A stretch of 63,899 bases of DNA, the filler included, from Octopus bimaculoides (lineage: Eukaryota): the NCBI RefSeq assembly GCF_001194135.2. It is 7 parts of 6 records of this genome, joined end to end, with 100 filler letters (N's around TTAATTAATTAA, not from the genome) between each part and the next. Parts side by side here need not be neighbours in the genome. Positions count along the whole stretch, not along the records: positions 33,319 to 48,172 come from NC_068982.1; 6 more parts are not named here. One strand, 5' to 3'. Below are positions 1-63,899 of the stretch, one piece after another. A program made the position numbers and the translations under genes. The notes under the pieces were generated by a model, which worked only from the letters and a program-made list of their open reading frames with translations, ran no database searches and was not told the DNA's origin. Within the stretch, counting starts at the first letter, position 1. Every line of letters starts with the position of its first letter.

Positions 1-51
1 TATATATATATATATATATATGTACATATATATATATATATACATATTATA

Positions 52-190
52 GCTTTTATCTTTTATTTGTTTCAGTCATTTAACCGTGGCCACACTGGGG
101 CACCACCTTGCAGGAATATTAGTCAAACAAATCAACTGCAGTACATTTTGTATTTTTTTTTTTAGGCTGGTATTTATTCTATCAGTCCTC
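52..190 (-). mobile_element. SINE family A, 3' tail fragment
   Basis: Reverse complement of the family A tail seen full-length at 34089-34505 (TTGTTTCAGTCATT..GTGGCCA..CTGGGGCACC..). Confidence 0.7.
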
Positions 191-1196
191 TTCACTATAA
201 ACACTTCCCTGTAACTTGGGTGTATAGTCCCTGTCCCCTCTCTGCCACATCTTTTCCAAGTTCCTCTTCTCTCCCTCTCCTCTCTCCTCCATCTGAGATA
301 GCCACATTTATCTTCCAATCCAAGACACCTTTGTCTCCCTCAATGCTACTCCTTCAGTTCAGGGGGTCTTGTCCTGCAAGTTACTTGGAGACCTCCCTGC
401 TGCTGGTGCCATGAAAGAAAGCCCCTGTCATTTTGTAAAGTGGTTGGTATTAGGAAGGGCATCCTGCTGTAGAGACCATGCCACAACAAGCAGCACAGCT
501 TGTTGCAGTCTTCTGACTTTCCAGTTTCTGTTGTGTAGTATATTCCTGGTTATGGAAAATAACCAGTCAGAAAGTAGCCATTGGTTACACATCTACTACT
601 GCATGTGGCAATATAGATGACTCACCAGATATGCATATAACATCTTTAATGGTGGAGGCAAATATACCATCTTCGTTAGCTTTGTGGTGAAGAAAGAACA
701 AAAAGAAACAAAGAACCCTTACTAGAAGGGAAAGAAGAGTTTCCTCCATTTGTATGATTACAGCTGTGACTGAAGGAAGTCAGCTGTGCCTGCATATGTT
801 TTTTCCATAGTCTGCAAGAGTGGAAAAGCAAATTCAAAAAAAAAAATTTTCTATCATGAGGACAGCAGCTGAAAGTCTCGCTTTTTAAGTTCAAGAAATC
901 ACCTGGATTGTGTGAAATTTTTAGGATTATTCTCATCTCAGCCAAGCAATATTTACACTCACTGCTTCTATTGAATTACAGACCAAGTTATTCCAGCTGC
1001 TTTCAGTTAATTTTGTATGGCATCTTTTAATCACATATAATTGGCTAAATATATTCTTGCCAGTAAGAGGTTTATAGGAACATTATTAGTCCACTTAGAA
1101 TAAAGAACTCAGAATTAGAAGTATGAATGTCAATAAGTTTAATCCATAACTACAAGTCCAACAAAATATATTTGATCAGACTGCTTGTTATGGATT

Positions 1197-1237
<41 letters not shown>

Positions 1238-1239
1238 CA

Positions 1240-2870
1240 CTAGCAGTAATAACCATCATTGATTGGGTAATTACTTTTACTCTTTCTTAGGAGCCACTTT
1301 CAAAATATTATTTTATATATAATTTACTCCTCCTGTATGTGTGTATTTTATAAAAGAAAAACATGTAATAAATGAAGTAGAAAAAAGATTAATTTCATAC
1401 ATGAACTTCTGTTTGTTTATTATATGACAATAATAAGTGTGTTGTATGTGTTATTTTATTCATCAATATACTAATGACAATTATATGATATGCTTCATTT
1501 AAATAGGTAATTTACTCATTCTTGAATGTAATGATAGTAATGGCAAATTAAGTTATTGAAGTATTCATGTTGCATTAAGAGTGAATATTTCTTTATAGGC
1601 AATGTTTTATTTGGGAACATAAGCAAAAAGGTTTGCATTTGCTCCCACACATGATGCACTTACATAAAGTTAGCCATGCGAAAAGCCTTGTTGAAGTTAC
1701 AATCCAGCAACTTTTAGTGTTTGACCCTGACTTTTATCAATGCTCATGGCAAAAGAAACTCAGATAGGAAACTGTAACCACTTAAATTGGAATGGGACAT
1801 TAGAGGGTATAACTGGTTTGTGAAGAATGTAAACAGTCTCACCTTTATCACAACCAATGAGAATATTTGCCTCAATGCAGATCCTCATCAGTTTGTGCAC
1901 AATTAATTTTGTACCATTGCATAATTTTGGTTGAGACAAATTATGTAATAGCATAATAGGAGTCCCTTTTATCAGGTGAAGACAATGAGGAGCTGTACCT
2001 GGTAGTTTTAGTGAGTTAGATGGGGTAGTTAACCCTATCTTGTCAATTGAGTTTAAGTGACTATTTCTCTTGGAACTTTATTCAATGGCATATTTATTTC
2101 TTCATTGCCCACAGGGGGCTAAACATAGAGGGGACAAACAAGGACAGACAAAGGGATTAAGTCGATTACATTGGCCCCAGTGTGTAACTGGTACTTATTA
2201 AATCGACCCCGAAAGGATGAAAGGCTAAGTCGACCTCGGCGGAATTTGAACACAGAACGTCACGGCAGATGAAATACCGCTAAGCATTTCGCCTGGTATG
2301 GTAATGACTCTGCCAAGTTTATTCAATGGCATATTATTAATGTTATTTACAGTAACAATTTTTGGAGCCAGGATAGCTCACTCAGAGATTCAATTTGTAT
2401 TGTGGTAATTATGAAGAAGATTTGGAAAGGTTTCATACATCAAATCATCAATGGAATTGGTTGAATTACATACTGGATTCAGTGAAAGAAACTGTTCTTC
2501 ATCAATTGGAACTCTCCCTTCACCAAGTTTCAAAAGCTGCTCTGTAGATAGTTCGGCTGATTGATCTCTTGAAAGCTTCGAGCTCATATTTGTTGAAAGT
2601 TGAAGTGTTTTTGCATGATGCCATAATACAGAAGACTTTACTGAAGCATTTAGCTCATCCACTTTCATTCCTCTTGGAACAACTGGTAATGTTTGTCAGA
2701 AGTCTCCTGACAATAATACTGTGACATTTCCCATGATGGAATTACAATTTCTGATGTCTCGTAATGTTCCGTCCACAGTGAGTTTGATTTCCGGACCAGG
2801 CTGTGTGTTTCCAGACCAGGTTGCGTGTTGTGTCCATCATATATATACATATGTGTGTGTATTTATAGAT
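1240..2870 (-). mobile_element. Helitron 3' remnant with decayed PIF1-type helicase
   Basis: Minus-strand peptides GNVTVLLSGDF*QTLPVVPR, DELNASVKSSVLWHHAKTLQLSTNM and [32 protein letters not shown] match Helitron helicase C-terminal motifs; minus strand ends in CTAG followed by T (plus-strand 1239-1243) after a short hairpin-like segment. Confidence 0.85.
2095..2317 (-). mobile_element. SINE family B inserted in the Helitron, 18-bp TSD
   Basis: Matches other B copies (e.g. 49365-49598); flanked by the identical direct repeat TTTATTCAATGGCATATT at 2077-2094 and 2318-2335. Confidence 0.9.
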
Positions 2871-2945
2871 TTATACCAAAATTTGGTAAAAATATTGTAT
2901 CTGTTATCAAACATAGCAAAATACTCACATGTGAGTTTTTGTATG

Positions 2946-3146
2946 TATATCGATTTAAATAAGAGCTAAAATCTGATCCATTGTAAAGACTTTATTATGA
3001 CCTATGGTCATTTCGGTGCAATATCCAGACAATATTCCATATTTTATAATATGCATGAATCAATCTGGATATTGCATCGAAATGACCATAGGTCATAATA
3101 AAGTCTTTACAATGGATCAGATTTTAGCTCTTATTTAAATCGATAT
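2946..3146. repeat. Fold-back (inverted repeat) element, ~84-bp arms and 34-nt spacer
   Basis: 2946-3029 is the near-perfect reverse complement of 3064-3146. Confidence 0.9.
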
Positions 3147-4435
3147 ATATATATATATATATATATGATGGACTCAGGTGTAGAAATGAGTTGCAGCATC
3201 ACTGATGCCAAGCTGTATCGGCCTTTGCCTTTCCCTTGGATAAAATCGGTGGCAGGGAGAGGGTTGGCTGGTACCCATGGGTGACTGCTGGTCTTCCATA
3301 AACAAACTTGCCAGTACTTGTGCTTCAGTATAATCCCATGGTCATTCATGACCAAAGGGGATCTTTACCCTTTACCCCATATATATGTGTGTGTGTGTGT
3401 GTGTGTATACATACATACATACATAAACATACACACACACATATATATATTTATTTGTGATGTACGGTTTGCCATGTGTATCCCAGTTTCAAAATTATTA
3501 TACCATGTCCCTGTGTATTGCAAGAAGCAGCTAGAAGAGTTGGCAAGAAGAATAAGGGTTTCTGGCTGTAAGACGCTGCTTCAGAAAAGGAGAACCAATC
3601 CATACAAGCATGGAAAAGTAGACATAAAATCATTATGGTGATGATGATGATGATGATGATGATGACGATGACAGCGACAATGATGACGATGATGATGATG
3701 ATGTTGATGCTTATATGTATGTTGTGTTAAAAACAAAACTGCATTCGAGTTTTTATTTATATTTTTATATTTCTATTACATATCTTTGTATGCGTTCCTT
3801 ACAGTTAGTTTAGCACTGTTCACAAACCGATCATCAATGTTTTTAGACATTCAAGATTTCAATCTACCGAATGAAGTAGTTGGTGTTGATGCTGATGTTG
3901 CTGGTGTTGGTGTGTGTTGCTACCACTTTATAGTATACATGAGCAATGAAGTAGATGGTGACATTGCTACCAGAATTCAAATTTTTGACTGTTAGCATTT
4001 CACTTCAGTAGTCAGGGAATCATTTCTGTTTCTCACTATATTATCCAAGTGCTTATATTAACATTACATTGTGCTACTGCTTCCATCATTAATTGTCTAT
4101 TTTTAAAGGGAATTCTATAAAGGAAGGACATGCTGTTTACTCATGTTTTTCTATCTAGCTCTGTTTTATTTTGTGTAATGTAGTGCATCATCAATGCTCT
4201 CTGTTGAAAGAACATGGTATTGGCATAAAACTATTATACTTGTAAGGATAATACAACAGCTGGAGTAGTAAAACCTCACATCTTTCACATTTGCAATCAA
4301 ATTTGTAAAACACATCAGCCATTAATGGCTTGTTTGTAGCTTACAGGTATGCAGTTGGTTATTGATAAAGAAGTTTCTAATTTTAGTGTTTTTGTAATAC
4401 ATTAATTACTTCCAGGTTAAGGTTGGGCATAGATC

Positions 4436-4677
4436 TTTTTATTTTTTTACTTGTTTCAGTCAGTAGACTGTGGCCATGCTGGGGCACTGCCTTGAAGAAT
4501 TTTTAGTCAAATGAATCAACCTCAGTGATTTTTCTTTTTTCAAGTTTGATATTTATTCCTCCACCCACTTTTTCTGAACTTCTATGTTACAGGAATGTAA
4601 ACACACCAATAACAAGTTGTCAAGCGGTAATGGCAAGGGGGTGGGGGTCAAACACAGACACAATCACACATACACAT

Positions 4678-4708
<31 letters not shown>

Positions 4709-5320
4709 NNNNNNNNNNNNNNNNNNNNNNNNNNNNNNNNNNNNNNNNNNNNNNNNNNNNNNNNNNNNNNNNNNNNNNNNNNNNNNNNNNNNNNNNNNNN
4801 NNNNNNNNNNNNNNNNNNNNNNNNNNNNNNNNNNNNNNNNNNNNNNNNNNNNNNNNNNNNNNNNNNNNNNNNNNNNNNNNNNNNNNNNNNNNNNNNNNNN
4901 NNNNNNNNNNNNNNNNNNNNNNNNNNNNNNNNNNNNNNNNNNNNNNNNNNNNNNNNNNNNNNNNNNNNNNNNNNNNNNNNNNNNNNNNNNNNNNNNNNNN
5001 NNNNNNNNNNNNNNNNNNNNNNNNNNNNNNNNNNNNNNNNNNNNNNNNNNNNNNNNNNNNGTGTGTATGTGTGTGTGTGTGTGTGTGTGTATGTGTGTAT
5101 GTGTGTGTATATGTTTGTGTGTCTGTTTTTGTCCCCCCAACATCGCTTGACAACCAGTGCTGGTGTGTTTACATCTCAGTAACTTAGAGGTTCAGCAAAA
5201 GAGAGCGATAGAATAAGTACTAGGCTTACAAAGAATAAGTCCTGGGGTCGATTTACTCGACTAAAGGCGGTGCTCCAGCATGGCCACAGTCAAATGACTG
5301 AAACGAGTATAAGAGAGAGA
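4436..5320. mobile_element. Two partial family A SINEs in opposite orientation either side of an N-gap
   Basis: 4436-4680 is minus-strand body and tail; 5061-5320 is plus-strand body and tail; the gap 4709-5060 lies in their (TA)n/(TG)n tracts. Confidence 0.75.
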
Positions 5321-5354
5321 GAATGAATATATAGAAATATAGAAATATATATAT

Positions 5355-5508
5355 ATATATATACATATTTGACAGGCTTCTTTAAGTTTCCATCAACCAA
5401 ATCCACTTACAAGCCTTCAGTTGGTCCAAGGCTAAAATGTCACTCAGTGAGACTGAACCTAGAACCATGTGGTTGAGAAGCAAACTTCTTATCACATGGC
5501 CATACCTG
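5355..5508 (-). mobile_element. SINE family A head, diverged
   Basis: Reverse-complement similarity to the tRNA-like head at 34089-34240. Confidence 0.6.
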
Positions 5509-6242
5509 TATACTATACACCTGAAACATTTTTACACTTTTAAGTATTAGGTGTGGCTGGTATATTATTAATAGATGTTGTGACTGATGTAGTTTATTGC
5601 TTGAATTTGGCTCCACATAGTTGATTTGTGTTCACAATATTCTGTAGATTTCTTTATGTAGCGCTCAGTTTGAGTAAGGAAATCTTTCATATTAGAATTT
5701 TACCACTGTCATTTTATACCTATGTGAATATGAGAACATCCACTTTCTGTATAAAACTTGTATCATCATTAATGTAGACAAATGTGATATATTTGTTATA
5801 TTTTAACAAAAGATTAATGTCTAGAAATTAAGTTATTATCCCTAGCAGTTGTATTTATCTATAGTTCTTGATAATAAATTGCAGTTTTCTATTTTCTTTC
5901 ACTGACTTGACATCTTCCAGAGTTCCATTAAAATAAGTATATCATCTACATGCCTTCAATATATCAAACATTAATCTCCAGAGAACAGCAATCATTTGTG
6001 AAAGTTGTTCACTTAGGCAGTGGTTGTCAATGTAAGAACTTCTGTGAAGAGGAATATGCTCAGATTTAACAGTAAACAAGGAAATATACAAAGAAAAGGG
6101 GCAGCCATCTGCATCCATAATACTGGAGATGTGACCAACGTCTTCTTGGTTTGGTTGGACAGAAAACTTACAAAGTACTTAGGAGAAAAATGAATAACTT
6201 TTATCCTGTAAAGCAGATATTTAGAGAACATAAATCTTACAG

Positions 6243-6620
6243 AGTAAAGATTATTTGCCAACATAACATGGTAGTCCTGGTTTAGGATGAATGTTGCTGT
6301 AATTTAGCCCCAGGAGACATCATCTCCAACTGGCTATATGACACAATCTGTGTCCTTATATTTTTGAACAAGGGAATCTAGAACCCTCACTCGGCTCAAA
6401 ACAATATCTGTGTATCACGATTTCTGGGTTATTTCTCTTCATCAGGGATACACAGATATTGTTTTGAGCTGAGTGGGGGTGCTAGATTCCCTTGTTCAAA
6501 AATATAAGGACACAGATCGTGTCATATAGCCAGTTGGAGACGATGTCTCCTGGGGCTAAATTACAGCAACATTCATCCTAAACCAGGACTGACATGTTAT
6601 GTTGGCAAACAATCTTTACT
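6243..6620. mobile_element. Fold-back element, ~174-bp arms, hammerhead-like core in the ~30-nt spacer
   Basis: 6243-6416 is the reverse complement of 6447-6620 with few mismatches; an internally deleted copy lies at 50652-50866. Confidence 0.9.
6411..6452 (-). ncRNA. Degenerate type-I hammerhead ribozyme motif
   Basis: Minus strand TGTATCC-CTGATGA-A-GAG-AAATAA-CCC-A-GAAA-TCGT-GATACA; core motifs present, helix I formed by the fold-back arms, NUH cleavage triplet not intact. Confidence 0.45.
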
Positions 6621-7104
6621 TCAAAATACTGTTGCTGAATATCTCACGTTGTGAGATTTAAGAATAGTAATTTTCTTATAAATCTTATAGTTATGCACAC
6701 ACATGCACACAAATCTCCAACTGTGTAAATACAGTAATAAAAGCATGAAATCAATGATCCAGACCTGAGATAACGAGGGTATGTCATTGATGAAATCACA
6801 AATGGCAAGAAAAGGACTCTGATAAACCAGTTGATCAATAGCTTGCCAAATGATCAATCAACCAATCAATCAACCAATCAATCAGTTAAATGATTAGCTA
6901 ATTGACTAATAATAATAAAAACAAGTTAAATACAACCAGTGTGTGTGTCTCTTATTGGCAAAATGATCATCCCAAGACACACATCTGTTTCATTTCACAT
7001 CTTCATATCAAGACCAATGCAAAACAAATACAAAAGCATGGACACTTCCCTTGGTCCTACTCCTTCTTTCAACAAAGTGGTCTATGTCTTGCAAGTTACT
7101 TGGT

Positions 7105-8030
7105 GACCCTGCTGGTGCCACATAAAAGGCACATGTGCAGGTGCCACGTAAAAAGCACCAAGTACACTCTGTAATGTGTTTAATGTTAGGAAGAGCATCC
7201 AGCTGTAGAAACCATGCCAAAACAGACGATGGTGCTCGGTGACCTGGTGTGCATCCCACCCCTGCTAGCCTTACCAGCTCTAGTCAAACTGTCTAACCCA
7301 TCTCGTTTTACTCTTTTACTTGTTTCAGTCATTTGACTGTGGCAATGCTGGAGCACCGCCTTTAGTCAAGCAAATCGACCCCAGGACTTATTTTTTGTAA
7401 GCCTAGTACTTATTCTATTGGTCTCTTTTGCTGAACCGCTAAGTTATGGGGACATAAACACACCAGCATTGGTTGTCAAGCGATGCTGGGGGGACAAACA
7501 CAGACACACAAACATATACACACNNNNNNNNNNNNNNNNNNNNNNNNNNNNNNNNNNNNNNNNNNNNNNNNNNNNNNNNNNNNNNNNNNNNNNNNNNNNN
7601 NNNNNNNNNNNNNNNNNNNNNNNNNNNNNNNNNNNNNNNNNNNNNNNNNNNNNNNNNNNNNNNNNNNNNNNNNNNNNNNNNNNNNNNNNNNNNNNNNNNN
7701 NNNNNNNNNNNNNNNNNNNNNNNNNNNNNNNNNNNNNNNNNNNNNNNNNNNNNNNNNNNNNNNNNNNNNNNNNNNNNNNNNNNNNNNNNTATATATATAT
7801 ACATATATACGACAGGCTTCTTTCAGTTTCCGCCTACCAAATCCACTCACAAGGCTTTGGTTGGCCCGAGGCTATAGTAGAAGACACTTGCCCAAGGTGC
7901 CACACAGTGGGAATGAACCTGGAACCATGTTGTTGGTAAGCAAGCTACTTACCACACAACTACTCCTGCGCCATGATAGCATCGAAAACGGATGTTAAAA
8001 CGATGATGGTGATGATGATGATAATGATCA
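7105..8030 (+). mobile_element. RTE-LINE 3' UTR fragment (family C) interrupted by a family A SINE
   Basis: The C tail ..AAACTGTCTAACCCAT resumes as GATAGCATCGAAAACGGATGTTAAA(CGATGATG..) after 7972. Confidence 0.75.
7302..7972 (-). mobile_element. SINE family A, full length (internal microsatellite in N-gap)
   Basis: Head (..TACTCCTGCGCC) at the 7972 end and tail (TTTTACTCTTTTACTTGTTTCAGTC) at the 7305 end; gap 7524-7789. Confidence 0.9.
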
Positions 8031-9488
8031 GAAAGAGAGAGTGTTTCACACACAAACACCTATGTCTATAGTTATTTACATATATAGATATATTTATACC
8101 TATATTGCACGTGTATAAATGGGCGTGCATGTGTTTGTATGTATGCATTTAGACATAACGTGTATATTATATATATAACATGTAATATATACATTATATA
8201 TATTCATGCATATATGTGATGTGATCTCATGATTTATGCAGTAATGTCATCTGCATCGTATTGTTGAAATAAATTGCATATTTGTTTCTTTTTTATTTTT
8301 CATGGCTAATGTGGTTTATTGTGTTTCGAAAAAAATATAAAGTAATTGTTAATTTTGAATGAATGTTAATTTTCCAATAACATATTACAATATTCTTGGG
8401 GAGCCAGCCAGACAGATATGCTTGTCGATGTTTAAGGAAACTTGTATTGATTTTAACCATTATAGACCAACCACAAAAACTCAAACATCTCCAGTTTAAT
8501 ATTATGCTGGACAAATGGTAGAAGTAATTGATTATATCACGGAGATTTTAAAAAAGATTTCCCCAACTTTATCTCGCCCAACAAGTTTGGGAATAAATTT
8601 AACATTTATTCATGTAACATTTAATCAATTATTTATCTAGCATCAGCTTTTCAGTGTTAGCTAGCTGGCATGAACAGTTGTGCGGTTTAGGTTTATTTGT
8701 GTTTGAATTATTTGAGTAATGTTTTACATTTGGAAAATATTTGTAATATTTATTCAAATATTGTTTGGATTCTGAAGCATTAACAGACATGTGAGATAAA
8801 TCTCCTCTCCTACTCTATCAGCATACAATAGGATCCCAGTCTATTGCAAGAAATATTACAAAGAGATCTCATTGTTATTCTGTCCAGCTTGGTGAACATT
8901 GGCAGGAAAAAAAGTCGTAAGTAGAGTCACAATAAAATACTAGCTGTAACATGGAGGAGCTATTTTACCCATTTAAAATTATTAAATTCATGTTTAATTT
9001 ATTTGTTGAGGTGTTGAAATTTTTGCCACACAGTTGCATCCTGGTCACTGTGACACAATTCCACTGAAACTCACTGGTCATTGGCACTGCTTCCCTGAGA
9101 AAAGAGGAAATAACACGCCCACACTTATTTTTATTACAATAAGTCACAGTTGAGTTGGCAGTTATGTCAGTATAAGAATAGACTGATCAGAAAATAAAAT
9201 AAGAATTAATATAAGCATGTAAGAAACAGTACACAACAATATCCTGGCTACACTCAGACATACAAGTCAAGACTGATAAGAAGAAAAAGAAAAACCAAAT
9301 ATAATTATCAAGAACTGGAACAAAACATCTTTTCTCCTTCTAACCAAAACATCGTCCAGAAGGTGGTTTAAAAAAGGAAAAACTATCATAGCAAAAGGGT
9401 TTTGATATCAAAATAAGCAGGATGTGAAGCATGAAAGTGGAAAACTAAGAATAACAATTAGGGCACAAGGCACAGTAATAATGATTTC

Positions 9489-9854
9489 AAGTTTTTACAA
9501 TTTTTACAGCAGATGACAACGTTTCTCTAAAAGAAATGGAGAAACTTTCAAAATACAAAGACCTGGAAATAGAGGTAACTCGAATGTGGACTCTAAAAAC
9601 AGAAACAATTCCTATCATAGTAGGCGCTTTAGGTATGATACAAAAATATTCAGACAAATACATAACAAAAACACCAGGACTTACAAATATATATAACATG
9701 CAGGAAATTGCACTACTGGGCACTGCACACATCCTACGCAAAACACTTTCAATACAGTAACCATAAGAGCATCACAGCAAACCACAGCACATACCCAAGG
9801 CACACAGAGCTGCGCTTGGTAGTGAAGTGAAAGCACGCTATAAAAATAAAACTA

Positions 9855-9910
<56 letters not shown>
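9489..9910 (+). mobile_element. R4/Dong-type LINE 3' end (restriction-like endonuclease C-terminus) with (AAT)n tail
   Basis: KEMEKLSKYKDLEIEVTRMW..TIPIIVGALG..IALLGTAHILRKTL*, the K..K..KY motif of RLE-clade LINEs; (AAT)n at ~9858-9910. Confidence 0.85.
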
Positions 9911-9911
<1 letters not shown>

Positions 9912-10121
9912 CTTTTTTACTCTAGGCACAGGGCCCGAAACTTTTGGGAAGGGAGCCAATCGAGTAGATTGACCCCGGTACGCAACTGGTACTTAATTTA
10001 TCAACCCTGAAAGGATGAAAGGCAAAGTCAACTTCGGCGGAATTTGAACTCAGAACGTAAAGATAGACGAAATACCGCTAAGCAATTTGCCCAGCGCACT
10101 AACGTTTCTACCAGCTCGCCG
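9911..10121 (-). mobile_element. SINE family B
   Basis: Reverse-complement match to the B consensus (GGCGAGCTGGCAGAAACGTTAG..GAGTTCAAATTCCGCC). Confidence 0.85.
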
Positions 10122-10145
10122 ACAATGATGATGATGATGATTATA

Positions 10146-10211
<66 letters not shown>

Positions 10212-10212
10212 T

Positions 10213-10492
10213 TGATGAGAGTCAAACAAAGGTTATCCATATTGTCATCGGAGCATTGGGTTCAATACCATCCAATCTGAAAAAACATCTGAAAACCTTA
10301 GAAATATCTTATAATCTAGGTGTATTGCAAAAGTCAGCATTAATTGGAACTGCAAGCATATTGCGTAAAGTACTGTCTGTCTGAGGTCCTTGTTGCAACC
10401 TGACAAACAGTACAAATCCCCCTGTAGACACAATATTTTCAATCAACAACCTCACGATACTGTATACTGTGTAACATTTATAATAATAATAA
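10213..10492 (+). mobile_element. Second R4/Dong-type LINE 3' end, between (AAT)n tracts
   Basis: VKTKVIHIVIGALGSIPSNLKKHLKTL..LQKSALIGTASILRKVLSV*; (AAT)n on both sides. Confidence 0.8.
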
Positions 10493-10495
10493 TGA

Positions 10496-12190
10496 TTTCA
10501 TTTATTTACCACAAGGGCGAAGGATGAGGGGGACAATACAAAGACAGACATAAAGTGTGGGGAGTTTACATATAATGAAATGATAATAAAAAAATGAAAG
10601 AAAGAAAGAAAGTATACATGGTATACACTAAAAAAGAAGGGACATATGCATAGCATACAAAGGTTTGAAAAAAATAAGTGGTGTGGAGGATGAGAGAAAT
10701 GCAGCCTTCCTGATAGAGGAAGGCCCCTAGGAATAATCAAGAAACCCCATTGTCCGAGATTTCCCTGAAACTCCAGGAGCAAGTGCCCTCTCCAATTCCT
10801 TCTCTCCGACTCACAGATCTACAACTTAGAGAAGTACCATCCACTCTTGTCCTTTTCGCAACTTTCACCCACCTTTCAATAAACTCACTAGAGACAGCTC
10901 TTCCCTCTCCACTCTCAATTTTCTTTTCAAATGAAACTTGAAGAAGTCAATGAGAGCTCTACCATAGAGGAATGTATCTGTCCTTATGCTTTTCAGCCTT
11001 GTCCACCAAACAGCCACAGCCACCAGGCAAAGGAAAACTGCCTTGCCTGCTTGATTGAAGAAGGGTCATGGTGCAATCATCACTACAGACTCGGCTGACA
11101 GATGGATCCATCCCACATGTGAGAGCAGCTGTTCAACATAACCCCACAAGTCAGTAATACCCGGACACTGAAGGAGGGTATGCAGAATGGTTTTGTCACT
11201 CTGCGCATACCTTGGACAAACCAGTCTGATAGCACATCCGCACCTGTAGAGTTTATCTTGAACCAGTAGTGCACCCCAGCAGCACTGCCAGGCCAAGGAT
11301 ATCTGGAAATTATCTATGATAGTTCCTGACCAGAAAGTCCTCTGGAACAGACTAGCCAGTCCATTCTCATCGGCACCAAGAGTTTCCCCGAGAATGGCGT
11401 TGCACTTCCCTAAAACTAATCCCCTATAAATTTGTAAAGCGGGACATCCACCAATCCCATTGCCCGACTGATATAGGGTTGTGAGCACCTGATGATATTC
11501 TAGGTGCCAGGCACCCCGTCTCGGTCTTTTCTTCACCCAAGAGTTTAGCTCCATCAAGGAAACAAGCTGCGGAAAGACCAGCCTCACAAACGGAGCTCAC
11601 TCATGCTCACCGTCCAGAAATCGTTGCAGATGGCATAATCTAAGTGCATGATTGTGCATTAGGAGCCTCAGCATACCTAATCCACAACTCAGAGGATACT
11701 GGCAACATACTGACCAACTGACCATTGGAACGCATCCCTTCCACAAGAATTTAAATAAGAGATGCTCCAACCTGGTCAAGCAGTAACCAGGAAAAGGCAT
11801 GATGGTCAGGTAATAAATGATAACGGAAGCGATGTAAGCATTCGCCACCTCTGCCCAACCTTTCAGGGACAGCTTCCTCTCCTCCGATTTCTGGGTAAGA
11901 CTGGCCACCTTGTTTGCCACCTCGTCCTAGTTCTTATCAACCTGGAGGTCAGGACCAAACCTGACCCCAAGCAGTTTAACTGGTCTTTTGGTCCAGCGTC
12001 TGATGATGCTGTCCAATGGCATCATCCTGCCTCTCCAGGAACCCAACTGAGAAACCCACCGATTTGTCAGTATTCATTTTAGCCCCTGAAACTGATTTAT
12101 ATTCATTTAGGATGGAGCCAACTGTCTCCACTTCAGAGGCGTCTGACACCATAATGGTAACATCGTCCACGTATGCCGACACTGCTCTTC
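10496..12190 (-). mobile_element. L1/Tx1-type LINE, 5'-truncated and frameshifted
   Basis: SAYVDDVT (RT YADD-like motif), GAKMN..KS, KLSLKG..FLWKG, CPR..ETILH.LLQCP zinc-knuckle region; homologous to 21641-23650. Confidence 0.9.
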
Positions 12191-12203
12191 CTTCTCCTTA
12201 ATG

Positions 12204-12240
<37 letters not shown>

Positions 12241-12249
12241 TGATGATGA

Positions 12250-12465
12250 TAATGGTTTCAAATTTTGGCACAAGGCCAGCAAGTTCAGGGAATAGGGTAA
12301 GTCAAGTACATCATCTTCAGCATTCGACTGATACTTATTCTATTGACCCCGAAAGGATGAAAGCTAAAGTCAACCTTGGTAGAGTTTGAACTCAGAACAT
12401 AAAGACAGAAGAAATGGCACTGTGCATTTAGTCTGGCATGCTAATGTTTCTGCCAGCTCACTGTC
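12250..12465 (-). mobile_element. SINE family B
   Basis: Reverse-complement match to the B consensus. Confidence 0.8.
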
Positions 12466-12506
12466 TTAATGATAATAATAGCAGCAGCAGCAGTAGCAGC
12501 AGTAGC

Positions 12507-12565
<59 letters not shown>

Positions 12566-12599
12566 CAATGATGACGATGATGATGATGATGATAACAAT

Positions 12600-13110
12600 G
12601 TCAAAGCAACCTTGAAGTGAGGAAAAATTATGAACATTAGTCTATGCTAGATAAAGAAACGGAGACAAGATAATTTGGCCAGACACAGACATACGAATAC
12701 TTAGAAAGCAACAAACTAGACAGAATTCCAACACACACACAAATGAAAGAAAAGGTTAGGAAGGAATATTATTGATGTATTAGATATTAAGACATAAAAC
12801 AGAGCTGAACACAAAAAAAAAACACCCAAAAAAAGGTGTTGGGCATCAATACATCAATACTATTGCTGGCCAGTAATAAGTAATAGTTATAATATTCTAA
12901 AGTGACTATTAAATGAATTAGTAAGACTAGACAGAAAACTAGAAAAAATAATGGCTGCATTTAGAATATACAATGTAAAATCTGACATAAAAAGATTATA
13001 TTTACAAGAAATCCACTTCTGAGACTACTTTGCACATATTTACATAAATATAGATGACGACAACATCTGTAAGGTTTGAAAATGCTATTCTCAGGAAATA
13101 ATAAAGAGGA
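12600..13110 (+). mobile_element. R4/Dong-type LINE RT C-terminal remnant flanked by (GAT)n
   Basis: Decayed TYEYL..HTQMKEKVRKEYY..TELN..INTIA..ELVRLDRK..SDIKRLYL across frameshifts. Confidence 0.6.
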
Positions 13111-13113
13111 AAG

Positions 13114-13178
<65 letters not shown>

Positions 13179-13793
13179 GTGATGGTGATCCTTATTCTTT
13201 ATTTGTGTTGACCTCTAGTTATCACTAATTGCATGTAACTCCAATTTTACCACCAATAATACAGTGATTGTAAAAGTGAATTGCAATACTTCACCAATAA
13301 ACTGACAAAATAAATGTAATATGACTGCCACATGGATAGACATAATTATTCAAAAGGAGTTATTTTTAACAGATTCTTTCACGAGAGGATCTATTGGCAA
13401 ATTTCTTTTAATACCATTTTGTCTTTTTTGGTATAATTTTATATTAAAGAAAAAAAAAAAAAAAACTACCAAAAAAAAAAAAAAAAAAGAAAATGAAACT
13501 GAAACTGATATCTAAATCTAGCTAAAGTTAATTAAAATTTCAATTATTCCTGCAGTGAGCTTCAAACTAACATAATTGACAAGATATATTACATCAAATC
13601 GCTATGTCTGTTTTGCAGCAGTTATAGAAATTTTGTTTTGTAATGAAGAATACTATTGAAGGAAGGTGGGGGATATTTTTAATAATCATATTTGAGTTGC
13701 ATCTTGCTAAGTTCTCAAAATGCTGACAAATGAGCCAAAGCATTAATGGATCAAATTCCATCTGCAAGGGCGCAAGATAAGCTCGGTATAGAT

Positions 13794-14178
13794 GTTGTTG
13801 TTGGCACTCCGTTGCTTACGACGTCGAGGGCTCCAGTTGATCCGATCAATGGAACAGCCTGCTTGTGAAATTAATGTGCAAGTGGCTGAGCACTCCACAG
13901 ACACGTGTACCCTTAACGTAGTTCTCGGGGATATTCAGCGTGACACAGTGTGACAAGGCTGACCCTTTGACTTACAGGCACAACAGAAACAGGAAGTAAG
14001 AGTGAGAGAAAGTTGTGGTGAAAGAGTACAGCAGGGTTCACCACCATCCCCTGCCGGAGCCTCGTGGAGCTTTAGGTGTTTTCGCTCAATAAACACTCAC
14101 AACGCCCGGTCTGGGAATCGAAACCGCAATCCCATAACCGCGAGTCTGCTGCCCTAACCACTGGGCCATTGCGCCTCC
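13794..14178 (-). mobile_element. tRNA-derived SINE family D with 13-bp TSD
   Basis: Head GGAGGCGCAATGGCCCAGTGGTTAGGGCAG..GTTTCGATTCCC (A- and B-box like); TSD GCTCGGTAWAGAT at 13781-13793 and 14179-14191. Confidence 0.9.
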
Positions 14179-14304
14179 GCTCGGTAAAGATAGACATTCA
14201 AGAAACATGTCTCTCCCTGGTGTGAACCACAGAGTTTCTGTTAAAGCTGATACACTTTCTTGGCTCTGGAAAACTATTGCTGAAAGAATCTGAGCCAGAA
14301 CTGG

Positions 14305-14420
14305 ATTAATCCTTAAGCAAAATAAACACCTGCTTAGGGCATCGAGGGAACGAGGGGCCACTACAGAAATGGTAAATAGTTTACGGCACAAAAGAAATCG
14401 TTTTAAACTTGCTCAAATAA
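14305..14420 (+). mobile_element. hAT-type element terminal fragment
   Basis: Reverse-complement similarity to 63230-63344, the end of the hAT element at 62935-63344. Confidence 0.5.
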
Positions 14421-14973
14421 TATGCAGCATAATGAATGATAATTGTATAAGTGAATAAATCTATATAAAATTATGGAAGTATTTAAGGTTTATCATCTCT
14501 GTTTAACTTGTTTCAATCATTGGACTATGGCCATGCTGTAGTACACCATGAAGAATTTTATTTGAACAAATCAATCCCAGTACTTTTTTTTTTAAACCTG
14601 GTACTTATTCTATTGGTCTTGGTGTGTTTGCATCCCTTGTAACTTAACAGATCGGCAAAATAAACCAATAAAGTAAGTGCCAGGCTTAAGATAAATAAGT
14701 ACTGGGGTTTATTTATTTAACTAAAAGATCTTCAAGGTGGTGCCCCAGTATGGCTGCAGTCCAATAACTGGAACAAGTAAAAGATAAAAGATGAATGGTA
14801 GACCTAATTTGTCACCACCATCGCCCTCTGATGCTTTGGTGCCTTGAACAGAGTCCACAATGCCATAAAGTTTCAGAGCAGGTCTCCTGGTCTAAGGATA
14901 ATTTCCTCCAATCCTCTCACCAGTCTCAGAGACCCTGAAAAATGTCACGAGTGCTTCCTTTCCTTTAAAGCTT

Positions 14974-15439
14974 AAAGGTTCTCAACCATTGGACCCCTTT
15001 GATTTCTATTTTACTCAATAGACCTCCATAGCATTTTACTGTATGTGAAACGATCCTTCTGCATTTTTATAAGTAACCCTTTTGTTACCAACCCAACTGA
15101 AACTGGCTCTGGCTCTGAATACAAATGTCTTGTTTTTATAAGCTTTGAATTAAAATCTTCCACCAAACCTTAGTCACAATTTATGTTCCTAACACTAGCT
15201 GAATGATAACTAAGTTATTTTACTAAATTCTTTGTATTTAAAGTAATTGAAAGAAACACAGAGCATCTCAAAATAAATTCAGTAACAAAAGGGTTAAATA
15301 TTATTAGGAATTGTATAAAAGAAAAGTTTTAACATTTTGTGTATCATAGAAAAATAACCCATTTATTGCAGATAAATTTTAACAACAAAATCTTATATGG
15401 AACCCCAAGGGTTATGTGAACCCCAGTTGAGAACCACTG
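14974..15439. mobile_element. hAT (Charlie/MER5-like) MITE
   Basis: Termini ..GGTTCTCAACC and GTTGAGAACCACTG. Confidence 0.6.
15074..15297. mobile_element. piggyBac-type MITE nested in the hAT MITE
   Basis: TIRs TAACCCTTTTGTTAC / GTAACAAAAGGGTTAA; CCC..GGG termini with TTAA at the right end. Confidence 0.7.
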
Positions 15440-15699
15440 CAGGGCATGATAAGTTTTTAAAACACACATATACAGATACATACATTCACAGAAAGAAGTA
15501 TCTTGCATTATCGATCCCTGTCATTGGAACTCCCTAAATACACAGCCACAGTATACAAAGATTAGCACTGGGCCTGCTAGACCCAGACCCATGTGTCTCT
15601 GCTTCAAGATAAGATTGTCTTCAATCAATTTTTCCAAATACATGCTGTTTGAATTAAACTTGGCCTTCGTAGGATTTTCGAGTGAGATCGTTGCCAGTG

Positions 15700-15985
15700 C
15701 CTCTGGACTGGCCCTTGTGCAGGTGGCACATAAAATACACCATTTTGAGTGTGGCCATTGCCAGTACCGCCTGACTGGCCCTAGTGCCGGTGGCACATAA
15801 AAAGCACCCACTACACTCTCTGAGTGGTTGGCGTTAGGAAGGGCATCCAGCTGTAGAAACTCTGCCAAGTTAGATTGGAGCCTGGTGTTGCCATCTGGTT
15901 TCACCAGTCTTCAGTCAAATCGTCCAACCCATGCTAGCATGGAAAGCAGATGTTAAACGATGATGATGATGATGATGATGATGAT
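15700..15985 (+). mobile_element. RTE-LINE 3' UTR fragment (family C) with (GAT)n tail
   Basis: AAAAGCACCC..GTGGTTGGCGTTAGGAAGGGCATCCAGC..CCAACCCATGCTAGCATGGAAAGCAGATGTTAAACGATGATG. Confidence 0.85.
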
Positions 15986-16843
15986 TCTCTCTATCTACAT
16001 ACCAAGATATCTTCTAATCCCATATATCTCTCCACCAATCTAACTAATCTTGTTTAATACTATTTAGTCCAATCCAGCTAGCTAGCTAGCTATCTAATTC
16101 TATATGTCTGGCAATCTACCAATCAATCAATCACTCTACCAATCTATATATCTATCTTTCTAATCCTACGTACCTTCCAATCTAATCCTTTGTATATGCT
16201 TCCCACCTGATCTTCTGCTTACCTGTCCTGTAACTCTTATATGTGTATCTGTATATGCAATGTTGTGAAAAACAGTGTTGTGAAAAACAGATAGCAAATA
16301 GAGAGAGACTGGGTACATAGTGGACACAAATGTCTCATAATGATCAATTGACAAATGTATAGACTAAACAAATATTTTTTTAAATATCACATATCTTGAA
16401 TCCATGCACTAACCTTCCTGCCCAACCACCTACCACTTAACTGTTTTTCTGTCTATCTGTCTGTCTTAGTTTTGCTTCCTTAATCGACCAAACAGTACGC
16501 TCTGACAAGGAAGTTACCTGTATTTATGCGTCAGTCAAATCTCTATTCAGGTATATTCGTTAGTGACAAGTAATGAAGCAGTAAAAAAGTTTGTTGGCTC
16601 TTTTTTAATCATCAACTTGTTTTAAACAAATTCATTTCCCCAGTGAAAAAAAAAACAGATTGGTAAGAATATCTTTTCATTTATTATTTTATCTTTCACT
16701 TGTTTCAGTCATTAGGCTGTGGCCATGCTGTGGCCATGCTGTGGCACCACCTAGAAGAGTCTTAGGACTTATTATTTTTTTAAACCTGGTACTTATCTTA
16801 TTGGTCTCATTTTGCCGAACTGTTAAGCTACAACAACGTAACT

Positions 16844-16943
16844 NNNNNNNNNNNNNNNNNNNNNNNNNNNNNNNNNNNNNNNNNNNNTTAATTAATTAAN
16901 NNNNNNNNNNNNNNNNNNNNNNNNNNNNNNNNNNNNNNNNNNN
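16844..16943. other. Artificial scaffold linker 44N-TTAATTAATTAA-44N
   Basis: Exactly 100 nt; TTAATTAATTAA at 16888-16899 gives stops in all six frames. Confidence 0.95.
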
Positions 16944-17048
16944 AGAAGAAGAAGAAGAAGAAGAAGAAGAAGAAGAAGAAGAAGAAGAAGAAGAAGAAGA
17001 AGAAGAAGAAGAAGAAGAAGAAGAAGAAGAAGAAGAAGAAGAAGAAGA
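16944..17048 (+). repeat. (AGA)n microsatellite
   Basis: Direct reading. Confidence 0.95.
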
Positions 17049-17552
17049 AAGGAATGCGGGAGTGCTTTGATAGTAGTAGGATGTTAAATGGTCAAGTGCT
17101 GTGAAAGTGACTTGTGAACGGTAGTAGTGATTGAATTCTTGAGATATCTCTTTTGAATGTATTGTTTTAATATTTGCGTGGGTGTTATTCTAAGCAACAA
17201 CAGTAGTAAAGTAAAAAAGGAGGTGGCGGAGAGGAAGAAGACGAAAAAGAAGGAGAAGGAGAAGAAGCCCATTGGTTGCTTTTGAACCAGTGAAGTCACC
17301 CTATACATGGTCACCAATTATTCTCAAAGAAAGATAAAAGTTGCCTCCTCTTTGCTTCGCTCGGCTCGGAGAAATGTTTAGCAGTATTTCTTCGAGCTTT
17401 ATGTTCCGATTTCAAATTTCACCAAGGTCTGCTATCTTTTGCGGTCGAGAAAATGTGTTCTAGTTGCGTACTGACGTCAATAAAATCGACTAGTCTTCCT
17501 CCCTCTAAATTTCAGTTCTTGTGCCTATGATGGAAACTATTATTACGAACAA

Positions 17553-17735
17553 AATGGCGGCAAGCTGGTCGAACCGTTAGCGCGTCGGACAAAGTGGCAT
17601 TTCTTCCGAGTGAGTTCGAATTTCAACGCTCTGAGTTCAAATTCCATCGAGATTGACTTTACCATTTTGACTTTGTCGGTGATCGACTTACTCTAAAATT
17701 GCTGACCTTGTGCCAAAATTTTAAACCATTATTAG
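17553..17735 (+). mobile_element. Diverged SINE family B
   Basis: GGCGGCAAGCTGGTCGAACCGTTAGCGCGTCGGAC..CTGAGTTCAAATTCC. Confidence 0.6.
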
Positions 17736-18007
17736 AAAGAAAAAACGCTGTGGTTAATAAGTTCGCTCCGCAACCACGTGGTTTCGATATCGATCGAACT
17801 GCACGGTGATTTTTGCAAGATTTTTCCTACAAAACTTTGGGTTTGACCCACCTCACTAGAATTTAGTTTGGTGGGTGCAGGCATGTGTTTAACAAGTTCG
17901 CTTCTTAAGTATGTAATTTTAAGCACGTTAACATAGCCTCGACAGAGCGATTGAAACTGGGAAGACGGAATCTAAGTGAAAGCCGGTCAAAAAAACTATA
18001 GTGAAAT

Positions 18008-18334
18008 AATGGCACACCATCGATTACGCCGACGAGTGTTCCAGCTGATCCGATCAGCGAAACAGCTTGCTTGTGAAATTAACGTGCAAGTGGCTGGGCA
18101 CTCCACAGACACGCGTACCCTTAACGTAGTTCTCAGGAAGATTCAGTGTAACACATAATATGACAAGGCTGGGTCCTTTTTAATTACATGCACTATTCAT
18201 TTTTCCTAGCTGAATAGACTGGCTCAACGTGAAATAAAATATCACGCTGAAGGACACGACGCCCCACCGGGTATCGAACTTACGACCTTAGGTCGTGATC
18301 CAAATATCCTAATCACTAAGTCACGCGCCTTCAC
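18008..18334 (-). mobile_element. tRNA-derived SINE family E (shares its 3' part with family D)
   Basis: Tail block GTGAAATTAACGTGCAAGTGGCTG..CCCTTAACGTAGTTCTC is shared with D; head and body differ. Confidence 0.75.
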
Positions 18335-20715
18335 CTGCTTTACAGCGCCACATGATCCTTGAGAACCTTTACCGGAGTTGGCCATCAATTATTCACGCTA
18401 AGTCACCAACCTGAAGACGGCCAACAACCACTGAACTATTTTTCGAAATTGATGCAGCGCAAGAGATTTAAAGAAAACGTAATTTCAACAGAACAGAAGT
18501 AGACCTGTCAAAAAAAACCGGGACACTTCATGGCTACCATGTAAGAAGAATACTGACTTAACGGAACTATTAAAGCAAACCAAGTAATTATGACTCTAGA
18601 TCTAATCACCAGGGCATCACATACACTAAGTTCTAAATAAGAGATATTTATACATGAAGCAAATAAAAGTTATTATATTTGGATATTTCTATCTTTCACA
18701 TTATCTATAATCTCCCATTCTTCATTGTTCGCTTATTTTACTATTTTAAGCTCTTATCGGCTTTTCTGGTTATCTGTATCTGACGTAGTAGATAAATTCG
18801 CATGCACAGACGCACGCACACGCACGCGCGCGCGCGTGTGTGTATTTTCTAGATATAAATGCTATGTTCAATTCGTAAGTTTTATCACCCTATCAATAGT
18901 ATTTATGGTTATCTGTGCTTTGCTCTTAAAATATCGTCTGACTTGGGCGATATTTAAACCACCATGTTTTCTTATTTTTCTTTTTTTTTTTTCACCGTGT
19001 AACAAACGGTTAATGATCACTCTGTTCTCTGAACGTTGCTAAACGGGTATATATAATACCCTCATCCTACAGCACACATACATGCAGTATCTCTCAATCT
19101 ATTTTCCAAATCTGTTTATATCTTTAAACCTGTTTATAATCTGTCGTACTGTCTTAACCAGAGTCTTTTCCAGCATTTGTTTGCATTTCGTCCTGTGTGT
19201 GTTTACATGTACATGTATTATGCATACATGTGTATATGTGTGTATATATAAGTGTGTGTATGTGTGTGTGTGTTGCAAACTGGATGTCATATAAATCCAC
19301 GTATAATGTATGTATCACTTTTCTCTATATATACACATACATACCTCCCTCCCTCCCCCTTGTTTGTTTGTATATATGTACATATATTCAGATACAGCAT
19401 TTTCTTTGCAATGGCCATCTGATTGATGGTGGTGGGTGTATATGAAGAGAAGCACTAAAATGAAAGAGTGACAATGATTAAGAATGAGAAATTGGATGGA
19501 GGAAGGAATGAAATGAAAGATGGTAAAGAATTCGATGAAGGAAAAACAAAAATGAATTTAAAACTACGGAGAAAAACTGAGAAAGTTTTGTGGAGAAGAA
19601 AAAACAGAATGAAGCTAAACTGATTAAAGGAAATGAACAAATTGGAAGAATTTAGAATGGCAAAAGTAATGGAAGGAAGAAAGGACTTCTGAATAGTTAT
19701 ATATCGCTATATCTTTCCATCTCACTCCCTTTTACTCTCTTTCCATTTTCTCTTCCTTTTTCTCTCCCCCACTTCATCTATCTAAGCTTTTAATTACATA
19801 TGGTCCCCCACTTTATAATTGACCTCTTGATGTTTTTTATTTGCTTCTGTATAAAGTAACAACAAAAAAAAGGCTGCTCTGCGAGTAGCAAACGATAACT
19901 GACGTGTGTTTATATGGCGGCGTGTGTGTTTGTTTAAAGCTTCAAGAGCTCGCCGCATTATATATCCAATAGAGTCGTGCGTAATCTGATAAATGATCTT
20001 ATGGTGTGTAAATATTCGCTTTCTTTTGGATTCTTTTTTCCTTGTATTAGCGTGGTTAGGTGAGGCGCAGAGATATAGCGGTACTGGCATTCGGTCTCTT
20101 GCTAATGGCGACTACAAACTTCCAAACATCATCATCACCATCACCAACACCATCGTCGCCACAGCTTGTCTCTAAAAAAAAAGTGGGAGAGAAGTGTTTG
20201 GGTGAAATGGAGGAGTCATCTCATAGAACTTGTTTGATAAATAGAAATAAAGTAAAAATCTATTTTTAAAAAATAAAGCAAAAACCAAACAATGGCGATA
20301 AAGCCAAAAGAAATAGAAAAACGGAAGTGGTATGTGAAGAGAAAGAATGATTATCAGTAGCCCCTTAAACCAATAATCAGAAAAAACTTAGTTAATATCA
20401 CAGATTTCACCCCAGAGACGTTCTAGTTGGTAGGAGTCTGAAAAAATAGCTTCGCTCTGCATTCGTTTGAAGTATTAAAGAAAACTCAAGAACATTAAAA
20501 AACAAGGGTCCAGACATGGTAAGAGTTCATTAACGAACGGGAAGATACGATGTATGGTGTCAGAATGAGATATTTCAATGGTAAATGAACGATTTGATGA
20601 TGCAATATATCGAAGGATGGAATGAATTTCTAAAGAGTAGTTTTTATAATCAATTAGTATTCTGAAAACAGTCGTCTGCCATTATTTTCAGAGTAAATGT
20701 GATCTCATACACACA

Positions 20716-20780
<65 letters not shown>

Positions 20781-21290
20781 NNNNNNNNNNNNNNNNNNNN
20801 NNNNNNNNNNNNNNNNNNNNNNNNNNNNNNNNNNNNNNNNNNNNNNNNNNNNNNNNNNNNNNNNNNNNNNNNNNNNNNNNNNNNNNNNNNNNNNNNNNNN
20901 NNNNNNNNNNNNNNNNNNNNNNNNNNNNNNNNNNNNNNNNNNNNNNNNNNNNNNNNNNNNNNNNNNNNNNNNNNNNNNNNNNNNNNNNNNNNNNNNNNNN
21001 NNNNNNNNNNNNNNNNNNNNNNNNNNNNNNNNNNNNNNNNNNNNNNNNNNNNNNNNNNNNNNNNNNNNNNNNNNNNNNNNNNNNNNNNNNNNNNNNNNNN
21101 NNNNNNNNNNNNNNNNNNNNNNNNNNNNNNNNNNNNNNNNNNNNNNNNNNNNNNNNNNNNNNNNNNNNNNNNNNNNNNNNNNNNNNNNNNNNNNNNNNNN
21201 NNNNNNNNNNNNNNNNNNNNNNNNNNNNNNNNNNNNNNNNNNNNNNNNNNNNNNNNNNNNNNNCGATATGGGCGTGCGTGCGTGCGTGCC

Positions 21291-21321
<31 letters not shown>

Positions 21322-21322
21322 C

Positions 21323-21353
<31 letters not shown>

Positions 21354-21399
21354 CTGCGTGCGTGTGTGTGTTTACAAGGTATAGAAACTTTAACAGCTG

Positions 21400-21640
21400 A
21401 TAACTCATTTTTCATTTCATTTTAGATTTAATCTATTAGAAATAATAAAAAACCAGACTAAGATTTGAACAAGGAAATTTACTCTAAAGTGCAACTGGAA
21501 GTTTGAAAACGCAGTCGAAGTGCAAAAACAGTCGAGGAGGGAATTTCCAACAGATCCACTAACACGACTTACCATCACTCGAATTAGTGATATGTTGAAG
21601 TAGATGGAACTGTTCAAAATGTCCACAAGAAACGATTCGA
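21400..21640 (+). mobile_element. Tc1/mariner transposase N-terminal remnant, interrupted by a LINE
   Basis: TLKCNWKFENAVEVQKQSRREFPTDPLTRLTITRISD..DGTVQNVHK; homologous to 25304-25520 on the minus strand. Confidence 0.7.
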
Positions 21641-23650
21641 AACGATTCCAAACAAGGGGGACGTAATAGATAACTTTAGGCCCATCATTCTGCTCAATGC
21701 AGATTTGAAAATGTTGCCCAAGGTGCTAGCCAAGAGATTGGCGCTTGTCATCGAGAAACTAGTCGACAAGGCACAAATGTGCGCCGTGCAGGGCCGGAGC
21801 ATCCGTGACAACCTCCACCTCATGCGCTACATCATACACAGGGTAGTTAAGGAACCTGGCATGGGTGGCGAACTGATCAATTTGGATCAATCCAAAGCTT
21901 TCGATAGGGTAGACCATCGATACTTGGAGGCTGTCCTCATAGCGGCTGGTTTCGGTCCCGTTTTCCGTGGCTGGATTGCTGCCTTATGCAAAGGCATCCG
22001 TTCGGTAATTTGCGTGAATGGGCATCTATCGAGACCATTGGACATAGCATGTTCGNNNNNNNNNNNNNNNNNNNNNNNNNNNNNNNNNNNNNNNNNNNNN
22101 NNNNNNNNNNNNNNNNNNNNNNNNNNNNNNNNNNNNNNNNNNNNNNNNNNNNNNNNNNNNNNNNNNNNNNNNNNNNNNNNNNNNNNNNNNNNNNNNNNNN
22201 NNNNNNNNNNNNNNNNNNNNNNNNNNNNNNNNNNNNNNNNNNNNNNNNNNNNNNNNNNNNNNNNNNNNNNNNNNNNNNNNNNNNNNNNNNNNNNNNNNNN
22301 NNNNNNNNNNNNNNNNNNNNNNNNNNNNNNNNNNNNNNNNNNNNNNNNNNNNNNNNNNNNNNNNNNNNNNNNNNNNNNNNNNNNNNNNNNNNNNNNNNNN
22401 NNNNNNNNNNNNNNNNNNNNNNNNNNNNNNNNNNNNNNNNNNNNNNNNNNNNNNNNNNNNNNNNNNNNNNNNNNNNNNNNNNNNNNNNNNNNNNNNNNNN
22501 NNNNNNNNNNNNNNNNNNNNNNNNNNNNNNNNNNNNNNNNNNNNNNNNNNNNNNNNNNNNNNNNNNNNNNNNNNNNNNNNNNNNNNNNNNNNNNNNNNNN
22601 NNNNNNNNNNNNNNNNNNNNNNNNNNNNNNNNNNNNNNNNNNNNNNNNNNNNNNNNNNNNNNNNNNNNNNNNNNNNNNNNNNNNNNNNNNNNNNNNNNNN
22701 NNNNNNNNNNNNNNNNNNNNNNNNNNNNNNNNNNNNNNNNNNNNNNNNNNNNNNNNNNNNNNNNNNNNNNNNNNNNNNNNNNNNNNNNNNNNNNNNNNNN
22801 NNNNNNNNNNNNNNNNNNNNNNNNNNNNNNNNNNNNNNNNNNNNNNNNNNNNNNNNNNNNNNNNNNNNNNNNNNNNNNNNNNNNNNTTCAGAGATCCCTG
22901 GCCTGGCAGTGCTATCGAGAAGCGCTACCCGTTCGGGATAAGCTCTACAGGCATGGCTCCAGAAACACCGGGCCGACCTGCCCGAGATGCGGTCAGAGTG
23001 ACGAAACCGTTCTGCACGCACTCGTGCAGTGTCCAACCATTTCCGACCTGTGGGCTTATGTCGAACGACTGCTGTCGCGTGTAGGACGAGTGGGTTTATC
23101 AGCCGAGTCTGTCGCGCCTCCTTCCTTCAAACAGGAAGGAAGAGCCATTTTTATCGTACTTGTGGCTATGGCGAAAGAATGTGTATAGTGGACGCGTCTG
23201 AAAGGCCTAAAGGCAAACACTTTCCTCTCTGGTCAATCTCTCATCAACTTCTTCAGGTATCACTTGAAAAGGAAGGTGAGAGTAAAGAGGGAAGTTTTAT
23301 CTAGTGAATGTTTCAATAAAAGATGGGTGAATGTAGCAAGGATGGCACGTGTGAATGACGGAGCCACCTTGAGCATAATCCTATGAACCAGAAAAAGAAA
23401 GGAAAAAGAGAGTAACTAACCGTAAATGTGTTTTTGTATAACATTATTGACCGAGGTTGCCGTGGTCTTTTCGTAGGTTTTTCTTTCCACGGATATATTG
23501 ACATTATTTCGATCTTTTGTACGACCCAAACGATTTCGATCCCTTTTGATCGTTATCCCTTTTTTTTTTTCGCCCCACCTCGCAAAGAAAAACTCTACAT
23601 TGTTTTTGTCCCCTCTGTGTTCGGCCCTGTGTGGCTAATAAAAGAAGTTA
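21641..23650 (+). mobile_element. L1/Tx1-type LINE (RT and zinc-knuckle region), central N-gap
   Basis: FRPIILLNADLKMLPKVLAKRL..LDQSKAFDRVDH..VNGHLS; CPRCGQSDETVLHALVQCP; pyrimidine-rich 3' UTR ending near AATAAAAG. Confidence 0.9.
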
Positions 23651-24368
23651 CCGACCTCAGAACTAATTTTATCGATCATTATATATTGAATGGCTAGATA
23701 CATATGAACAACAACCTCCTTCAATATCGGTCTTCCACCTCCCCCCCCCTCCCACTTCAGTTCCACTACTGACAAACTATTGGTCTTGTATGTGTTCCCA
23801 ACTGATAAGGTTTCGGTAAAAGAAATCGCCTTTCAACTTTTTGCAAGAGAACATCAAACAAACGAAGGGGTGTGCGTGAAGTAAAAGGGGAGACTATAAA
23901 ATTATCCTGCAGCGCCCTCTTATACGCAAACTCGCCATTATCTCTTTGTCCCTCCACCCACCCACCTTCCACTTTACAGTTCTTAGTCCAGATAGAAAGG
24001 TTCCGACTGATTATAGGGATTTTTATATATTTTTATGAAGTGTCCCGTCTCCTGAGGGGGGAAATGGTGAGATAGTTTGCTTTTGAAAGTGGTAGTGGTG
24101 ATGGGTGTGGTGGCGTAGGTGTTACGGAATGGTCAGAGTCTTAGAGATAGCTTATTCTGCCAAGCAAGCCTATTATTCTTTCCTCTTAATCTTTATTTTG
24201 TGCTGTTGTTTATCTTTGATCTTGTTCTTGCTCACTGACTTTCACAGTCCTTGGTTGATCCAAGCAACAGATTGACGGACGAACAGTCAGTATTAAGCGA
24301 TGAAAACAGCCTCTGAATAGCATGGCCTGCGGTTCACACACATACACGCACGCGCACGCACACACACA

Positions 24369-24412
<44 letters not shown>

Positions 24413-24959
24413 ATACATACCCATACATACTCATACATACACAAATACTCACATATTCACTCGCACATTCACGACATACACACACAACCCCACTCACATA
24501 TTATACACAACTCACTCACTCTTTCTTTCTTTGGAATCACAAACAGCAAGAAGCATTTCTTTCGGTATTCATGCGCACTCTCATTCAAAATCTGCCTTTA
24601 ATTCGTCGACTGTTGCAGGTTGTGTACTATAAACTTCTATGTACCTTTGTAAAGAAAAGTCTATTGGTATGAGATCCGGTGAACACGGAAGGCATTCTAC
24701 TGAACCTCACTGTCCTGTTTGGCAAAATTTCATCGTGTTAAGTCCTTTAAATTACTATGGTAGTGTATGGAGAGGGAGCGTTTAGCTGGAAATAAAACTC
24801 CACATCTTCAAAGTCCTCTGGGGTGTATGGCATGACAGATTGTTGCAGACTAGTCCCAAATGGGACTAGTCAAAGTACCATAAAAACGAATACTCTAATT
24901 AACACTTTTAATGGTAGGCTGTACCATTTTGTAACTTTAATAAATTAACATGATGTTCC

Positions 24960-25561
24960 TCCGTAATATGCGGATTCTCAGGCCTCCAGTATGTGCAATT
25001 GTGGCAGTATTTGATCCGTTTAATTGAATAGGTTCATCAGTTCCGACAGTTTTTATTGGAAAGTGTGCATTTTGTACACATCTTGCCAAGTAACACTCTC
25101 AAGATGTTACTCTTCAGTCCAGATCATCTTCTTTGAGAGCAAGGACTATTCTTGGAATATAACTTTTTCCAGTGAGAGTGTTTCAGAACGTGACGGAAAC
25201 CTTTGATTTTGAAATTTCTCTCTCACGACTCACATTTTCTTGAATTCTGACAAATTTCTAGCATCTTTTCTTGCTTTGTGAGATTCGACGATGTCGACTT
25301 TCTTCAAGAACGATTTTTGTGAACATTCTGAACAGTTATGTCTGCTTCAAACTTATCTTTAATGCGATTGATGGTAAACCGCGCAGGTGGTTCTGCTGGA
25401 AACTCCCTCCTCAAACGTCTTTGTATTTCGACTGTGTTTTCGGACTTCCAGTAGCACTTTAGGGCAAATTTTCTTTGCTCAAAACTTTGTTTGGTTCCCT
25501 TCATTAGTTCTAATCTTAGATTAATAAAAAGAAACGAAAATGAGTTGGAGACACATCTGTA
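24960..25561 (-). mobile_element. Tc1/mariner transposase remnant with 5' terminus
   Basis: QSFEQRKFALKCYWKSENTVEIQRRLRREFP..TINRIKDKFE (HTH region), later [12 protein letters not shown]; TA-CAG terminus near 25561. Confidence 0.8.
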
Positions 25562-25574
25562 TAGACGTATCCTA

Positions 25575-25616
<42 letters not shown>

Positions 25617-27206
25617 TTCACAGAGAAATATATTTAATGAATAATAGTAGACTGTGTGATCCCCGAACCAAAACTGATTATCACTTAGAGTTCAACAAAA
25701 CAAGAAATAACCTTAGCAATAAAACTTGTGAAACATCTAAACAGAATAAATATGAAACGAACTACGGTGTGGTAAACAGGATATCAAAAATACATTCAGT
25801 AGCAACCAATGAATCAGAGCTTATGAAAACGAATTTTCATTTTTAAAGAAGGAAAATCAGGATATCAAAAAACTGAACACGCACTGAAATAAGTCCAAAG
25901 ATTCGAACAAAATAACACAAAGATAAGTAGAAATCAGATCAACCAGTGAAAATATAGAATAAACGAAGAATTAACAAATGATACGATGAAAACCATAACT
26001 AATGTTCTAATAGATATAACAACATCGGAAACCGTGTAACCAGAAAACGATTGTCTCAGATATGTACATATTAAATAATATAAGGAAGCAACCAATCAGA
26101 TTGAGAACCATTGACTCCCGAATTTGTCTAATATTTGTTTTATCACCTTTAGAACAATAAAAATATTTCATGGAAATTGAATTCAGAACGTGAAGAGACA
26201 GTTTGTCCAGTACTCAACTAATTTTGCTTCAAGCAATTCCTTTAGTAATATTTACTATTTAATATCAATTACATTCTCAAGGAATAGAGATACACAGCCT
26301 CTAATATACTTGGTTTCCTTAAACAATGGCCGTGTTTTGGATTTTTTTTTCTTTCATTTTTAGACTAAGAAAATAACCAAATTAAAGCTAGGAGAAAAGT
26401 CAGGAATATAATTTATTCCACCTAAGTCGGGAATAAAAGAAAATTATTTTCACATTTATTTATTTTTCCTTCCACTGTTTTTATCACATTTTCTTTATTT
26501 ATCTATTCTTGTCTACTGTTTTGATGCTTCATTTGTTAGCTTCCGTTATGATTTACATTGCTCATTGCTTTCAGCCACCACACGCAGCCCAGAATGTCTC
26601 CCAACAATGACTTTGTAATCGTTGCCAATCTCGGAGACTATCTGGGAGCCATTTTTGTTTTTGATTTTTCTGAGTGACTCTTGTATATTTGTGAATAAAT
26701 GTTTGTATGCATATTTGAATTTATGTTTGTATGCATGTGTAAGTTTTGTTTTTTGTTTTAATCTTATTTTCTAATTTCATTATTGTCCATATTATTTTTA
26801 TTATCGATGCTGTAAGTTTTGTAATGCTTTATTTTTGTTTTCATTATTGTGGCGATTATTATTGTTATTGTTGTTGCTATTCCTTTTGTTATTTGTTTGT
26901 TTCACGTTAATTTGTTTCTAATTGCCTCCATTCGGCGGCATTAATCGAGGTAAACTTGACATTTTGACCAGAGAACAGACGCTGTGTTCGACACCGAAAC
27001 AGTAACACCAGCGCTAACGACAACAACAGCAACATTAACGACAACAACACAGATAAGCAATAAACCAAACAACGGCAAACAAACAATCAATCAAGTGAAA
27101 TGGGAAATAAACAAGCGAAGAAATAAATATATGGCTGAGAGTTCTCTATGAAAGATGATGATATTGTAACGTTTACGGCTTTGGTACACATCATCATCAT
27201 AATCCT

Positions 27207-27247
<41 letters not shown>

Positions 27248-27339
27248 GCAGCATCGCTAGCTGTTATCACTAAAACTTGCTTCATCCTCGATCCAATATA
27301 TTTCCTATACAACTCCAAATGCTCTCCCCTTCGCACCTT

Positions 27340-27413
27340 CAGTTTTCTCATTTTTTTCCCTCGCTACGTTTCCTTCTCCTTCCTTTTAACTCTCTCCCTC
27401 TCTCCCTCTCTCC

Positions 27414-27462
<49 letters not shown>

Positions 27463-27846
27463 AGTTATTCTTTATTTTTGTTTCTCTCTCTAGTTTTTTC
27501 CGCCTTTCATATTACTTTTTATTTATTCTTTTAAACTCTGTTTTTCTTTCCTCATTGACGCATCTCTCTGCCGCCCCCTATCCCTCTCTCTCTCCCTCCA
27601 TCTCTCTTTCCCCCTCTCTCTCTCTTTCTCTCTTTCTCTCTCTTTCCCCTCTCTCTCTTTTTATCTCTGTCCCTCTTTTTCCCTCTCTCTCTTTCAGTCT
27701 CTCTTTCCCTCTCTCTCTTTCCCTCTCTCTCTCTCTCTTTCCTCTCTTTCTCTCTTTCCCTATCTCTCTCTCCCTCTCTCTCTTTCCCTCTCTCTTTCTC
27801 TCTCTCCCCCTCTTTCCTCTCTCTCTTTCCTTCTCTCTCCCTTTCC

Positions 27847-27877
<31 letters not shown>

Positions 27878-28025
27878 TCTCTTTCCCGCTCTCTTTCTCT
27901 CTTTTCCCTCTCTCTCTTTCTTTCTCTTTCTCTCTTTCTCTTTCTCTCTCGTTCTTTCTCTATCACTCTCTCTCTCTGTTGCTCTCCCTCTCTCTCACAG
28001 ACACTTCCTATTTTCTTTTTTTCCT
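27340..28025 (+). repeat. Long degenerate (CT)n/(CTTT)n polypyrimidine tract
   Basis: Direct reading; almost purine-free strand apart from a short AT-rich interruption near 27470-27570. Confidence 0.9.
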
Positions 28026-28039
28026 TTTTATTTCTACTT

Positions 28040-28260
28040 TACTGGCTGTGTGGTAAGTAGCTTGCTTACCAACCACATGGTTCCGGGTTCAGTCCCACTG
28101 CGTGGCATCTTAGGCAAGTATCTTCTACTATAGCCTCGAGCCGACCAAAGCCTTGTGAGTGGATTTGATAGACGGAAACTGAAAGAAGCCCGTCGTATAT
28201 ATGTATATATATATATATGTGTGTGTGTGTGTTGTGTGTCTGTGTGTATATATATATATA
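28040..28260 (+). mobile_element. SINE family A head plus internal microsatellite
   Basis: TGGCTGTGTGGTAAGTAGCTTGC..GGTTCAGTCCC. Confidence 0.85.
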
Positions 28261-28482
28261 TAAATTCAATAATTGGATGAATTCTTTTACAAGAATTTAT
28301 CAAGTAGCTAGCGTGAAAAAAACCTCATAAGGGAAAAAATCCATCATTTATTCCCGAAATATATATTTTCATATTTATATAAGGGCATTACTAGCGATGA
28401 ACAGTCTTCTATATACTATATTGGATACACGATGTTCGAGTGGTATGTTGATTTTCTGTTTACCTCTATTTCTCTTGACCAT

Positions 28483-28543
28483 ATTATACTGACGAATAGA
28501 GGTTGTATAATACTACAATAAGTACGAAATCATGATCTATAAT
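28483..28543 (+). ncRNA. Type-I hammerhead ribozyme motif, near-complete
   Basis: ATTATA-CTGACGA-[helix II with TTGTA/TACAA]-C-GAAA-TCATGA-TC-TATAAT; 6-bp helix I, palindromic helix III ATCATGAT, AUC cleavage triplet. Confidence 0.7.
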
Positions 28544-29115
28544 TTAGTCTGTTTTTAAGGGGTTGGCTTTGAGAGTTGCATTTCCTCGCGTTCGGTAAAA
28601 ATGTGCTTTTTATGGTAGTCTGACCTTAGAGTCCCTCATAGCGTGAGGCATTATTGCATAGTGATGCCCTTATATATATATATATATATATATATATNNN
28701 NNNNNNNNNNNNNNNNNNNNNNNNNNNNNNNNNNNNNNNNNNNNNNNNNNNNNNNNNNNNNNNNNNNNNNNNNNNNNNNNNNNNNNNNNNNNNNNNNNNN
28801 NNNNNNNNNNNNNNNNNNNNNNNNNNNNNNNNNNNNNNNNNNNNNNNNNNNNNNNNNNNNNNNNNNNNNNNNNNNNNNNNNNNNNNNNNNNNNNNNNNNN
28901 NNNNNNNNNNNNNNNNNNNNNNNNNNNNNNNNNNNNNNNNNNNNNNNNNNNNNNNNNNNNNNNNNNNNNNNNNNNNNNNNNNNNNNNNNNNNNNNNNNNN
29001 NNNNNNNNNNNNNNNNNNNNNNNNNNNNNNNNNNNNNNNNNNNNNNNNNNNNNNNNNNNNNNNNNNNNNNNNNNNNNNNNNNNNNNNNNNNNNNNNNNNN
29101 NNNNNNNNNNNNNNN

Positions 29116-29278
29116 TATATATATATATACACTGATAGATACTTTCAGTTTCCGTCTCCCAAATCCACTCACAAGGCTTTGGTTGGTTCGATGCTATAGT
29201 AGACACTTGCCCAAGTGGGACTGAACTCGGAACCATGTAGTTGGGAAGCAAACTTCTTACCACACAGCCACACCTGCA
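29116..29278 (-). mobile_element. SINE family A head
   Basis: Reverse-complement match to the A head. Confidence 0.75.
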
Positions 29279-30218
29279 ACTATAGTTCTTTACATTTTGA
29301 GATTAAATGTCATCCAAGTCAGCTTTGCCTTTCATCTTTCCCGGGTCGATAAAACAAGGTAACAGTCAAGTAGTGGAGTAAGGGTATTGACTGATCCCCG
29401 GCTCCTCAAAAGCTGTTGGTTTTCTGCCAAAATTAGAAACCATTTTAGAGAAATTTACGTGATGTAACTGAAGCTGAAGGATTTCTTCTGAGATTGAAAC
29501 GGGATTGCTGGATCTGCTGTTGAACCAATCCATTACGCATTCACCACAATTAGAGACTACGAACCGTTCCAGAGAGTTTCTACGTAGTCTATCAATTTGC
29601 TAGACATAGGACCCAAATCTTCCTCAAAGCACACTCAACCATCTTTAAAAGACACTTCGAATAATGTAGTCTATGGCACACTATTGCAGAAAACAAACGT
29701 GATGGGTATGGCTGGAATGGCCTGTACCATAGATCTGACTAATTATGGCTGACCTGGGTTTAACCAACAACAACTGAAAAGACATAAAGTAACTGAAATG
29801 ATAGGTTTTCCACAGACATTAATTACAAATATGAAAATTTGGTTCCTTAGAGGACTAAACGGACAAGAAATTTGTCGACAAGATTTACAGTGACGTAACC
29901 TTAGTAACTGGTATTTTTCTTTCACTGAAGAAAAATAGGGATGTAAGAGACTTAAACTGTAAGCGTATTCTACAGCAAGCTCAGCCAGGGCAGAAGAGAT
30001 CTTTCTTTTACGTAGTCTGTATAACAAAGACATTATCCAGTGTGTATATTTTTGAGTCAGTATATAATTTAATATATATTTCTAGTAAGTCCAGTGTTCC
30101 CTTGTTGATGTTTAGCCCCAGGTCACCGGTGAGAGAGCAAACTTATCATCAAAAGCTTTCCTACCACAACCATTCGGCCACTTTCGGAACATCAGCGACT
30201 ACATTATCTCATGATGGT

Positions 30219-30536
30219 TATTTTATTTATTTATGCGCCCTTTTAAAGCCTAGCCAGGCTCATGGGCCCGGCTTTCCGGTTTCTATGGCGTATGTGTTCC
30301 CCCAGCTGGACGGGACGCCAGTCCATCGCAGCGTTACCCAAGAAACAGGAAGAAAGAGTGAGAGAAAGTTGGGGCGAAAGAGTATAACAGGGGTCACCAC
30401 CACCTCCTACCGGAGCCTCGTGGAGTTTAAGGTGTTTTCGCTCACTAAACACTCACAATGCCCGGTCTGGGAATCGAAACCGCATTCCTCCGACCGCGAG
30501 TCCGCTGCCCTAACCACTGGGCCATTGCGCCTCCAC
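30219..30536 (-). mobile_element. SINE family D variant (D head, different tail)
   Basis: Same tRNA-like head and body as 13794-14178; distinct 3' ~120 nt; imperfect TSD TYTCATGATRGT. Confidence 0.85.
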
Positions 30537-31349
30537 ATTTCATGATAGTGTGATTTAAGAGAGAGTTGGCTGATATTGCTAGCAGCTTAAGAGACCACGT
30601 AACGACGTCTCCGTTTCTGCTGCCACTGATGCTGGTGTTATTGTTGTTTGTTTCTTTGTTGTTGTGGTGGTAGTCGTCGTCGCTGCTGTGTTGTAACTGT
30701 TGTTGTTGTTGTTGTCATCGTCGTCGTTTTTGTCGTTGTCGTTATTGTTGTTGCTAATGTTATAAGCTATCATGACGACAGATCGGTTACAGTTACATTT
30801 ATGTTCAGATTTTCTAAATTATTGGTCCCAGCGGCTTTGGTTCTGTTTCCTCTTGTTGGTTATTGGTGGACAAGAGTCGGGAGATGAGGTAGAAAGAAGG
30901 GTTAGAAAGAGTGAGAGACTGGGACAGGCAGACAGACGACGAGAGAAAGAGAGAGAGAGAGAGAGAGTGAAGTGGGAGAGAAGCGTCCATATTTGATGGA
31001 GCACACCACGGTTTACGTGACCTTATCTTTATTTCTGGAACATGACTCAGCAAACTACAGGAGTAGGAGGGAGGATGGTAAACAAAAATGTGTGTGTGTG
31101 CGTGTGTCAGTGCGTGTGTGTGAGAGAGAGAGTGAGAGATAAATAAGTGTATATGAATGTATGTGTATGCGTGTATATGTGTGTGTGCGCGTGTCTGTGT
31201 GTGTGTGTGTGTGTGTGTAAATATATAGGTTTGTACAAACACTACACACACGCAAACACATACACACAGACATGCATATGCATTTAAAACGCTCATACAT
31301 ATACATATAACTATACATCTATGTGGTTATATGTGTGCGTATATATGTA

Positions 31350-31414
<65 letters not shown>

Positions 31415-31526
31415 GGATAAATATATATTATATCTATGATAGATATAGATGATACATATATACCATATATATATGATAGATAGATATATATGACATATAT
31501 ATGATATATAGCATTTTTTTATGGCC

Positions 31527-31578
31527 CGATAACTGAAGAGATGCCGGCATGGGTTTCCGCCCCGACATCCGAAACTCG
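31527..31578 (+). ncRNA. Hammerhead ribozyme motif truncated by an N-gap
   Basis: CTGAAGA-GATGCCGG..CCGACATC-C-GAAA-CTCG then N; 8-bp helix II with one mismatch. Confidence 0.55.
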
Positions 31579-31789
31579 NNNNNNNNNNNNNNNNNNNNNN
31601 NNNNNNNNNNNNNNNNNNNNNNNNNNNNNNNNNNNNNNNNNNNNNNNNNNNNNNNNNNNNNNNNNNNNNNNNNNNNNATATGATATATAACATATGTATG
31701 ATATATATATAATATGTATATGATATAAATAGATGATGTATATATGATATTTATATATAATATATATATATGATGTATAGATGATATAT

Positions 31790-32865
31790 GGGAATACGAT
31801 CCAGCTCAGCCAAAGTCAGAAGTGGTGTCCCACAAGGTACTGTGTTGGGCCCACTCCTCTTCATTATTTACATCAACGACATAGCAGATGTCTTCAAACA
31901 TTCTAAATTGAAAATCTTTGCAGATGATTCCTAATTCCAGAAAGCCATTAACGGCATGGGAGACCGAACATGGTTTCAGTTAGATCTATTTGCTGTTGTC
32001 CAATGGGCGGAAAAAACATTACGCTTTTCAATGAAGATAAGTTTGATTTGATCCACTTTGGAAAAGAAGAAACTCTGAAATCCCTAATATCATCCAACAA
32101 CATCAGAGACCTTAGAGTAAATATTGATAATAATCGAAGTTGTAGTTCTCACGTAAATAGCATGGTTGACTTGGCTCGCAAGACGTGCTCCTGGATTCTG
32201 AGAACTTTCCAGTCTAGAGATGACTACACCATCATCCTTCTCTGCTCTACTTTTTCCCGACCCTAATTTGAATACTGTTGCCCACTGTGGTCCCCCCATA
32301 CGAAGCAACTCATTATGAAAGTAAAAGTACTCCATAGGTCAATAAAAAGAAAGATAGACGGCATGAGAGGCATTGACTATTGGGGGGTTGACTAAAAAAA
32401 TTCAATCTCTACTCTCTTCAACGCCACCAGGAATGCTACATCATTATACATTCTGTGGTGTTTTCACTACGTGAATAAATGGAGCTTGTACGAAACGTAC
32501 GTACGGCTATAACCTATTGAATTTTTGTTGCTTATCTTCAAATTTTATTCACCAAATCTCTTGATTTTGTTTTTGGTTTTTATCCTACCAAATTCTGGTG
32601 CCTCAAACATTTTAAGTACCACATTTAATCTTTTGATTAAATCTATATTATTATTCATTTGTGTTATTTAGAAAATATTCCATCAATATTACCCAAATGA
32701 TGTTGGCATCAATTTTAAAATCCATCCAAGACTTGGCTCCCGTGCTCTCTGCCCACTACAAAAATCGAACTCGGTACACACAGCAACATTACATCACAAT
32801 TACTTTACCTCAACCGGTAAAATAAAGCAACATTACGTCACAATTACTTTACCTCAACCGGTAAA
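31790..32865 (+). mobile_element. CR1/Jockey-group LINE RT remnant
   Basis: [28 protein letters not shown]; later FNEDKFDLIHFG and YCCPLWSP; ~44-bp tandem duplication at ~32783-32865. Confidence 0.85.
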
Positions 32866-33118
32866 GTAGAGTACAGAAGGATGATGGTGTAGGCATCTCT
32901 AGACCGGAAAGTTCTCAGAATCCAGGAGCACATCTTGAGGGCCAAGTCATCTTTGCTGTTTACATGGGAACTCCAGTTTAGATTGTTATTAACAATTACT
33001 CCAAGATCTCTGGTGTTGTTGGATGAAACTAGGGAGTCGCCGAGGGAAGAGCATATGGTAATTTCAGAGTTTCCTCTTTCCCAAAGTAGATCAAATCAAA
33101 CTTATCTACAGTTAAAAG
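32866..33118 (-). mobile_element. Second, inverted fragment of the same LINE family
   Basis: Diverged reverse complement of ~32035-32255 (DKFDLIYFGKEETLK..TRDLGVIVNNNL..WILRTFRSRD). Confidence 0.8.
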
Positions 33119-33218
33119 CAGTTATCGCTTGGTCTATTAGTTTGGTGGGATCCAGAGCTTAAATTGTTCCTTAAAAAATAAAAATACTCCACCAAACTAA
33201 TAGACCAAGCGATAACTG
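33119..33218. repeat. Perfect 30-bp inverted repeat with 40-nt spacer at a contig end
   Basis: CAGTTATCGCTTGGTCTATTAGTTTGGTGG (33119-33148) and its reverse complement (33189-33218). Confidence 0.9.
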
Positions 33219-33318
33219 NNNNNNNNNNNNNNNNNNNNNNNNNNNNNNNNNNNNNNNNNNNNTTAATTAATTAANNNNNNNNNNNNNNNNNNNNNNNNNN
33301 NNNNNNNNNNNNNNNNNN
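33219..33318. other. Artificial scaffold linker
   Basis: 44N-TTAATTAATTAA(33263-33274)-44N. Confidence 0.95.
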
Positions 33319-33650
33319 GAGTGGTTTCGGCAGACCAAGCCATTTCCTGATAAACACACTGCATCTTTGTTCTATCCTTTCTACTCTACTCAAGGCTATT
33401 TCATACATTTGCAATGGCCACATTATCCTTGGGTACAGTCCAAATTGCAGTATCCAACATTTGAATTTTCCCGGCAGTGTTGTTCTGTCAATTGCCTTCA
33501 ATCCTTGTTCTACTAACTCGTGTGTCTCTTTCCCTTGCTTCTCATCATTTAATAAATCTCTATACCATCTGCCGAGACTCTTTACTGGTAGTTCTTTCAC
33601 CGTTGGTATGTCTTCACCTCCTATCCTGAATTTCACTTCTTCTTGCATTG
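33319..33650 (-). mobile_element. RLE-clade (HERO/NeSL-like) LINE RT C-terminal fragment
   Basis: IPTVKELPVKSLGRWY..IDRTTLPGKFKCWILQFGLYPRIMWPLQMYEI..FIRKWLGLP, an open 143-aa frame cut by the linker. Confidence 0.7.
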
Positions 33651-34088
33651 GGATATTTTTGCCTTTCTGAAGAAAGCAATCAAAGTTTATAAAGTTTTCC
33701 ATTAGGAATCAAAAATACACAACAAACATTTTTGAGTGAGAAATTATGAGTTAAGTAATTATTGCTTACATTGGCTTTATGCAACATTTGTTTCTTACTG
33801 ATGGTGGGGGACTGAGTATCAAAAAGTGGGTGTACCAAATTGCCATGGTTAAATCTGTTACTGCAGAAATCAGATATAGTTGCTCAAAATTTCATTGCCC
33901 TTAACAGCAGCAGAAAGCAGATTTGCATATCACTCTATCTTTTATTGAGAGATACCATGTTTGAAAGTATTTTTCAATCATATATGTCAAGTTTATTGAA
34001 GAATGTGATTTGCTGAAATTATCAATTCTATTTTTGACATCATTACTGGGATAACCTTGAAAATGAATTTCACAATTGGTGTTAATAA

Positions 34089-34268
34089 GGCGCAGGAGTG
34101 GCTGTGTGGTAAGTAGCTTGCTTACCAACCACATGGTTCTGGGTTCAGTCCCACTGCGTGGCACCTTGAGCAAGTGTCTTCTACTATAGCTTCGGGCCAA
34201 CCAAAGCCTTGTGAGTGGATCTGGTAGACGAAAACTGAAAGAAGCCCATCGTATATATGTATATATAA

Positions 34269-34302
<34 letters not shown>

Positions 34303-34505
34303 CTGTGTTTGTCACCACCCCCTCAACATCACTTGACAACTGATGCTGGTGTGTTTACATCCCTGTAACTTAGCAGTTCAGCAAAAGAGACCAATAGAAT
34401 AAGTACTAGGCTTACAAAGAATAAGTCCTAGGGTCGATTTGCTCGACTAAAGGCGGTGCTCCAGCATGGCCGCAGTCAAATGAATGAAACAAGTAAAAGA
34501 GTAAA
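34089..34505 (+). mobile_element. SINE family A, full-length reference copy
   Basis: A box TGGCTGTGTGG (34099-34109), B box GTTCAGTCC (34143-34151), internal (TA)n(TG)n, tail ..GAAACAAGTAAAAGAGTAAAA. Confidence 0.92.
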
Positions 34506-34759
34506 AAAAAAAAAAGAAAGAGTAATTAAAAAAAAAGTTGTGTAGTACAGCCAGCCACCACTCATGAGCAAGTATGGCTTGGTAACATGCTTTCATAAAT
34601 TGTTTTAAGTGTCTTTATAGACACAAGCAGAGATAGACATCCTCTCAGCCTCTTTACATTTGAGCCTGTGGAATATTCAGGATAGAGAGGGGAATGTAGC
34701 TCTCTTGTTCAGAAAAGCAGAGGAGATGAGGCAACATGTGTAAAACTTGCACTTGAGCC

Positions 34760-35045
34760 AATTGTTCAAGCTTGTTGGTGAGTGAATCTAATCAAAGTTG
34801 TGAGGATCTAATCAAAGACTTTGCAATTACAAAAAGTAAGAGAAATTTTTTCAAATGTAAATATAATGGAAGTAAACAAAAGTAAACATTATTTTCCATC
34901 TTACTGTTAGTTTTGTTTCATTTTGAAAAATAAAAATTTATGTTATGGTTTATTATTGTTTATATTTTGAATTACTTCTAAGATGGGGAGGGGCACCAAA
35001 ATCTTTTAAGTGCTTGGGGCCTCTATGGGTCTAAATTTGGCCCTG
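34760..35045 (+). mobile_element. hAT element end fragment
   Basis: IKDFAITKSKR-like peptide; reverse-complement similarity to 62935-63160; ends ..TTTGGCCCTG. Confidence 0.6.
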
Positions 35046-35893
35046 TATCACATACATCAATGCCATACACCAATCTTTGATATAATATCATCAACCAATA
35101 TTAATCTGTACTTTTTAGCATTTGTTGCCTACATGAGATGATTTCTTGGGACATTTACTGCAGTCTAAAGTATTATAAACAACACATCCAGGTTAGGTTG
35201 AATGTGTTAATTACCAATCATTACAAAGACTGCTTCTGTTGCTAATAACTAAAATTGTCTTTGTTCTAATTAATTTTGGAATTAATGAAGAATTTATTAA
35301 AATAACTTTCTCATTATTAAATTGGTGTGTGAAACATAGATTTACATGAAATCTTTATGGAAGATTTTAATTTAGATCACATTAAAGCATGTAGTTTGTA
35401 CATTAGGGGTGGTCGTGGGTGGGCTGGTTTCAAAGGAATCAATATGAAATATTTATAATTTACAAGAAACAACAGAATATATGACAAAATCTTGATAGAT
35501 TCATTAGATATATTTTTTATTCCTTAATTGTTTGATAAAGTAATTAATATATTAGGGTAGTAATCAGGACAAGCTGTATTGCCTCTACTTTACTTTTCAA
35601 ATAAAGTGTTGTGTGATAACATAATGAAATCTTATTTTCTGTGTCTTAAGGATTTTCATTCAAGTTGAAATAGCAAACTTTAGCTTTTCTCCATTTTCTG
35701 TTTGTAAGCCATATCTGTTTTATCAATTTGAAATATCAAACTGAAAAAAAAAAGAAAAAAAAGTAACTGAATTAATTTTCTTTCCTCAAGTTCCTTTAAA
35801 ATTGCATGCTTTTCAAAAATTATTGTGTAAAATGTGTAAAGCAATTATTTCAGTGCTCATATAAAGAATGTAAATTTATATCATGAATGAGAT

Positions 35894-36310
35894 GCAGGCA
35901 TGGGTGTGTAGTCGAGGAAGTCAGTTTCCATGTGGTTTTCAGATCAATCTTACAGTGTGGCATCTTAGGCGAGTATCTTCTACTATAGCTCCAAGCTAAG
36001 CAAAGCTTCGTAAGTAGATTTCGTAGACAGAAATTGAAAGAAATTGAAAGGCGGTGAGCTGGCAGAAATGTTAGCACACCGGCCAAAATGCTTAGCGGTA
36101 TTTCGTCTGCTTTTACATCCTGAGTTCAAATTCCGCCAAGGTCGACTTTGCCTTTCATCCTTTCGGGGGCGATAAATTAAGTACCAGTTACGCACTGGGG
36201 TTGATGTAATCAACTTTATCCCTTTGTCTGTCTTTCTTTGTCCCCTCTATCTTTAGCCCCTTGTGAGCAGTAAAGAAAGAAGAAATTGAAAGAAGCACAT
36301 TGTGTGTGTG
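35894..36310 (+). mobile_element. SINE family A head carrying a nested family B SINE (36051-36279)
   Basis: B copy flanked by AAGAAATTGAAAG at 36038-36050 and 36280-36292. Confidence 0.8.
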
Positions 36311-37295
36311 TGTGTGTGTGCATGCATGTGTGCGCATACGCGTGCATGTATGCATGTTTCAGTCATTAGACTGTGGTCTAAATGGGGTACCACCTTCAAG
36401 GGTTTAGTCAAACAAATCAATCCCAGGACTTATTGTCATTTAGTCTGGTATTGAAGCAACATAAAGGACACAATGTGATCCTGACTGGAAATTGAACCCA
36501 TGATCTAATAATAACAGGCCCAATAACTGGATCACATACTTTCACATATCCTATGGTAAACTGATATATTTCAAAGAGCTACTTTTCTTTGAAAAATAGC
36601 TCTAATATTTCATGACTAGAAAGCCTTAAAAGATTATAGCTCTAGTATTTCATATCTAGTAAATCTTAAGGGATTATACTGAAAAATTCCTAGCTTTAAG
36701 GGTATCACAAAAGGCTTTGCTGGTGGCCCAAACTTCCGAGTTCTTTTACAGGGCTTAGAAAAACTGAAGGACCATAAATGTGTGTGAATCTGAGAGGGAA
36801 ATTTGCTGAAAAAAAAAATCATACTTAACTGATCCTCCTGTATTTTCTTTTACCCAATACCAGGAACTTTTCAACACCCCCTTGTATAACATGTAAAGGA
36901 AACAGTAAATGAAAATATATAAATTCATTGATAGAGGCAGTGAAGAAGCTATGAAAATAAAAACTAGAACAGAAGTTTGATATGTTATATTGTCAGCAAA
37001 TACTAAATAAAGACAGCAAACTGCCGAAACTATTAATATGACAGACAAATTGTTTAGCATCATACCTTACAACTCTCTAAGTTCTGAGTTCAAATCCTGC
37101 TGAGGATGAATATTACAGGTTGTTTAGGCCCATACATATCATGTATTAAGTGGAACAGTAATTGATAAATTATTTATCTCTACTATTTTTATTCAGTTTC
37201 AGGAAATTTTTGATATGATGCAACTGATTGAACAATGATAAAATTAAATTAAAATAAAGTCTCTGAAATACTTTGATGAAACTGATAAAATAATA

Positions 37296-37703
37296 TGATA
37301 TGATGAAGTAGTTGTAAGCTGTCAACTTAATATGACAGTTCCCTGAAGGGAATAATACTACTGTTGGTTAGAACTAGGAAGCTGCACCACTTCCTGTCAG
37401 CCTTGACACATTTCCTGTGTCCTTATGTTTACAAGGGGGAGACAAGCACCTCCACCCAGCTAAGCCTGCATCCAGAGACATGTTTCTGAGACTGATGATG
37501 AGCAAAGACTCAGAAACATGTCTCTGGATGCAGGCTTAGCTGAGTGGAGGTGCTTGTCTCCCCCTTGTAAACATAAGGACACAGGAAATGTGTCAAGGCT
37601 GACATGAAGTGGTGCAGCTTCCTAGTTCTAACCAACAGTAGTATTTTTCCCTTCAGGGGACTGTCACATTAAGTTGACAGCATACAACTACTTCGTCGTA
37701 TCA
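37296..37703. mobile_element. Fold-back element, ~195-bp arms and 18-nt spacer, hammerhead at the axis
   Basis: 37296-37490 is the reverse complement of 37509-37703 with few mismatches. Confidence 0.92.
37489..37525 (+). ncRNA. Minimal type-I hammerhead ribozyme motif
   Basis: AGA-CTGATGA-TGAG-CAAAGA-CTCA-GAAA-CATG-TC-TCT; 4-bp helix II, palindromic helix III ACATGT, GUC triplet, 3-bp helix I. Confidence 0.7.
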
Positions 37704-39124
37704 CTACTGCATAAATCTCTCTGAGAGATTTAGAAATGTATTATTTCTAAACATGATATATGTTTTTAATATTTCAAATTATTAAGACAGCAAGCTGGGA
37801 GAATCATTAGCACTCTGGGTAAACGTTTCATGCCATTTTCATCCATCCTTACATGCCATTTTCATCCATCCTTACATGCCACTGAGGTTGACTTTGCCTT
37901 TTATCCTTTTAGAATTGATAAAATAAGTACCAGTTGAAAACTGGGGATCAATATAAATGGCTTACCCATCCCACAAAATATTTGGCCTTGTGCCAAAATT
38001 TGAAGCCAATGTTTCAAATTATTCACTGCCTTACTCAAATGTACCCCATGAACAAAAAATAGTTGATTCTTTTCAATGTCAATAAAATTAACACTGATCA
38101 CATTCACACACACACACACAGAGTTAAACTGTAATTCTTTGATCAACAATTGCAGCATGGAACACACATATTAGCCATTTAAAAACACAAAAACTGTTAA
38201 CTTCACTTAAACATTTATTATTTGGTCTTAAAATTTTCATTGCACCAACTGCGACCTGGTCACTGACACAGTTCTAATGATTTATTCAAACCTGCTCTAC
38301 TAAAACTGACTTCAAGTATATAAACAATGATTGTTTATGGGGTGAAATTTAGATTTAACGCTTACGAACATGAAAACTAAATAAGGCAAACCCATTTTCG
38401 TTAAAAAAATATTCCCAAGATAATTTCTTTATAAGAAAATAAGCTGTTTTCTGATATTTAATATTATACCATATCATAAAAGTTGACTTAACCACCTTCA
38501 GAAGTTGGATACTATGAATGGCAGGCCAAGAAAAAAAAAATGAATAAAAGCACGGCGGTAAGGTTGGGGATAACATTAGCAGACGTTTTAAAGTTTTAGG
38601 AGTGCAGATTCCATTTATTGATTTATGTTAAAGATTCCATGTTTCACCAAATATCAGAAATGTTTAGAGCTATAGACTCAAGGGAGATATTTCAGCCGTC
38701 AAAGCATGACTTGAAAATAAAAAGTACAAACAAAACAGTTACTTCCTAAGCATGTTCATTTGCTTGAAGCAAAATTTTTGAAAAGCAGATATTAACAAGA
38801 CAAAGTTAGCTATTTAATCAAGAATGGTGATATTTTAAATTTCTTCAAAAGATTAAATTTATACTACGACCAAATATTTTTGTAGTCATTTGATTGCTTA
38901 TTTATTTATTTATTTATTTATTCATTCATTCATTCTATGTATCTATAATGCTTTATCGTTCAAGTTTAGCATGCTAATCTATAACCTGCTTCTTGTCCAC
39001 ATTTGTGTATGCTGCAATCATATTCAAAGAGAAATGTTCTATAACCTTTTCCAGTGGGAGCAAATTTTCTTTTACATAACAAACTATAAAGATAATAGGC
39101 TTTCTCTCCAACCAGCCAAAACTG

Positions 39125-39453
39125 GCTCATGCACTCTGTTGGTTATAATAGCCAATGTTCCAATTGATTTGATCAATGGAACAGCCTGCTTGTGAAATTA
39201 ACATGCAAGTGGCTGAGTACAACACAGATACATGTACTCTTAATGCAATTCTTAGGGAGATTCAGTGTGACACACTAAATATGGCAAGGCTAGCCCATTG
39301 AACTGCAGGTAAAACTCAATTTTGCCATCTGAGTGGAGTGGAGCAACATGAAACAAAGTGTCTCACTCAAGGATGCAATACACTGCACAGAATTGAACTG
39401 AGACCTTATGATCATGAGACAAATACACTAACCACTAAGCCATGTGCTTTCAC
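39125..39453 (-). mobile_element. SINE family E, diverged
   Basis: Collinear with 18008-18334. Confidence 0.7.
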
Positions 39454-39515
39454 AAGCCAAGACTACCAAGCAAGTGTATATACATATGTGTATATATGTA
39501 TATACAAGCGAGTCC

Positions 39516-39559
<44 letters not shown>

Positions 39560-40060
39560 CTTCCTCCTCAACATCATCAGCGTTTAACATCCGTTTTCCA
39601 TGCTGGCATGGTTTGGACGGTTCGACTGGGGGTCTGGGAAGTCAGGAGGCTGCACCAGGCTCCAATCTAATCTGGCAGTGTTTTCTACAGCTTGATGCCC
39701 TTTCTAATGCCAACCACTCTGAGAGTGTAGTGGGTGCTTTTAACGTGCCACCGGCACAGGGGTCAGAGGGGGCTGGCATCAACTACGTTTGGATGGTGCT
39801 TTTACGTGCCACCACCACGAGAGCCAGAGGGGGCTGGCATTGACCACGTTTGGATGGTGCTTTTATATGCCACCGGCACAGGAGTCAGTCAAGGCTGCAC
39901 TGGCATTGGCCACGTTCGGATGGTGCTTTTCACATGCCACCAGCACAGGGTCCAGTCGGGGTGCAGGGGCTGGCATCAACCGTGTTTGGATGGTGCTTTT
40001 TACATGTCACCGGCACGGGGAGCCAGACAGGTGGTGCTGGCATTAGCCACATGTTGCAAT
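39560..40060 (-). mobile_element. Family C (RTE 3' UTR) with a ~60-69-bp tandem array
   Basis: Four to five units of CTGGCATY..CACGTTTGGATGGTGCTTTT..TGCCACCGGCAC at ~39771-40050. Confidence 0.85.
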
Positions 40061-40129
40061 TTGCTGTATTTGAGAAGACACACCAAACCAAGTAAAATCT
40101 CTACCATCCGTGCATGCAAGCTTGTCCTT

Positions 40130-40400
40130 CACAGGTGCTGGTGCCCCATAAAATCCACTTGTACCAGTGCTGTGTAAATGCACCCATGCCAATGGCATGT
40201 AAAAAGCACCTGACACACTCCGTAAAGTGGTTGGCATTAGGAAGGGCATCTAGCCATAGAAACCATGCCATAGCAGACAACTGGAGTCTGGACAGCTCCC
40301 CAGCTGGCCAGCTCCTGTCAAATTATCCAACCCATGCCAGCCCAATTATCCAACCCATTTTCCATGGAAAATGGATGTTAAACAATGATGCTGATGATGT
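40130..40400 (+). mobile_element. Family C (RTE 3' UTR), head-to-head with the previous copy
   Basis: AAAAGCACC..GTGGTTGGCATTAGGAAGGGCATC..ATGTTAAAC-(GAT)n. Confidence 0.8.
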
Positions 40401-40826
40401 ATGTATATACGTATGCATACATGTATACATGTATGCAAATATTGCTCTCCCCTTCTGTAATCCAAAAAGTTGTGGAAACAGTTAAAAAAACAATCCTTAA
40501 TGTTTGCCATGAAGTTACTTTCTCTCCTTAATGACATTGTTTCATATTGATTCTATGATATCTATTCTTTTGTCATATACTACGAGTCTTTTGTGAAGGT
40601 ATGTAACTCAGTATTTAGGCGTGTTGGGCTCACAATTATTAGGTCTCTGGTTTGATTCTCAAACTAGGTAACACATGTCCTTGAGCAAGGCACTTCATTC
40701 CACATTGCTCCAGTACAGCTAAAAATGAGTATCAATGATACATTAGGCTTTACAGTGCAATAGATTTGTGTACCATTGAGTGGGGGGTCTTTTTATTCTC
40801 TGCCTATATGACTTGAAAATCCAGTT

Positions 40827-41221
40827 GTTGGCATTTTTTTTTGGCATTCCGTCGCTTACGATGTCGAGGGTTCCAGTTGAACCGATCAACGGAACAGCCT
40901 GCTCGTGAAATTAACGTGCAAGTGGCTGAGCACTCCACAGACACGTGTACCCTTAACGTAGTTCTCGGGGATATTCAGCGTGACACAGTGTGACAAGGCT
41001 GACCCTTTGAATTACAGGCATAACAGAAACAGGAAGCAAGAGTGAGAGAAAGTTGTGGTGAAAGAGTACAGCAGGGTTCACCACAATCCCCTGCCAGAGC
41101 TTCGTGGAGCTTTAGGTGTTTTCGCTCAATAAACACTCACAATGCCCGGTCTGGGAATCGAAACCGCGATCCTATGACCGCGAGTCCGCTGCCCTAACCA
41201 CTGGGCCATTGCGCCTCCACA
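40827..41221 (-). mobile_element. SINE family D with 12-bp TSD
   Basis: Highly similar to 13794-14178; TSD GAAAATCCAGTT at 40815-40826 and 41222-41233. Confidence 0.92.
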
Positions 41222-41294
41222 GAAAATCCAGTTAAGTTCCAGCCTATAAGCTCAAGGCAGATGCTGTTAGTCTCTTATGCTTGAAAATTTGTAT

Positions 41295-41477
41295 ATAAGG
41301 AAGCATCCAGTATTCACTGTAAAGTGGTTGGCATTAGGAAGCTGTTTGTAGAAACCATGCCAAAGAGGACACCAGAGTTTAACACAACCCTGCAGCTTGC
41401 TGGATCCTGTCAAAACATTCAACCTGTGCCAGCATGTAAAGCAGACATTAAATGATGATGATGATGATGATGATGAA
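41295..41477 (+). mobile_element. Family C fragment
   Basis: C tail followed by (GAT)n. Confidence 0.75.
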
Positions 41478-41934
41478 ATTGTTGGTTCTCCAGAGGCCAA
41501 CGATGTATGAGAAAAGTGTGAGTGTCATAGAATTTATATAAGACAGTGTTATTAAGGGTGAGAAAATAACTTCAGATTGGCAAACTAGGAGATTTTTGTT
41601 TTTTAATCAGTAAATACTTCAAACTGAGAATCTTTTAAAAGGCATCAATATAATTGAATCTCCTACTATGAAAGCAACCTGTCTGTCAGGTCACAGTTAA
41701 TGGTGTTGGGGACACTGTCAAGTTCTCACATACTGAACTCAAATGCACCTAAGGCTTCTGTTATCTTTTCCAAAATTGACTTCTCTGCTTTAATGACTTC
41801 CTCCCTTGCCCTTGTAACCACACATACTTCGATAACAATGATTTTAATGAAATAATTTTGCTTCGGTTGACAGCTCAAGAATCCTGAAAGTACATGTTAC
41901 GAGAAAGCAAACCCACAACAGCTATACTAGAATT

Positions 41935-44118
41935 TCATCATGATCATCATGATCATGATCATCATCATCATTTAACATCCGCTTTCCATGCTGGCATGGG
42001 TTGGACGGTTTGACTGGGCTGGCACGTTGGAAGGCTGCACAAGACTCCAGTCTGGTTTGGCATGATTTTCTATGGCTGGATGCCCTTCCTAACACCAACC
42101 ACTCCAAGAGTGTAATGGGTGCTTTTATATGCCACTGGCACAGGTGCCATTTGCATGACACCAGGGTGCTTTTACATGCCATCAGCATGAGTGATAATTT
42201 GTGTGACACCAGTATCTCCCATGACTGCGATTTTGCTCAGTTTGATGGGTCTTCTCAAGCACAACATAATGCCAAAAGTCTTAGTCATTGCCTCTGTGAG
42301 ACCCAACACTCGAAAGGAACTCAGCCACTTTGCTCCATGAGGCCCACCGCTCAAAAGTTTTCATTACATGCCACCAGTACGGGTGCACTTGGCTTGATAA
42401 GTCCTCTCAAGCACAGCACATCACCAAAGGTCTTGGTCACTAATCATTGCCTCTGTGAGGCCCAAAGTTTGAAGATCATGCTTCACCATCTCCTCCCATG
42501 TCTACCTCTACCACAGGTTCCTCCCACAGTTCAGCACTTCTTTACACAGCTGTCCTCATCCATATGCATCACATGACCATACCAGCACAGTCGTCTCTCT
42601 TGCACACCACATCTGATATCTCTTATGCCTAACTTTTCTCTCAACATACTTACACTCAGTCGAACATGCACACTGACATTGTACATCCAACAAAGCATAC
42701 CGGCTTCATTTCTTTCATACCCACACATATTCTCAGCTGTCACAACCCATGTTTCACTGCCAGTCTGCATAGCTGTTTGCACACAGGCATCAAACAATCT
42801 ATCTTTCACTCTGAGAGAAATGCCTTTTGTTGCTAGCAGAGGTAGGAGCTCTGAACTTTGCCCAGCCTAATCTTATTCACACAGTTATGTTCTCGGAGCA
42901 TCCACCTCTACGACTAACTTGGTTACCTAGATAATTGAAACTAACTACTACCTCTAGCTTGCCCCACTGGCAGTTGATGGAGTCTATTTTCTGCACATTT
43001 TCAGCATTTATTGTACCTGTGCATCTTTCACATACAAAAGCTAGTTTCCCTGTTAACCTTCCTCTAATATTGCTACACCTTTTATCTGTCCAAAGCTTAC
43101 ACCGGGTGCATCTTATGGAGTTTCTACCTACATCTTTTCTACAGATTGAGCAGGGCCATCTACCTGAAGGGATTAGAGATTTGTCTGCCTTCCTACTTTC
43201 TAAGACTTTAGTTTTTGCTAGGTTAACTCTAAGGCTCTTTGATTCTAGACCTTGCTTCCATACTTGGAAATTCTCTAGTTCAGGTAGTGATTCAACTATA
43301 AGAGTAAGGTCATTAGCATAGAGGAGCTCCCAGGGGCAGCCTCTCTTGAATTCCTCTGTTATTGCCTGGAGGACAAGAGAGGGCTGAGTACTAATCGTTG
43401 GTGAACCCCTACTTGTACCCTGAATTCTTCCCTGTACTCATTGCCAACCCTCACCTTACTGACAACATCCCTGTACATAGCTTGTACAGCTTTCACCAAC
43501 CACTTGTCTATCCTTAGTTTCTGCATCGACCACCAGATAAGGGATCAGGGGACCCTGTCAAAGGCTTTCTCCAAGTCAACAAAGACCAAGTACAGAGGTT
43601 TATCTTTGGTTAGGAATTACTCCTGCAGCTGCCTTACCAGAAATATAGCATCAGTGGTGCTTCTCCCAGGCACAAAACTAAACTGCATCTCATCTAGACT
43701 AACTCTCTTCCTAATTAGTTGGGCTATGACTCTTACTGTAACTTTCATTACCTTATCCAGCAATTTGATACTTCTGTAATTATTTCTATCTAAGGCATCA
43801 CTTTTACCTTTGAAGCAGCTGACTATGGCACTGCTACATCAGTCATTGGCATGACTCTTTCATGAACCACCTGATTTACAATACAGGCGATTGGACTATA
43901 ACCTACACTGCCAGATATTTTAAGCATCTCAGTGGTGATACCTGATGAGCTGGGGGGGGTTTTCTCTCACACACTGTCTTGCAATCCAAAACACTTCACT
44001 TATTTGGTCCTCACATCGCTGACCATAGGCAAACTTCTTTTCTGCTTCTCCCTTCGTTAGATATACTTGTCTCTTAGTATCCCTTCTGGCAATTTTATAC
44101 AGTTTCCTGCTACTTCCA
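41935..44118 (-). mobile_element. RTE-clade LINE, 5'-truncated; its 3' UTR equals family C
   Basis: PLELLYANDLTL (RT YADD region), KDRLFDACVQTAM..GSETW..ERRLCWYGHVMHMDEDSCVKKC; continues into the C tail and (GAT)n. Confidence 0.9.
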
Positions 44119-44142
44119 ATTTATTTATAATTAATGATTTCT

Positions 44143-44297
44143 TAAAAAGCACCCAGTACACTTTGTAAAGTGGTTGGCATTAGGAAGAGCATCCAGCTGT
44201 AGAAACCAAACCTAAACAGACTATGGAACTTGGTGTGGCTCCTTGCCTTTCCTGCTACTGTCAAATGTTCCACCCATGCCAGCATGGAAACTGGATG

Positions 44298-44332
<35 letters not shown>
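44143..44332 (+). mobile_element. Family C fragment
   Basis: C tail followed by (GAT)n. Confidence 0.8.
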
Positions 44333-45139
44333 CATAGGCATGAGACTTCAAATTTGGAAGGTAAAAGGCAAAGTTGATCTGGGAAGGATTTGAACTAAGA
44401 ACAAAACAGCAAAAAGACAACAAAAAAAAAATCAAAAATACAGCAAGGCATTTTTGACAAATGCTCTAACCATTCTGCCTACTCAAACTGTCTCTCAAAT
44501 CTAAAAGGTGAAGCTGACCTCAGCGGGATTTGAGCTCAGAACAAAAAGAGCTGAAAAAAAAAAATCACAAGACATTTTTGTTCAATGTTCCAACAATTCT
44601 GCCTGCCCATTGCCTGTATAAATACCCAAGCTATCTTTCCAACCATAAAAACAGAGCTTCTATGTGGTTGTCTGATTTGTTAGAAATAACAGCCAAACCT
44701 CCCTCATATAACACCACACTATCTTAGAAACAGTGAGAGATCCTTTCAACACTGTTGTTGTAGAGATATAACAAAAAGATAGGTTCATAGGTCTGCTTTA
44801 TCAGGGTTGACCTGTGACTAAATAGTAACAACAACAAGAACAAATTGTTTCACATCCTGCATAAATCTGCCAATCTCTGCTCTCTGATAACCTTTCTTGG
44901 CAACCCTGCATTCTTCACATTCTCTAAAATTTGTTTTTCTTGTCACAGTCCCTTGAAATACTCCAGCTGTTAATTCTAATATACAGCACTTCAATACATC
45001 CTACTCCAACCTGTAGTAACTACAAATTTATTTGAGATAGTGCGTGTAACATATATACTCAAAATTATTTGTAAAACAACAGATATTTTTATGGTAGGCA
45101 AAATTTGAACTCAGAATGTAGCGATGGGCAAAATACTGC

Positions 45140-45202
<63 letters not shown>

Positions 45203-45204
45203 AC

Positions 45205-45600
45205 ATCCATCTTTACATTCTGAGTTCAAATTTTGCTGAGGTTGACTTAACCTTTCATCCTTTCAGGGTCAATAAATTAAGTACCAGTGAAAACACTGGG
45301 GTCGATGTAATTGACTACTCCCCTTCCCCACAAATTTCAGCCTTGTGCCTTTAGTAGAAAGGATTATTATTATCATTAAGATGGCGAGCTGGCAGAAGTA
45401 TTAACACACTGGACAAAATGCTTAGCAATATTTTGCCCATTACTACATTCTGAATTCAAGTTCCGCCAAGGTCACTTTGTCTTTCATCCTTTTGGGGTCG
45501 ATAAATTAAGTACCAGTGAAACACTGGGTCAATGTAATTGACTAGTCTCCTCCCCACATATCTGAGGCCTTGTGCTTCCTGTAGAAAGGATTATTATTAT
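45205..45600 (+). mobile_element. Two tandem family B SINEs with (ATT)n-type tails
   Basis: ~45205-45375 (5'-truncated) and ~45379-45600; both end ..GTAGAAAGGATTATTATT. Confidence 0.8.
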
Positions 45601-45825
45601 TATTACTATAAAAATGTAGTGGATTGATAGTATCGTTACAATGGTGGAAAAATTGCCCTATGGTATTATTTGTCCTGCCTATTTACATTGAGTCCAAATT
45701 CCACAGGGGTCAACTTGACCTTTCATTCCTCTGCTGTAAATAAAATAAAATAAAGTAGTGGGTGGGATCAATGTAATCAACTCTTTTGAAAATTTCTAAC
45801 CTTCATTATTACTGAATATATACTC

Positions 45826-46037
45826 TTTTATTCTTTTACTCTTTTACTTGTTTCAGTCATTTGACTGTGGCCATGCTGGAGCACCGCCTTTAGTCGAGCA
45901 AATCGACTCTAGGACTTATTTTTTGGAAGCCTAGTACTTATTCTATCGGTCTCTTTTGCCGAACCGCTAAGTTACAGGGACATAAACACATCAGCATCGG
46001 TTGTCAAGCAATGCTAGGGGGGACAAACACAGACACA

Positions 46038-46104
<67 letters not shown>

Positions 46105-46205
46105 GACGGGCTTCTTTCAGTTTCCGTCTACCAAATCCACTCACAAGGCTTTGTTTGGTCAGCCCAAGGCTATAGTAGAAGACACTCGCCCAAGGTGCCA
46201 TGCAG
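45826..46205 (-). mobile_element. SINE family A, 5'-truncated
   Basis: Reverse-complement match to 34160-34505. Confidence 0.85.
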
Positions 46206-47814
46206 TAATTTCTCTTTTACTGTATCATTACATGTCATACCATTTTCTCTTCTCCTACTAGTACAAAGCTCTCTATTTTTTTTTCTGGAGAAGGAGAGGA
46301 ACAGAGGCAATTATTTATTTGTTGTCCAAATAGAGGTTGAAAGTTCAAACCCTGTTAAACTCTCACCCTAAGCTTTAACACTGAGCAATAAAGTATCTCT
46401 TGCACTTTTATGAAAGGAACAAAATGCAAACTATTCTAGCAACTGGAAAGTGGCAGGAAGTGATAGAGCAGGATGAATTGACATAATGCAAATGATGCAA
46501 TAAAATATATTATATGAATCATAGGAAAAGGTTACATCTCATTTTGGATCAGCAATTAAAAGTACAAAGATGTTTATCATCATCATCAACACAATCATCA
46601 TCATCACTATCCTCATTAATTGTTTAGCTTCTCTGCTGGCATGGGTTGGGCAGTTTGACAGAGTCTGGTGAGTGGAAGGACTGCATCATGTCTCAATCGC
46701 TACTTTGGCATGGTTTCTTACGACTGGATGCCCTTCCAAACACCAACCTTTCTACAGAGTGTATTAGGTGCTTTTTCTTCATGGCAACAATACTGATGAC
46801 GATCACTTTTGAAACTTGCAAGACTGAAGGTCTAAAGTGGCCCCTATAACTGAGGGAGGACAGAAGAGAAAGTGAACTATGATCCTAGGAAGGAGAGCAA
46901 TTAAGAGATGCAGAGGGGGAAGTATAGTAGAAAATAGGGGAGAAGGAAAGGGTTTGCAATATGGTTAAGGAAAATGGAGGGTAGAGTCAAAAGACCCTAT
47001 GTGCCAGTACCTCAACTTTACAATTTCTAATTTTCAGTTCTAATATAAACTGCTGGAGCTAAAGATACCCTGGTTGCCAACACCCAACTTACTCTCCAGA
47101 TGCTACATGTTAACAGATTTATAATGTAACCATTCTAATTGTGGAGCCTCAACAGAGCCCTGCATCATTATTTTCATCACTACCTTCCTGTGCCGGGAGT
47201 CAGTAATTTGTCTAGAGCTATCCATCATTATAAGGAGTAAGTATGGACAGGTGTGAGGGAAAAAAGATAGGAAGGGAGCCAGAGACTAGGGTGGAAAGGG
47301 ATTCTGAGAGAATCATTGAAAGGAAGAGAGGTAGAGAAATGTGGTGAGGGGCCGTGAAAGGTTATAATTATTCTACCACACAGAACTGGCTGTGTAGTAG
47401 AATAACTCAACAGTACAGAAGAAATGCCACCAATGTCAATGAATTTCTCCAGAGAAAAAAAATTACCGATATAGTTCCTCAATAGTTTTCTTTTCTTCTT
47501 TTAACAAAAGTTATATAACTATGGGAACTGTCTAAATACACACCAATATTCAATTATTTAATTAGTGTAATGAGCCAAAATATAAATGCCATGTTTGAAA
47601 AAAATGACACACTGTTAAGCCTACAGCCAAATTTTTTGACATGACTCATTGCTGGTTTGTAACAATTATGATTTCAGTCTTCTATGTATTGTAAACTTAT
47701 TCAGTTACACTCATTTTAGGATAGACACTGCTTAGTATGATAGCAAATATTAGAACAGGATGAAACAAACACTACTTGTAAAATTCTACTCTGTTTCCTT
47801 TGTTTATGTTGTAG

Positions 47815-48172
47815 GAGAGAAATGTGTTCGCATGGATGATGGTACGCTTGCACTAAATGAGGATGCAAAGAAAGAGGTCTGGAGATGCCACTACGATAGA
47901 TTGCTTAATAAAGACAATGAATGGGAGAAAGAGAGCCTGCCGTATGTCGACCCAATAGAGGGACCAGCTATCCGAGTTGATAGTACCAGGGTAGATAAAG
48001 CAATTAAGAGTATGAAGACAAGGGAAAGCCCCTGGCCCATCAGGAATCACTGCAGAGATGCTCAAAATATCTGGCAGTGTTGGCTACAGCCTAGTCACCC
48101 GTATTACGAACCAGGTGATACACGAAGGAGTCATACCCAATGACTGGTGTAGCAGCATCATAGTCAACTGCT
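47815..48172 (+). mobile_element. RTE-clade LINE fragment (region upstream of the RT core)
   Basis: GEKCVRMDDGTLALNEDAKKEVWRCHYDRLLN..; PGPSGITAEMLKISG..IPNDWCSSIIVNC; same family as 41935-44118. Confidence 0.85.
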
Positions 48173-48272
48173 NNNNNNNNNNNNNNNNNNNNNNNNNNNN
48201 NNNNNNNNNNNNNNNNTTAATTAATTAANNNNNNNNNNNNNNNNNNNNNNNNNNNNNNNNNNNNNNNNNNNN
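48173..48272. other. Artificial scaffold linker
   Basis: 44N-TTAATTAATTAA(48217-48228)-44N. Confidence 0.95.
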
Positions 48273-48472
48273 ATTATTATTATTATTCAGGTCACTACCT
48301 GGAATCGAACTTGGAATCTTGGGGTTAATAGCCCGCGCTCATAACCACTACTCCACATTCCCGTGGGCCCACAAGCATATGGCGTAGTGGTTAAGAGCGC
48401 GGGCTACTAACCTCAAGATTCCAAGTTCAATTCCAGGTAGTGACCTGAATAATAATAATAATAATAATAATA
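48273..48472. mobile_element. Head-to-head palindrome of two tRNA-like units with (AAT)n ends
   Basis: Centre GGGCCC at 48365-48370; plus-strand A box TGGCGTAGTGG (48380-48390) and B box GTTCAATTC (48425-48433); mirrored on the minus strand (TGGAGTAGTGG, GTTCGATTCC). Confidence 0.85.
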
Positions 48473-48545
48473 ACATCGAAACATACCTTAGGAATAAGAA
48501 CCCAGGCTTTATTTTGCTGGGTATGATGGGAAGTGTCAGCTGTCC

Positions 48546-49235
48546 ACAGCCACCAAACTAAGGTGACACTTGTTTACCGATAACGCTCCAAGAACTCTGC
48601 AAAGAACTCTTGCAGTTCCAAACAATGACGATTTTTGTAGGTGTTGTAGGATTCTTGTAGGGTTTGCTCCGATTTCTTTGAACCAGGTTGATAGTTGGGC
48701 ACTGATATTACCGAGCGCACCAATCACTATTGGTATCACGCCTGCTTTCTTCATTGCCCACAACCTACGTATTTCCCACTTCAATTCATCATAGTTGTTC
48801 ACTTGTTCTTTTTCTTTCTCTTCAATCTTCTCGTCACCAGAACATGCTATATCAATGATTGGGTAAGTTTTTTTTCCCTTATCTGTTCACCACAACAATG
48901 TCAAGTTTTCGACGTTTAATTTAACAGTCATACTGAATCACGGCACCCACCAGGATTTTGGAATTCTCCTCAGTAACTTCTTGTGGGATTTGGTCATACC
49001 TCGTCTTTGATCTTTCTCATTCATAATTTCCACAAACTCTCAATGCATTATTCTTGCCACATTGTCATCTTGCCTTTTGTATTCACGTTTAGCCAGTTTC
49101 GGGCATTCACTAACAATATGTCACACTATTTCACTTCTCTTACAACACATTCTTCATTTGTTGTTTTATCGATTCTGCCCTTCACATAATTTGCTCTCAG
49201 TGCTTGTTCTGTCTGGGATTTACATGATCACGACT
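48546..49235 (-). mobile_element. R4/Dong-type LINE C-terminal remnant (zinc knuckle and RLE)
   Basis: QALRANYVKGRID..HIVSECPKLAKREYKR..RKLDIVVVN..IIDIACSGD..KEKEQVNNYDELKWEIRRLW..IPIVIGALG..LQKSSLFGTARVL. Confidence 0.85.
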
Positions 49236-49364
49236 GGCCATAGAAAGACAGCGGTGGAGAGAGTCCAGGGATGAAGCCCTGGTTGAAGTGGGAATTTAGT
49301 TTAACCCTTAGGTACCAACACATAGGCAACATTGCAATACATATACACAATATTTCACATCGTT

Positions 49365-49598
49365 AAGGCGGCGAGCTGGCAGAAACGTTAGCATGCCGGG
49401 CGAAATGCTGAGCGGTATTTCGTCTGCCTTTAAGTCCTGAGTTCAAATTCCGTCGAAGTCGACTTTGCCTTTCATCCTTTCGGGGTCGATAAATTAAGTA
49501 CCAATTACGCACTGGGGTCGATCTAATCGACTTAATCCCTTTGTTTGTCCTTGTTTGTCCCTTCTATGGTTAGCCCCCTGTGGGCAATAAAGAAATAA
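49365..49598 (+). mobile_element. SINE family B, full length
   Basis: Reference copy; flanking direct repeat AATATTTCAC at 49349-49358 and 49598-49607. Confidence 0.9.
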
Positions 49599-62511: not shown

Positions 62512-62934
62512 GTAAATTTTTAAACGATAAAGAAAGGCAGAGCGGTTAGGCATAATGTGTGCTAGGAAAATAATCAAGATGATCACGGCTGGAACGCATT
62601 TTATCATTGAGATATTAACTCGATCAAAGCTGATCTCAGGATAATCCTTCATTTCCTTTTTGCTCATTTGGAGACACACACACATGTGCATGCGCACACA
62701 CAGCTATTTCTTTAATTCTTTTATTCACTTCAGCCATACGACTACAGTCACGCTGGAACACCACTGTGATTTTGTACCTTTTCAACATCTTTGTGTTTTG
62801 CTGATTATTTTGAGCGGGGGTGGGGATTTCATACCATCACTCCTGCAAGTGCTTCCTACCCCATCCCGCTTGTTGGCCTATTTAGTGCATAAGGGAGTTT
62901 GACACCGCTGCTCTCATCTGTACTTCATACCGAG

Positions 62935-63344
62935 CAGGGCCGGATTAAAACCCGTCGAGGTGCAAAACAATAAAAAGATTTTGGTGCCTCCATAAAAAAT
63001 TATGTAATTCAAAACATAAACAATAACAAACCTTGAAATAAACTTTTATTTTTCAAAACGAAACAAAACAGTAAGAGGGAAAAAATGTTTATTTTTATAT
63101 ACTTCCACTTCAATTTGAAATGTTTCCTCTCACTTTTTTGAATTGCAAAGTCTTTGATTAATAAATTATAGGAAACACATCTGCATCTATACTTAGTAAA
63201 GATAAAGGCATCTCGAATATTACTTTAGCAAGTTTAAAGTAATTTCTTTTGTGTCGTAAACCATTTACCATTTCTGTGGGGCCACCTCCTTCCCTTGATG
63301 CCCTAAGCATGTTCCTTTTTTGCTTAATGATTAATCCAGTGCTG
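62935..63344 (-). mobile_element. Non-autonomous hAT element retaining the transposase C-terminal remnant
   Basis: Imperfect TIRs CAGGGCCGGATTAA / TTAATCCAGTGCTG; LSLLSIDAD..IKDFAIQK-like peptide; no 8-bp TSD seen. Confidence 0.65.
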
Positions 63345-63544
63345 CGCACACAGACACACACACATACATATATTCGCTTGTTGGTGATAGCTTTCTTCCT
63401 TGTCAGTCATAAGAAAAGCGGTTGCCGGTGGTAAAGAGTTGTTTTGACTCTTATTTCTAGCAATGCTGATGCTGATTAGCACCCTTAGTCACCTTACTGA
63501 CACCTAAATTTCTGCCCTTTGGTTGTAAATTGTGACAAGTCAAC

Positions 63545-63550
63545 TTAATA

Positions 63551-63594
<44 letters not shown>

Positions 63595-63899
63595 CATATG
63601 TACATACATATATATTTATGCACATATATGAATATGTATATACATTTGTATATATATGTATATACATATATATATATGTATGTAGATACATATATGTACG
63701 TATATACATATATATGTGTGTGTATATATATATATATGTATATACATATACATATGTGTATGAATATATACATATGTATATAGATACAGATATATGTGTG
63801 TGTGAATATATATATATATGTACATACATATGTACATATTTGTGTATTCATATGTATGTACATATATATGTATCTATTTGAATGTATATGTATATATAT
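63545..63899 (+). repeat. Compound (TA)/(TG)/(CA) microsatellite
   Basis: Direct reading. Confidence 0.95.

What the first reader, a model, noticed from the sequence alone, without database searches (positions are those of the whole stretch)
37296..37703. ~400-bp fold-back element with a minimal hammerhead ribozyme on its symmetry axis
Seen: ~195-bp inverted arms around an 18-nt spacer. The spacer plus the start of the right arm read CTGATGA-TGAG-caaaga-CTCA-GAAA-CATG-TC, i.e. the full hammerhead core, a 4-bp helix II, a self-complementary helix III (ACATGT) and a GUC site (predicted cut after 37522). Established: minimal type-I hammerheads with palindromic helix III that cleave as dimers occur in Penelope-like element pseudo-LTRs and in retrozymes, and Penelope-like elements often have inverted pseudo-LTRs. 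Inference: this is a non-autonomous, snap-back-derived ribozyme retroelement. The left arm runs into the ribozyme itself, so a full-length transcript would sequester GAAACAUGUC. This could act as a conformational off-switch that only truncated or dimeric RNAs escape.
Basis: partly seen in the sequence, partly recalled or inferred. Interest (0 to 1): 0.9.

Follow-up and report, generated by a model that had tools for sequence, protein, structure and literature searches.

The report
Fold-back repeat with a hammerhead-like relic
A 408-bp DNA hairpin in repeat-rich invertebrate-type DNA carries the conserved letters of a hammerhead ribozyme at its centre; it is most likely a dead, truncated twin insertion of a Penelope-like retroelement, a known kind of genomic junk, not a working ribozyme switch.

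Summary
Arms 37296-37493 and 37506-37703 are 198 nt long and 95% complementary. The centre reads CTGATGA-TGAG-caaaga-CTCA-GAAA-CATG-TC, which puts the predicted cut after 37522.

The motif is very unlikely to be chance. It had 0 hits in 3000 shuffles of the piece and 0 in 75 Mb of simulated sequence.

It is still a poor ribozyme here:
- No Rfam hammerhead model matches, even at E<=10 on 57 nt.
- The 10.1-11.1 pair is U-A.
- Helix I has only 3 contiguous pairs.
- The hammerhead fold is 9 kcal/mol worse than a rod fold in a 49-nt RNA.
- The full RNA forms a hairpin of -369 kcal/mol.

No second copy, tandem partner, target-site duplication (TSD) or reverse-transcriptase/GIY-YIG reading frame was found, and the host genome could not be reached.

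The anatomy fits published behaviour of Penelope-like elements (PLEs). It is a 45% GC insert in 21-22% GC DNA, both arms end at the same position about 200 nt past the motif, and the copies lie head-to-head. Published PLE behaviour includes nicking and extending both DNA strands at AT-rich sites, a common internal reverse-transcription start about 110 nt past the hammerhead, and frequent inverted 5'-truncated copies.

Best reading (0.55): twin truncated PLE-type insertion with a relic hammerhead. The proposed off-switch is unsupported. Ordinary; a new member of a known kind.

The parts
37296..37493 (-). Left arm: reverse-complement copy of the right arm. In the model it is a 5'-truncated copy on the minus strand, with its 3' end at 37296.
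   Evidence: 198 nt, 9 mismatches to the right arm; CpG->TpG at 37301 and 37304
37491..37508 (+). Unique central 18 nt, A-CTGATGA-TGAG-CAAAGA (the tool's strict spacer is 37494-37505). It belongs to the longer plus-strand copy. The inner junction has 2-nt microhomology (CT/AG).
37506..37703 (+). Right arm: plus-strand copy running from the hammerhead-like motif to the outer end, 206 nt after A9 (the A of the A9-U-G triplet).
37492..37522 (+). Hammerhead-like core. C3-A9 is CUGAUGA (37492-98). Helix II is UGAG/CUCA (37499-502 / 37509-12) with loop CAAAGA. G12-A15.1 is GAAA (37513-16). Helix III is the self-complementary ACAUGU (37516-21). C17 is 37522, so the predicted cut is 37522/37523.
   Evidence: motif present, not chance; no Rfam hammerhead match
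37485..37491 (+). Apparent helix I 5' strand, supplied by the end of the left arm. AGA (37489-91) pairs with UCU (37523-25); after a bulged G37488, UCU (37485-87) pairs with GGA (37526-28). This is weak and probably fortuitous, because the authentic 5' strand would have been lost at the truncation.
   Evidence: pairs listed; hammerhead-like fold -3.5 vs MFE -12.6 kcal/mol
37523..37528 (+). Helix I 3' strand (UCUGGA), immediately after the predicted cut. In the full RNA it is paired with 37471-37476 of the left arm instead.
37661..37693 (+). 6-bp stem-loop CUGUCA-N8-UGACAG followed by the A/C-rich CAUACAACUAC, 10-40 nt from the outer end of the arm. It may be a counterpart of the A/C-rich stem-loop where a Poseidon PLE starts reverse transcription (inference only).
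   Evidence: PMC11167929
37181..37295 (.). AT-rich left flank (20.9% GC), lying between a degenerate SINE (37010-37111 match) and the fold-back. No target-site duplication.
37704..37780 (.). AT-rich right flank (22.1% GC); a SINE copy starts at about 37784.

Best explanation
The element is a dead insertion made of two very short, 5'-truncated copies of the 3'-terminal ~200 nt of a hammerhead-bearing retroelement of the Penelope-like kind (a PLE or a non-autonomous derivative). The copies lie head-to-head with their 3' ends outward.

Inferred mechanism: a PLE ribonucleoprotein nicked both strands of an AT-rich site. Each DNA 3' end primed reverse transcription at the same internal start site of the element RNA. 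That start site forms the two outer ends, 37296 and 37703. Both cDNAs aborted within the hammerhead region, at about -6 and +12 relative to A9, and were joined through 2 nt of microhomology.

The plus-strand copy therefore keeps the hammerhead from C3 onward but has lost the 5' strand of helix I. The minus-strand copy keeps only the GAAA/helix III/cut-site half. The hammerhead is a relic with no realistic activity at this locus. Any transcript across the element would be a 198-bp hairpin.

Shown directly: the fold-back, the motif and its improbability by chance, the composition jump, the absence of a TSD, and the poor hammerhead fold. Inferred: PLE ancestry and the two-strand priming mechanism. 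The arms have diverged 4.5% (JC 0.047), so the event is old.
For: - Motif is not chance: 0 of 3000 shuffles and 0 in 75 Mb for the medium and strict descriptors; one hit in the real piece.
- Hammerhead-bearing PLE fragments number in the thousands in many invertebrate genomes (PMC4209133, PMC7229834). Octopus genomes carry PLE families (PMC13282606).
- The whole fold-back is a 45% GC island with sharp edges in 21-22% GC flanks on both sides. This looks like an insertion rather than a local duplication.
- Both arms end at the same element position, 181 nt past the cut site.
- In the Poseidon PLE of Anolis, the protein nicks and extends both strands at AT-rich DNA. The reverse-transcription start is the same on both strands and lies 111-118 nt into the ORF. 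The ORF start codon sits at the start of stem II, with the cut 26 nt downstream. 5' truncations are tolerated (PMC11167929).
- Here A9-U-G is 37498-37500 and the cut lies at +25.
- PLE insertions 'often' carry an adjacent inverted 5'-truncated copy (PMC8557442). Dual min-hammerheads 100-700 bp apart on opposite strands were seen in Schistosoma (PMC4209133).
- Helix III is a short palindrome, as in PLE and metazoan type-I hammerheads.
Against: - No other copy of the arm could be found, so family membership and conservation of the core are untested.
- No RT/GIY-YIG ORF lies in the 14.8-kb piece; there are only degraded LINE-type fragments.
- The arm is not coding: stops in all frames and no protein homologues. 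In Poseidon, by contrast, the ORF starts in the hammerhead.
- Helix II is 4 bp with U10.1-A11.1, not the 6-8 bp with G10.1-C11.1 plus an unpaired nucleotide reported for metazoan PLE min-hammerheads.
- No Rfam hammerhead hit at E<=10.
- The centre is also C(TGA)3G, in a genome where (TGA)n is the 3' tail of an abundant SINE. That allows the opposite polarity.
- The distance from the motif to the element end (206 nt) is about twice that in Poseidon.
Confidence: 0.55

Rival explanations
1. This is a generic fold-back with no ribozyme ancestry. The arms are two copies of an unrelated ~195-nt repeat lying tail-to-tail, for example a SINE-like retroposon whose 3' end carries a short (TGA)n tail. 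CTGATGATGAG is then simply that microsatellite tail, and the hammerhead reading is an accidental chimera of tail, spacer and the reverse complement of the other copy's 3' end.
For: (TGA)n/(ATG)n arrays end six copies of an abundant ~200-nt SINE in this same piece. The centre reads TGA-GAC-TGA-TGA-TGA-G. CTGATGA occurs 5 times in the piece against 1.8 expected. The last ~50 nt of the left arm align loosely with that SINE's 3' end (TCCACCCA...ATGTTT...TGATGATGA). Helix I is only 3 bp, the 10.1-11.1 pair is U-A, and no Rfam hammerhead model matches.
Against: The loose alignment is not significant: score 13.5 against a null of 9.8 +/- 1.4 with a maximum of 15. An HMM of the SINE family does not hit the fold-back at E<=10 with filters off. 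Even if a (TGA)n tail is granted, the arm end must still read GACATGTTTC plus the flanking C and G to give GAAA, a palindromic helix III, U16.1 and C17. I estimate this at about 1e-6 per palindrome. No other (TGA)n tail in the piece yields a hammerhead-like hit. The tail would be only 3 units long, against 8-12 in the SINE copies. No TSDs flank either putative copy.
Confidence: 0.22
2. This is a miniature inverted-repeat or Foldback-type DNA transposon, or a local inverted duplication formed by replication template switching. The hammerhead-like motif is incidental.
For: The arms are long and near-perfect around a short spacer, with no coding capacity. The inner junction has 2-nt microhomology, which is typical of template switching. 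Octopus genomes are reported to hold MITE and TIR families.
Against: No TSD of 6 bp or more at or near the ends; only 4-5 nt AT-rich matches at offset positions. No recognisable terminal motif. GC jumps from 21-22% to 45% at both outer boundaries, which a duplication of local sequence would not produce on both sides. The motif is improbable by chance.
Confidence: 0.13
3. This is a functional RNA locus. Either the ribozyme is gated by the hairpin, with truncated or dimeric RNAs cleaving at 37522/37523, or the locus is a hairpin-RNA gene that yields small RNAs.
For: The core nucleotides are intact. Helix III is palindromic, as in dimer-dependent hammerheads. The hairpin is extremely stable. Generic miRNA-precursor models align to it.
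Against: All miRNA hits are far below their gathering scores and appear on both strands, as they would for any long hairpin. The hammerhead fold is 9 kcal/mol worse than a rod even in a 49-nt RNA, and RNAs starting at C3 do not form helix II in their minimum-energy fold. There is no second hammerhead in the piece for dimer formation. The arms have drifted 4.5%, including CpG decay, with no sign of constraint. PLE min-hammerheads cleave poorly in vitro (low activity even as dimers, or none without the element's protein).
Confidence: 0.05

Closest known systems
Minimal type-I hammerheads in pseudo-LTRs of Penelope-like elements, and the inverted 5'-truncated twin copies typical of PLE insertions (Cervera & de la Pena 2014, PMC4209133; Craig et al. 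2021, PMC8557442; Frangieh et al. 2024, PMC11167929)
   Same: Complete CUGAUGA/GAAA/GUC core. Short palindromic helix III, implying dimer dependence. An A9-U-G triplet at the start of stem II with the cut about 25 nt downstream. The motif lies within about 200 nt of the element's 3' end. Head-to-head inverted copies ending at a common position. AT-rich target and no clear TSD.
   Different: No RT/GIY-YIG ORF nearby. The arm is non-coding. Helix II is 4 bp with U10.1-A11.1 instead of 6-8 bp with G10.1-C11.1 and an unpaired nucleotide. Helix I is only 3 contiguous pairs. Only one of the two copies keeps the CUGAUGA box. No family of copies has been demonstrated.
Metazoan non-LTR retrozymes: tandem 170-400-bp repeats with type-I hammerheads, expressed as circular RNAs (PMC7229834). 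A 2026 preprint (10.64898/2026.07.22.740005) proposes that they are PLE derivatives.
   Same: A small non-coding unit of about 200 nt. A type-I hammerhead with a 4-bp helix II and a 2-bp helix III capped by a 2-nt palindromic loop.
   Different: No direct tandem arrangement. No intact helix I. The arm alone is not unusually structured (z -0.39). The arrangement is inverted rather than head-to-tail.
Type-I hammerheads of newt/salamander satellite DNA and of the SINE-like elements in Schistosoma repeats (the newt/amphibian ones self-cleave as dimers)
   Same: A weak helix III that requires two copies to build the active fold.
   Different: Those hammerheads match the Rfam Hammerhead_1 type consensus and occur in tandem arrays. 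This one does neither.
Foldback/MITE DNA transposons and hairpin-RNA loci
   Same: Long near-perfect inverted arms with a short loop and no ORF.
   Different: No TSD or terminal motif. miRNA-model scores are far below threshold. No evidence of copies or expression.

Membership tests
Hammerhead ribozyme, type I | Conserved core C3-U-G-A-N-G-A9, G12-A-A14, A15.1-U16.1 and H17 | tested here: met
   CUGAUGA 37492-98, GAAA 37513-16, U 37521, C 37522
Hammerhead ribozyme, type I | Helix II hairpin between A9 and G12, closed by the conserved G10.1-C11.1 pair | tested here: not met
   A 4-bp helix UGAG/CUCA is present, but the 10.1-11.1 pair is U-A. Reading U37499 as the extra nucleotide gives G-C, but then A37512 is left between 11.1 and G12.
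Hammerhead ribozyme, type I | Helix I of about 4-6 bp joining the sequence 5' of C3 to the sequence 3' of H17 | tested here: not met
   Only 3 contiguous pairs (AGA/UCU), then a bulged G and 3 more pairs. The hammerhead-like fold is -3.5 kcal/mol against an MFE of -12.6 kcal/mol for 37484-37532.
Hammerhead ribozyme, type I | Helix III hairpin, or a self-complementary stretch that builds helix III in a dimer | tested here: met
   ACAUGU 37516-21 is a perfect 6-nt palindrome. However, no second hammerhead lies within the 14.8-kb piece.
Hammerhead ribozyme (Rfam hammerhead covariance models) | Covariance-model score at or above the gathering threshold | tested here: not met
   No hammerhead family is listed at E<=10 on 14.8 kb, 131 nt or 57 nt.
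Hammerhead ribozyme | Site-specific self-cleavage | not testable with these tools
   Needs in vitro transcription of monomer, dimer and truncated RNAs.
Penelope-like element (pseudo-LTR / 3'-terminal fragment) | Association with an ORF encoding a telomerase-like RT and a GIY-YIG endonuclease | tested here: not met
   Only weak RVT_1 (43620-43838, minus strand) and LINE-type fragments in the piece; no GIY-YIG. A solo truncated fragment would not be expected to carry the ORF.
Penelope-like element (pseudo-LTR / 3'-terminal fragment) | Adjacent inverted 5'-truncated copy forming inverted repeats; both DNA strands primed from one internal reverse-transcription start; AT-rich target | tested here: met
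   Head-to-head arms of equal length. Flanks are 21-22% GC against 45% for the insert. Literature. This is consistency of anatomy, not proof of ancestry.
Penelope-like element min-hammerhead (Cervera & de la Pena 2014) | Long helix II (6-8 bp), an unpaired nucleotide after A9, helix I of 4-5 bp, palindromic 15.2-16.2 | tested here: inconclusive
   The palindrome is met and a U follows A9. Helix II is 4 bp (or 3 bp plus a U-A pair) and helix I is 3 bp.
Penelope-like element min-hammerhead | A consensus family of many genomic copies with covariation | not testable with these tools
Arm and SINE patterns are absent from JGI metagenomes and IMG/VR, arm 22-mer gave only a chance hit in GTDB genomes, and arm pseudo-ORFs are absent from the 5.8-billion protein set.
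Non-LTR retrozyme | Head-to-tail tandem repeats of 170-400 bp, each with a type-I hammerhead | tested here: not met
   No direct repeat of the arm and no tandem array here.
MITE / Foldback DNA transposon | Terminal inverted repeats flanked by a target-site duplication | tested here: not met
   The best flank matches are 4-5 nt, AT-rich and at offset positions.
microRNA precursor families (Rfam) | Score at or above the gathering threshold | tested here: not met
   The best hit is mir-3199, 59 bits against a gathering score of 100. Hits fall on both strands and come from many unrelated families.

The most novel reading that the evidence does not exclude
The breakpoints of both truncated copies fall inside the hammerhead (at about -6 and +12 from A9). 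This could be because the folded or protein-bound hammerhead region is a preferred stop or template-switch point for the PLE reverse transcriptase. Such twin insertions would then systematically create hairpins centred on a half-ribozyme. Transcripts of these hairpins would be double-stranded RNA matching the element's reverse-transcription-initiation and hammerhead region, giving a built-in source of silencing small RNAs against the parent family.
Probability: 0.06. Interest if true: 0.5.

Novelty: new member of a known kind. Interest (0 to 1): 0.25.

Why it matters
If the PLE reading is right, this locus is a compact natural record of a PLE insertion primed from both DNA strands. That behaviour was reconstituted in vitro only in 2024. 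The breakpoints map to the hammerhead, so a genome-wide census of such hairpins could show where PLE reverse transcription starts and aborts in vivo. As a single decayed locus, it has no evident function. It does not show a new ribozyme class or a regulatory switch.

Tried and rejected
- **Rfam search for a hammerhead.** Tried at three scales (14.8 kb, 131 nt, 57 nt; E<=10). None was found, only sub-threshold miRNA and C/D-box hits.
- **Search for other copies of the arm.** All attempts were negative:
  - within the piece;
  - a 22-mer in JGI metagenomes, 0 hits;
  - the same 22-mer in GTDB genomes, one hit inside a Clostridium coding region with no extended similarity, so a chance match;
  - a hammerhead-specific pattern in IMG/VR, 0 hits;
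  - arm translations in all frames against 5.8 billion proteins, none;
  - exact look-up of window ORFs, not on record.
- **Reaching the host genome through its abundant SINE.** 0 hits in IMG/VR and JGI metagenomes.
- **Reaching the host genome through LINE homologues.** ENA contigs were fetched, but they share only the LINE at 67-78% nucleotide identity. They carry no matching SINE and no arm, so they come from other organisms.
- **One SINE split by a 770-bp insertion with a 10-bp TSD.** Rejected: 37010-37111 and 37784-37949 are two separate SINE copies.
- **Arm as a diverged member of the (TGA)n-tailed SINE family.** Rejected: the pairwise score lies within the null range and the family HMM finds no hit.
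- **Six-frame Pfam scan of the whole piece.** The tool refuses translations that contain stops, so I scanned stop-free segments instead.
- **Lunse, Weinberg & Breaker paper (PMC5785218) and the supplements of the two key PLE papers.** Not held.
- **tRNA search.** None found.

Full report
**What is there**

The repeat finder reports inverted arms 37296-37493 and 37506-37703, 198 nt each, 95% complementary, with 12 nt between them. There are 9 mismatches. Two of them are CpG->TpG changes in the left arm. The Jukes-Cantor distance between the arms is 0.047. As RNA the 441-nt region folds into a single hairpin of -369 kcal/mol, z = -44 against shuffles.

The centre reads A-CTGATGA-TGAG-CAAAGA-CTCA-GAAA-CATG-TC. 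In hammerhead numbering:
- C3-A9 is 37492-37498.
- Helix II is 37499-37502 paired with 37509-37512.
- G12-A15.1 is 37513-37516.
- Helix III is the self-complementary ACAUGU at 37516-37521.
- C17 is 37522, so the predicted cut is 37522/37523.

**Is the motif chance?**

I wrote a descriptor and ran it on the piece and on null sequences. The real piece has exactly one hit on both strands, this one.

| Descriptor | Requirements | 3000 dinucleotide shuffles of the piece | 75 Mb first-order Markov sequence |
|---|---|---|---|
| Strict | CTGATGA; helix II >=4 Watson-Crick pairs; palindrome >=4 nt; helix I >=3 bp | 0 | 0 |
| Medium | CTGANGA; G-U pairs allowed; optional bulge | 0 | 0 |
| Relaxed | CTGANGA; helix II >=3 bp; G-U pairs allowed; optional bulge; no helix I requirement | 0.02 per piece | 0.59 per Mb |

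The piece is enriched about 3-fold for CTGATGA because (TGA)n microsatellites are common in it. That does not change the conclusion. A chance origin is below about 1e-3 per piece under any reasonable descriptor.

Hammerhead-bearing PLE and retrozyme fragments, by contrast, number in the thousands in many invertebrate genomes (PMC4209133, PMC7229834). So descent from a real hammerhead is far more likely than accident.

**Is it a working hammerhead, or a member of a curated family?**

No.
- No Rfam hammerhead model reports it at E<=10, whether 14.8 kb, 131 nt or 57 nt are searched. Only sub-threshold miRNA-hairpin and C/D-box models respond, on both strands. This is what any long hairpin and any UGAUGA would produce.
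- The pair closing helix II is U10.1-A11.1. Cervera & de la Pena list a highly conserved G10.1-C11.1, an unpaired nucleotide after A9, a helix II of 6-8 bp and a helix I of 4-5 bp as the features of metazoan PLE min-hammerheads.
- Helix I here is AGA/UCU, then a bulged G, then three more pairs. Its 5' strand is simply the end of the left arm.
- For the 49-nt RNA 37484-37532, the hammerhead-like fold is -3.5 kcal/mol against -12.6 kcal/mol for a rod that pairs GAGAC with GUCUC across C3 and the cut site. RNAs that start at C3 do not form helix II in their minimum-energy structure.
- There is no second hammerhead in the piece for dimer formation.

**Surroundings**

The piece is repeat-rich, invertebrate-type eukaryotic DNA. 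Dinucleotide frequencies show CpG depletion.
- Copies of a SINE with a tRNA-like B-box flank the element, at 37010-37111 and 37784-37949.
- Six copies of a second, (TGA)n-tailed SINE lie downstream.
- Degraded LINE fragments lie at 33319-33708, 42534-44120 and 47754-48140.
- No GIY-YIG or PLE-type ORF is present.

The fold-back itself is 44.9% GC. It sits in flanks of 20.9% and 22.1% GC, with sharp boundaries on both sides. No target-site duplication is detectable. The arm has stops in all frames and no protein homologues. It shows no unusual structure on its own (z -0.39). It has no detectable homology to either SINE family.

**Related copies**

None could be found. The host genome is not in any collection I could reach.

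**Best explanation**

The anatomy matches what is published for Penelope-like elements.
- Craig et al. describe insertions as highly 5'-truncated, often with an inverted 5'-truncated copy adjacent, which forms inverted repeats. Hammerheads lie in the pseudo-LTR near the 3' end.
- Frangieh et al. showed several things for a Poseidon element. The protein nicks and extends both strands of AT-rich DNA. Reverse transcription starts at the same internal site for both strands, in an A/C-rich stem-loop 111-118 nt into the ORF. The ORF start codon sits at the start of hammerhead stem II, with the cut 26 nt downstream. Hammerhead cleavage is not needed for insertion.
- Here an A9-U-G triplet occupies 37498-37500 and the cut lies at +25.
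- Both arms end at the same position (+206), shortly after a stem-loop and an A/C-rich stretch (37661-37693).
- The target is AT-rich.
- The two copies meet head-to-head at -6 and +12, with 2 nt of microhomology.

I therefore read the locus as two abortive cDNAs of the 3'-terminal ~200 nt of a PLE-type element, one primed from each strand and then joined. The longer copy retains the hammerhead from C3 onward but has lost the helix I 5' strand. The shorter copy retains only the 3' half. This also explains the weak helix I and the absence of cleavage-defined ends: the breakpoints lie 31 and 14 nt upstream of the cut site. Confidence is 0.55.

**Rivals**

1. *Tail-to-tail pair of a (TGA)n-tailed retroposon (0.22).* The centre is also C(TGA)3G in a genome where (TGA)n is a common SINE tail, so the polarity could be the opposite and the hammerhead an accidental chimera. 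Against this: the similarity to the SINE 3' end is not significant, the tail would be unusually short, and the arm end would still have to spell GACATGTTTC by accident.
2. *MITE/Foldback element or local template-switch duplication (0.13).* This is disfavoured by the lack of a TSD and by the composition jump on both sides.
3. *Functional switch or hairpin-RNA gene (0.05).* This has no support beyond the shape of the hairpin.

**Verdict**

The locus is a probable new member of a known kind, of modest interest.

Noticed in passing
window 39546-39839 (-), 40124-40415 (+), 41198-41480 (+), 41935-42214 (-), 44040-44338 (+), 46580-46870 (-): Six copies of a ~200-290-nt SINE-like repeat (core AAAAAGCACCC..GTGGTTGGCATTAGGAAGGGCATCCAGC..CCATGCCAGCATGGAAA..GGATGTTAAA) ending in a (TGA)n tail. 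Two pairs lie in inverted orientation: tail-to-tail at 41198-41480 / 41935-42214, and head-to-head at 39546-39839 / 40124-40415.
   Followed up: partly
window 39733-40020: Tandem array of 61-66-nt units (GGTGCTTTTACGTGCCACC...GGCTGGCATC...), 3-5 copies. It is derived from the 5' part of the (TGA)n-tailed SINE and sits between the head-to-head pair.
   Followed up: partly
window 36040-36239, 37010-37111, 37784-37949, 45210-45325, 45378-45546, 45617-45784 (+); 44359-44617 (-): Copies of a second SINE with a tRNA-like B-box (GAGTTCAAATTCC) and the 3' motif GATAAATTAAGTACCAGT. Two of them bracket the fold-back. The copy at 37784-37949 carries a perfect 23-nt tandem duplication at 37829-37881.
   Followed up: partly
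window 47047-47244 (-): Fragment resembling eukaryotic small-subunit rRNA: 46.7 bits (gathering score 50), E 4.4e-10, model positions 28-600 with a large internal deletion. It is probably an rRNA pseudogene fragment or an rRNA-derived repeat.
   Followed up: no
window 34197-34514 and 45826-46158: Inverted repeats of about 320 nt, 90-92% complementary and 11.3 kb apart, each containing a (TA)n(TG)n microsatellite. They are two copies of another repeat in opposite orientation, bracketing most of the piece.
   Followed up: no
window 33319-33708 (-), 42534-44120 (-), 47754-48140 (+): Degraded fragments of non-LTR retrotransposons. The first is 50-70% identical to proteins that sit beside RVT_1 ORFs in ENA assemblies of other invertebrate-associated samples. 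There is weak RVT_1 at 43620-43838 and a weak PHD/C1-like zinc finger at 42880-43437.
   Followed up: partly
window 39379-39447 (-): Sub-threshold tRNA-model match (24.5 bits, gathering score 29). ARAGORN does not call it. It is probably a tRNA-derived repeat head.
   Followed up: no
L001 5404-5425 (Clostridium sp. AM58-1XD, NZ_QSDR01000030.1): Exact 22-nt match to AAACATGTCTCTGGATGCAGGC in what reads as a bacterial coding region, with no similarity beyond it. This is a chance hit and a reminder that 22-mers are not unique across 596 Gb.
   Followed up: yes
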